A stretch of DNA of 64,000 nucleotides from Tubulanus polymorphus. Lineage: Eukaryota > Animalia > Nemertea. Location of the stretch: assembly GCF_964204645.1 (NCBI RefSeq), contig NC_134032.1, positions 11,768,275 through 11,832,274 of the forward strand, read 5' to 3'. Within the stretch, counting starts at the first letter, position 1. Every line of letters begins with the position of its first letter. The notes under the pieces are model-generated. The model ran no database searches and had not been told where the DNA came from. It was given only the letters and a program-made list of their open reading frames with translations. The position numbers were made by a program, and so were the translations under genes. Shown in pieces: positions 1-64,000 of the stretch.

Positions 1-550
1 CCGCCGGTTCGTTCGTTTGTCGGTTATTATTATTTTTACGGTCGTCATCGTCGTCGTCGTCGGCGGCAACGATAGCGTACGGACGGCAATCTTCCGTTTT
101 GAAGACGGCACGACGCTCGTTCCCCGGGTGCAACACGGATTCCTCGTTAGCGCCACCTGGATTTTCGCGTCTACCTCGATCGTCGCGCGTCGGTGCGATG
201 ATTTATCGCCGTGGTAACCGGCTCAGGAATTAATTACGCCCTTATCTCCGTTATCCACAAATTCTTCGTGTTTTTTTTTTATTTGGGATCGAACGCAAAA
301 AACGTCGTCGTAAAATTAATGAATTACTCGTAATGCGAAGTACGTGACGAACCGACACGTCTTACGCCCGCCGAGACGATCTTCATTCTAGATTGCGAAG
401 ATTTTAGATAATTATTCATAGGCTTTATTCCCGAAAGCAAAGTAAACAAAAAAAAAAACAGACTTGATCGTATTCGTAAAGGACTGTCCTAGGAATGCGC
501 CTTCTTTTCAAATTGTAGATATGATATATAGACTATGAATATAAGTCCTG

Positions 551-688
551 GGGCCGGTTACACAATCGTGACTTAAGTCAAAAAGTGGTCTTAAATCTTA
601 AGACCAGTCTTAAGTTGTTAGATTGGCTATAGAACTAAGTTGGTCTTAGACTGGTATTAAGTCTAAGCCATGACTATGCGACCGGCCC
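551..688. mobile_element. PIF/Harbinger-like MITE (family A)
   Basis: TIR GGGCCGGT...ACCGGCCC, 3-bp TSD CTG (548-550/689-691); degraded relatives near 23800-24110, 31330-31650, 37865-37960, 40500-40610, 55515-55760, 57842-57952. Confidence 0.7.
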
Positions 689-766
689 CTGGGGCCAGTT
701 GCACAGTTGTGACTTATGTTCAAAAGTGTCCTTAAATCTGTAAGACTGGTCTTAAGTTAATTAGAT

Positions 767-907
767 AAAAACCCACTATGTACAAATTAAAAGAATTTCA
801 AAATCGAGAATTTATTTGTTCAAAAAATCTAAAATGAAAAACACAACGTTCCGATCTCAGCCTAGAGATCATCGTTCTCCACGTTTCAGTGATGATATTG
901 TACTATA
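767..907 (-). mobile_element. Penelope-like element end fragment with decayed hammerhead motif
   Basis: Same family as 38812-39040; flanked by duplicated tggtct(t/c)aagtt..ttagat (747-766/908-926); minus strand acgatgatctctaggctgagatcggaacgttgtg. Confidence 0.55.
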
Positions 908-951
908 TGGTCTCAAGTTGTTAGATTGGCTATAGAAAGAAGTTGGTCTTA

Positions 952-1421
952 CTGTCTGTCACACCTACTCTCCGTGCGACTTTTTTGTCCTTAATTTCGC
1001 ATCAATTTGTTCAGTGAGGAATTTGCATTCAGAAATAAACAACAATTTTCACTTAAGTTGTTTTTGTTTTCATTTATCAGCGATAGTTTACTCAGCATAC
1101 GCTCGCGTAATGCTGAAAAACCCACTCCGCGGACGCTCGGAAACGTTACAGTGACGTCATCACCTGCTCATTAGCATATCAAAATACAGTAGGTGGCGCC
1201 ACGTGACGGGCCATAAAAGCCGTTTTTCAGCATTACGCGAGCGTATGCTGGGTAAACTATCGCTGATAGATGAAAACACAAACAAATTTATGCCAGTTCA
1301 TGTTTTATTTCTGAATGCAAATTCCTTACTGAACAAATTGATGCATAATATTTACAGATCAACCGATTATTAACGCAATTACGGATCATAACGTCGCACG
1401 AAGAGCAGGTGTGACAGACAG
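952..1421. mobile_element. Tc1/mariner-type palindromic MITE (~470 bp)
   Basis: TIR CTGTCTGTCACACCT...AGGTGTGACAGACAG, TA TSD at 950-951/1422-1423, arms inverted for ~170-200 bp. Confidence 0.8.
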
Positions 1422-2117
1422 TAGACTGTCCTAAAGTCTAAGCCCTGACTACGCAACCGGCCCCTGACTTTTCTCCGCAGTTGAGACTTTTGTCTGATTT
1501 TGTCCTATCCTCCAGTAATATCCCATTAGTAGAGGTTCCTGGTGTGACTTAACAACCCCCTACTACATTCTATCATATAGAGTAATTAAATGTAACACCT
1601 GAAAACGGAGTGCTAGAATATACGTATATACTCATCAGAAAATGAGCTTTGTACTGTTTTCCTCTGTTGTAACTGTTCTGTCATTTCGAAACAAACTCTG
1701 GAGATTTGTGTGGATGGATTCTACCTGAAGCATTGAGAAAAAAAATGATACCAATTGTTTAAATTGATATCATGGGTTTTTATCGTAACCATAAAAAAAC
1801 AGAGCTGACTACAACAAATTCTACCAGAAAAACCTGGACGGAATTTGGATCATGCTATTGACCGCGTGTTTCTTTATCAGTGTGAGTCAATGAAAAATGA
1901 ATGAATTAGAAATTTCCCCGATTCATGTGGGTCACAGTGTGATCACAGGGAAAACTCAGGGGATTTGTAAATGGGCGGAAAGTGGCGGCACCCTGCATGA
2001 GTGAAGTAAAAAACAGACTTTTCGACCACCAGTTGCTCCGTTACTTTGAACACAGACATGAATAAAAAATCCTTGAATTTGATTATTGAAATAATTTCAA
2101 ATTTTTTATTGTTTCAG

Positions 2118-2175
2118 ATTTTTGCATTTGACCACTGTTTCTGGTCGATGGAAGACAACAATCCTAAATTCTCAA
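2118..2175 (+). CDS. KIF13: KIF13 exon (IFAFDHCFWSMEDNNPKFS), motor domain
   Basis: tttcag| acceptor, |gtaag donor; kinesin-3 FAFD motif. Confidence 0.93.
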
Positions 2176-2562
2176 GTAAGTTACCCCACCCCCTCCCCAT
2201 AAAATTACTAAGTTACACTTCCTATGTAAACCAAAAATTCATACCACATGATGATATAATGCTGTGATGTATGTGTATAAAAACCTACAATATAACTGAA
2301 CAATCAATTGAAAAATCTGTTTCACTGACGTTGCAGTAGATTACTACAATCAATCTTCTGCGGATATTATTAATTTTTTTTTTCAAATCAGTCTCATTAG
2401 ATGGATAGAAGTGATTTATCCGAATAATGACAGTTAAACGGATTTTTTTTTTTTAGTTGTCGTTCAATATTGATTTTGTGGGTTGTTAAAACCGCGTCGA
2501 TTTCAAATGTCTTCTTTCCGGTTTTAAATCTTGAGATCATTTCTTATTGATATATTTTTCAG

Positions 2563-2655
2563 GTCAAGAACAAGTATTCGACTGTTTGGGGCAGGATATT
2601 CTGGAGCGGGCGTTCGAGGGCTACAACGCTTGTATATTCGCATACGGCCAAACTG
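2563..2655 (+). CDS. KIF13: KIF13 exon ([30 protein letters not shown])
   Basis: tttttcag|, |gtaag; first half of P-loop region. Confidence 0.96.
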
Positions 2656-2895
2656 GTAAGCGGGCGGCAGAGCCCATCTAGATTTAAATTCGTCCAGCCC
2701 CTTTCAACCACCAGCTAAATCGATTTGGTCTTACCAAAAATTCATATGAATTTTTGGTCTTACTCATGTAAATTAAGGCATTTTTCAGAACAAATTACAA
2801 GTTTTTAAAACCCCAATGATCTACAAACAGATTACGAATATAAATAATGAAAATTTGAAAATCTGGAAAAATGACGTGAAAAATTTGGAAAAATC

Positions 2896-3270
2896 CAGGG
2901 TCCAGTTCCACAGGTTTGCAGTTAAGATTTGACACTGAGTTAACTCATTGAAAATGAACTAATTTTAACTCAGAGTTAACTCTAACTCACAACTGTGGAA
3001 CTGGGTCCTGGGGGCCAATTGGTTAGAGGTAACTGGGACCAGTTGTTCGAAAAGTTGGTTATAGATAACCGGCGTATAAATACCCTAGTAAAAATGAACT
3101 TTCAATAGTCACTATGTCAACTATCCACTGGTTAACTCAAACCAACTTATGAGCAACTGCTGCCCCTGGATCCAGTTCCACAGTTATGAGTTAGAGTTAA
3201 AATTAGTTCATTTTCAACGAGTTAACTCAAGAGTCAAATCTTACCTCACAAGTGTGGAACTGGGTCCAGG
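2896..3270. mobile_element. Train of three abutting Harbinger-like MITEs (families C, D, C)
   Basis: ggtccagttccacag...ctgtggaactgggtcc hairpins flanking a cagttgttcgaaaagttgg...ccaacttatgagcaactg element, joined at CAG/CTG. Family C also at ~3727-3843, 17852-17947, 29016-29130, 33200-33292; family D also at ~7389-7510, 26880-27010. Confidence 0.7.
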
Positions 3271-3470
3271 CGTATAAATACCATAGTGAAAATTTTAATT
3301 GCGTTGTAACCGCAACATTTGTTAAGCTGTTGAGCATCTTTCAAGCGCCAATTATGAGGATGTGAAAACATTTGAAATTTCCAGAGTTCATCAAGAATCC
3401 GACCCCTGTCCCCCCCCCCTAGGGCGTAAAAAAGATGTATTTTGAGGAATTTTTTTTTTTTTATGACTAG

Positions 3471-3651
3471 GTTCCGGTAAGTCGTATACGATGATGGGTT
3501 CACAGCAATCTCGCGGAATCATTCCGCGACTTTGCGACACGCTGTTCGAACGAATCATGGAAGAATCGAAAGAACACGTTTCAAGCAAAGTCGAAGTCAG
3601 CTACATGGAAATCTATAACGAAAAGGTGCACGACCTTCTCGATCCGAAAGG
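3471..3651 (+). CDS. KIF13: KIF13 exon ([10 protein letters not shown]...[20 protein letters not shown])
   Basis: polyT-ag acceptor, gtaag donor; GSGKS P-loop, YMEIYNE motif. Confidence 0.97.
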
Positions 3652-4304
3652 GTAAGAATTTGCCGTTCGGTAGTCCCGCGCCAACTTTCTACTTAACTCA
3701 AAAAGGTTGGGATAATACTGTTCTGCAGGGTGCGGTTCCACAGTTCCGATTTAAGATTTCACTCTTGGGTTAGCTCATTGAAAATGAACTAACTTTAACT
3801 CAAGAGTTTACTCTTAACTCACAACTGTGGAATTGGGTCCAGGTCCTATTTCATCTTGATACAAAAAAATGGATAGACTGTGATAGACTGTTACTCATCT
3901 CACTGTTAAACAGTCTAAAACGAGGCCCACTTGCGCGAAAAATTCAGATTTTTGGTTTTATTGCTCCAACTGTTGTTGTTGTCTTACCGATTCAAGCTTA
4001 AACTTTCATGAAACCATACCCCTGTCCTAGGTCGACTGATAAAGTGAAGATTAACTCAAAAATGTCGATATCAACTGAAATTATGAAGAAATTAGGTCTC
4101 GTAAAGAAATAGATAAGTAAATACATTGAGCCTATCAACACCAAAGTGGTGCTAAACCGCTCTAGGCAGATCGGTTTTAAAGATAACTCAAAAAATTCCA
4201 TACGTCTTTCCCTTCTTATCAGAACAAATGAAATGTTATGAAAGTTGAGAGTTCTCTCTGATAAAACTGGTTTATTTCTCACGTCTGTCTGTTTATTCTT
4301 TCAG

Positions 4305-4392
4305 GGGTCGACAGAATCTTCGCGTACGTGAACACAATATACTCGGGCCTTACGTAGATGGACTGTCTCAATTAGTGGTAGAATCATACGAG
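4305..4392 (+). CDS. KIF13: KIF13 exon (GRQNLRVREHNILGPYVDGLSQLVVESYE)
   Basis: ctttcag|, |gtttgt; LRVREH-GPYV motif. Confidence 0.95.
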
Positions 4393-5050
4393 GTTTGTTT
4401 TATACCCCTTAAACTGAGGGTCCTAACACAGTCCCCTAGACCTGAGAACACTTACTCTCCCCTTAAATTGGATTACAAATCCTTACACTGTCCCCAAAAA
4501 CTTAGAACAGTTATTAGAACAGCTCTTTAACTGGTGAACCCTTTCACAATCCCCTAAAACTCAGAACGCTTTGAGCCTGAGAATAACTTAGTGTTCCTAA
4601 CAATTCCGTTAAACCTCGAGTTCCCAAAAACCTGAGTACACTCTTCAGTGTTCTTTACCATCCCCTAAAACCTAAGACCCTATGTACATTAAACCATGGA
4701 ACCCTGTTCATTGTCTGTAACAGTTCCATTAAACCCGTGAGTGACCCTTCAGTCCACTAAAAACTGTAGAACCTAGGATATTTTGTAGATCACACAGGGC
4801 ATCAGTATGTTTGCTCTATTGGTTTAGTTACCAATCATCACTGAAGGTGGCAGCAGCTCCTTGTTAAGATAGTTAAGCAATAACTGTTTGGATGCAGGGC
4901 CAGTTCCACAATTCTCAAGTTAAAATCAATCGCAATTCTCACCTTCTAAACCTCCCAACTTGTATCCCGATATTTGTTATTGAATATAACCTACAGTACT
5001 GTTAATTTTGAATATAACTGACTGCATTGTTGTTTATATTTCGTTGGTAG

Positions 5051-5185
5051 GATATAGAAACGTTGATGGTAGAAGGTAATAAATCGCGTACGGTCGCCGC
5101 GACGAACATGAACAGTGAAAGCAGTCGTTCACACGCTGTATTTAACATTATACTAACACAAACTATGGTGGATGTCACAACCGGG
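5051..5185 (+). CDS. KIF13: KIF13 exon ([45 protein letters not shown]), switch I
   Basis: ggtag|, |gtaag; SSRSH. Confidence 0.97.
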
Positions 5186-6149
5186 GTAAGTAATCGAGAC
5201 CCACGCCCCCTTACCTATGCCATATGAACCTCAACGCACGCGGCAAGGATAAAGCCGTTTATTCCCCATGAAAAACGTATCCGATGCATTTTGTTATGCC
5301 ATGTGCGTTGAGGTCGAAACAGAAAATGCCGAACATAAAAACGTTACTGCTTGATTCGCGGAAAATGCCTTGTGACGCTGAAAACATTTTTTTGTCCCGT
5401 ATGTGTTGGATGTTCGTAGATCATGTTCAACATCTACGGCTGAATAACCAATCAGGGAGCATCAGTGCATCACATGAAATGAGAGAAAATTTGATATGAA
5501 TAACTGAGTGTATTGTTGCACCATAGATTCAATGGTACAAGAACCATTTTTTCTACGCGGTTTTGTTATGCCGTGTGTGTTGAACATTTTATCGTTTGCG
5601 GTAAAACTTTTGCTAAAGTCATGTTTTCTGTTTTGATGCACCAAATGTTTTGTTGTGTGCATTTGGCTTTATTGAAGCCGCTGAAATAGATACATTTACG
5701 TGTGGTCATTCGATCCATCTACTGGTATGTGACCGTCAGAGGCATCGCATTTGTGATGATTCAGCCATGTTTTAAGTGAAACTAGGAGTGTTTGAAAGTT
5801 GTCACTCGGTCAGAGTTTGTATCGATGTTAATATTCTTCAGACTGAGTTCATCGTAGATGATTAAAATCAATTGTGTTTTAAACAAGAAAGTAATGCAGT
5901 ATCATTGGTTCAATTATGTTTAGAATTGATCACAGCATTTGGCCAAATTTTGGTTCTTGCACATGTATCCAATGGCTTGCTCCAAATATCCAAATAAAGG
6001 CATACGGAGTCATCCTTTACTGTATCATTGTAGCTCTGGGCTTGCTCAGCGTTGGTTGAGAATATCCATCATGGAAATTTGGTCCGAGTTTCTCGAATAG
6101 AAGAATTTCTCAAGAATGATAGAATAATTGATAACATATTTTTTTACCA

Positions 6150-7568
6150 TAATCAAAACATTGAAGAATTTATTTACATATCAAAAAGTCAGCATCAATT
6201 TATATAATAACTTGTTACGCGCTCACGATAAAGAGATTTATCGCTCGAAAATTTACACACCAATTTTACACATATCAAACAAACGTTGCAATATCGCGAT
6301 AGTGATGAAAAATCTTATTTACAATATATTACAATGACATTTTAATTTTGCACTAGTTTCAAATCTATCTGACTCAGTCTGAATCTCTGTAAATATGCAA
6401 ACCAACTTATTTACAATTTAGAAAATCGTTTTTCTCAAGTTCTAGACGCAGAGTGTAGATGGCAGTACTGGCAAGCTATTCTCCATCTTCTTGTACTTTC
6501 TGCAAAGTGGATTTAACTACATTAAAAAGTATATTTAGATATTACGTACCTAAGCTGAAAATTCTGGCAAGCTTGGCCATCCAATCACAGCCCCCTGTGA
6601 CACAACAATCACAGGTCAGAGGTAGTCGGGCCGCTTATTTGAACTATTTTTCCTATGTCTACCTCTTATGCAAACTCTACTCCAATTGAACATAATAAAT
6701 ACATTTTCCTTACGTCGGTCGCACAAGGCTAAAATATAGCTAAGATATCGAGGAAAATGTGGCAAAAATAACCTATTTACAATGTATTGTCTTGTATTAT
6801 AACTAAGCTCATTGCTCTCAATAGATAAATATTTGTTGAATACCGGGTATGTTTTTTATTTTACACAATGTACACTTGTCTACTGTTCACTTTTCTCTCA
6901 CATCCATATAGGCGTCACGCTCACGGATCTTGATATTAATTAGTTATCCACTCGTAATCAGCCACTTCAACAACAGCAATTGATAGAAACAGTGAATTCA
7001 GTTCCACAGTATGTTCGACTCTACAGACTAATGCTGTACAGACTAATTAACCCGCTGTGACATCTCAAATTTTCACATTTAAGAAAGTTGAAGGCGAGGT
7101 GTAGGTCGACCTTGCGACTGCGCGAGACTTGTTTCTCTGCAACTACCGGCAGCAATCCTGTCGCGAAGAACCACCAACCTATGTGCTGTTGCAACGAACA
7201 GGGATGTGCTGCCAGTGACATTTCTATACACTCTTGCTCCTGACAATGATATGATGCCATTTCCAGTGACATCTTCTACCTTCTGCGATGTGCCTGTCTC
7301 ACTATTGCTGCCACATGCGACCAGTTGCGACCAGTTCTTACGAACCATCTTTAGTCGACCTACACCTGCCTTTACCAATAATCATTTTGGGGCAGTTGCT
7401 CAAAAGTTGGTTTAAGCTAACCGGTGGGTGAATACTGTAGTAACAATGGACTTTAAATCATCGCTACGTCAACTATCCAGTAGCTTACTCTTACCAACCT
7501 TTGAGCTGCTCGCGTCAACTGAACCTATTCGCGATGAATTTTATTAAACTATTAAGATGATAGTTAAA
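6150..7568 (-). other. Probable 3' UTR of nested gene with AATAAA signals
   Basis: Minus-strand AATAAA (plus tttatt) at 7540-7545, ~6855 and 6169-6174; AT-rich UTR-like composition. Confidence 0.4.
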
Positions 7569-10370
7569 TCATAATCTGGTATGAACGATGCCTTCCTCCT
7601 CCGATATATAAACCGTTTTACCGTTTACTGTTTTCGTTAGATCCGGCTGCTCGGTCGATCCGTTCTTGCTATGTCCGTTCGACGACGTCGTTTTATCCAG
7701 TTTACCGTTCGATTTTGTATTTCCGTTCTCGCCGGCGCCGTCTCGAGGTTCGATTTTAACGAAGTGTTTCAGGAAGACGTCTCCCTCGCCGTGTTCCTTG
7801 ACGCGTCGGTCGGCGACGTAGTCTTTGATTTTACACCCGATACAGATCAGCGGTCCGATTATAATCCAGAATCCGACGATCGAACAAACGACGATCGCCG
7901 CGATGAAGCCTCGACTCGCTCCGGCGACAACCGTCGAATTACGCAATACAGTGTTATTGGTCGCTGTGTCGCTGGTTATTGTCGGACTGGTTGCCATTTT
8001 AGTGGTTATTGTCGGACTGGTTACCGTGTCAGTGCTTGTCGGACTGGTTGCCATGATATCAGATTTTGTACTTGTTCCAATGGTACTACTATCAGTAACT
8101 AAGATATCGTTTGTCGGGTTCGCCCTGGTATCATTAGTTGCTATTGCGTCCGGTATTGTTGATCTGGTTGGTATGGAACCATTGGTTGCCCTAGTGTCCA
8201 ATATTGTAGGACTGGTTGTTCCATTAGTTGCCATACTGTCCAGTGTTGTAGGACTTTCGGCCGTTGTACTATTGGTTACCGCCATTTTAACGGTTCCGGA
8301 AACATTAGTCACGTTGGTTCTAGTAGATGCCGTATTATCCATTGTTGTAGAACTGGTTGCTACGGTACTATTAGCTTCGGTGGTATCAGTTGATGGGCTC
8401 ATTACGGTCTCATTAATTGCTGTAGTATTTGATATTGCAGTACTGGATGCAATGGCAATATTGGTTGGTATGGTATCTGGAATTGTAGGACTTGTTGCTA
8501 TGGTACTATTGATTACCACGGTATCTGGCATCTTAGTACCAGTTGTTACAGTCATATCAGGTGGGGTGGATCTAGTCGGATTCGAGACAGGTTTTTTCGT
8601 AATTTCGGTGACGTTCCTCAAATAAGTATTATACACATGTTCAGTTTGATTCAGCGTTTCACCGCTAGACGGAGCCGCCGTTGTTGTTATGGTTAGATTT
8701 TGGGTCAACGCTTGTTTTCGATCGGTGTTAATTATCGAATTATCGGTTTGTTCTTCTGCAGCAACGGTAGTTATTGGACGTGCTGTAACGTTAGTAGCTA
8801 ATTGCGTAGTAGCGATATTTGTCGAGGTCGCGATATTTTCAGATTCGCCGCCGTCCTCATCCGATGATGATATATTTACCGTCGCCGCGAGACCGCTCCC
8901 GACGTCGTCATCAGTTTCATCGATCGATCTGACTTTAACGAATTCGTCCGATCCGCTGCCGCCGTTTGTTTTTTCGACACTTTCTATTTCTTCCATCAGG
9001 GGGGCGTTCATTACTTTCTCCTCTGTACTGCGTTTCCATCGGCTAGTTCGTACTTTCTCCACCAGGGGGATATTCATCATTTTCTCTGTATTGCGCTTCT
9101 GTCTGCTTGTTGCAATTTCCACCACTAGAGGTATAACACTCTTCTGAGCGCTCACTTTCCGTTTGCTAATTCCGACTTTCTCCACCAGGTGTAGATGTTC
9201 CTTTTGCACGTTTCTATTCAGCCCACTCGTTCCGATTTCCTCCACCAGGGGGACACTGTCTACAATCGTCTCGCTACCCGACTTCGCTAAATTAGATTTG
9301 ACGTCGGCGTTTTGTTTGTTGCGATTATTTTTCTTCGCCTCAGCACGACGCGAGGAATTCACCCGTCTGTCCTTTAATCTCTGCTCCGGTGTCTGCTCCA
9401 GTTTCTCCTCCGACCGACTGCCACCGTCTTCGCGATAATACGTCTTATCGTTCGGAATTCTCGGTAACCGGTCGATATTTTTCGCGACGTCGCGGATGTT
9501 TGCCGTGTCTGATGAAATTCCGGCCTCGTTCGTTCGCCGCCGCCGCGATCTACGGATACGATCCGGTTTCGCAATCTTTCTACCCGCATCGGATGTCCAG
9601 CGATCGTCTAACTGACCGCCGGTCACTTTAAGACCTCCACTCAGGTTGACCTCTCGTTTTTCATCTGTCGTTATAAACTTATCGGTTGATTTTACTGGCG
9701 AACGTAGATAAGACTTGGGCACTTGATACTGACCGCGGTTATCGATGGTAGCCAACTGACCGCTGTCCATGAACGAGTGTTTGCTGTCCGCTATCGATTG
9801 ACCGCTGTCCACTGCTGACAAGCCATTGTCCTTTATAAACTTTTCGCTGTCCGTTACTAATTGGCCCATGTCCACTACCAACTGACCCCTGTCCACTACT
9901 GACTGATCACTGTCCTCTATTGGCTGACCACTGTCCACTACTGACTGACCGATTAAGATATAGCCGATTTCCTCTAGTTTATTGGCCATACGATTAAACG
10001 AACTCAATGCCTGCAGAAACTTCAACACCGACGGATTAAACCTGGCTCTACTCCTCGGCGAATGTTTGACAGAATCATAAACACGTTTAAAATCGTTCGA
10101 GTCTTCGTTTGCGTTATTCCAATTAGCGTTAATTGATTTCCGATCGAAGTTTCGTTTGAATGCGGCTTCGATATTCATTTGTTTTACGGAATCGCGATTG
10201 TTTGTTAACAATGCGCCGCTGATGGTGTTTGTATCAGCGGTATCTCGGGGAAGCGATGAACTCCGGGCCGAGTCGATCTCGTCTCTGGTTACGGGAAATG
10301 AAATCGTTAGTTCGACGACGCACAGTAATAAGATCGTCAGCAGATACCAGTTCGTAAAGGTCGTCGACAT
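7569..10370 (-). CDS. Nested antisense gene: 933-aa type I membrane mucin/proteoglycan-like precursor with C-terminal PDZ-binding motif
   Basis: 2.8-kb uninterrupted ORF in otherwise stop-rich intron DNA. It has an N-terminal signal peptide (MSTTFTNWYLLTILLLCVVELTIS), RxRR/RxKR sites, a Thr/Ser-rich stalk with many NxT/S, a TM segment GFIAAIVVCSIVGFWIIIGPLICIGC followed by basic KIK, and ends ...EEEGIVHTRL*. A minus-strand acceptor (tattttcag) lies 17 nt before the ATG. Confidence 0.88.
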   Translation of the reverse strand: MSTTFTNWYLLTILLLCVVELTISFPVTRDEIDSARSSSLPRDTADTNTISGALLTNNRDSVKQMNIEAAFKRNFDRKSINANWNNANEDSNDFKRVYDSVKHSPRSRARFNPSVLKFLQALSSFNRMANKLEEIGYILIGQSVVDSGQPIEDSDQSVVDRGQLVVDMGQLVTDSEKFIKDNGLSAVDSGQSIADSKHSFMDSGQLATIDNRGQYQVPKSYLRSPVKSTDKFITTDEKREVNLSGGLKVTGGQLDDRWTSDAGRKIAKPDRIRRSRRRRTNEAGISSDTANIRDVAKNIDRLPRIPNDKTYYREDGGSRSEEKLEQTPEQRLKDRRVNSSRRAEAKKNNRNKQNADVKSNLAKSGSETIVDSVPLVEEIGTSGLNRNVQKEHLHLVEKVGISKRKVSAQKSVIPLVVEIATSRQKRNTEKMMNIPLVEKVRTSRWKRSTEEKVMNAPLMEEIESVEKTNGGSGSDEFVKVRSIDETDDDVGSGLAATVNISSSDEDGGESENIATSTNIATTQLATNVTARPITTVAAEEQTDNSIINTDRKQALTQNLTITTTAAPSSGETLNQTEHVYNTYLRNVTEITKKPVSNPTRSTPPDMTVTTGTKMPDTVVINSTIATSPTIPDTIPTNIAIASSTAISNTTAINETVMSPSTDTTEANSTVATSSTTMDNTASTRTNVTNVSGTVKMAVTNSTTAESPTTLDSMATNGTTSPTILDTRATNGSIPTRSTIPDAIATNDTRANPTNDILVTDSSTIGTSTKSDIMATSPTSTDTVTSPTITTKMATSPTITSDTATNNTVLRNSTVVAGASRGFIAAIVVCSIVGFWIIIGPLICIGCKIKDYVADRRVKEHGEGDVFLKHFVKIEPRDGAGENGNTKSNGKLDKTTSSNGHSKNGSTEQPDLTKTVNGKTVYISEEEGIVHTRL

Positions 10371-10387
10371 TTTAGCATCCGTTCTTT

Positions 10388-10410
10388 CTGAAAATAGACG
10401 AAATTCGTGT
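10388..10410 (-). promoter_or_regulatory. 3' splice acceptor in the 5' UTR of the nested gene
   Basis: Minus strand reads gaatttcgtctattttcag|aaagaacggatgctaaaATG. Confidence 0.6.
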
Positions 10411-11057
10411 GAAATTTTGTTCGCGTTTTAACCAAGTACTTAAAGAACTAAGTCTGATGGTGTAGAGCTTATAGTTCAGTTCCTGAATCCAGAAAAAATT
10501 GAGAATTGTTGAGTTGATTGGGAGGGGTTTGATTGAAAAAGAAGACAGGGGAGAGATGAGATGAGATTCAAAACAGTGACTCATGGAGAGATGACAGAGA
10601 GAGAGAGAGGGGTTAGGGAGTAGGGTTAGGTAGGCGCGAAGGAGTCGGCGTTCACCATACGCTGGAATTTTCAAGGGGCTGCATTCATTGTTAAGCGTGC
10701 GTCATCGGGCTGCTTAAGTAACTAGGCTTTCAATCCCGCCAAAAAATACAGAAACTTGATTTCAGTTTCGCTTCTTTTTCTAGTAGGGGCAGCAGATATT
10801 CTATAAGGGGTGGCTGATTTTCAAAAGGGTGGTGTAAAAATGAAAAGGGTGGCTGCCCCTCTGAACGCCGGAAGTTCATTGCGTAATGCAGCCATCATCA
10901 GAAATCAACACGGTACAACACATAAATATATAAAGCGGTAATTTATAAATAGGTACATAAAAGAGCCGGAAAGAGAGAGGAGAGATTTGATCAATTTAGG
11001 TGATTAGGTGACATTCATCCAAAAAATATAAGGCTGTGGGAAAATAAACGAATAATA

Positions 11058-11708
11058 AATGATTATTGATGTAGGTAGACTATCTGTACGTACTGACAAT
11101 AAATGTTTCACCAGATTATCACAGGTTATTTAAGTTTGAGTTGTTTAAACTTATGAAACGAAAACCTTTCAGTACGAGATGGATTCGCGGGGATTCCCTG
11201 TTCAATCATAAGGGTTTCTACCGAAAAACTTTCAAAATCCAGTCCAGATTATCACAGGTTATTTTAGTTTGAGTTGTTTAAACTTATGAAATGAAAACCT
11301 TTCAGTATAAGATGGATTCGCGGGGATTCCCTGTTCAATCATAAGGGTTTCTACCCAAAACCTTTCAAAATCCAGTCCAGATTATCACAGGTTATTTAAG
11401 TTTGAGTTGTTTAAACTTATGAAATGAAAACCTTTCAGTATAAGATGGATTCGCGGGGATTCCCTGTTCAATCATATAGGTTTCTACCCAAAACCTTTCA
11501 AAATCCAGTTCTACAGTTGTGAGTTAAGGTAATTGAAAATGGACCAAGGCGTGTTAAGAATAACCCCAGACTCTAGGGCTCAACGATCCTGGATTCCGTC
11601 AGGGGTTATTTGAGTTATCCTCATTATACTACAGTGCCAAAATGTGATAATCTGGTGAAACATTTATTGTCAGTGCGTACAGATAGTCTACCCACATCAA
11701 TAATCATT
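11058..11708. repeat. 66-bp inverted repeat (11058-11123 / 11643-11708) bracketing a 3 x 133-bp tandem (11111-11509)
   Basis: aatgattattgatgtaggtagac...ccagattatcaca vs tgtgataatctgg...catcaataatcatt; tandem units start 11111, 11244, 11377. Confidence 0.85.
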
Positions 11709-12424
11709 CAAATCTCCATCCCCGAAGACAAAGAGGAGAGGTTGTAAATCCTGAATCTAGGATTATGTAACTGCACTGGGCGTACAGATGTTCATAGCAG
11801 TTGCGTCATTACTGTAACAATCCATACATGGTATCAGTATGTGGTGTCTATATCTGTATCCTATCCCAGCCAATTAGTATCAGACTCTTGAGAAATGTCA
11901 GATTCTGCAATGTTAGAATTAAGGATTCTTGATATCCGGTTTATGCAGATGCCAGGCTTCCTTGTAAAGTTTTGATTGACTCCTCAATCCGTGGAACTGG
12001 GTTCAGAACCAATATTCGCCACACTTTATCTTTAAACGTAGAGACCGCCAATTAGCAGAAGTTGTCGACCACAAATTTCCTATTTTCCGCAGAAAACCCT
12101 TGACTTGAATTTCGAGTCCTTTTTTATTTCTCGTAAAAATACTCCCCGGTACTGGATTTATTTGTTTTAATTAGCAGCAGGTGCTGATGACCCGGGACAC
12201 AGGTGCGCGGAAACCCACCTCACTTTATTTTGTTTACTCAGAATGCGTCTTTGAAATGAGGATTAGTCAGAATTGTAAACGGCGCCTGTGAATCACGACT
12301 TCAAAAACACCGATCATTTTTCATCATGAATTAGAAAAAAAACACTTTAAAAAGATTTTTACATCTTTTGCACTCCTAGGTTTGACTTTTTGAGATTCGA
12401 CATTCAATAACTTCAACAACACTT

Positions 12425-12765
12425 CAGTAAAGTTATGTTTGAAATTATGATGAGTTACGGATGATGACCTTATAATCGATGACTTCACTGATTCAGTAAA
12501 ATTATGATGAGTTAACTGATGATGACCTTCTCATTATCAATGAGTATCACAATTCAATAAAATTATGATTAGTTACTGATGACGACCTTCTCATTCTCAA
12601 TGACTTCAATGGTTCAGTATAATTATGATTAGCTACTAAATGATGACCTTCTCATTCTTGGCGACTCCAAAATTATGATAAGATACTAATGAACGACCAT
12701 TTCATTCTAAATTCAGTTAGATTATGATTAAAAAGATTTTGATTAGTTACTGATGACGACCAGCT
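12425..12765. repeat. Degenerate ~56-bp tandem repeat
   Basis: Recurrent aattatgat(g/t)agttactgatga(t/c)gacctt(c)tcatt. Confidence 0.75.
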
Positions 12766-13985
12766 GAACGCGGGTTCGCCTAGAAACCACTGCGGATGCA
12801 GAAAATTCCTCAAATTCCCACGGGATTCGCAGTTTTTACCCCCATTTTTTTTCCACTTGATGTTCGATAGCGTTTATTTATTGTGTTAATATTTTCATAA
12901 CCCAGCCACACATCTCTCTTCTCATTTATTGTAAATCTCAGTTATTAGTTGTCAGACATACAAACGTACGTACGTATCATCATTGCCTGCTTATGGCGAG
13001 AAGTTCAGATCGGTTCAGACCTCATGAGAAGTTGACCCGAAGTCTGCGCTTTTGCGAGGCACTTATATTATTATTATGAATGAGTTGAAGATATCATAGA
13101 CATCGTAGGTTTAAAAACGAGTCCCGTAAAGATAGGGGAAGAGCGGAGAAGGGTGTGGAACAAAGACAACCATCTGTAGATGTTCATGAGAGAATACTGT
13201 TGCGAAATCTAGACCATTTCCCTCACTCTGCCATGACACAGTTTCAAAATAAACTTTCATCTTAAAAATCAAAAAAAGATTAAAAATTGATATTGATCCA
13301 TATATGCACAGTCGCGCGCTTACGTATTTTTAATATATTCGTACATGTGGTTGTTTAGACGTACGTCGCGCTGCGGCAGTGAGAGAGCTGGGAGAGGTGA
13401 TACGACTGGGGGCCAATTTTTATTCAACGTTAAACACTCTTGAGCTGTGCCAGAACTAAACCCTATCCCTAATTCTTTGCATATATGAAATTATAAATCA
13501 TTTCTTGCGGTTTATTTTGAGAACATTTCTCGCGATACGGCGTGATACGAAATGTTACATAGACAATGAAAACAGTTCGTATTATTTCAAGTTTGTGTCA
13601 TACATCAAGTATTTCCTGGCCCTGAGGGCCATGTTTGAAATCAGTACAGTGAGGGCGAGGAACAGAGCGGGCCTAGAATAAAAATCAAATTTCTCCCAAT
13701 AAATTTCTTCAGATGATGTGTTAAATGATGTTGAGAATAAACGAATTATTCGACGAATATAGACGGCCCATATTGGCCTTACCACTGAGGTATCCAGAGA
13801 ACTAGAAAGTATGTGATATTGTCATCAACTCAATTAGAAATGAACAACAGTTTTAATCACTTGGAGTTGCTACATTTTTGCGGTTGCGAAGTAAACAACA
13901 GTTAATTGCTATTTTTATTTCGAATTTCGGCGTTAGCCGGCAGAAGGCAGGATGTGTAGGTGGATTAAAGGGAATATAGAATTAA

Positions 13986-14258
13986 CCCTTCCAGTGCGGT
14001 GTATGAATCGGTGATGGATTTTGCGAGTACACCGCACTGCGGTGTATTGATTTAATTAGTAATTAGTAATTATCTCTCTTGAAAAATGGCTGCACCTGTC
14101 AAACATAGTGAAATATTAGAAAACTAACGATACACTGCGCCGCTGTGTAGACGCACTATAGTGGTATTCGCGTTATTAAACACACTAAGGTGGAATTTTT
14201 CAAAATTTTCAAATTATCTTCAGCACTATAGGGTATTGATTAGTCAGCACTGAAAGGG
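13986..14258. mobile_element. piggyBac-type MITE copy 1
   Basis: TTAA TSD, TIR CCCTT(T/C)CAGTGC...GCACTGAAAGGG. Confidence 0.85.
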
Positions 14259-14929
14259 TTAACTCGGTGATGATGAGGACCAAGCTGTCATGTATATACT
14301 GTCTAGTCAAGTGTAAATCACTAAAAACTTGTTGGTCGCTCAACTGCCAATCGGAAACATACATTTCAAGCATAAGCAAATTTCAGTGAATTTTGTCTCG
14401 AATAGATGAAGAAGTCGCACGTATGGTAGAATTTATACGAATGAAATCACGATGTTTCAGCTATTGCTACCATCAATTAGACTGACCAGGAACAGCTCAA
14501 ATGTCGAGTCGAGAATCAGGGAAAAGATTTCGATTAGATCGGTACCCAGTAAAGAGGTGATTCCTCCGCCGAATTCTTCACCTCACCTTTCTACCCGTGG
14601 GACCTCGTTACAGCGGGGACCAGAAAATCTGTTTCGTTAAAACGAGGTTTGACTGTTGTAGTACATTTTCAGTTGCGCTTAAAAAAAAGCTGATCCAAGG
14701 AGTAATTGGCGTCTCTCCAAATCATACAAACAAGTGAATATATCTGGAGCATCAAAAGATACAAAGATTAATTTTGTTAACATTTTTCTCGTAAAGGTTT
14801 ACGAAAAGCAAGGCCACGTGCGGATTGATATTTTTGTTTTTGCGATGCCCTCCTTATTGTGTTTAGGTTTTGGCTAAGATCTGTCTCGATATTTCGTTTG
14901 AAAATGTCGCCCACCCATTCTATCGTAAA

Positions 14930-15350
14930 GGACCCCCAGTTCTACGGTATTAGGTACAAAAATCGTTACCTCGCTGAACCATATCTAGAGCCCAGTTCTA
15001 CAGTTATGAAAAAATATGCAAACCTTACCAAACCACGATTTAGAACCCAGCAGTTCTACAGTTAGGTACAAAAAACCTAAACCGTACCAAACCAAATCTA
15101 GAACCCAGTTCTACACTTTCGTACAAAAATTCAAGCCTTACCAAAACAACTGAAGAACCCAGTTTAGTACGGCTGTTGTTCCAAGTGAACTTTCTGTCTT
15201 AAGTGAAATTATTTTGTAATTTCTTACGTGTACGAACCCAGTTCTACCGTTCTAGGTATAAAAATTAAAACCCCACCAAACCAATTCTAGATCAGAGTTC
15301 TACAGTTACGTAGAAAAATCTAAACCGACTCTAGAAACCCAGTTCTGCCA
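14930..15350. repeat. ~55-bp degenerate tandem repeat
   Basis: Recurrent cccagttctacagtta(g)gtacaaaaa...ccttaccaaacca..tctagaa. Confidence 0.75.
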
Positions 15351-18300
15351 ATAAAGTTGTGACGTCTACCAACGCTATTCCGGTTCATAGGCGCAAAAAT
15401 TCCAATTTTTACGGACAGAACGCGATTTTTTCCTTCAGTTCCGGGGAAGAAAGATTTTTGAGAGCTGTACATAGCGATGCCCCCTGCTGGTTACTGATTA
15501 CGTTAATTCTTACAGCAACTGAGCGATAAAAACTAAAAAACTAACGTATCAAGGTTAATACCTCGCCGGCAGCCACTGCGAGGGGCCTCATACTTAAAAC
15601 ACTTGACCAAAATCCTCCTTTTTTACTCGCGCAGCGGAGTTTTAGTAATTATATCAACTTGTCTAATTGTGATGCTATTATTGTAACATATTGTGCGAAT
15701 TCATTGTAGACTGTTCGATGATTTGTTTTGACTGGGTCGGATCATTGAGACCTGATATTTATATCATTTGGCCTCCCTATCTTCCTCCTCTAACCTCCCT
15801 CTCTCCTCCCCTCCTTCCTGCCCACTCTTTTTTCCTGTCTTCATCCAGGGAGGTCACCTTGCTTCATCTAACTGCCTTTCCTTCATTTCCCCATTATGTC
15901 TCCATCTCCTATCTAGGCCCATATGCAGCTTTTTTTGGGAGGGTGAATATAGGTCAGGTGGGTTATCATTTGCCGGAGTGAAGCTTTTTTGGTGGGTTCG
16001 GTAGCCTCAAAAAGAAAATTCTTAAAATTTGGAACGTTAAAGATGCATTTCTCAGCTAATTTAAGAAATGTTGTAAGTAAAAAACAAACGCCGCACTGTG
16101 CAGGACAATCAGTGATGGTAAAATCTGTAGTCTGAACATTTGTTTTTTATATGATATGGCAGGATTTTGGGCGGGATGCATTCCCCTGGGCATGAGCCTG
16201 CTGTCCTCACTCGCACCTAACCTCTTCATTTTAAGACTTTTTAAGACTTTTATCTCCCTCTTTCCTATGTCTCCACCCATTTCTCATTCATGTAACACAA
16301 ATTCAGCTAATTTGCTGCTATAAACACATAGACCTTTACCGTCAATTGCATGTGATGAGATACAATCAGATAATTCAAACAAAGACCAGTCAATCATAAC
16401 TCGTGAACAGATAGAGGGGCTAAAAGTCTAACAAATCATGCCCACTACAAATGTATAAACCGCAATTATTCGAATCACCGGTGAAATTATCAGGATGTTT
16501 TCGCAGCAATTAGAAGCGTCGATTTCGGCGTTATTTTCGCGTCTAGGATTTGTTTTAGGTGTCCTCATCTAAAACAGCCGACGAGCGGGTTTCACCCGGC
16601 GGGCGTCGGTGCGCGCGTACCATTTCCTGGAATATTAATCGACCTGATTTCGTAGTGGAGAATGAGTGGAGAATGAGGCGAGCGCGAATGGTATTTCCTC
16701 ATTAATTCACAGTTATATAAATAATCGTATGAAACCCTTTCTGTAAAAAGAGCGACTCGCGCAGGCGCGGAAGGAAATCTAACCTCACGCGCTGTGGGGA
16801 AAATATGACATTTCAAATTCGCTTCTACTTCTACGGAAACGTATTTTTGTATATTTCCGAAACTCTCTCGTATCTTATGAGTTCACACGAAAAAAAGATA
16901 ATATTTTTGTTAATTCTTTTAATTGGTTCAAGCGACGAAGCGCTTCTACTTAGTCGGCCGAAATCCAAAATCGAGAAAAATATGACATCGTGAATTCATA
17001 TGCGCGGGCTTTTGGCGAGAGTTGGGAAAAAAATTTTTTTGTTTGTTTTAAAAATCAAAAGAAGTTTTTCATTACCCCGCCCCTAATAAATCTGCCATAC
17101 AACAGCAATTTCAGGTTTTAGATTTTTTTACATGAACTGAACTACTTTTCCACGTTTTTAGCTGTTGTTGAAATGAAAATCATCTCGAGTGTCGAACATT
17201 GACTCTATTTGCTATTCGAGCAAACAAATACTTCTTGATCCCCTTACCCCCCAATAGAGATGGACAAAGAATTTTCAGTCCAGTTCAAAGGAGGAGGGGG
17301 GTTGCTTATTGCTTATTTATCAGTCCCGTACTGGTTAGGATTATCACATCTGTCGTGAGATAAGGATAAACTCTGGTTGACTGGTAAATGGGTTTATCAG
17401 CGCGATAACGAAAACAATTTATCCAAAACCATCGCAACAAGTGAAAAATATCGACAATCAGAGTTAGAGTTGAAAAGTATTCGATTACTGTCGGTGTGCC
17501 CCTGAAATCACCTCTGGAGTCATCAGTCACCTCATTAAACCGGAGATGATAGTCGAAAATAAATTCGTAAAGATTTTTGTTATCAGCGATATTGATACTG
17601 GTTATAAAATCAGTGACAAGGAAGAAAGATTGTTGATTTGCGTAGAGCGGCGTGTGGATTTATGAAGTGTTTAGATTAAGATGCACTTTGAAAGTACATT
17701 TGAACTGCGGTAATCAGAACCCTCATTACACGAGCACGCGATCATTTTTGGCAGGGGCCAAATTTGGCCTGGAACAACTGTTCACACGGGTGCCGAATAG
17801 ACCCCCTGCAAATTTGGCCCGACCCAAATTTTAGCTCCAGTCAAATGATTGCAGGGTCCAGTTCCGCAGTTCCGAGTTAACTCATTGAAAATGAACTAAC
17901 TTTAACTCGAGAGTTAACTGTAACTCACAACTGTGGAACTGCGTCCTCCGGGGGGTATAGAGCGGTGTGATAAGCCCTATATATAGACTGTAGCTATGTA
18001 CGGTTGGTTACTGATGCAGACTTTGAGTATGTGAAAATGTAGGTCTCTCATGTCGTATTATGGTCTCGATACAACAGCCATTACGGCGAGAGAGAAGCGC
18101 AAAAAATGTTCTCTCCGCGCGTTGTTGTCGGCGGAGAAAAAAAATCGAATCACAATCTGTAATCATTAATGAATTCTGTACGTCAGAATTTCTATTGTTG
18201 TTGATTTCGGTGTAGATGATTAGTTTTCATATGCGCTGGCTGTATATAGAATGGAACAGTAGATATATCTCTAAATTACTGGTATCAATTAATTTTCTGA

Positions 18301-20590
18301 ATTTTTTTAATTAAGGCTTGGCTTTATGATAATAGACCAGATCTGGTTCTACAGTTCGGCATTCATATTTGAATATCTATGTACAAATATCTCTAAATTT
18401 CTGGTATTAATTCATTTTCGGATTTTTTTCAATCGAAACTCAGTTTTATGACAGTTGATCGGACCCTGGTCCTAAGTTCGGCGTTAGAATTTGAATGTTC
18501 GTACAAATTATAATTCAGAGTTGATTATAACTTACGATGTATGGAATTTGGCCCAAAATTCGACTAAAGTTTTGTTTATAATTAGATTCTAAGAGTTCAG
18601 ATATTTGAAGAATAACTTTTCAATTCTATGGAGTCGATTCTTACGACTGCGGCCCCGGGTCCAGGGTTATTAAGCGATTAGTAGGCCCTGATTTCATAAA
18701 AATAAATTACAAACTCAACTGGCTTCTAGCCCAGGTTCGAGGTATAATTTCTCCATCTCAATCTAGTCTTGAGATTTAAAAAAAAAAAATTGAGAATAGC
18801 TAGAAGAAAGTATTCGTAAAAAGTTCTACCTACCTAATAAACTAATGATTCGATGATTAAAGTTTTGTCTTTGTTTCCGAGCTTTCCTTCGATGACGGTA
18901 ATACGATAGATTACGAAACAATTTTATCCGATCCTCGAAAAACTTTCTCTAAACTTTCGAATCATCTCAATATGAGGATATAGATCCTACTTCTGCTGTC
19001 GTCCTATGCGACTGGCTGTGACTGGCTGGCTTCGGTGAAAATATCTCGGGAAGAAATATTTGTGAACTATTTAGTGAAACCCCGCTGCTGACAAAAGGGA
19101 TATCTGCGATTTACAGAGTGTGTTCTGTGATTCTGAGCACTGACACACACGCCGTACCAGTACTGGTTTACGCTATAGTAGGTGGGCCGGCTACATTTAC
19201 GTATCTACCAATCATATCGTTCCTTTCGTCGGGCCTGCTGATGTCTCACCGATGTCTATAGAAATATGCGATTTCCTGAAAATCCTAGAATTCGTTCCTA
19301 GAATTTTGATTAGTAATTATAAGCCAGGAATTAGGTCATAACGGACGTGAGAATTGCGATCCAGTTCCGGCAGTTGGGTGTTAAGTTTAACTCTTTAGTG
19401 TTAAATAAGTAAATTTTGGCGGCACAGAGTCATGTTTAACTGATAATGTGGCACCAATTCTGCAGTACCCTTAAATTTTTTTGTCTTGAAATATGGATTG
19501 TCCCTGTAATTTATTTGGTCGGAAGATTTTGTCCGATTTGTTTCGATTCGATGTCCCTTACAAACCCCACACCTGCCAGCAATGAAAAAGGGGGGTTGGA
19601 TTTTGAAGGCAGAAATCGAAGGCCAGTCACAGTTGTGTGATAATCCGTCCAGAAATCACTGGCCCCAAAAAATAATGAGGTAAAAACGCACCATATACAG
19701 ATTAAAAGTTCTAAGATCGAGAATTTATTCAATCAAAAATTCAAAAATAGATATTTTCGTGTCTTTTTAATGAATTTTTGATCAATTTAAAACTTCTAAT
19801 CTGTATATAGTTCGTTTTAATCTTATTATTTGTTAGGACCAGTCATTTCACCAGTCAGGTGATAACTCTATGTAAGACAATGGAATTCATTTCACATTCT
19901 GTTGCAATGGTTCTAAGATCTTTGTTTGAATAATTCAGCTTGAAGGCATTCGGGGGGGGGGGGGGAGGGGCGGAGTTGGTCTACTGCACTAAGATTATAT
20001 CTTTAGAACAGTAGGCCCTTATTTTGTATTTGTTTATTTATGAATGTCGTTGTCATTGTTTTGCCGCCATTTTTTTTAAGCTTCTACGCGCGTACAGAAA
20101 AATTCTTCGTAGAAATATGGCCATCCGTGCTGATGGCTTTTGACCGCATTGGATGAGAAAAATGGGGTTATCACCGGTTTATCAGTGGTTTACCCGGGCT
20201 AATCGCTTGTGTGACTGGTTAATTAGGGTTATCAGGTGTGCGCTGTGGAGGTCAGGTGGCCTTCGTCAGAAAAAATTCTCTTCTCGGAGAATAATTCAAA
20301 TTGACGCATCATGCCGATGGAGGGTTGGAATAGAAAGAATTTTATGTGAAATGCTGAATTTGTGATTTACCAAAAAAAAAGTGATAAGAAAAATTTCGAA
20401 AAATTATTTTCATATTTCGGACTTCAAACTGAAAAAAAACTGAAAACTGAAAAATTAAAATTGATCATCAGAGGAAATTTCACTTTTGAGATCTTTGATC
20501 GGTAACTTCACACTTGATAGGTGTTAGATGTTTGTTCGATCATTTAGTTAATACCTTTATTAAATTTTCGTTTTTCACGTGTAATTTCAG

Positions 20591-20703
20591 GTGACCGGTG
20601 AAAAAGTGAGTAAAATGAGTCTGGTTGATTTGGCCGGCAGCGAACGTGCTCAGAAAACGGGTGCAGTCGGAGAAAGATTAAAGGAAGGAAGCAACATCAA
20701 CAA
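20591..20703 (+). CDS. KIF13: KIF13 exon ([37 protein letters not shown]), switch II
   Basis: tttcag|, |gtaag; DLAGSE. Confidence 0.97.
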
Positions 20704-20815
20704 GTAAGTTGATCGGAAATTTTACTGATGATTCCCACGCTAAGGGACATGTATGTCCATTTGATATTCAATTGCATATTCTAACTTATAGGTAATTTTC
20801 CCCTCAATGTCTTCA

Positions 20816-20924
20816 GGGCCCAGTTTCACAAAAAGGTTTAACTCTTAAATCGATTTAATTTCTTCATTAATACAGTTCATCTTAAATCGATTTAGGCCTT
20901 AATCCTTTTTGTGAAACTGGGCCC
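20816..20924. mobile_element. Harbinger-like MITE (GGGCCCAGTTTCACAAAAAGG TIR)
   Basis: gggcccagtttcacaaaaagg...cctttttgtgaaactgggccc with cag flanks; related hairpins at ~30713-30832, 48923-49056, 62122-62220. Confidence 0.7.
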
Positions 20925-21003
20925 AGCTTCAATGATAACTCAAACAAAATTGCAATATATACATGTATTTTTGAATTGCTTACGCTAGAATTTTTTCGTG
21001 CAG

Positions 21004-21115
21004 GTCATTGACGACTCTGGGTCTGGTTATTTCATCATTAGCTGATCAGGCGGCCGGCAAAAGCAAGAATAAGTTCGTACCTTACAGAGATTCCGTACTG
21101 ACCTGGCTTTTAAAG
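21004..21115 (+). CDS. KIF13: KIF13 exon ([37 protein letters not shown])
   Basis: tgcag|, |gtaac; loop12/PYRDS. Confidence 0.97.
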
Positions 21116-21154
21116 GTAACGAAAAAAATCTAGGTGCAAATTTTTCATCTAGAG

Positions 21155-21401
21155 CAGGGCTGTACCTAGCGTAATGTGGACGGGGCAGAGAAATCCGAAA
21201 AAGGGCAGTACCGAAGTCAAAAACAGATATAACGATTCTGCTTATACGGCCTGTTAGGCTCGTAACAAAATGCTTGTTAGTCCCAAGTGAAAGTAAGATT
21301 CTTCATTGAACTTCTATTGGATATAACAATAATGTTAGGAGAAAAGCTCTTTCCAAAATTTCTGGGGGCAACTACCCCCTCCCCCGCTATGTACGGCCCT
21401 G
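21155..21401. mobile_element. Short TIR element (hAT-like termini CAGGGC)
   Basis: cagggctgtacctagcg...cgctatgtacggccctg; no clean TSD seen. Confidence 0.45.
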
Positions 21402-21488
21402 TCTCGTGATCGCAAACATTTTTTCGAATGCAACGTGTTTGATAGGATGATTTGAATTCAACTGTTAGCATTGTTGTCGTTTATGCAG

Positions 21489-21701
21489 GATAATCTGGGC
21501 GGTAACAGTAAAACGGTGATGGTCGCCACGTTGAGTCCGGCTGCCGATAATTACGAGGAGACGCTGTCGACGTTGAGGTACGCCGACCGCGCGAAACGTA
21601 TCGTCAACCACGCCGTCGTCAACGAGGATCCGAACGCGAGGATTATCAGAGAACTTCGCGAGGAGGTTGAGGAACTGAAAACACAGTTGAATATGGCACA
21701 G
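21489..21701 (+). CDS. KIF13: KIF13 exon (DNLGGNSKT...[27 protein letters not shown]), motor end/neck coil
   Basis: Within ORF 21471..21707; tgcag|, |gtatg. Confidence 0.97.
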
Positions 21702-21952
21702 GTATGATAATAGAGGGCGCTTGTAGTGGGTTAGTTTATTGCGAATGATAATAGATGGCACTTGTCGGGGTCAGTCCAGAATGCTTCTTGAATATCTACT
21801 TGAATCTGGTTTTATGGACTAGTTTTAACTTTTAACTTGCCTCAGGGGTTAAACTTTAAAAGTCTTAAGATTTACACCCCAAGATACTTTGTTGGGTCGT
21901 GCAGGGGTAACATTAAGAAAATTGAAAAATGAACCTAATTTTTTGATTCTAG

Positions 21953-22072
21953 AACAAAGTCAGCGATGAGCCGGCCTGCATCGAAGAGAGATTAGAAGAG
22001 TCGGAAAAACTATTCAAAGATATGACGAAAACTTGGGAAGAAAAGCTGCAAGAAACGGAGCGAATTCATCAG
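21953..22072 (+). CDS. KIF13: KIF13 exon (NKVSDEPACIEERLEESEKLFKDMTKTWEEKLQETERIHQ), CC1
   Basis: ttctag|, |gtaaat; ESEKL...TWEEKL. Confidence 0.94.
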
Positions 22073-24256
22073 GTAAATATCGAACATCAGGAACCAGTGC
22101 GACAGTTGTCTAGTTGAAGTATTTGAACCTAAAGTTGAAAAATTAATTCATTGCCAAGTTTTTCCACCATAGCGGTCGAATTCATTACCCTCTGACCTGA
22201 GAGCTGCACCAGGATGTAACAACTTTCTGAGAAGCCTTAAAGACCTTTCTATTCAATAGAGCCCACCAGCACTTCTGAAGTGAAACAGGCGCTCTATAAA
22301 AAAAAAACAATTTTGTGTGATCAAGTTAACTATATACAGTTTTGGTATAGATGGCGCCTGGGTGGTTTACATTCGATCTGTCCATTCACCATCTATCAAC
22401 ACCGGTGCCATCTGGCTATAACCGGATGAACTAAAACCTCGCTGATTGTAGTCACGTTAAATGCGAATAAATGCATAATTGGAAAAAGTTGACTAAGAGG
22501 CGTTGAGGGTAGAGGAGGTGATGGGGTCTCGCCGGAATTAGTGAGTCACCCCGTCGTCTAGTAAGCCTGTTGACATTATTCGCGAAACATTGATTTATTC
22601 TCTAGATGTATTAATTCAACGAATGCTCCCGACGACGGCGTCTGCTGTCGTCTGTTCATGTGTCGCGAGCGTTTTCCGAAACGGCTTCCTCGGAAGTCAA
22701 TGGCCGAGCGCGGAAAAAACTTGTAACCGTTAATGAGAAAATCATATAGATATTATCATTACAATCGATTCATTCAGTTCGTGTGAATTGAGATTATTTT
22801 ATCGACGGAGACACACTCTCCCGTCCCACGCGCACCCCGTTTCTATCTGCGGTTCATGATAATCAATTGTAGCTAGTCTGTGTACCGATTTTAGATTGAT
22901 TGGCGCTCGGGTTCCAAAATAGAAGAGATTTCAATTGAAATTTTTGGTTTAGTCGCTATTGGTGAATTCGTGTTTTCAATGAGGACAACAATTCTACCTT
23001 AACCTTTTTAGGCATACACCTTTTCATGAAACCAGACCCTGGAGGAAATTTTCATTCTTCTGAAAACGATCATCTTCCTGTCTTGTGGTTCAGACATTTT
23101 TGTGATTATTTGTGATATACACTACAGCAAATCCCTTTTCATAAAATTTTACAGCTAATTTTACAATTTAAGTTCCGCAGTTCCGTTGTTTGCAGTTGTT
23201 CTAGCAGGGTTAAAATGTGAAATATGAAACTGTTAAAGATATGAAAATGTTTAACGGAATTACGAAAGATGTTACCGAAGGTTTTACCGTTGATTACTGA
23301 TTATTTGAACTTTTTTCTTTCACATTTCAAAGAAATATTACCAAAAAATTCAACATGTTGCTGATAGCACTTTTCAAAGCCTTGACTCTAAAATCAAATT
23401 GAAGTTCTATGACATTGATTGAGTTGGTTTTCGATCATCGTTCCCTCCTACCACCCGCGGACTTTCTAAAATGAATCCTCACTTAAACGAGAAATATAGA
23501 ATTCTTGCCGCACGCAGGATTGATATAATATATCTATCGGGTTATTTTTGTTGAAACTCGCTCAACCGGTAAAAGGACACCGAAAACCAATCAAACGTTC
23601 GCTCTCAAGTATTTTACCGTCATCGTTTTCACCTGCTGTTTTACCGGTTGCCAGGGCGATGACAGCCCCTTGTCGCCAATGGTTACAGCAGCGCCAGACG
23701 ATCGGGGAAAACGTGAAAATGAACTTTTTAATTTTCATTTGAGGGTACATTGTGATAGTACGTGTAGAATGGGTAACGGCTTAGAACATAATGGGCCTAT
23801 TCTAAGACAATATGGTTCTTTAATCAATCTGACAACTTAATACCAGTCTAAGCTCATTTTGGTTCTATAACCAATCTAACAACTGAAGACCACTCTAGAT
23901 CACTATCTAGATCAATCTAAAAACTAGGTCTAAACCAATTTTGGTTCTTTAATTAATCTAATAATGTAAGACTAGTCCAATTTTGGTTCTACAATCATTT
24001 TAACAACTTAAGACCAGTCTAATCCTATGTTAGCTGATCTACCAACTTAAGACCGATGCCAACTCATTTTCATTCTGAAATCAATCTTCAATCCTGAGAC
24101 CACTCTTTTACAAAATTTACAACAATCTTACAATGCAACTGTAGGTCCCTGAGGTGCGAGGCAATTCTCTTAATTAAAGAAAACGTTTAGGAACTTCCGG
24201 GGTAATCAAGGAAAATGGTTACTAGATGACATATATTTGTTGTTTTTGCGTTTCAG

Positions 24257-24391
24257 GACCGACACGCTTCGTTGGAAAAGATGGGAATTTCCGTTCAAAC
24301 TTCGGGAATCAAAGTCGAACACGGTCGATATTTCCTCGTGAATTTAAACTCCGACCCGTCACTCAACGAATTACTCGTCTATTATCTGAAG
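24257..24391 (+). CDS. KIF13: KIF13 exon (DRHASLEKMGISVQTSGIKVEHGRYFLVNLNSDPSLNELLVYYLK)
   Basis: tttcag|, |gtagg; pre-FHA LVNLNxDP motif. Confidence 0.96.
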
Positions 24392-25489
24392 GTAGGAAAC
24401 GCTTATTTTTCCGATGTACGTCGTCAAAATTAGTTCATTTTCAACGGGCAACTGCGGTTTACCAGTTATTTCGCCACTAGATGGCGTGATGAGCACTCAG
24501 CCTTACATCGTCAACATCTGTTCATCATCAATGAACTGAATTTTTAGTCTTCCGAATAAATACATTCTGATCTGTCTCCTGAGCGCCTAGTAGCTGCTCA
24601 GATATTACTTCTTCCCAGGGAGAGATGACTGATACATGGTTAGATTTTTAGGCTAGGAGTAATGATACCAATTAAACGGAAAGCGCTGTTGAACATTTGA
24701 TTACTATTACTTTTACATTATTAGAGGACCAGCCAGATATACTTTATTACATAATTTTTATACATAATTCATTTTTCTACTCAATTCATGAAAATGATAT
24801 CTACTACTGCATAGAAAAATTAATTCGAATTGATTTATCTAAGAGGAATGTCCATTTGATTTTAACTGACAGCAGCGTTGGACATTCCCTAATCACTTTT
24901 TCATCCAAGATTTTTAGCCTCCCGCATGAAAGATTCTAAAAATCTACATCGTATCTGTTTAATGTAGAGGTCGCTGTTTAAATGCTTTTTTGGCCCCAGC
25001 CTTTCCAGACGAGGCTTTTCCCTGTTAAAACCCATCCCTGATTCGATCCTGTTGTTCCCGTAAAAATCTGCGTCATATTTTCTCGGAAAATCAATGCGAA
25101 CTTTCGAAATTCGAGCCTGTTTTTTAAATTCGCGTCTCGATGAAAATTTAATTAATCTCAAATTCAAAGATGAACCTCCTCGCGAACGAGAAATACTTCA
25201 ATCCGATCCGAGCTGCCGTTAGCAACGGTCGCCGAGCGATCAACAATCGACAACAAAGCTTTTCGTATTATCGTCGCGGTAACTAACGAACCAGAAATCG
25301 AATCGCTCTTTAATCGTCGCGCGATTATATTGAATTTCGCGTCTTTAAAGAGAAAATTCCTGCGCAAAAACAAAACGTCGAGCAGAAGATTATTATGGCG
25401 GAAGAGTTTTTCTTCCGCATAGCTGCTGGAGATATTCATTGAGCCCTTTCTTTGAAGTAATTTTAGTGTAATTCTTAAAACCATTCATG

Positions 25490-26220
25490 GCGAATCCTCT
25501 ATTGCCGCAGTAGTTGATTGTCCTATTGGGCACTAGCGCTCCAAGTAGAACCTCACTTGCCACAGTTGGAATCCTGTTTTTCCATGTTATTTGATAACCA
25601 ACTGCATACTAGCGCACCTGGTGGATCATCACTTACCACAGGCGGAATCCTCTTTTGTCACAGTTAATATCCTACTGTACACTAGCAACACCTGGTGGAT
25701 CCTCACTTGCCACAAGTGGAATACTCTATTGCCACAGTAGTTGATGTCCATACTAGCGCACCTGGTGGATCATCACTTACCACGGGTGGAATCCTCTTTT
25801 GTCACAGTAGTTGATATCCTACTGTACCCTAGCGACATATGGTGGATCCTCATTTGCCACAAGTGGAATCCTCTATTGCCACAGTAGTAGCGACACCCGG
25901 TGGATCCTCACTCATTAGAAGTGGAATCCTCTATTGCCACATTAGAAGCGACACCTGATGGATCATCACTTACCACGGGTGGAATCCTCTTTTATCACAG
26001 TAGTTATGATATCCTACTGCACACTAGTGATACCTGGTGGATCCTCACTTGCCACAAGTGGAATCATCTACGATTACGATTACGATTACGATTACGATTA
26101 CGATTTTATTTACACTCCAACCATTTCCATGGTATATGGAGGAAAACTATTACACATGTATATACAAATATTTACAAGTAGCGACACCTGGTGAATCGTC
26201 ACTCATTAGAAGTGGTATCG
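25490..26220. repeat. Dispersed minisatellite family (~60-75 bp unit) plus (CGATTA)n at 26070-26106
   Basis: Unit gtagttgatgtcctactgcacactagcgacacctggtggatcctcacttgccacaagtggaatcctctattgccaca. Confidence 0.85.
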
Positions 26221-28552
26221 TCTGTTATTGCTGCAGCTTCTTGCACCGACTCCCCTCGCATCCGATTCAAACATTAGTCACCGTTTTCTCCTAAGCGAAT
26301 ATGATTTTCCGATGCGGCGATAATGAATAAGCAAACAATATTCTGAAGCATGATTTCCTTTTTTTGCGCTCTCCTACACCTCTACCTCTTTACTCACTCC
26401 CGTTTAATGACTTGAGTACATTTTATCCGTCACCGAGCTGGGGGGAACGAGCGTGACGAGTTTATATGTTGTCCCCTGTTTGACCTGAGGTCGAACGCAA
26501 CTCGCGAGTCATCGACTCACTTCGGATATCAATGACTCTCAGCTGCCCTCCGAACTACGACAATATGGATCTACCTCGCGAAGGCTGGGGCTTTCAGCGC
26601 ATTAATAGCAGTGTCTGCGTTACTGCTCAGAAAAATTCGATATTTCTTAATCTGCCTCTCTGTCTCTCTCACTCTGCTTTCCAACTCTGTAAAGATCAGA
26701 AGATTTTGTCCGAATTGTCGTTCAACATGTGGTGAAGTTCTCTTGAATTCGGAGTTAGGTGAAATGAAATCTGAAACAAAATCTGTCGCTAATTGACTCC
26801 GATGCTGGACATTATTGGATTGAGAGAGAGAGCTTTGCTTCAATGGGAGACCGACGTCAGACTTTGGGGGCGGGGGGGGGTGGCAGTTGCTCAAAAGTTG
26901 GTTAAAGATAACCGGCGGATAAATACCATAGGCATAGTAACAATGAACTTTTAATTGTCACTATGTCAACTATCACCTGGACAACTCTAACCATCTTTTG
27001 AGCAACCGCCTTTTTGATGATTTTTTCATCGCCGTAGTTACTAGCCCAACCGATGCGCAACCCAACCGATTGTTGTACCGAACTCGCACGATAATTTCCT
27101 ATTAAATCGTCGGTCGATATTTTCGAGGTGAAGAGCGATCGAATTTCGAGATTTTCGTTCGATTATTTTCGTATCGTGTGTCTCGATATCGTTTCGCGTG
27201 CGTCAGCGTGTATTGTCACGCGAAATTGCTCAATTTCCGACGCGTCGTTCTCGAGGCGTTCTCTCTCCCGAGAGGAGGGCTCGCATCGCGCCCTTGCTTC
27301 ACGCCGTCGATTATTACCTATTAACTCGCCGAGGTAAATCTAATATTGAATTTTATGCGGCGCGCGATGCTCTTTTTCGCTGTCCCGGTGGAGACAGCGC
27401 TGAACTTAACAACTAATCATCTTAGCTTATCATCGTTTTTTAAAAGGATTTTTGATCGCCTTGACATTTTTTTTCTCAAAATTTGGGACGTTGTCCGAAT
27501 GAAGCCGAACTTTGGCTTAAACAGATACACGCAAAAAAGCTGGCTCCTAGAATATCTAAATTGCAGGCTTTCTTAAGTGGGTGGGTCCTGGGGGACCCAA
27601 TACGGCTGACTCATAGAACATCCAAATCCAAGCTGTCTTTAGCGGATGGCTCCAGTTGGTTTTTACGTCTCTGTTTTGCTGATTGAATGCAATATGGATG
27701 ACATGCAAGATATCACGTTCGGGGACACAAAGGGTGGCTCCAGTTGGACTAAAATTCAGTGCAACAAGTTTTCTTGTACAGATCCAATAGGGTGGCTTCT
27801 AGAATATCCCAATCCCAGCTTTTCTCTAGTGGTTGGACCCGGCTGGTTTTCATGTTTCTGTTTTCTAGATTGAATCCGATATGGATGACTGCAACGATAT
27901 CGCGTTTTGAGACGCAAAAGGGTGGCTCCGGTTGGATTTCGTTCCGGCGTTCAAAACATCGAAATCTTTCGATATCGTTTCGTCGTCGTGCGAGTTATTG
28001 TGTAAACGACGGTAACCATAGCGACCGAACGGGAGTTTTCGATGTTTGAGAGATAAACGACGAGATAAAACGTTCTCATTTCATATAAACGTCGTTCGCT
28101 CTCGCTCGGGGATCAACAGTTCGTCGGCCGTTCGACGCCGCAGACGATCACGAATTCATATCGCGCCGGATGCGATATATCGCGCGCGCGTGTATTCGCA
28201 TTGTTGTCGTCGTGTACCGGCGTAACTTGTTTATCATTGCGGGTCGTCGATGTGGAAACAGGATCGCGTCATCCACGCGTGGAACCGATTCGTCATCATC
28301 GTCTCTTATCGACGGATTTTCTATGGATTCTAGATTTTCCGACAACTTCGTTCGTTCGTCGCGATGAATCTTTCGTTGTCGCTTGAAATGTTTTCGCCGA
28401 AAAAAATCGTCGTCTTCGGCGAGCGGGTCGTTGAGTACGCGAAAACTCGTGGAACCTGGTAAAAAAATGGATCGTCTTGTGGAGACTCGATTTATTCGAT
28501 TCTGGAGATCGCGTTTCTAGATCCTCCATTGTTTATATCATACGTCACTTAA

Positions 28553-28838
28553 CCCTTTCAGTGCTGACTAATTAATACCCTATAGTGCTGAAGATAATTT
28601 TAAAATTTTGAAAAATTCCACTGTAGTGTGTTGAATAACGGGAATAGCACTTTAGTGCGTCTACACCCTGGCGCGGTGTATCGTTAGTTACTAATATTTC
28701 ACTGTTTGACAGGTGCTGCCATCTTTCAAGAGAGATAATTAGTAATTGCTAATTCAATCAATACACCGCAGTGCGGTGTACTAGCAAAATCCATCACTGA
28801 TTCGTACACCGCACTGTGGTGTAGACGCACTGAAAGGG
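28553..28838. mobile_element. piggyBac-type MITE copy 2 (opposite orientation)
   Basis: TTAA-CCCTTTCAGTGC...GCACTGAAAGGG-TTAA. Confidence 0.87.
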
Positions 28839-31800
28839 TTAAGTTTCATATCTCGGTTTGCCTTTTTCAAGAAAGCGCGGTGAAATGAGAACTGAAATGA
28901 GCGTAGTCTCATCGCGGAATCAGCAATTTCTTGTACCCTGTCGTTGGGAAAGATTCATTTCTATTTTCGATATACCGACAAAAAGTCTAGTACCCTCAGG
29001 ATACTATCCAAACTGAGCCCAGTTCGACAGTTGTGAGTTAGGATTCAACTCTGAGTTAACTCATTCTTAATTGGACAGATTCTAACTGACGAGTTAACTC
29101 TTAATTCACAGCTGTGGAACTAGATCCTGGTATGTATGGGATTTGAGGGGGTTAAATCCAGGGCAGAGAAACCAGAGAGCGTGAGAGAGAGGAACAAGGT
29201 CTGTTGACAAAAATCTCAGTGCAGGTCACCAAATCCGAAGTCTAGGGATTTCTATGCGTTAAGGTATAGCAGGGCCAAGCTCACGATCAAGGCTTAGATT
29301 TAAAAACATCTTCGTCCCATAGTCAATTTACAAAATTTGATGGTTTAAGTTCATTTTGAAACAAGTCAAAAAACAACTGAGCAACTGATGGTAGGGCCCA
29401 GTTTCGCATAACGGACTAACTCCTAAAACTGAAAGAAGAGATCGAATCGATTTAAGAGACTGTGGATGAACATATCGGTCTTTGACTGGTCATCAAGCGC
29501 GGGATTGCGGAAGTTCTGAATAATAATTATGATAATAATTGTCATTTATATAGCGCAGGTATCCAAACTAGAGTCTGCTCAAATGTTTTGAAACTATTGG
29601 CGGCAGACTTCTCGCTGATCCGCGAGGGCGTGCGCGCGTGTCAATCATTTTCTCCTGAAACCGAATCCGTAATATTTTTTCAGTTTCAATCGCCGGCGAC
29701 GACGACTTCGTGACATGATGATTTGCCGGTTTTCGCAGTCGCGCACTGTTATGAGTTTAATTCCGTTAAAAGCTTCCCGCGTGTTCGTTCGTTCGTTCGT
29801 TCGTTTGTCCTTCTACGACTTCGCAATCGGTTAAAATGCGTCTGCCGGCGTTCTCTCGGACTCATCATCGCTTCAGACGATTTTGCCGATTATTTTTTAC
29901 GGCTCCGTCGTCTCCGTCGAGAGGGAGAAATTTTTCTTCGTGAAGTTTTTTAATTAAATTTACTGTCGCTGCGACGCGGTGCTCGCCCGACCCGGTCGCG
30001 TCACGGACGACGAGAGGCTATTGTGCGCCTACAGAGAAATCGATAATCGTTTTATCAAATCTCACCGGTTTTAATCGGTAACAATGTATACTCGCTTCCT
30101 CGCTCAAACTTGGAAAAAAAAACAAATTTCCAAAAAATTGATTCTTGCTGTTCGTACATTCGAAGTAAGCTTTAATCAAAGTTTTTGCTGTTTTTTTCTA
30201 AGCATTTAACTGAAATCAATTTTTTTACTCTCAGTAGAATCTAATCCACGACTGTGGAATTGGGTCCAGGATCCAGTTCCGCAGTTTAGGCGGATTCATC
30301 TACTACAAGTTAAAATAACTAACTCGAAAAGAAGAAATCTAGACAATTGGTCTATAAGTGTATACATTTCGAAGGAAATTTCAATGGTAAATTTTTATCC
30401 AGTTTTTGGCTAGTTTTCTGACTGAAATCATCGATTTCTTTTACTGTCAGATATTCAAATTTAACACACAAAATGTGGAACTCTGGTCATAGCTCTAGGA
30501 GTCAAAATAATTTCATTTCTGACAGTTGGTGTCAAATTGCTGATGGTTCCAGAAACTTTCTTAAAACTACCAGTAAAATATTTATGCCCCACTTGAAGTG
30601 TTTTATGTAGAAAAGGATGCAAAGTTGTGGACAAACATCTGTAATGGGCACTTGCAGCTATCATTCCTGTCATAATGCCCTTTTCTAATGAATTTGCCCC
30701 TGGATCTGCCCGTGGGCCCTGTTTTAAAGACTGGTATTACCTTTAACCCGTGGGCTAACTCAATTGATAATGAATCGAGTTAACCCCCCCCCTCCCCCCG
30801 GATTAAAGTAATACCAGTCTATAAAACCGGGCGGTGAATTATAGTCAAGAACTGGATACGGGACCCTGTTCTGAATCCCCAAATCGTGATACTTGATCTT
30901 GTTTACTGAGTTTAGATTCTAAGAATACTAAGCCTCGCCGAGATGCTAATCTTCGATACTGGATTCCGGACGCTGGAGTTGTTTTCGTTTTTCAGAGTTG
31001 ATGAATGAGTTGCATATGATTAACTCATTGTCAACTCGTGTCATGAATTTAACCCTCGCCCGCAACGTAATGAAATCAATCACGCCTCTATCCCCCCCCC
31101 TCCTGCTGCCTGTTGCCTGCCTGCCTGTCTCCAACTCACTGACCACCACTGACTTCATCTGTTATCGAAAATTAACTTGTCTTATCCAAGGTTTACCCAT
31201 GACTTATCAGTTGATTAGATAATTTCCCTGCAGGATAAGAGTGGTAACCGTTTGTCTGCGGCGAGAGTCTGCCTGTGTTGACGCAGGTCTAAATGCTAAG
31301 GACGATGCGTAGACACAGCCTACACAGTCAACGCTTAGATTTAAGACCAGTCTAACAACAAAAGCAATCTAACAACAATTTAGTAACATTTTTGGACTGA
31401 CTGCTTTAGACTGATCCTATTTTGTTTTGACTTTTAATGCCCCAGTTCGATATTATAAAATTTGTAAACTTGTCTTGAATTGGTGTTAGGCTGGTCTTAA
31501 GTTTTTAGATCGACTTTAGAACAAAAACGAGCCAACGCTGTTCGTAAGTTGATTGATTAGAAATGGAAGCAAAATTGGAAATCGGAGCTGGGACTGGTCG
31601 TCTTAGGTTGCTGGACTGATCTAGAACTTTAGTTGTTATCTTGGCTATAGAGCTAATGTAACGTCATAGTAGGTCATATTGAACATCAATGGGATACGGG
31701 CACCACCAGATGGCGCAACAAAACACGGGGTCATTCGCAGTGAAATTCAGTTCATTTTCAATGAAATTTGAGTTCAATTTTCAGGCTTCCAAATATGAAA

Positions 31801-32035
31801 ATTATCAAATGAGTCGATAGATAGATATAGGATCCGCTTTCTCACTCTGGGTGTATATGGTATCGATTTCACTGAAAATTGATTTAAAATAATGAGAAAA
31901 GTTGATTCTAATTTAATTGAAATGTAGAAAGAATTGAAGCTCGGTAACCCAGTGCCACTAGGGATCCTGGTGGATTATCGCTGAATCTTTGCTTGCCACT
32001 TTAGCATTGCCGGTATCCCAATTGTTCTCCAAACG

Positions 32036-32272
32036 CAAGCCCAGCTACCAGAAGTTAAGACACAGCAAGCCCAGCTAACAGAAGTTAAAAAATGGCAAGC
32101 CCAGCTAACAGAAGTTGAAAAATGGCAAGCCCAGCTAACAGAAGTTAAAAAACGGCAAGCCCAGCTCACAGAAGTTAAAAAATGGCAAGCCCAGCTAACA
32201 GAAGTTGAAAAATGGCAAGCCCAGCTAACAGTGGTTGAAAAATGCCAAGACCAGCTAACGGAAGCTAAAAAA
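32036..32272. repeat. 30-bp minisatellite (~8 units)
   Basis: caagcccagctaacagaagtt(a/g)aaaaatgg. Confidence 0.9.
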
Positions 32273-34594
32273 TGTATTTATATATAGTCAATAAGCTTGA
32301 CATCTGTGCATATAACCACTATACAACCAAAATGAGCTGTAGCAATATAGTTGTCGGAAGAAATATCAAAGATCATGGGGTTGATGGTCTCTAAACCCGA
32401 CCGATCCCGAGTGAGATCTCGTCGAGAAACTCCTCTATAAAGAGAAGATCCTCGCGTAAAATAAGCGGATGTTTATTTTGCCTGCCGGCGAAGATATGAT
32501 GATATTCGCCCAAGGGGCTTCGAATTATTTTATCACCTGCCAAAATATGTTACGAGTAATCCGATAGTTAATCTAAATATTAAAGCGTAAATTAATCCCG
32601 TACATAACGGTTAATCCCCCCTCTACCCCTTACAGTAATCTCTCCAGCGCGTTCGCTCGTCGCTGTAATCCCGTTCTTTCTCTCTCCCGGCGTAAGACGC
32701 TAGCCGTACGCTGATGGATGGATTCCTCACTCGCCGCAGATCAATCTCTCATGCGCGAAATCATATTTTTCGTATATATATGCGCTTGTATTTTTTCACG
32801 CCTCGGATGTTCGCAGTCTGTGGTTTTGCTTACGAGATTGGCTTGTTATTGTGTGGCTAATCTGTTTGTCTCTCGTCCAACTGGAAGTCCATCTGTAATT
32901 TTTGAGCTAGGTTTTGGGCTTAGAGTGAGTAAACCCGGCTTGACAGTTAATGTACCTTTGATTGGACCCAGTTCTACATTTGTGTGTCATTCAATTTGAT
33001 TCTGAACCTCCTCCATAGTTACGTGGTTCGACTCTGGACCCATTTTACAATTGCCCGTACACCGGTGGAGTGTCTCTGCCTTAATCAGGTGTGTTGTAGT
33101 CAATGGTCAAGAGCTCCCAAACCTCTATCTCCGATCGCTACTATGGAACTGGACGCAGATCCACAATTGTGTGGGTTCGATTTAACTCTGGACCCAGGAC
33201 TCGGTTCGGCTGTTGTGAGTTAACATTTGACTCAACAGTTAACACAATGAAAATGAACTAGTTTTAACTCACAAATATGGAACTGGACCCAGGTTATGTA
33301 GGTTTGATTTAAGTCTGGACCCAGTTCCACAGCTGTATGGGTTTAATTTGACTCTATTTACCAGTTCCACAGTTATGTGGGTATAATTTGCCCTTGGAAC
33401 CAGTTAACAGTTGTATGGGTTTGATTTAACTCTGGACCCAGTTCCACAGATATATGGGTTTGATGATTATTAATAGTTATCATTAGAATCTGGGGTGGGG
33501 GTCAATCTCAACTGTAGAACTGAATTGAAGACTTTTCGATATCGATACGCGGATATGCTCCACTAGTGTCAGCGCTGACTGCGCAGCGAGAGGAGTGCGT
33601 GTACTGACGGTTGCAGCAGCAGCGTTGAAGTTGCAGCATTTACCAATCAGTATCTGACAAACTATCGCACGCTGCTGACGCACCTCGACAACATGGATAT
33701 CACATAATACTCGTAATTCACGCGTTTCTCACTAGGTGGCATCGTTCACGACGCTATAGACAAACTAGTCTAAACCCCTCGGTTTAGGTAATTTCGTCAA
33801 TCTACCAGAAAAAAACTAAATTTAAATGATTTTGTTTCTGGACACGGGGTAGGCTAGTATTTTTGAAGTTTTGTTTCGAAGAGGCGATTACTAAATTTTT
33901 GATTAGCGGATTTTTTTTTTTAATCGAACTTTTAAAAGAATCTAATTCGACATTTTCACCGGATATGAATGATCAGTATTTCTCGCGGATTATTATCGAT
34001 ACATTTCACTGATAAAAAGATTTTTGATATTTCGATATTTGGAATTATCCTCGTCGGGATTATGTTAACATGCGGATTTAGTTTCTGTCATCAAAACTCT
34101 AAAACAAAGGTACGTTCGACTGCATTCTTTCACGCTCTATTCCTTTAAACACTGACTTTACAGTCAAAACACTCCGTGAATTAGGTACCGCTATGGACTC
34201 CGGAGTCATACTAAGCCTACCGCTATCAAAATGACTTCGTCGATATATGGGGCAAAAAATTGAGGTCTTTTTAAAACGCATCCCTTGTTTTCGTGGTTGC
34301 ACAGTCAACCCGTTTAAGCCATCATATCTGGGCCGATCATTATGCTGACAACTTGTATCCGAATGACAATTTACACTTGTAAGATTGAATTGGTGATATA
34401 CGCGAATTGCGACTTAAAAATATCGACGACTATAAACGATGCAACGACTTATCCGATTATGACTTGAACTGTATTCTGGTGAAATTCATATTCTAGAGTA
34501 AATATCAAAGTATGAATCTAATCTATATCAGTCTCATTGGAATCTTTCTGGATCTATGTGCCTCTTGGGAGTCTTATTCGGTCTCATTCAGTAT

Positions 34595-35402
34595 CAGTCA
34601 GTCCTCTATTCCTCACTTGGACGTTTAAGAAAGTCTCACCGAGCCTTGGGAGTCTTGTTTGGTCTCATTGAGTCACAGTCAATACTCTATTCCTCACATG
34701 GACCTTTGAGAGAGTCTCCCTGAGTCTCAGTCAGTCCTCTATTCCTCACATGGACCTTTGAGAGAGTCTCCCTGAGTCTCAGTCAGTCCTCTATTCCTCA
34801 CATGGACGTTTGAGAGAGTCTCCCTGAGTCTCAGTCAGTCCCTTATTCCTCACATGGACCTTTGAGAGAGTCTCCCTGAGTCTCAATCAGTCCTCTATTC
34901 CTCACATGGACCTTTGAGAGAGTCTCCCTGAGTCTCAGTCAGTCCTCTATTCCTCACATGGACCTTTGAGAGAGTCTCCCTGAGTCTCAGTCAGTCCCCT
35001 ATTCCTCACATGGACCTTTGAGAGAGTCTCCCTGAGTCTCAGTCAGTCCCCTATTCCTCACATGGACTTTTGAGAGAGTCTCCCTGAGTCTCAGTCAGTC
35101 TTCTATTCCTCACATGGACCTTTGAGAGAGTCTCCCTGAGTCTCGGTCAGTCCGCCATTTCTCCACGAGGACTTTTGAGAGAGTCTCCCTGAGTCTCAGT
35201 CAGTCTTCTATTCCTCACATGGACCGTTGAGAGAGTCTCCCTGAGTCTCAGTCAGTCCTCTATTCCTCACATGGACCTTTGAGAGAGTCTCCCTGAGTCT
35301 CAGTCAGTCCTCTATTCCTCACATGGACCTTTGAGAGAGTCTCCCTGAGTCTCGGTCAGTCCTCCATTTCTCTACGTGGACTTTTGAGAGAGTCTCACTG
35401 AG
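34595..35402. repeat. 52-bp minisatellite (~14-15 near-identical units)
   Basis: cagtcagtcctctattcctcacatggacctttgagagagtctccctgagtct; units at 34728, 34780... Confidence 0.95.
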
Positions 35403-36808
35403 CCTTATTTGGTCTCATTGAGTCGTATTTAGTTACAATCCGTCCTCTTTTCGTCACTAGGACATTTTAGTTCTATCTGCGTGGTGTGTGTATTTCACTG
35501 GCCCGCTGCTCCGTGCTGTATATGGTAGAGTATATATTTACGAGTGGCGTCTGAAAGTCCGTCATTAATTCTACATAAATGACTGTTGATCGCTATCAGT
35601 TACACTCATCTCTGTCTCTCCCTCTCTCTCACTCTCTCTCTCTCTCTCTCTCTTCATCCTCTCATCCTATTCCTACTGTACATCGTATAAAGCGACGACG
35701 ACTTCTAAACTCGCAACAGAAATCGATTCATAAGAAATAGAAGAAGATTCGACGGTGCTGTGCACGCGCGATTTATTTATTCGTATTCGGAAATTATTTC
35801 GAGAAAAATATCGTTTTTTTTAAACGATTTTTCCCTCGCTCCCCTAAACTTCTCTAAACCTGGCCCCGTTAACAGTCAGTCTCTCCCCGTTAACAGTCAA
35901 TTCCTGAAGCTGCTCAATATTCCAGCTATTCTCACCCCTTTTCTACTCTCTCCTCTTTCTCTTCCTCTTGCTGCCATTCTCAACCCCTTTCTACTCTCTC
36001 CTTCCCCTTCTCATCTGCCTTTTGTCCTCACTCTCACCCCCTTTCTATTCTCTTCTTCCCCTTCTCTTCCTCCTTTTGTCCTCATTCTCACTTTCTCCTC
36101 TTGCACTTCTTTCACTCCCACCCTCTCTATCACCTCCACATAGACTCACCAAATTCTCATTCAGTATTTAATCAACAATTCTTTAAGCTAGCGACGGAGA
36201 AAGCGAAAGAAAGGAGACGGGGGAGGGATATAGGGAGTGTTTTCGCTGATCGTCAGTTCAGCTCGGTACTCGGGGCTCGGCGTCGCGCTCGGTGTCGCGG
36301 CTGCGTCTCTCGGCGTTTCACTCATCAACGTCGTCGTCGCTGCGCGTTTACTCATCGCGTTACGTTCAAACAAAACCGTCGTCGTCGTCGTCGTTTCACC
36401 GGAGGCGCGTCGTGAATACGGTAACAACCCGTAGCAATCCGTGCGAACGCGCGCGATGAAGATGGCGCTTGTTAAAAGTTTGATGAGTCGCGCTGATCAC
36501 TGACCCTTTCGTTCCGCGTCTGCTCAGTCGATTCGTCTATTGCGTCTGCCCGCGCGCGCGCATTAGTTATTTATACTCTTATACGGTTTGTGCTCCGATT
36601 GCGTTAGGAAAAATGTCTAACAACGATTTTTGAACGGGATTGGAAGTGAGCGGAGGTGTCAGGGTTAAAGGAGGGCATGTGATGTTGGGGTTGTGTTGCC
36701 TCAAGAGATCATCACACAAGCCCATGCTGCCTTTAGATTGTTGCTTAGTGCTTTTTCAAGCCATGGAATCTTAGGTCCACGGTCAAGTTTAACTTTCAGC
36801 TTGAGGGA

Positions 36809-37045
36809 TGAACCAGCCTATAACCCTAGAATCCTGCCTTGGACTGAACCAACCTGAAACCCTAGAATCTTGCCTTGGACTGAACCAACCTATAACCCTA
36901 GAATCCTGCCTTGGACTGAACCAACCTATAACCCTAGAATCCTGCCTTGGACTGAACCAACCTATAACCCTAGAATCCTGCCTTGGACTGAACCAACCTA
37001 TAACCCTAGAATCTTTACTTGATCTAGACCAACCTGAAACCCTCA
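36809..37045. repeat. 36-bp minisatellite (~6.5 units)
   Basis: tgaaccaacctataaccctagaatcctgccttggac. Confidence 0.92.
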
Positions 37046-38422
37046 GAATCATGCATCGGATTGGCCAAACTTGCCTCCCCCAATCCTTATATGGAATATT
37101 CTCATACCTATAGCCACTACAGTAACCACTTTAGTGACCACTGGTCAAACGTTGAAATATACCAATATATTCAGTGTTTACATTGCTATCGAAAACCATT
37201 TGAGAAATTCAGATTTACAGAATACAGATTTCATTCAAAATTGAATCATGGAATTGTATACTAGAACTGAACCTTCAACCCCCTCTCTCCCGTTACAATA
37301 GCAATACAAAATGAGAACCATTTTCCAAGTTGAAACAACTCTTCGCTTGGTGATTAAATCTTCAGATAAGTGGTTGATATTTTCTCGGCGCGGTTCTTCG
37401 AGAACCGTTCGCCGAGTGTCTCGTCGATCTGCGTCGAGAGATGTTTTTCTCGTTAAAAACAATCTCCGCGCGCGCGCGAAGTCGGTTTACGTTTGTTTTC
37501 CGCGGTTGAAGAGGCACTCGTCGAAGAGACCGAACACGCACGCGGTCGCGCGGAGAACGACCTTCATCTAAAGCGGAGCCGCGCACGGCGCGATAACGGG
37601 GACGGTAATGATTTTTTTGCGCGCGAATCAAATTACCGGGGATCTCTCGGACGTCGTTGGAATTACGCGGCCGGTTCACGCGAAATTCGTTTTTCCTACG
37701 AATTACGATCGATCTCATTGTCGGCGCGAAATTGTCATTTCGTCGGGAAGTAATCGAAGGTGATGATTGGACGATGGTTCGCTAGTTTATATGTAGGGGG
37801 CGCCGCGTAGAACGCGTTCGAATTCCGTACGTCGGGGAAGCATCAGAAGGAGTACGTTTTTAGAATACTTAAGACCAGTTATAAGATCACCTTAGACTTA
37901 GTTCTGTTGCCAATCTAACAACTTGAGGCCGATAAGATTTAACGCCACTTTTTCTAACGACTATGCCCAGAAATGTTTTTTATGGTAGTCTGCAGAAGAT
38001 ATGAAGTCTGTCTTCATCATCGTTATGATTCAGCCATGTTTTGTAGTGAAACTAAGAGTGTTTGAAAGTTGTCACTCAGTCGCAGTTTGTTTGTATCGAT
38101 GTGAATATTCTTCAGACCGAGTTCGTCAATTGTGTTTTAACGCTGTATATCGTCGCTTCAATTGTTTTCAAAATGACTCATAGAGTGAAGCCTTTGTTTT
38201 TAAGTGAAACTAAGAGTGTTTGGAAGTCGTTACGGTTTGTATCGATGTGAATATTCTTCAGAAGGAGTTCGTTATCAGCCATTGTTCAAACATGAAAGTT
38301 ACGCCGTATCGTCGCTTGAATATTTCATTTTCAAAATAAGAAATAATCATAGCGCGAAGATATGTTTTGGTTTTCAAGCAACAGTGGGTGGTTTTGAAAA
38401 TATCCAAATCATGGCATTCTTA

Positions 38423-38737
38423 AATAATGATGATAATAATAGTGTAATTTATACAGGTATCCCGAACCGAGTCTAGTTCAAATGCACTCAAAACTTGGCA
38501 CCTTACCCCCAGTCTATTACTCATTTCCATGTATCAGTCATCTCTCCCTGGGGAGAAGTAACATCCGAGCAGCTACTTGGCGCTCAGGAGTCATCTATCA
38601 GACCAGGTACCCATTTACTTCTGGGTGGACGAGGTAATGAGGATAAGGGTCTTGCCCGAGGACACTAAGGGAATGTACGGGGTTTGAACCCGCGACCTGG
38701 CTCCCGGAATCGAACGCTCTAACCACTCGCCCGACAC
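38423..38737 (-). mobile_element. tRNA-derived SINE, near full length
   Basis: Minus strand: A-box-like GGGCGAGTGG, B box GGTTCAAACCC, central gtgtcctcgggcaagac...ccacccagaagtaaatgggtacc, (TTA/ATC)n tail; fragments at 24577-24640 and ~29520-29585. Confidence 0.85.
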
Positions 38738-38811
38738 AGTACCCGGTCATCTGGGAGCTCTGCCTCTAGTAGGAAGTTCTGAGTCGACTAGCTCGAGGCA
38801 TCTGCTCAGAA

Positions 38812-39040
38812 GAGTACAATAACTACACTCAGATGTGGTGAACTGATGATAAGATAAAAAACCCATTTCGTACAAATTAAAAGAATTTCAAACCCGAGAA
38901 TTTATTTTTTCAAAAAATTCAAAATACACGACATTTCGATCTCACACCTGACGATGATCTCTTGGGTGAGATCGAAACATCGTGTCTTTTGAATTTCTGG
39001 AAAATTCTTCTAATTTGTACATAGTGGGTTTTTAGCTTTT
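38812..39040. mobile_element. Palindromic Penelope-like insertion with 13-bp TSD
   Basis: TSD catctgctcagaa at 38799-38811 and 39041-39053; inverted arms aaaaaccca..gtacaaatta...tttcgatctcac / gtgagatcgaaa...taatttgtac..tgggttttt. Confidence 0.75.
38944..38985 (+). ncRNA. Minimal type I hammerhead ribozyme motif
   Basis: ACAC-CUGACGA-U-GAUCUC(uugggu)GAGAUC-GAAA-CAUC-GUGU: stem I ACAC/GUGU, 6-bp stem II, UC cleavage site. Confidence 0.65.
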
Positions 39041-39454
39041 CATCTGCTCAGAATTTTCATTGATTGCGTTTCTGGTTGTCTGTCGACGATGCCGCCGGTG
39101 TATAGTTCATCCTATTACAACTGCTTTGCACTACACGCGAATACGTATTGATAGTTTTTTTTTCGAAAGAGAGAGCGTAATTAGTTATTCGCGGTTTAAA
39201 GATTTATATCTCGTCCGGATCAAGCCGCCAGATCTAATACCGTCTCCTCGGAGAGTTGAATTTATTATCGTAATCCGCTAGGGATTAATTGGATTAAAAT
39301 TCCTTCGTCGCTGAATCATAGCTGCTGTTTTTCGTCACGGAATTTATCGCTTGAATGGAAGAACCGCCGAAATAGAAACTCCGTCACTGTCGGGTTTCAA
39401 ACTATCTTGATATTGTCGGTAGTGAAGAGCACAAGAGAAGAACCTAACAAAGAA

Positions 39455-40010
39455 ACTCTGTCACAGTCAGGATTCAAACCATGAAATATTGTCAGGGTTG
39501 AAGACCTCAGGAGAAGAACCACAGAACCAATACCAACCACCAATATTGTTAGGGGTGGAGAGCTCAGACTCACTGAATCGAAACAAACTGTCACTGTCAG
39601 GATTCAAACTATCAACATTGTCAGGGTTGGATTGCTTGAACCACAGAACGAAGTTAGTCTCTGTCAGGATTCAAACTTATCAATATTGTCAGGGTTGGAT
39701 TGCTTGAACCACAGAACGAAGTTGGTCTCTGTCAGGATTCAAACTATCAATATTGTCAGGGTTGTATTGCTTGAACCACAGAATGAAGTTGGTCTCTGTC
39801 AGGATTCAAACTTATCAATATTGTCAGGGTTGGATTGCTTGAACCACAGAATGAAGTTGGTCTCTGTCAGGATTCAAACTATCAATATTGTTATGGGTGG
39901 AGAGCTCAGACTCACTGAATCGAAACAAACTCAGTCACTGTCAGGATTCAAACTATCAATTTTGTCAGGGTTGGATTGCTTGAAGCTCAGAATGAAGTTG
40001 GTCTCTATCT
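39455..40010. repeat. ~65-bp minisatellite
   Basis: tgtcaggattcaaactatcaatattgtcagggttggattgcttgaaccacagaatgaagttggtctc. Confidence 0.88.
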
Positions 40011-40600
40011 CAACATTTTTGGGGTTTGAGAGCTCAGAGTGAACCTCTATAACAACATCCACCATATCATTGACCGGCATGTGTCATACATGTATCTGGG
40101 ATCAATTTGCCGGTAAGAAGAGGAACAGATTTGTCACCGCCACTACGGCTATAGATTTTAAGTATCGGATTTCTGAACTCGACCGTCGAGTGATGTTGAA
40201 ATCTTGATATCCCTGATGTTAGTATTTCATATTTTCTACCGATATCTCGCGCACGCGGTAAACGTCGCATTTTCTCGAGCGATATCTATTTCTCATAGAT
40301 AGAGATATATCAGTTTTCGATAAAACTTGTAGAACTCGACGTGGAATTTCATCCGCGGTTTATCGTTTTTCGTAATCTGCATTATGTATAGATTAACTAT
40401 ATCGAGGATCGCGACTCGTTTTCACTGGTCTCTTAAAACAGTACATCGGGTTAAAGATGTGGTCGCTAAACCTAGCTCACAGGGTTTAACTTAAGATTGT
40501 CGTGGCTTAAACTTACGACCAGTCGAGACATCTTAGTAACAACTTAAGATCAGTTTTAAGATTTGAGACCACTTTTGAACCTAAGTCTCAACTTGTAGGA

Positions 40601-40905
40601 CCTGGCCCCTGTGAAGTTAAAGGTAAAACTGGTTGTAAGACCTGGCCCCTGTGCAGTTAAAGATAACATACCTGGTAAAACCTGGTCTCTGTGAGGTTAA
40701 AGGTAAAACTGGTTGTAAGTCCTGGCCCCTTTGAGGTTAAAGGTAACATTGGTTGTAAAACCAGGCCTCTGTGAGGTTAAAGGTAACATTGGTTGTAAAA
40801 CCAGGCCTCTGTGAGGTTAAAGGTAACATTGGTTGTAAAACCTGGCCCCTGTGAGGTTAAAGGTAACATTGGTTGTAAAACCAGGCCTCTGTGAGGTTAA
40901 AGGCG
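40601..40905. repeat. 40-bp minisatellite starting at a MITE terminus
   Basis: cctggcccctgtgaggttaaaggtaacattggttgtaaaa x~7.5. Confidence 0.9.
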
Positions 40906-42039
40906 AAACTGATAAAAACTATGATGATGTTCTCAGTCGATGCTGTGAGTGTTTTATCCAGAATATCCCCCTGCAGCATCCCAGTTACATCTAAATCATC
41001 GCATTCTGCATTATCCATCTGTTTAATTTGTGATCCATCCAGAAGCGGGGATCAGTTCCCGCGGACAGTTCGACGACTCACTGGCGACGTTCGCGACGCG
41101 GCAACAAACAAACTCGTTATCTCCGCAGTAACCGGTATAATAGGTCACACGGAGGTTCAACTCGCGTGAGCGCCGGAGTAAATCGCGCGGAAAATTATCC
41201 GAGTCGTCGGAGAAAATAATCGTAAAATAAATCGCTCGGTTCGATTGAGTCGAACGTGGCGTGTCGTGTCCTCGCATGCCGCAGGTGGTTTTTAGTAGAC
41301 TCGCCTGCCAGGGCTGCTACTAGTTTGAAGCGATACATGGGCAATTCATCTAAAAGCGATCACATGGAGATGAGTTGGATCGAGTCAAATAGACACGCAC
41401 GAGGCCTGGGTCAGATTTGGCCCTTGGTTGATATAGGAGAGCAAAAATTTGATACAGGCCTGGTGCGATGTTTTTGGTTCGGCCAAATTTGGCATGGGAC
41501 CCATTAAGCACCGTTGTGAACGGTTGGCCTGGGCCTAATCTGGCCTAGGCATAATTTGGCCCAGTTGAAACTTTTGCGTGACCATGGCTTTATGATTAAC
41601 TACCGGGTATATGTCAATAATGCTGAGAATGACCCTTTAACTTCTTGAAAAACTATCAGGAATTTTCTCCCGGAATATTTCGTATCGAATTGAGACGCCG
41701 GATCATTTTCTATTTGTCCGAGGGTTGATTATTATTTCATAGCCGGCATTCGTTCTTGGAATTTTTTCACCGTACCTACGCGATTAATAATTCTAGACAG
41801 CACTTTTTTTGCGCCGGTGTTTTTTCTCGGGGTCCCCTGTCATCGCCGGTTCGGATGTTCTCAAATTGGCTCCGGTCGCCGGAGAATCCTCGACCGGAAC
41901 GGAATGAGAAACGTATCATGCATGTATCTCTTTTATTCTGCTATCTTCATTGTCTCCAAGGATATTAACTCAATATAGATATATACATTGCGCAAAGCGG
42001 AGATATATTTGTATATGTCGTAAGTTCAATTGGCCATCA

Positions 42040-42500
42040 GCTAGAACTGTGGCAGTCCAGGATTCCATTTCTGGCGAAAAAGTGAGGGTCCACCTGATGT
42101 GCTAGACTGTGCAGTAGGACATCAACAACTGCGGTAGAAGAGGGTTCCACTGGTGGCAAGTGAGGATCCACCAGGGTGCTAGTGTGTAGTAGAACATCAA
42201 CTACTGCAGCAATAGAGGATTCCACTTGTGGCAAGTGAGGATCAACCAGGTGCGCTAGTGTGTAGTAGGACGTCAACTACTGCAGCAATAAAGGATTCCA
42301 CTTGTGGCAAATGAGGATCCACCAGGGTGCTAGTGTGTAGTAGAACATCAACTACTGCAGCAATAGAGGATTCCACTTGTGGCAAGTGAGGATCCACCAG
42401 GTGTGCTAATGTGTAGTAGGACGTCAACTACTGCAGCAATAAAGGATTCCACTTGTGGCAAGTGAGGATCCACCAGGGGCGCTAGTGTGCAGTAGGACAT
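42040..42500 (-). repeat. Same minisatellite family, reverse orientation
   Basis: gaggattccacttgtggcaagtgaggatccaccagg..gctagtgtgtagtag repeated ~6x. Confidence 0.85.
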
Positions 42501-42934
42501 CCCAATGTAACTAGTGAGGATGGGCCAGGTATGCAGTTCGACACCCATTGTTTGTTAGTTACGCCATCTAGTGGGTGAACAAGCTTAAAATTTGAATGAC
42601 AAGAAAACTTTCCTCAATCTGCCCTGTCTGTCGGTGTCCTGTCTCTAGGGTGCTGCATTAACTGTGTCATCACAGGTTGGTTACTCAATCGTGTTGCTAT
42701 AGAGACTCGTTGTGTGAATCGATTTAATGACGTTGACGCCGATTGTTCGCAACAATCAAATTGACCGCATTACCGTGGCAACCGGTTACCGGTTCGTACA
42801 ATAGCCAGTAATCAGTGACGAAACATCCGATCAGATGGATCGATGGAGGACTGGCTGATGAAGCCGGAAGGGACGATTAGATGGATCAACTACTGACGAA
42901 CAGGTTGAGCCAAAAGGGACTGGCAGACTGGCTT

Positions 42935-43230
42935 AAAACTGATCAGCAGACTGACCTAGAACTGACCAGTTTCGTGACGGAACTGTCCAACAGACTGATA
43001 TAGAACTGACCAGCAGATTGGCATAGAACTGATCAGCAGACTGACCGAGAACTGACCAGCAGACTGACATAGAATTGACCAGCAGACTCAACTAGAACTG
43101 ACCAGCAGATTGACCTTGAAATGACCAGCAGACCGACTTCGAACTCATCAGTAGATGGAGCTAAAACTGACCAGCAGACTGACCTAGAACTGACCAGCAG
43201 ACTGACCTCGAATTCATCAGTGGATGACCA
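42935..43230. repeat. ~22-bp degenerate minisatellite
   Basis: aactgaccagcagactgacctag. Confidence 0.8.
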
Positions 43231-46200
43231 GCATATTGACAGACGACTGGTAGCAGACAGACTCATGAGGTGAATAGACACCTCGATTTCTCCGAGGATC
43301 GAATGTTGTGACGCTCTGAACCGATACAACAAATATTGGCATTGCGAAAAAAAACCAGCGAGCAGCGTCAACAATCATCGCCACGATGACCAGAATGAGA
43401 AATATTTCCCCGATCGACGTTATTTACGGATCGGATGGGTTTTTTTTTGTTGTTGTTTTTTATCGAAAAATTGCGCGCGGAGAATTAATAATTCACCGAC
43501 AGTAACAACAGTAGGAATATCCATCATTCTACTCTCCTTCTCTATCTTGACTTTTCCTATCGCTCTATCCATCTGCTCCCTTTGTCTCGCGTACTTCCCC
43601 CTTTTTCTCATCTTTCCCCGTCTCTTTTTACCTCCTGACCTATATCCACTCCCTGTCACCTTTATCAGTCTGTTTCAGCTTGCCCCATTGTCGCGCCATA
43701 TTCTCCCGCTCTCTTTTCTCTCGAAATAACGAACAATTGAGCCTATTATCCTTGCTATGTGAGATTTCCAGCGAACGGACACAATTGCCCCTCCCTCCCT
43801 ATTCCACCCTCCCCCTTCCCCCCTGGTCGTTTCATTTACATCTTTATATACACGAATATATAGCGTCTGATTGTAATCGCTGCCGGAACAAAGAGACATA
43901 TACACTTCATACATAGAAACTACGGGCTAAGTAGGCAAAAAAAAAGCGAGCGCGCAACAACGGCGTTGACTGAAATGGTTGTTGACAGCGCTGATAATTT
44001 CTAAATGGACCCCGAAACTCGTAGACGAACTAGAAATCGCTTTCCGACACGGGCGCGGCGTAAACATACGTGACATCGGCGCGAATGGCGATCGCGAGGA
44101 AGACTTTGCTTCGCACCGGGCGGTGGTGGTTTATACCGGTGAAAAATTGTGAAGAAATCGACATCTGCTTGAAAAGTTATGAAAAAAAAAAATAAAGATT
44201 TGAAAAATTGGGGAAAAATCATTGAAATGTAGGAAAAATTTGTTGTTGAATATTTAAATCGCCTTTTTATATACCGTGGAGCTGAGAATTTATGCACAAG
44301 CTGTGTAGATGTTTAAGCAATTTTTTGTTTTACTTGTGATCGGTAACTGCTTATGTTATTGTTACTTGATGTCTGAAAAATGTGAAAAATTATGTTAAAA
44401 AAATGTTATATCGATAAAAATGTGAATATTCCATCAATCTGACAGTGAATAGTTGAGACGTATCAAAGTCTCTATAAAATAGGGCTTACGAACGAACAAC
44501 GTTTTCAAAATTACGATCAGTTTTTCATTCTATTCTTTCGCGTAATTACAATCGACAATTCCGAATTTCAATCTCGACCGTTGAACCGTGCGGCTTTACA
44601 CGGATCATCGACGACGAACTGACGTGTTTCGAATTCGCGAATTTCACGGCAACGACGAGATTTGTCGCACACGTCGAAAGACGACGACGACATTGTCACA
44701 GATTGATGTAACCGTAGGATTAGTTACACAACGCGGCGCGCGGTTCCGCGCTACATCATATCTTAAAAACGATAACATCTTCACCCGAGATGAAGTCATC
44801 GTCGTCGTCTTCGTCGCGTCGGGGATGCTGAGCGTGGTTACCGATGCTGAAATGATGAATTCGCCGCGCGTAACGTTAAAATAACCCGGCTACCGATCGG
44901 GCCGCCGATCACAGGCCGCCAATCGCACGCGTTACTGATCGATTCAGATAACCGGAGATGACGGTGATCGATGCGATACCCCGCCTCTTAAAACATGGCC
45001 GCTTCCATAAATTCCCCTATGACAAATTGAGATGCGACGATACAGAGACTATTCCGAAAAAGATGTCCGTCTCCGTAAATCCTCCTATGATGTCATCAAA
45101 TTGATGCGGGAATTAAGACCTTTCCAAAAAGATGGCTGCTTCCACAGATTCCCCTATGACGATTTGGCGCGGAGACTACACGGTGATACAGAGACTATTC
45201 CAGAAACAATGTCCGCCTCCGTAAATCCCCCTATGATGTCATCAAATTGATGCGAAAAAATGAAACGATGACTGCTCCTATGAATCTCTTTCTATTCAAA
45301 TCACACACAGACATGGTGTGTTCTATAATTAAGGACAGATTCTGCAGTTTTCGGGTTTTCTGGTTTTCTTTTTGGTTGATCTCGATTCTGTCCACGCTAA
45401 AATGGAACGGACCGATTTAGAACAAATTTCGCGCTAATGCGAATGCTTTGTGCGTTGTAAATTTGATCGGACTAAATTTAGAAGTAGTTTTTCTGACCGA
45501 GATGTTGTTGTTAAGAGCGATTTAGCGCGGGGGCGACGCACTCGGTGGCAGCGTCGCTGAGTCTAAAGACAGCACCGAGATAACCCCTAAAACCATCAAC
45601 GAATGAACAATTCCCTGAGCAGCGAGACCGACGAGCGAGTCACAGAGAGAGCTGGAAAGAGAGGCGTGGAGTACGTTTAATGATACGTAGTAAAAACCAG
45701 TAACGACCGACCGCGGCGCGCGTGAACATAAATGATATTTATTTGCGTATTACGGCGCTGAATTTTACGACGTATTCTTCGAGGTTTAGAGATTTCTTCG
45801 ATTTCGTTAGCGGATATTTTACGTCTCGCTCGAACGCGTCGTAAATACCCTACCACCCCTACCACCCCAACCCTCCACCCGTCCCCCGGTTCTCGTTATG
45901 GGTACGAATCTGCCTCTGCCGGAGAGGAATTTGATTCCATAATCGAGAAGAGTCGGTCGGTTTGATTCTGTAGACTGAAAATTTGTTCATTTTTGATGTT
46001 AGATTGATGTGAAAAACGGAGGTCTGCTTGACAAATTGTGAAGGAAGTGTAAACAATTTGAAAAATCTGTGAAAAATTCTAGATAAGTGTGTATACAAAA
46101 ATATTTTGACCCCCTTTCTATGAGATGAAACCATGAAATTGAAAAGAATTTTTGTGCAAGCTGTGTTAAAGTACGAGAATTGCCTGGATCCTGAGTTCAG

Positions 46201-47089
46201 GAGTTACATATGAGTTTGATTGAAGATAGTTCTTCGAGTCTTATGGAGTCTTAAGACTTTCCATTTCTACTGAAAAGTTTAAAGGAATGGAACAAAAGGC
46301 GTTCGACTTTCAGAAGAATGGTGCAATTTTAAGAAAGATGTTTTTTCCAGCGGAAGATGAATAGCCGGGGTTGCCGCGTACTTTTCCCATCGCACGCCGT
46401 TAATAGGGATAAAGCGTTTCTGTTGCGTTCTTCATCAGAGCGAAGCTTTGAAGGGATACGCAATCCTCCTCCTCTCTGACAGCGGTGTAATATATCAATA
46501 CGCCTCCTCGCCTGCCAGTGACTGCTTCAGTTCACCACGAGTTCAGCTGCAGCTCAATAAAAACACCTGAGTGAGAAAAATTACTTTCTGTCACTGACTA
46601 GAATTCCAATAGCTCTCTTAGAGATGACTTAATCGTACTAGTAGAATTCTACCTGAGTTCGGTTGTATACTGGGTAGAGTTTGTGAAATACAGTAGACTC
46701 TGTCTCTTACTGCGGTTAAATTCTACCCCGAGTTGAAGTAAAATACTGAGTAAGAGTTTGTGAAATACAGTTGACTCTGTGTATCTTATTGCGGTAATGT
46801 TGAAAAAATTCTAAACAAATTCTAGTTGTGACTGGTAAAATTCTACCCCAACTTGGTTTCAAATAATGAGTAGAGTAAAGGGTTTTTGAAATACAGTAGA
46901 CCCAGTCTCTTACTGCGGTAAAGTTGTGACTGGTAAAATTCTACCCCGAGTTGGTGTCAAATACTGAGTACGAGTTTGTGAAATACAGCCGTCTCTGTCT
47001 CTCACTGTGGTTTAGTTGAGAGTGGTGAAATTCTACCCTAAGTTGGTGTCAAATGCTGAGTACAAGTTTGAGAAACATAGTAGACTCTG

Positions 47090-47342
47090 TGACGAGAGAA
47101 ATCCCACAATAACGAAGCCAAGATTGAAAAATTCTATAACAGAATGATTGTATTTGAGCAGCGACGTTTTGGCTAACAACTGTTAGCCATCATCAGTACG
47201 CCTGATGATGGCTAACAGTTGTTAGCCGAAACGTCGCTCCTCAAATACAATCATCCTGATAAGAATTTTTCAATCTTGGCTTCGTTATTGTGGGATTTCT
47301 CTCGTCATCATCATACACGGATATTGTGTATCTTCTTGTCTA
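47090..47342. mobile_element. Palindromic Penelope-like insertion (inverted arms 47090-47307) with head-to-head hammerhead cores
   Basis: ~107-bp inverted arms around tacgc; TSD-like agtagac(t/a)ctgt at 47079-47090 / 47343-47354. Confidence 0.78.
47200..47237 (+). ncRNA. Minimal hammerhead ribozyme core
   Basis: CUGAUGA-U-GGCUAAC(aguu)GUUAGCC-GAAA-CGUC; stem I only 2 bp because it is truncated at the inversion point. Confidence 0.6.
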
Positions 47343-48059
47343 AGTAGACACTGTCTCTTACTGCAGTAAATTTGAGACTGGTGGTAAAGTTGAGACTGGT
47401 GGTAAAGTTGAGACTGGTGGTAAAGTTGAGACGAGTTGGTGTCAAATATTGAGTGAAAGTTTGAAATACAGTAGACTCTCCCTCATACTGTGGCAAAGTT
47501 CAGAATGTACAATTCTACTACGAGATGATGCCAAATACCGTGCCAGAGTTAGGGAAATACATTAATAGACTTGGAAATAAAGATGAGACCTGTAACCGTT
47601 TTTGTATTCTAGTCACATTAGTTTGATTTGTTCTGGGGACGAGATAATTACTGTGTAAATACACTATTGTTTATTGTCTATCACTGATTGATGATAATTT
47701 GTTGAGTAAATATCGGAAAATGTGACGAGCGAGAGAAAGTGTTGAATATAGAGTTGTGTTCAGAGCACTGGACGTTATAGATAGGGTTTAGTGATAGAAA
47801 TGGATATATAAGAGAGATGAGAGATGGGAGAGTGCCGGAAAAGGAAGATAGAAAAGGAGAGAGAACGGAAGGGGTATTCGAACTTCGCCTGATGAAAAAT
47901 GCCGATTACATAAAACATAATACATAACATTCCTAGAATTCGTGAGATGATTTAATGTTTTATTTGACTTAGTAAATAGTAAAACTGCATCGTACCAGGA
48001 ATTCTAGGTATACTATGCGATATGCTTTATGCATTCAGCGATTTTCACTAGGCGAGGTA

Positions 48060-48520
48060 CGAATACCCAGAAGGGAAGGTGGTGCACTGGGGGCCAAAGG
48101 ATGGGAGCGAGGGATTGAGTGATAGTGGGCAGAGAAGAGTAGAAAGGCGAGGACACGGGGAAAACTGAGCAAGAGAGGGATAGGGTTGAGACTGAGGGAG
48201 AAAGAAGGGTGCAATAGAAAGAAACAGAGCAAAAGGGAAAGAGAGAGGCGGGTGAGTTGATGGAAGAATAAGGAAGTAGAAGTTGTCGGAGAGTAGAAGG
48301 AGAATAGAAAGAAGAGTGCGATAGAAAGAAAGAGTAAGAGCAAGAGGGTAAGACTAGGAAAGACAGGGAAGGAGTAAGAGTGAAAGGGAAAGAGTAAGAA
48401 CAAGAGAGAGAGAGAGAGAGAGAGAGGGAGTAAGAGGAGAGGGAAAGGGAAAGATAGCAAAGGGCGGATGAAAGGGAGAGAACAGAAACGAGAAAGAGCT
48501 TATAGAAGATGAGAGAGAGC
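48060..48520. repeat. Purine-rich (GA) low-complexity tract
   Basis: Almost exclusively A/G incl. (GA)n; mirror pyrimidine tracts at 15770-15900, 35605-36140, 43520-43720. Confidence 0.85.
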
Positions 48521-50856
48521 ATAATGATGATTGAAAACAATCAAGTTGATTAGGTATATCTATAGTGTTTAGGGTGGAGTCAAGTTAGTCTCGGGTTCTC
48601 ATCTTTTATTTCACGGTTTCTCGTTGTTGTTCGAAGGATTATTTTGTCGGTGTCGTTGACGACGCTTTTATGTAATAACCGTTGTTTGACCTGCGCGATT
48701 GTGCGCGCGGATTTCTGCGTTTTATATCTGAAATTTATCGCCACGGTTTTAACTCGGCGTCCATTATCGCCGAGCGGAGACGATTTATTGTCACACGCCT
48801 CTCCCGACCTCTTAATAGTATCGCACGATTTATTGAACCAGGTCCTCGGATATGAAGATGACACAGTCTGTATATCATGAAACCAGTCCCCTGGGGCATG
48901 TTTAAGTATTATTGATATAGCCCAGGGCTCAGTTTCACGAAAAAGTTTACCTCAAATTTTTGGTGTAATTTCCATTGGTTACTTCATATTTTCAATGAGG
49001 ACAACAATTCAAACTTAACTGATTTAAGCTTAAACTTTTTCTTGAAATCAGACCCGGACGATGAATCTGAGCCTTGGAGTATTCGACTTATATCTAAGCC
49101 GACATCGCACAGCGAAGATTTGGTCCAGGTCAAAGTGATACTAAATGCAATGCTCAAACAAAGCGTAGTGAGTCACTTCCGGAACCACGTGCAACTTCAA
49201 ACGCAACAATTTGACAATTTGACCCATGCTAAAATTTGGCCTGGTCCAAAGTTTTCGGTCAGGCCAAACAGGCACAGGCCCATTTGGCACCCGGGTGTGA
49301 ACAGTTGTTCCGGGCCAAAATGGCTCGTGAGAATCAATCTGAGCCACGGGTATTCAAGTGATATCTAGCCTATATATAATAACTGTGGCTAGGGGGCTTA
49401 AAAAATATCTATCACATCCAGCCCGAGGTATTTCATCGGAGAAATAGCGTGTAACACACATCTATATAGATCTAATGAGGTATGATGGTTTTTCTGATCG
49501 CGTCGTGCGCCGTGTGACAGGAAGGAAGTCGGTTCGTTTTTTTATATACGAACACGTGACTCGGTTGCCGTGTTACCGGAAGGATGCGCATTGTTGTCGT
49601 CGTCGCCGTCGACGGCGCGATTAGGCCATTGTTGACATCGTCGCGACGACCGCGTAACGGTTTATATAATTGCGAAATCGGCGACGTCGTCACGAACCGT
49701 CGGGCGACGCACGCGATCCTCGTCGCGTTACGGGAAATGAGCTCGATCGGGGTCCGCGGCTGTAGTCGGCGTTTCTTCATTAGTCTGAACCCGAGACAGC
49801 GAGGTCGCTGACCCTGAAAAAACTCTCGGAATCAGAAATAATGTCCAAGAAAAAATCTGCGAAAACACGATGATTTTGTTAAGGGGGGTGAAGTGGCCAC
49901 GCTGTTAGACCACAGTTTTCATTTTCAGTATTTATGTTCTGATCAGGCCTACACATATTTAGTGGAGGGGGATACAAGGGGATAAATACAATACATGTGC
50001 TTACTTTAACAGCGCTAATGTTTCTTGGATGTGTGATGAATTCGAATGGATTTTATTTTGATTACCCATCACGAGGTGGACTGTAAAATGTTTCCCTTCA
50101 TCCTCGTAAAACCGCTGCCCTGTGAAATCCTCGATCCACCCCCCCCCCCTGAAACTTAGTATCGAATAGAAAACTGTAAGCACATAAAATGAACTCATTC
50201 CCACAAACCTACGGGTAACCAATCAGCTTGTGCATTGAGATCACATGATTTAGAAATGCGACCGCTGATGAGAATGTGGTTCCATTGATGGAATTATTTT
50301 TTTTCTCGTTTTTGTCTCCGGGGCGGATCACATTGTCGTGGGTGTCCTCGACCGCTTAAGTCCGGTCGTGGTCTCGCCTCGGGTACTGATGTCACGCGAT
50401 AGTTCCCGCGGTCGACGGCTTTGATATCGCGGCCACGACGACGCGGGACGTCGCAAAAATTTCGCGCTTTACGAGACGACGATGGGGAAAAAAACGCGAA
50501 AGAAAATGAAAATGACGGATAATTGTAACCGTCGGGCGAGAGAGGGAGAGACCGCCGCGTGATTGGATAAGTTACAAACCGACGAGTAATTTACTCGTGA
50601 GTTACACGCGAGTAATTATCCATCGACGAGTAATTAGATGAAGTTCGTTAACCGACGCTTGCGTGCCAGGGGTCATTCAATTCGGCTGACCGGCCAGTTC
50701 TGTAATTCGATGGCTATAAGATTACCCATCTCATTTGATTACTGACTCATTAAAAGTTCGTCCTCGCTCAGCTGGGGAGATTCACAGTGATAGATCAATA
50801 GATAGGTGATATATTGGGGGGGCAGCCTGATGGTTCCTGACTTGCCAGGAGCCTAT

Positions 50857-51210
50857 ATTGCTGCAGTAGTTGATGTCCTACTGCACACTAGCGACACCTA
50901 GTAGATCCTCACTTGCCACAAATGGATCACCTATTACCACAGTAGACTACTAAGTAAGGATCCTCACTTGTCACGAGTGGAATCCTCTTGTCGCATTAGT
51001 TGATGTCCTAATGCTCACTAGCGACACCTGGTGGATCCTCACTTGCCACAAGTGGAATCCTCCATTACCACAGTAATTGATGGCCTACTACTGCACACTA
51101 GCACACCTGGTGGATCCTCATCGCAGTAGTTGCCACAGTTAGAATCCTCTATTGTCGCAGTAGCTTTTCCTAATGCACATAAGCGACACCTAGTGGATCT
51201 TCACTTACCA
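50857..51210. repeat. Same minisatellite family, third array
   Basis: gcagtagttgatgtcctactgcacactagcgacacct(g)gtggatcctcacttgccaca. Confidence 0.8.
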
Positions 51211-51729
51211 CGCTGCCGCAGAAGCTTCTTCAGTTCTGGTTCGCGTTTGAATCGCAAACTGAGCACCGATGGCTCTTTTCCTCGAAAATTCTTAGAAAAA
51301 CCGACGAGACAAACTGAACAAGAAAGACTTCACGAGAGAGAGATTTCTCATTGAGAAATGAAGAGCCCTTCTGTACGCCGATAACGAGCGGGTTGTTATT
51401 ATTATAACGATGAGAAAAACTAACTAATGAAACTTCGCACAGACTATATGTCGGTTGCCACGACGATAACCGTCGCTGCTCAGTTTAAATTTCGGTTTTA
51501 TTAAATTCGTTAAGTGGCACGTTTAACGACAGCAGACGGATTGTAATTAATTTGATTTTTACCGCGTTTGGGCGAAGACGATCAATAATATCGTTATAGT
51601 GTGATTATGATTGCCATTTAATGATGTCTCAGTAATTAATTTCTAGTAACTGGGGGAGTAGAGGGAGAGGGGAGGGGGGGTAATGACTCAGCCAGTCGCA
51701 TGAACTATAGTGCGACTGGTGGGAAACTT

Positions 51730-52005
51730 CTCTTTGGTCCATATATGAGATATCCTAGCTATTCGACCAATCAGTAATGGTCTTCTTTATTTTTGTTGAA
51801 TATCTCTGATTGGTTCATATATGAGGTATCCTGGCTATTCGGCCAATCAGTAATGGTCTTCTATATTTTTCTTTAAAGAGCTCTGATTGGTTCATATTAT
51901 GAGTTATCCCAGCCATTCAGCCAGTCATTAATGGTCTTCTATATTTTTGTTAAAAGACCTCTGATTGGTCCTTTTACGAGATACCCTAAGAAATTGACCA
52001 ATCAA
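51730..52005. repeat. ~75-bp tandem repeat carrying CCAAT boxes
   Basis: ctctgattggttcatatatgag.tatcc..gctattcggccaatcagtaatggtcttct x~3.5. Confidence 0.8.
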
Positions 52006-55000
52006 ATGTAAGAATTGTTCTCGACTCTCAGCCCAAAACTCCTGAAACTTTCAGCACGTGCAAAATCACCTCGAAATGGCTGGAGATATGTCAGAACGAC
52101 CCCTACGGCTAAACAGTAGCACCCCCTGGTGTTTATAATTGACTACGCTCCTTCACGGCTCATACGTCATTACGGTAGCGCCCCCTAGGACCGTGTGATT
52201 ACGCGGTGAACGAGCGTCGCACTCTGTTTATCGGTAATTGTTCGGGATATTTTCGTCTCCCGTTGGCTGCAATTACCGATCGTCGACGACGCGCGATTAC
52301 TTATACCAGACACAATTTAGTTGTCTTCGTTTTCCCGCGACGATAATTTCGACGTCGTCGCCGTGACGACTTCCAACCCGCGCCGCGATCTCTCGATCGC
52401 GCGTTCGCCGATTTCCGTAATTCGAAATAAACGGCGAATTTTCAAATTGTTAAATCATCGAGGGAATCTGACGGGTTTTATTGCGGCGCCTCGCGCGTTC
52501 TGTGCTGTCTGTTCGCGTCTGTGGAACACCGAACCCCCCGGAGTGTGAAATAATAAGTTGTTAGAAGTTTTAAAACGGCACGCAGAAATTGAAGCGCACC
52601 TTCCCCTCAAGATTTCCTGGTTTGCGTTAAGAAAAATTGCCGCTTCAAGAAAGATTTATCTCTTTGCCGAGTGACTTGCCTGCTCTTACCCCTTAACGAA
52701 CATCCCTTTATGCCTCTTCCTATCAAAAGCTATGAGGCTTCTTTCTTGTTGCCCTTTAAAAAACCAGGGTACTTGGCAGAGTTACCGTCATATTTCCCCC
52801 CCTCTAAGAAATAAATGCAAGAAAGCAAACCTGTGAATTCGATTTTGCTCCCAACCTCTAGCTACCCCCATGGTGATTGAATCAAGCTGCAATCTGCAAT
52901 GGTTTTTAAACCTGGGGTAAATTTGGCCCATGCTGGCGAGGCCCAGACTAACTCTTCACACCAGTGTCCGATGCGTCCGTGCCTGTTTAAAACAGCCTAA
53001 ATTTGGCCAAACAAAAACGCAGGACCAGGCCCGACCCAAATTTTTTACGTCGGTCCAATTTTTCCGCGTGCATGAATGCTAACTGGTTTTTGAAGCGACT
53101 CGGCTCACTTGTCACGGCATCATTCTGGTAAATATTCTGTAACGAGTGAGTGGTTTACATGCGATCACACGGCCCGTCACCAGACGTTAGAGACAGTACT
53201 TGTTGTTATCGTTTTGACAAGAATTGCTAAACTCAGCGATGAATCACCAAAACAAAGACTCACACAGCTAAAAAGCTGTACTTGTAAATGTATGAACACG
53301 TTCTCCTACTAAGCACGAGCCAAATATGAGGCTGGTCTGATCCGGGCTGGTTTGACCCACACAACCCCCTTCCCCAACGCGTGATCGTGGCTATGAAACC
53401 CGGTTATCATATAGAGTATAGCAGGCCCCTGGTTCTACAGTTTTAATCCGAGGATGATGATACTGTCGATTTCGTTTTTTTTTAAAGCCTCGAATATCTA
53501 GAAAATTAACAACTAATCACGCGTGCATTTCTGTAACGACTCGTATTGTTGGCGCGTCATCGTCTTTGAAGTCGTCGGCACGGCGACCGACGAGTCGAGA
53601 AATAATTAATATCTCGAGCGTTTTCCCATTCTATGGCGCGTTCCGTTAAAAACGGGGGGGGGGAATCGTGACGCGAATTTAGTGAGCGTTGGGATGAAAT
53701 GTTGCTCGTCGCGAGCATCCGCCAAGCTGTCGCAGTTCGAAAATATTTCATCAGCGTCTGTGTCCCCTTCCTTCGATTCGACCCTATACATCCCGACGTT
53801 AAAAATAACTAATCTAATTAATTGATAGTTTGAAACTGGAGATATTTTATCATGGTATTGGATCCAGAGTACGCGTCACTACCCAAAAGGCACTTCGATG
53901 CCTTGAAATGTAAAAGGTGTATTCCCGTACCGAGTGGCCCATTTTGAAGAACTTGTCACATCCCAAAAGGGCACATTGATGTCCACTAACGCAATATTAG
54001 GTTTACTAGAGCCCTGAAATAAACCAATTATCTTTCGTTGACAAAATGAAAAAGGGCACCCAAAAAAATTTGATGGACTTGTACAAGTATCATAAGTCCC
54101 CCTGGATCCGCCCCTGATCTATAAGCCAGCCCCTGATATGCAGCTTTCTTCAGCTGAAGAGTCTCCTTGAACTTTACTTTATTTCAAAGTGTCCACTGCT
54201 TTCTAATAGTCACCTTCAGGGTCCAGTTCCATGGTGACGGCTTAGACTTAGAACGCACCAAAGACCATTGTTGTTCTATAGACAATTAAGACCAATCTTA
54301 GACTTGAGTCCACTCTCCGCTATGGAACTGGTCTCAGGAATACTTGTTGGTTATTTTTGACTTTAGAGTTTAAGTTCTTTTCATTTGGGTGAAATTTCAA
54401 CCGAAGAACTGTTGTGGAATTAGCTCCTCATCGATCGAACTAGATCCTACACGTCAACTTTGGTCGTTATGTTACGGTTTCCCGGCGCTGACCAGTGCAG
54501 TCGTTACCGAGATCGTGGTCAACAGAGCGTATAACCGTCGCCACGGCGATCGTCGCGAGAAAAAAATCTATCCAATATCTCGCTTTGTCGAAACGAAGTG
54601 CGAGATTTTTTGCGCTGTACGCTTACACGGTTTCATCTTTCTATCTCGAGACCAAAGATAGATTCTTTTTCCGCGTATGGAGATTTTTCCGTGCTGTTGG
54701 CAGATAGCTGCTGCTGCTGCTGCTGCTGCTACTGCTGGTGCTGGTGTTACTATCAACACGCGGTTTATTACTATCGAAAAAACCAATACCCGATAACCCT
54801 TCACCCAAAACTGCCGGAGAGTCCCCTGCAGCCTGTTTCACTAAAAACTCTCAATAATTAATGAAGGAATTAAATCGATTTTGAGTTGTGTTTTGTTTTT
54901 ATGAATCCAGGTCCGATATTCCAGGGGAAAAACTGTTAATGAAAACTCGAATGCCGCTTTTAATAAGTAACAGCGAGACCTGAATTCGTGGAAAAATTAT

Positions 55001-55246
55001 TTCTAAAGAGTATCACACAAACCTGCAATGAAAAAACCAAAAGTTTTGAAACTAATACATTTCATATCACTCCTTTTTTCATCGAAAACTGAAAATTTGG
55101 ATAAATTTTCAAATGATTTCAATCGCTTTTTTTTCCGCATTGTCGGTTTGACATTTCTTTATTTGCAAATTTCTACCCCTTTATGACTAAAGGTTTAGAT
55201 GTGTATATATATATTTAAAACGATTGTTTACATTCGTATATTTTAG

Positions 55247-55383
55247 GATCATACCCTCGTCGGACGGCCAGATGCCCCGACCGAACAGGATATACAACTG
55301 TCTGGACTCGGCATTATGCCGGAACACTGCATCGTTGATGTGGAAAACTCGGAAGTATTCGTGACACCCTTCGAGAATGCCAG
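55247..55383 (+). CDS. KIF13: KIF13 exon (DHTLVGRPDAPTEQDIQLSGLGIMPEHCIVDVENSEVFVTPFENA), FHA
   Basis: ttttag|, |gtacg; QDIQL-G-GI-HC. Confidence 0.96.
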
Positions 55384-55976
55384 GTACGTTGAAAAAAATA
55401 TCATCCTTAATGAAAATTCATTTCCATGTCAAACTAAAATGAACTTAGAATAGGCTTTAGTTGAGGCTTTAGGACCAAAATGAGCTTAAACTGCTCTTCT
55501 GAAGTTGCTAGACTGGGGCCGTTTGCAGTCATGGACTAGATTTAGACCAGTCTCAAACAATGTACTATGGCCAATCTAACAACTAACATCTAACATCTAA
55601 CTTTGAGACCACTTTTGGACTTCAGTCATAACTCAGCAACTGGATTTGGTCTAAAATTTTAACGAGCTTAGGCTGGTCTTAAGTTGTAAGATTGGTTATA
55701 GAACCAAGATGAGCTTAGACTGGTTTTGAGTTGTTAGATTGCATAGAACCGTAATAACCTTAAACTTGTCTTAGAATATCCAAAACTTGTAAATGTACTA
55801 ATCCTTCGTCTATCAAAATATCAAGAATTATAGGCTTAAATCTAAGGTCTAGATGAGCCAAATCAGTTTTAGAACCAAACTGAACCACTGGTTACACCAA
55901 TCTGGGCTTTGAAACTGGGCCTAGGATTAAGATTCTCAGCGAATTATTAAAAAATCTATTTGTATTTTTCTTGTAG

Positions 55977-56086
55977 GACGTGTGTGAACGGTTCTAGCAT
56001 AAATAGTAAAACTAAAGTGAAACATGGCGACCGAATTATTTGGGGAAACAATCACTTTTTCCGCATAAACTGCCCGAACGCGAACA
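55977..56086 (+). CDS. KIF13: KIF13 exon (TCVNGSSINSKTKVKHGDRIIWGNNHFFRINCPNAN), FHA end
   Basis: ttgtag|, |gtaag. Confidence 0.96.
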
Positions 56087-56409
56087 GTAAGTTAAAAAAC
56101 AGCTCCCTCTACCGACCGAATCAGGAACTATGAATTGAGAGTGTATTCTAATAAAGACCTATGATCCCGGACGTCTGTCAATCAGAATCGGAAATGGAAA
56201 GCTATATCTAAACTGTAGAACTGGTGTATCTAGGAGCAGTTCCATAGTAGTTGGATTAGAATAACTCTAATTCCGATTAGACCAAGGAAGGGCTGATCGT
56301 GTTGTGTAACATTAGATTTTCGATGAAAAACAGCAGATTAGAAAAATTACTATGTTCTTTTTGTATCATGGTTGACTGATTATTTATGTTTATTTCGATA
56401 TCGTCTCAG

Positions 56410-56547
56410 GTCCGTCTGCCGAACAGCCCGAGCAGAAGGTCGACTATGATTTCGCTCAGCAGGAATTGTTGATGAATGAGATGCCGAATGATCCGATACA
56501 AGAAGCGATACAAGCAATAGAACAACAGCACGAGGATGATAAACAAG
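56410..56547 (+). CDS. KIF13: KIF13 exon (PSAEQPEQKVDYDFAQQELLMNEMPNDPIQEAIQAIEQQHEDDKQ)
   Basis: tctcag|, |gtaaat; DYxFAQxE motif. Confidence 0.92.
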
Positions 56548-57122
56548 GTAAATATCGGCTGTAAGAGCCTCATCCGACATAGCTAAAATCACCTTAGATC
56601 TAAGTAGGGCAGGGAAAATTCAACTGTCTGTCCAATTGAGTTTCTATAACCCAGTGTTTTCAATAAGAAATTAACAAGCCAGGTCCCTTTGAAAAACAGG
56701 AGGGTCCCATAATATGTCACAGCCCCTGAAACGAAAGCTTGTTTGAAGTAACAGGCGGGTCCTATACAAATGACAGACGGGTCTGGGACCTGAGACCTGG
56801 CTCTTATTGAAAACACTGTAAACCAGTTTCATTTGAAGGATGTTAACTAAATTAAGTACGCACAAGCTAGGACCTGATTTTAAAGTTGAAATAGTTCTGT
56901 AGAAGTAGAGCCTAGGGTTAAAGTTAAAAGCCTCTATACTGAAAGTTAAAATTTGGGGCTAGGCTCATAACTTGTAATAAGAATTTTGAAATGATTGAAT
57001 TAAGCCATGGGTTGAAGTGAAAACTGGTCTACAAAGTTACAGACCTATCAATTTTAAGTAGTTATCGAAATGAAAAATGATTTTTTAACAAATTTTTTTC
57101 TGCGTATTTTTCACGCATGCAG

Positions 57123-57291
57123 AGGCTTTGGAGAAACAGAGACAAATGTACGAACGTCAGATGCAGATGTTACGAATACAGCTGATGTCGCCGAGTACGC
57201 CGTCTCAACCCTTCGTACCATTCCCGCCTTTTGACTTCTCGAAGATGACGTCACCCGGCTCGAAGATACACCAACAATGGGCACAAGAAAG
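57123..57291 (+). CDS. KIF13: KIF13 exon (ALEKQRQMYERQMQMLRIQLMSPSTP...QWAQE), CC2
   Basis: atgcag|, |gtcagt; ORF 57128. Confidence 0.92.
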
Positions 57292-57582
57292 GTCAGTATG
57301 CCGGATGATGAAAACCCCACCAGTTGCTTGCCAGCTCAGGCTGGATGAAAGATTGGTTGTACAAACCAGAACCGAGATTTCCAATTATTTACTATTTACT
57401 TTGATTTAAGCAAAGATTATTTGACCGACCATCCTTACCTTGATTTTGGATTTAAAAATCAAACCCCCTGTTTCGTTCCCGGCAGGTGTGGTGAGTTTGT
57501 GAGGGATGAAGCAAGTAGCTATTCTTTAAGACATTTTTCATCCCGAGATCAAATCATTCATTATTATTTTTGATGTTTTTAG

Positions 57583-57745
57583 GGATAAGTTATTCAAGCA
57601 GAGTTTAGCTAAACTGCGAGAGGAGGTTTTGAAAGCGAATTGTTTGGTGCGAGAAGCGAACGTACTCGCTCAGGAGATGGGAAAACGTACGGAATTCTCG
57701 GTTACCCTACAAATCCCCGCCGCGAACCTGTCTCCCAATAGAAAG
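57583..57745 (+). CDS. KIF13: KIF13 exon (DKLFKQSLAKLREEVLKANCLVREANVLAQEMGKRTEFSVTLQIPAANLSPNRK), stalk/MAGUK-binding region
   Basis: tttttag|, |gtaag. Confidence 0.95.
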
Positions 57746-58247
57746 GTAAGATACATCTAGAAATCTTGTGAAATTGATTAACCAGTGGGTACCAACACTC
57801 CGACTTATGGTACTGACTCCTCTGAGACATGTCGCCGTACCTGGGCCCATTTGCACAGTTGTCCAAAAGTGGTCTCAATTGATGATTGATTGGTCTTAAG
57901 TTGTTGGATTGACTATATGGAATGGGCTTAGACTGTTCTTAAATCTAAGCCCTGGATCTAGTAGGTAGAGTGAATTATAATACTCAAGTACCCTGCAGGA
58001 AATTTTATTGACATATTTTAGCGCTCCATATTTCAGTGCTCGAAACATTTTTGAGATAACTTTGTAAGTTATTAATTAAGGGTTTCAGAGTTTAAAAGAT
58101 TGGAAATGAAGCTACTGGACCCTTTGGCCTGAATCCCCAGTTATAAGTCAGAGATTTTGACTTCATCACAGCTTTCAACCGTGGAACTGGATGCTGGATT
58201 CTTATCATGGATCACTTAGATCTTTGTTCTATTTTTCTGTTCTGTAG

Positions 58248-58394
58248 CGTGGGGCGTTCATGAGCGAACCGGCGATTCTCGTCAAGCGTAAAGACCGCGT
58301 CAATCAGGTCTGGTCGATGGAGAAATTCGAAAATAAGATCATCGACATGCGCGAGATGTACGAGGAAAGGAAGGAGAAAGGATTACCGATGATG
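58248..58394 (+). CDS. KIF13: KIF13 exon (RGAFMSEPAILVKRKDRVNQVWSMEKFENKIIDMREMYEERKEKGLPMM); donor may alternatively be at 58445
   Basis: ctgtag| acceptor; phase-0 donors gtagag (58395) or gtttgt (58446). Confidence 0.88.
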
Positions 58395-58909
58395 GTAGAG
58401 GAAATTGAGCCCGAACCTATTGTTGATACTTCGGTGTTGTATTGGGTTTGTTTTGCTTTAGTTGCCTCTTTATTTCGCCGATACAGTAAACCTTTGATCA
58501 TGAACTCGTGGAGCCGATTTTCTGAATCAGGTTCCAAATTCAAACTTAACCATGACTACTATTTTGAGAATAGTTTCTTCTCTTTTTAAGGGCTCAACCA
58601 CTCCCAAAAATATCAAAACATTCTCTAAGTCAGAACGATTTCTAGCCCATAGCCCCGATTTCTAGTCAATAAAACTACTGTGTCTTATATCAGATTATCT
58701 TCATTTTTGGGGAGAAATATTAAAATTATATCAGGTGATACTAGGTGGTCTAGACTACAAATTTTCCTCTCAAAATTCTCCCGAGTTGAAGAATGGTTTA
58801 CTGTACGAAACGATGCATTGCTGCTTAGAACTAATTTGAACTTTGACGCTAGGTCCAACATAGCGGTAATGCCGAATATTGGAATTTTCACTTTTTGCAA
58901 ATCCATTAA

Positions 58910-59192
58910 CCCTTTCAGTGCTGACTAATTAATACCCTATAGTGCTGGAGAAAATTTGAAAATTCTAAAAAATTCCACCCTAGTGTGTTGAACAATGGGA
59001 ATACCACTATAGTGCGTCTACACCGCAGTGCGGTGTATCGTTACTAGTATTTCACTATGTTTGACACTTTCTGCCATTTTTCACTAGAGATAATTACAAA
59101 TTACTAATTACATCAATACACCGCAGTGCGGTGTACTAGCAAAATCATCACTGATTTATACACCGCACTGCGGTGTAGACACACTGAAAGGG
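58910..59192. mobile_element. piggyBac-type MITE copy 3
   Basis: TTAA TSD and same TIR/internal sequence as copy 2. Confidence 0.87.
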
Positions 59193-59407
59193 TTAAATGT
59201 TGTCTAAAATGTATTAAATCTTGAAAATTCCAGTTCTCAATTCAGTCATGCTATTTCATTAGAGTTTGGATGACATTTTCATTTCATTTGTATCCATTTG
59301 CATATTAATTTCACTAGGTAGTGAAATGGTAGTATCATTGAATATGAATATTTTAAATTTCATCATCTTATGCCCTTTTGGAAGCAAAATTTAGAATTTT
59401 TACTAGA

Positions 59408-60405
59408 TTCAGCTTTTTGTAGACGGCATGCTCTCTTGATGTTTGCACGCGAATACATGAAATTTACACTTCACAATAGATGTTTTTTAGTCGCTACGTT
59501 TTAGATTCGATAAACTGCTATTTCTTTTGTGTTGTGGGAAAAATAAATTTCGCAATACTTACGAAAAGTTAAATTCACGAAATGAACCATGCAAAGTATC
59601 TGTGGAAAATCTATGTTGAGAATTTCAAGTTTAGATTGTAGCGATACATCACTAATTTTTGATGTAGCAGATTTAAACCTAGAGCGCCTATAGTAGAAAA
59701 TCAGCTACAGCAACAATGACAGCTAATTTGGATAGATGGCGTATGGGTGTAGACTGCCGATATCAAATATGATAGATACATAGAGAGTTTTATCGATAAA
59801 TACAAGTATCGATTGAAATCTTACCACCGAGGGGGGTAGCCCCTTGCAAGGATCAAACGCCAGTCCTAGCTTGTATCTGATCTGCTACTACGGGCTTACT
59901 AGGTCAACTCCCTATGCTTTTGCTGAAAGAAAATTAACTTAATTCTGAACAAGTTCTATTGTTAAGTGCGCCATCTAGTGGGATAGCCTTTTGCAGCAGG
60001 GGGTCCTCATTGATTCGATTCGTGTTATTGAATACGTTGATTTATATTTGTTTCTATATTCAGCTTTTTGTAGGCGGCATGCTTTCTTGATATTTGCACG
60101 AGAATATTCAAAGTTCACCCCACTTTGTAATAGTTGTTTTTAGTCTTTAGTCGTTATTTGTTAAAGATTCTATGAAACTGTAAATTTCTCGTAAACTCAT
60201 GACCTTAACTCTGAGTGTATAGTGAAAAATGTTGAGAATTTAATTGATTAATTTTTGATGTGGGAGACTTAAATCCAGATAAAAGTTAATTGAAAAATGA
60301 ATAGGTTCTGTTGTTATAGGCACCATCTAGTGGGATAACTGGTGCAGCAGGGGGTCTTCATTGATTCACTTCGAGTTATTGAAAAATATTGATTTATATT
60401 TTCAG
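59408..60405. repeat. Diverged local tandem duplication of intron 3' end
   Basis: ttcagctttttgtag(a/g)cggcatgct at 59408 and 60059; ccatctagtgggata..tgcagcagggggtc..cattgattc at 59971 and 60323. Confidence 0.8.
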
Positions 60406-60723
60406 GATTCCGGACCGCCGATGAAGGGCGACCCGTTCTACGAATCGCAGGAGAATCACAACCTGATCGGCGTCGCGAACGTTTTCCTCGAGGCGTTGTT
60501 CTTCGACGTGAAATTAGACTATCAAATACCGATAATCAGTCAACAGGGCGAGGTCGCCGGTCGACTGCACGTCGAGCTCAGCCGAGTCGAGGGCTCGTTC
60601 CCGATGGATCGCGTCGGCGGTGAATCGGAGACGAACGGCGATTCGGTCAGTCGGAACAGTCTCGACGAAATCGCCGATTCCGAACAGAATACGAGCGCGG
60701 CTAATAATCATATCGTCTGCCGG
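60406..60723 (+). CDS. KIF13: KIF13 exon (DSGPPMKGDPFYESQENHNLIGVANVFL...HIVCR)
   Basis: ttttcag|, |gtaag; ORF 60361. Confidence 0.95.
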
Positions 60724-61133
60724 GTAAGTTTGAATTTCGAAAAAAAATCTGGTACCCGTAATCGGGCTAGACTCTGACTTGGAAATCAGGGGAAACTCAG
60801 TCAATCAGAAAAATCTAGAAAAAATTAAAAATCTAGAAAAATGACGGAAAAACTCAGGAAATTTTACCAAAAAAAAACTTGGAAAGCCTGTGAAATTTGG
60901 ATAATGTTATTGACCGCACGTTTCTTTATGTGATTCATAAAAAAATGAATAAATTGTAATATTTTAAACCAAGAAATTCCTCTGATAATTTTGTTCTGCA
61001 ACATGAAAAAATCCGGCAAAACTCTGAGAACTTGTAAATTTTTGGAAAGTGACCACCCTGCAGTAACATTTGAATCAAAAGTTCAGCTTTTATCAGACTC
61101 GGAAGTTTTGATAAAGAATTTCATATTTCACAG

Positions 61134-61325
61134 GTGTCGATAAAAGAAGCAAAGGGTTTACCGCCGGCGTTGTCGAATTTCGTCTTCTGTCACTACACGT
61201 TCTGGGGTCACGGGGAGCCGATAGTCGTCGCTCCGTACATCGACCCGAACTGTCCCTCGTCCGGACGACCGCTCAACGATTCGTTCAAACACAACAGCGT
61301 CTCGTTTAAATTCGACCACGAACAG
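61134..61325 (+). CDS. KIF13: KIF13 exon (VSIKEAKGLPPALSNFVFCHYTFWG...FKFDHEQ)
   Basis: tcacag|, |gtaac. Confidence 0.95.
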
Positions 61326-61356
61326 GTAACGAAATCTATTGCGGCTGTCCGCTTAA

Positions 61357-61644
61357 CCCTTTCAGTGCATCTACACCGCAGTGCAGTGTATAAATCAATG
61401 TTGGATTTTGCTAGTACACCACACTGCGGTGTATTGATGTAATTAGTAATTAGTAATTATCTCTCTTGAAAAATGGCAGCATCTGTCAAACATAGTGAAA
61501 TATTTGTAACTAACGATACACCGCGCCGCGGTGTAGACGCACTATAGTGGTATTCCCGTTATTCAACACACTACAGTGGAATTTTTCAAAATTTTCAAAT
61601 TATCTTCAGCACTATAGGGTATTATTAAGTCAGCACTGAAAGAG
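61357..61644. mobile_element. piggyBac-type MITE copy 4
   Basis: TTAA TSD, same family, orientation as copy 1. Confidence 0.85.
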
Positions 61645-61725
61645 TTAATGACAGGTGTCAAAATCAAGTTAAATCTCCCGGGACAAAAAAAGTTGCGCAA
61701 TTGTGTTGTAAATTTCTTCTTTCAG

Positions 61726-61880
61726 GATTTTAAAGTTTCCGTGAATGAAGAGTTTATCGAACACGCTACCGAGGGGGCGCTGTCGATCGAAGTTTGGGGT
61801 CATCGCAGTTCCGGGTTCTCGCCGCAAGCCGGATTCGAACTGGAGAACGTGCAGGCGAAATCTAGATCACTCCTCGACAG
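61726..61880 (+). CDS. KIF13: KIF13 exon (DFKVSVNEEFIEHATEGALSIEVWGHRS...KSRSLLD)
   Basis: ctttcag|, |gttggc. Confidence 0.93.
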
Positions 61881-62308
61881 GTTGGCAAAAACTCAAAACT
61901 CATAGAATTATCTTCTAGATACTTCGTTCCGGATAAGATGGCTGCCTCTATGAATCCCCCTATGATATCATTGAATCACTTGAAAGCAATTTGAGGCCAT
62001 TTGGGAAAGATGGTTATCTATTAATCTCCCTATGACATCATTAAACTCTTTAAAAGAAATAATGCTCCCCTTCGTAAATCACCTTATGACATCAGTAAAT
62101 TGCCTAAATCATACTTTTAAAGGCCCAGTTTTATAGACAGGTATCATCTCTACCCGGGAGGTTAACTCATTTGAAAATTAACTGAGTTAGCCCCCATGGG
62201 TTGTCTCTAAAACCAGGCCCAGCTGATAATATCATTGAACTAAAGCTCATGAGTGTTTAGAAATTCTCGAAAGCATAATTTCTGAAATTCTCTGTCTGAT
62301 TTTTCTAG

Positions 62309-62685
62309 ATGGGGCGAACTGATTCGTAAACTAGAAATGTGGGTCGAAATACACGAACTGAACGACCAGGGTGAATACCAACCGGTCGAGGTCATTCCGA
62401 AAACCGAGGCTCTGACGGGCGGCGTTTATCAACTACGCCAGGGTCACAGCAGACGGATCCTCGTACGGGTGTCGCCCGTTCAGAATTCGGGCACGTTGCC
62501 GATCATTTGCGAGACGATAACGTCCATATCGGTCGGCGCGATCCTCACGAGGAACAAACTGCAGAAAGCGCTCGACAGTTACCAGGAGGAGGATTTGAGG
62601 AAGGTGCAGGTGAAGTGGTCGGAGGCGTTGATGAAACGACGCGAATACCTCGACGAACAAATACAGAAAATCATCAATAAACCAG
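62309..62685 (+). CDS. KIF13: KIF13 exon (WGELIRKLEMWVEIHELNDQGEY...TGGVYQLRQGHSRRI...LDEQIQKIINKP)
   Basis: ttttctag|, |gtgaaa; ORF 62337. Confidence 0.95.
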
Positions 62686-63006
62686 GTGAAATAATATCTC
62701 CCCCTATGACGTCATCAAATACCCAGACATTGGAATTCAAGAAAAGATTGCTGTTTTCATAAGATCCCTCGATGGTATCATCCAATAATGAAGAGGGTTA
62801 AATCTATAGAGCAGTATAGAAAAATGGCTTCCATAAACCTCCTTATGACATCATCAAATTGCTTTGAGTAATTTGATCACGAAATCCATCTAGAAAATAT
62901 GAATCCTTCATATAAATCCTTCTATAACATTACCTAAAAAGATTCATGAATTGACTCAAAGAACTGTTATGAATATGTTGGTTGATTATGTTTTTCTTCG
63001 ACGTAG

Positions 63007-63133
63007 ATAAAACTGACGCAGACGCCGAACGAGAAAGAAGTTTGATCGATCAGTGGGTTTGCTTGACCGAGGAACGTAACGCTGTACTAGTACCCGCTGC
63101 TGGCAGTGGGATACCCGGAGCTTTAGCTGACTG
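63007..63133 (+). CDS. KIF13: KIF13 exon (KTDADAERERSLIDQWVCLTEERNAVLVPAAGSGIPGALAD)
   Basis: acgtag|, |gtaaat; LTEERNAV-GSGIPGA motif. Confidence 0.95.
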
Positions 63134-63560
63134 GTAAATATATACTCCCTGTTCCTCGAGCCAGTAAGCTCTCAAACGTTGTCTAAAGTTTACCTGTGGG
63201 TTACCATTGATGAAACACTCGGGAGTCCGAGATGTAATGATGTCGGATGATATAGAAATCTCGAGCTAAGAATGAAAAAAAGAGTCTGAAATGTTTACTT
63301 TAGTTATAAGTTTATTCAATGTTGCGACTATATCTGAATAGTCATCTTCTATCCCAGAAACTTTTGGAGTCTTCTTCGATTCTCAGTGTGGCATTCATAC
63401 TAACCAGCGAATAATCGACATAGTGGCAATTAGAATCTGAATAAATTAACCACCCTTTGAGCAACTGAAAGAGCTAGCCATTATAGCATGGAATGAAGAA
63501 AAGTGTTGGAACTAGGTCCTGTGATTCGTGGTTTTAAATGTTTTCATTCTATCTTAACAG

Positions 63561-63616
63561 GAGTCCTCCTCTGGGCATGGAGCAGCATATGCCAGTTTTG
63601 TTCTTAGATCTCAATG
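63561..63616 (+). CDS. KIF13: KIF13 exon (SPPLGMEQHMPVLFLDLN)
   Basis: taacag|, |gtaag; GMExHxPVLFLDLN. Confidence 0.93.
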
Positions 63617-63717
63617 GTAAGGGTAAAGAAAGAATTGATTCAGTTAAATGACAAAGAGCTGTTCAGCGTTCCTCGGTGAAAATTTTCTACATATTCATTT
63701 CCTATATTTTACTATAG

Positions 63718-63842
63718 CTGATGATATGACGACCCCGAATGCTAAAGAAGGCCTGCAAGCAGCTGGCATCGACTCGACGCTTCCGAAAGAATACGGTGCC
63801 AAATTCTTTAATTTACCCATCGTCAAATACTGCGAAAAAGAT
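63718..63842 (+). CDS. KIF13: KIF13 exon (DDMTTPNAKEGLQAAGIDSTLPKEYGAKFFNLPIVKYCEKD)
   Basis: ctatag|, |gtaag. Confidence 0.92.
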
Positions 63843-64000
63843 GTAAGTCTTGTAACCCGATTTTCGGAAAATTATTTTCCCTATTCTGTTGTTGTCAAAG
63901 TTGAATCGATTGATGAAATGAACTAATTATGACTCAATCTGGGACTCGAGCCACATTTGCACTACATTTTTTGGGACATTTTAGATATAGTCTATTCCAT

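Follow-up and report, generated by a model that had tools for sequence, protein, structure and literature searches.

Syndecans (PF01034) are type I membrane proteins in which a disordered, fast-evolving and glycosylated ectodomain is joined to a highly conserved transmembrane segment, and in their tails the juxtamembrane part and the C-terminal PDZ-binding end are conserved while the middle is variable. The sialomucins CD34, podocalyxin and endoglycan combine a mucin-like ectodomain and a cysteine-bonded globular domain with a single transmembrane segment, and their tails end in D-T-x-L and bind NHERF PDZ domains. Other membrane mucins include the SEA-type proteins (MUC1, 3, 12, 13, 16 and 17) as well as MUC21/22, MUC15, TMEM154 and EVI2B, the last of which has its gene in antisense orientation within an intron of the large gene NF1. 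The window analysed in this study, a stretch of 64,000 nucleotides (64 kb) from Tubulanus polymorphus, encodes a 933-aa protein, P0001, whose build resembles that of these proteins. We conclude that P0001 is probably the product of an independent gene nested antisense in its host, and that this product is a disordered, mucin-like type I surface glycoprotein of a small, undescribed family. As best read from the sequences of its members, the family would combine a variable ectodomain, a conserved transmembrane segment and a C-terminal class I PDZ-ligand motif in a syndecan-like layout.

The likeness to syndecans extends to every feature of layout named above, PDZ binding being a prediction here, and the neurexin/syndecan-type tail cluster is the nearest feature neighbour of the transmembrane segment and tail (score 0.90, a lead only). 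However, PF01034 is not matched by hmmscan even with E values up to 1 allowed, the transmembrane core of the new family reads FWII.GPL.C..C as against the syndecan GxxxG, syndecans end in EFYA (class II) and the new proteins in T-x-L (class I), and the family tails of 66-122 aa are much longer, with glycosaminoglycan attachment only putative. As to the CD34/podocalyxin/endoglycan group, one relative of P0001 (P0012) ends in DTNL, but there is no Pfam match to CD34_antigen, no member of the group occurs among the 15 matches of our exhaustive search, and the cysteine-bonded globular domain is absent from an ectodomain that contains no cysteine and shows no fold in the AF2 model. Since both a Pfam match and ectodomain cysteines are lacking, P0001 is not a homologue of either group; the description podocalyxin/syndecan-like in the initial annotation therefore holds for a syndecan-like layout, but not as a statement of homology. 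SEA-type mucins differ in that no Pfam SEA match is found and the region before the membrane is predicted to be disordered. MUC1, MUC21/22, MUC15, TMEM154 and EVI2B share the overall build and are the nearest feature neighbours, with scores of 0.83-0.90, but such scores are lead-level only, and neither an SEA, Epiglycanin or other Pfam domain nor HMMER homology connects them to P0001. Taken by part, the language-model neighbours of the whole protein are membrane mucins, and those of the transmembrane segment and tail are neurexin/syndecan-type tails and MUC1, all scores (at most 0.90) serving as leads only.

The ORF is complete in one exon (Table 1), with its stop codon at 7569-7571, and lies in a full open frame of 952 codons. 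The runner-up ORF of the 64-kb window, at 267 codons, is an antisense low-complexity frame of the same DNA, where antisense frames of 143-266 aa overlap the 933-aa ORF. The region has a strong AT skew and a low-complexity composition; composition shuffles leave at most 228 codons open, and the probability of meeting no stop over 933 codons is about 4e-23. On the opposite strand, kinesin exons carry SSRSH at 5120 and VDLAGSER at 20624. A spliced contig of run X3 joins 4390|5049-5187|20593, and because it connects 5187 to 20593, the ORF lies antisense within a single host intron. The contig proves this intron, and the arrangement agrees with what had been proposed from the letters alone, namely a one-exon ORF opposite a kinesin and between its switch I and switch II exons. 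A TTTTCAG lies 17 nt upstream of the ATG of the ORF and may be a 5'-UTR acceptor. When exon 21471-21707 was compared with solved structures, KIF13B was best (118.7 bits), followed by KIF1A (86.4) and KIF14 (83.8); with exons compared singly and not as a joined model, the host gene is by sequence a kinesin-3 of KIF13 type. An FHA-like motif lies near 56002. The nested gene is single-copy in its own genome, where a weak match, L002 (29%, three stops), was set aside because it falls in the V-D-S-G-Q repeat zone. No terminal repeats (LTRs or TIRs) were found flanking the ORF, so a transposon origin is unsupported.

Table 1. Features of the nested gene and its host, by position in the window
Feature	Position	Strand	Basis or remark
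KIF13-like exon with switch I (NSESSRSH), directly 5' of the host intron	5049..5187	+	Spliced RNA contig
Host intron, 15,405 nt, housing the nested gene	5188..20592	+	X3 contig junction, 5187 to 20593
Start of next host exon, switch II (VDLAGSER), as far as mapped	20593..20680	+	X3 contig
Whole coding sequence in one exon, 933 aa and stop codon	7569..10370	-	ORF call; single copy in genome
AATAAA	7540..7545	-	Sequence inspection; 24 nt 3' of stop
Signal-peptide-like N-terminus, aa 1-24, core LLTILLLCVV	10299..10370	-	Hydropathy; AF2 helix 2-24
Heptad-like x-V-V-D-S-G-Q tandem repeats, aa 141-213	9732..9950	-	TRF; source of all repeat look-alike matches
Strongly basic zone, aa 264-466	8973..9581	-	RRSRRRR and five P-L-V-E-E-I...K-R repeats (repeat family D6)
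Acidic stretch with SG dipeptides, aa 468-512	8835..8969	-	GGSGSDEF, DDDVGSGL, SSSDEDGGESE
Thr/Ser-rich mucin-like stalk, aa 499-815, no Cys, predicted disordered	7926..8876	-	AF2 pLDDT 25-33
Module conserved in the family, aa 810-872, with RNST sequon, transmembrane segment with FWIIIGPLICIGC, juxtamembrane KIKD....DRR, then ...FLKHFV	7755..7943	-	BLASTP, alignment A1
Predicted transmembrane helix, about aa 821-846, Cys 829/843/846	7833..7910	-	Hydropathy, AF2, alignment
Cytoplasmic tail, about 87 aa, ending EEEGIVHTRL	7572..7832	-	Alignable to relatives only in juxtamembrane part
C-terminal H-T-R-L, class I PDZ-ligand-type motif	7572..7583	-	Sequence; relatives compared

Run X3 is RNA because it contains spliced kinesin, and it yields contigs for both the nested gene and the kinesin. 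Run X2, made from that sample too, has contigs over 7655-10212 at a depth of 20-38, but neither the flanking intron (6200-7599) nor the kinesin exon has any. Such coverage argues for a separate transcription unit. Run X5 (2015, guessed to be RNA) has no contig at the ORF or on the kinesin exon, which makes it uninformative. The expectation that the gene is transcribed is thus borne out by contigs over the ORF, but these contigs carry no strand, and their ends at 7655 and 10212 fall short of the start and stop codons; we infer that the nested transcript comes from the minus strand.

The predicted architecture of P0001 agrees with what had first been described, a signal-peptide-like start, a Thr/Ser-rich stalk with sequons, one transmembrane segment with cysteines and a tail of the given end, the start and the transmembrane segment being predicted from hydropathy and the AF2 model. 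Hydropathy places a hydrophobic stretch at aa 5-29, where T-I-S precedes the likely signal cleavage site, and the predicted transmembrane segment falls in an AF2 helix at 811-860. In the tandem repeats TRF finds a period of 21 with 4.1 copies at 9865-9950. Seventeen of the 20 N-x-S/T sequons lie between aa 499 and 815, and Ser and Thr amount to 14-25 residues per 50 aa over aa 500-800. Cysteines occur only at positions 17, 829, 843 and 846, leaving the ectodomain without any. The AF2 model has a mean pLDDT of 37, exceeds 60 solely in the transmembrane helix and contains no folded domain that we could see; the pLDDT of the Atlas model is 0.39. An hmmscan against Pfam at E up to 1 returned no family for the whole protein or for aa 800-933, and when the full-length sequence, aa 815-933 and aa 25-500 were used as queries in word-index protein searches, two of which were saturated at 8000 low-complexity candidates, the matches listed comprised only P0001 itself, in keeping with the earlier failure to recognise any named protein. 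It is speculative that SG dipeptides of the acidic stretch are glycosaminoglycan attachment sites. Candidates there are GGSGSDEF and DDDVGSGL, to which the four or five D-S-G-Q repeats elsewhere in the ectodomain can be added; conservation of these sites is not apparent in the relatives P0008 and P0012. A proteoglycan reading would depend on a small number of SG sites in an acidic setting.

The exhaustive protein search with P0001 (HMMER) contained two true relatives, both matched through the transmembrane region and both unnamed hypothetical proteins on metagenome contigs: P0008 (JGI metagenome 3300040954, contig L003) and P0012 (ENA ERZ23491132, contig L004). P0002-7, P0009-11 and P0013-15 were rejected as repeat look-alikes, in which only the V-D-S-G-Q repeats match and the architectures are unrelated; these include a transporter-like protein, a protease and a zinc-finger protein. 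Pairwise BLASTP gives 2e-19 for P0001 against P0008, 3e-15 against P0012 and 7e-22 for the third pairing. The three proteins have in common a module of about 70 aa that consists of an RN(S/E)T sequon, a transmembrane segment containing FWII.GPL.C..C and, next to the membrane, a basic stretch of the consensus (K/R)(I/M)(K/R)D....(D/E)(K/R)R (alignment A1, three proteins), and the two cysteines at the cytoplasmic edge of the membrane, 843 and 846 in P0001, are invariant. Within this module, pN amounts to 0.41-0.49 and pS, which is saturated, to 0.79-0.89, so that the module is under selection at the protein level. Apart from RN(S/E)T, FWII.GPL.C..C(K/R)(I/M)(K/R)D and T-x-L, the proteins differ: their ectodomains cannot be aligned and vary in length and repeat type, and the tails of P0008 and P0012 measure 66 and 122 aa. 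As called, neither P0008 nor P0012 begins with a signal peptide; the end of the contig truncates L003, in which the frame is also broken near 213, and for L004 a further exon may lie upstream. For these two proteins hmmscan against Pfam at E up to 1 found no family except a sub-threshold MtrF match on the transmembrane segment, and a PDB profile search with A1 found no match. Among JGI metagenome contigs, 179 pattern matches to A1 yielded none confirmed and a 17-codon degenerate pattern gave no match, L003 itself being recovered by neither search, so that these negatives carry little weight; no other contig encoding P0001 is on record. The term lineage-specific, used in the initial annotation, thus applies only in part, the family having at least three deeply diverged members. 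These results define a previously unnamed membrane mucin-like family by a compact signature of transmembrane core, two membrane-edge cysteines and T-x-L, and syndecans could have in this FWII.GPL.C..C family an invertebrate counterpart that is both widespread and overlooked.

Conservation of the tail motif had been fixed beforehand as one of the points on which the reading was to be judged. Both relatives keep T-x-L, while the rest of the tail beyond the juxtamembrane part is unalignable: the ends are HTRL in P0001, KTEL in P0008 and DTNL in P0012, and the chance of T-x-L in both relatives, from tail composition, is about 1e-5. At their free C-termini all three predicted tails show the class I PDZ-ligand pattern x-(S/T)-x-hydrophobic; position -3 varies (H, K and D, with D only in P0012). 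PDZ binding by this end is what the pattern suggests. A terminal Leu suits NHERF-type PDZ domains better, and Dlg PDZ domains prefer Val. A search of the genome for the NHERF domain EBP50_C gave no match, and the control set likewise gave none, which leaves the result uninformative. The T at position -2 is also compatible with a 14-3-3 mode III site.

Taken together, the features of P0001 suggest how such a glycoprotein may work. It would enter the secretory pathway, where furin-type convertases may cut the basic N-terminal half, and would display a glycan brush on the cell surface. The two membrane-edge cysteines may be palmitoylated, and through its conserved transmembrane segment the protein could associate with itself or with a partner. 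A class I PDZ scaffold of NHERF-like or similar type would hold the T-x-L end and, as with podocalyxin or the syndecans, fix the protein in a membrane domain or sort it there. One could instead place the function in the N-terminal half and regard P0001 as a precursor, from which furin-type cleavage at RRSRRRR, RQKR or RWKR releases secreted fragments or repeat peptides, the stalk, transmembrane segment and tail serving to sort and anchor it. We consider this unlikely. The basic zone does hold three R-x-(K/R)-R-type sites, including two predicted furin-type sites of the R-x-K-R form (RQKR and RWKR), together with its five repeats, and a basic cluster, SRRRNRNKKRTR, lies upstream of the transmembrane segment in P0012 too. 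However, the sequence of the repeat zone is unconserved in both relatives, with no matches there in the exhaustive search, and it varies between alleles, whereas constraint sits in the transmembrane module and the C-terminus; the cleavage itself is predicted only from motifs.

The surface-glycoprotein gene has kept its place in the host. On L003, the kinesin switch I exon recurs with identical acceptor and donor positions, and P0008 lies about 3 kb from it in antisense orientation; a syntenic ORF in the same KIF13 intron had been proposed as a check. In both the window and L003, then, the gene follows the switch I exon and lies antisense within the KIF13 intron; L004, which extends only 1.46 kb beyond the stop, is too short to show such a position. 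Because synonymous sites are saturated, the nesting is old. It adds an old, conserved case of antisense nesting within an intron of a motor domain, and the position can serve as a marker for orthologues in other invertebrates, whose ectodomains have diverged too far to be found by sequence searches. A literature search for genes nested in KIF13 returned nothing relevant. The simplest explanation for the retention is that a gene can hardly leave an intron without damage to its host.

A closer tie to the host has also been considered, in which the glycoprotein is carried by KIF13 through a PDZ scaffold, either Dlg on the MAGUK-binding stalk or NHERF, and co-regulation maintains the nesting. The conserved class I PDZ-type end is consistent with such a pair, as is the same intron nesting kept across saturated synonymous divergence, and GAKIN/KIF13B binds Dlg through its MAGUK-binding stalk (PMC2064238). 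Against this, X2 assembles the nested gene without the kinesin exon and X3 assembles both, so that expression looks independent, although contig depth is a poor measure of it. Nested genes can also be retained for long without a functional link to the host, as are EVI2A, EVI2B and OMG in NF1, and the terminal Leu points to NHERF rather than Dlg; we know of no link between NHERF and KIF13. Since structural constraint alone predicts retention, a conserved nesting does not require a cargo link. That the motor carries the glycoprotein in this way and that co-regulation holds the two genes together is, in our judgement, very improbable, and we find it only slightly easier to believe that gene and host form an ancient functional unit in which the motor delivers the glycoprotein through a PDZ scaffold and nesting couples their expression. 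A single-pass glycoprotein with a PDZ-ligand-type tail belongs to an ordinary class, and would be remarkable only if the cargo link were true.

The conserved antisense position in the motor-domain intron might equally suggest that the transcript acts mainly on the splicing or expression of the host kinesin, the protein being secondary, but conservation is at the protein level (module, frame and C-terminal residues) with synonymous sites saturated, nucleotide similarity is confined to the kinesin exon, and the nested transcript overlaps no kinesin exon, so that we give this role hardly any credence. The reading that the ORF is non-functional, a chance or decaying frame in a low-complexity intron or a transposon-borne one, its RNA being read-through or noise, could draw on the missing Pfam family, the skewed low-complexity composition, the antisense frames on the same DNA and a within-species pN/pS of only about 0.58, but it is close to refuted by the minute chance of such an ORF, the signal-like start and the AATAAA shortly past the stop, the single copy free of surrounding LTRs or TIRs, RNA coverage that tracks the ORF and not the intron, and a module, C-terminus and position common to homologues across saturated divergence.

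That within-species ratio comes from 26 of 51 allele differences, those listed, of which 9 are synonymous and 17 non-synonymous, and it is only mildly below 1. The alleles preserve the frame, with one 3-nt indel and no stops. The indel is an in-frame deletion at 7667-7669 of the RNA allele, in the tail-coding part; a splice at 7670 was considered for it and rejected in favour of this deletion. A loose contig end at 9128 likewise proved to be a repeat-variant allele of the basic zone and not window sequence.

We consider the antisense ORF nested in an intron of the KIF13-like kinesin gene to be a genuine gene. As the initial annotation claimed, it consists of one coding exon for 933 aa, by translation of the window, and lies opposite the kinesin between the switch I and switch II exons. 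At 952 codons, the surrounding open frame has no near rival in the 64-kb window; the second-longest, of 267 codons, runs antisense over the same low-complexity DNA, and shuffling the ORF region gives open frames of at most 228 codons. The probability of 933 codons without a stop, estimated from composition, is about 4e-23. The ORF is single-copy in the 268-Mb genome, and repeat analysis of the window finds no LTR or TIR flanking it. The minus strand at 10371-10400 carries a possible 5'-UTR splice acceptor, TTTTCAG, 17 nt ahead of the ATG, and also an upstream ATG, short and out of frame, that overlaps the gene start.

Coordinates of the nested gene, its protein (933 aa), the host kinesin and the related locus
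Feature	Position	Strand	Remark
Nested ORF	7569-10370	minus	
AATAAA	7540-7545	minus	24 nt past the ORF stop
Kinesin switch I motif	5120	plus	SSRSH
Kinesin switch II motif	20624	plus	VDLAGSER
Host intron	5188-20592	plus	
Signal-like hydrophobic start	aa 1-24		
Tandem heptads	aa 141-213		x-V-V-D-S-G-Q
Very basic zone	aa 264-466		RRSRRRR and five P-L-V-E-E-I...K-R repeats, two of the five ending R-x-K-R (RQKR, RWKR)
Acidic stretch	aa 468-512		SG dipeptides
Thr/Ser-rich stalk	aa 499-815		17 of 20 N-x-S/T sequons
TM helix	aa about 821-846		Cys 829, 843, 846
Tail	aa 847-933		C-terminal EEEGIVHTRL
Related gene (P0008), contig L003	213-2834	plus	
Kinesin switch I exon, contig L003	5948-6088	minus	

The contigs of two sequencing runs from one and the same sample, X2 and X3, bear on transcription. 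A 3628-nt X3 contig matches only 5049-5187 in direct placement on the window, and the loose ends are exact matches to 4361-4390 and 20593-20622; it thus joins kinesin exons, which identifies X3 as RNA and sets the limits of the host intron. Contigs of X2 span 7655-8943, 8914-9103 and 9128-10212 of the ORF at a depth of 20-38, with none on the flanking intron (6200-7599) or on the kinesin exon, and X3 also covers portions of the ORF at a depth of 10-15. The X2 pattern is what a separate transcription unit would give, and does not fit a retained kinesin intron as the source of the RNA. For a further run, X5, no contig could be placed, the kinesin exon included, so that it does not bear on transcription. 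Since the contigs carry no strand, we infer a minus-strand transcript from the ORF, the signal-like N-terminus and the AATAAA. X2 RNA contigs also run on weakly (depth 4-10) past the ORF start to about 10706. Divergence between the RNA alleles and the window sequence is about 1%; the 26 differences listed comprise 9 synonymous and 17 non-synonymous changes (pN/pS about 0.58 with an N/S site ratio of 3.26) and create no stop codon. An apparent break at 7670 proved to be a 3-nt in-frame deletion in the RNA allele, and a 30-nt loose end at 9128 is a variant P-L-V-E-E-I repeat not present in the window.

The ectodomain of the protein contains no cysteine. Single-sequence AlphaFold2 gives a mean pLDDT of 37, with only the TM helix (811-860) reaching 54-66, and the Atlas model has a pLDDT of 0.39. 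Sequence motifs suggest possible furin cleavage, GAG attachment and palmitoylation. A second stretch of the same genome (G000:C1:31622257-31622655) resembles the V-D-S-G-Q repeat zone, at 29% over aa 97-233, but carries three stop codons; it is perhaps the remnant of an ORF with such repeats, or its repeats are similar by chance.

A Pfam scan assigns the protein to no family, and word-index protein searches return only the query itself. An exhaustive HMMER search against 1.84 billion representatives yielded 15 hits including the query; 12 of the other 14 match by V-D-S-G-Q repeats only and have unrelated builds, and the remaining two, P0008 (873 aa, JGI metagenome contig L003) and P0012 (564 aa, ENA metagenome scaffold L004), match through the membrane region. 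Pairwise BLASTP among the three C-terminal parts gives 2e-19, 3e-15 and 7e-22. In the shared module, a core, F-W-I-I-x-G-P-L-x-C-x-x-C-(K/R)-(I/M)-(K/R)-D, is preceded at a distance of about 20 residues by an RN(S/E)T sequon and followed within a few residues by a (D/E)(K/R)R. Over its 70 codons pS is saturated (0.79-0.89) and pN lower (0.41-0.49), which points to an ancient separation of the lineages and purifying selection on the module. The tails past the module (86, 66 and 122 aa) are not alignable, yet each of them closes with T-x-L (HTRL, KTEL, DTNL), so that the terminal motif singled out initially is kept in both relatives found; tail composition puts the probability that both would also do so at about 1e-5. 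The called ORFs of both relatives start without a signal peptide, suggesting that their 5' ends are incomplete or on another exon; L003 ends near the 5' end of the P0008 ORF, with a frame break at about 213.

The same KIF13 intron can be compared only between the window and L003, as L004 extends no further than 1.46 kb past the stop. An antisense ORF, that of P0008, does lie beside the switch I exon on L003. This exon, 76% identical in DNA, is the sole nucleotide-level match between the loci; its acceptor and its G|GTAAGT donor position coincide in the two, and the 3' end of the gene faces it from about 3.1 kb away on L003 versus 2.4 kb in the window. A distant relative therefore carries the gene in the same intron and orientation. 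The relative's kinesin introns also hold three copies of a dispersed element (L003 3788-4029, 5421-5645 and 7130-7261), whose ORFs have a common motif like HWKALEEHFLM.PLVF.FNHF.

The product, a disordered type I glycoprotein, belongs to a hitherto undescribed family. It resembles syndecans in its variable ectodomain, strongly conserved TM, conserved juxtamembrane stretch, variable middle and conserved PDZ-type end. The initial description as a podocalyxin/syndecan-like membrane mucin thus holds for the membrane mucin and the PDZ-type end but not for family membership, as the testable defining features of syndecans, CD34/podocalyxin and SEA-mucins are each lacking. The protein may also be a proteoglycan. 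Language-model neighbours (MUC21/22, MUC15, TMEM154, EVI2B, neurexin/syndecan tails, MUC1) score at most 0.90 and serve as class-level leads only. What is new here is an unnamed family of a well-known protein kind with an old conserved nested position.

A class I PDZ ligand is the most likely reading of the conserved T-x-L; less likely is a 14-3-3 mode III site, since no Arg upstream of it is conserved. Leu at the C-terminus is commoner in ligands of NHERF-type than of Dlg-type PDZ domains, and that of the nested protein accordingly suits the former better, which speaks against its being cargo of its host KIF13 motor. KIF13B/GAKIN does bind Dlg through its MAGUK-binding stalk (PMC2064238), but we regard the cargo idea as very improbable: X2 versus X3 coverage hints at independent expression of nested gene and kinesin, and conserved nesting is expected even if the two are functionally unrelated, given how hard it is for an intronic gene to relocate.

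Kinesin exons were compared singly; for exon 21471-21707 the best solved-structure match is KIF13B (118.7 bits, versus 86.4 for KIF1A). In the host intron, the nested gene is flanked by dispersed repeats, where summed contig depth of the DNA-like run X1 is about 1050 (5800-5999), 100-300 (7200-7599) and 330-400 (10600-10999), compared with about 22 elsewhere, and many contig breaks fall beside the gene at 10692-10833. Upstream of it lies a MITE-like element whose inverted arms, each 66 nt long (11058-11123 and 11643-11708), are 97% complementary and overlap three tandem 133-nt units (11111-11509), and a diverged array of about 60-nt repeats (families D3-D5) occupies 12438-12761 of the same intron.
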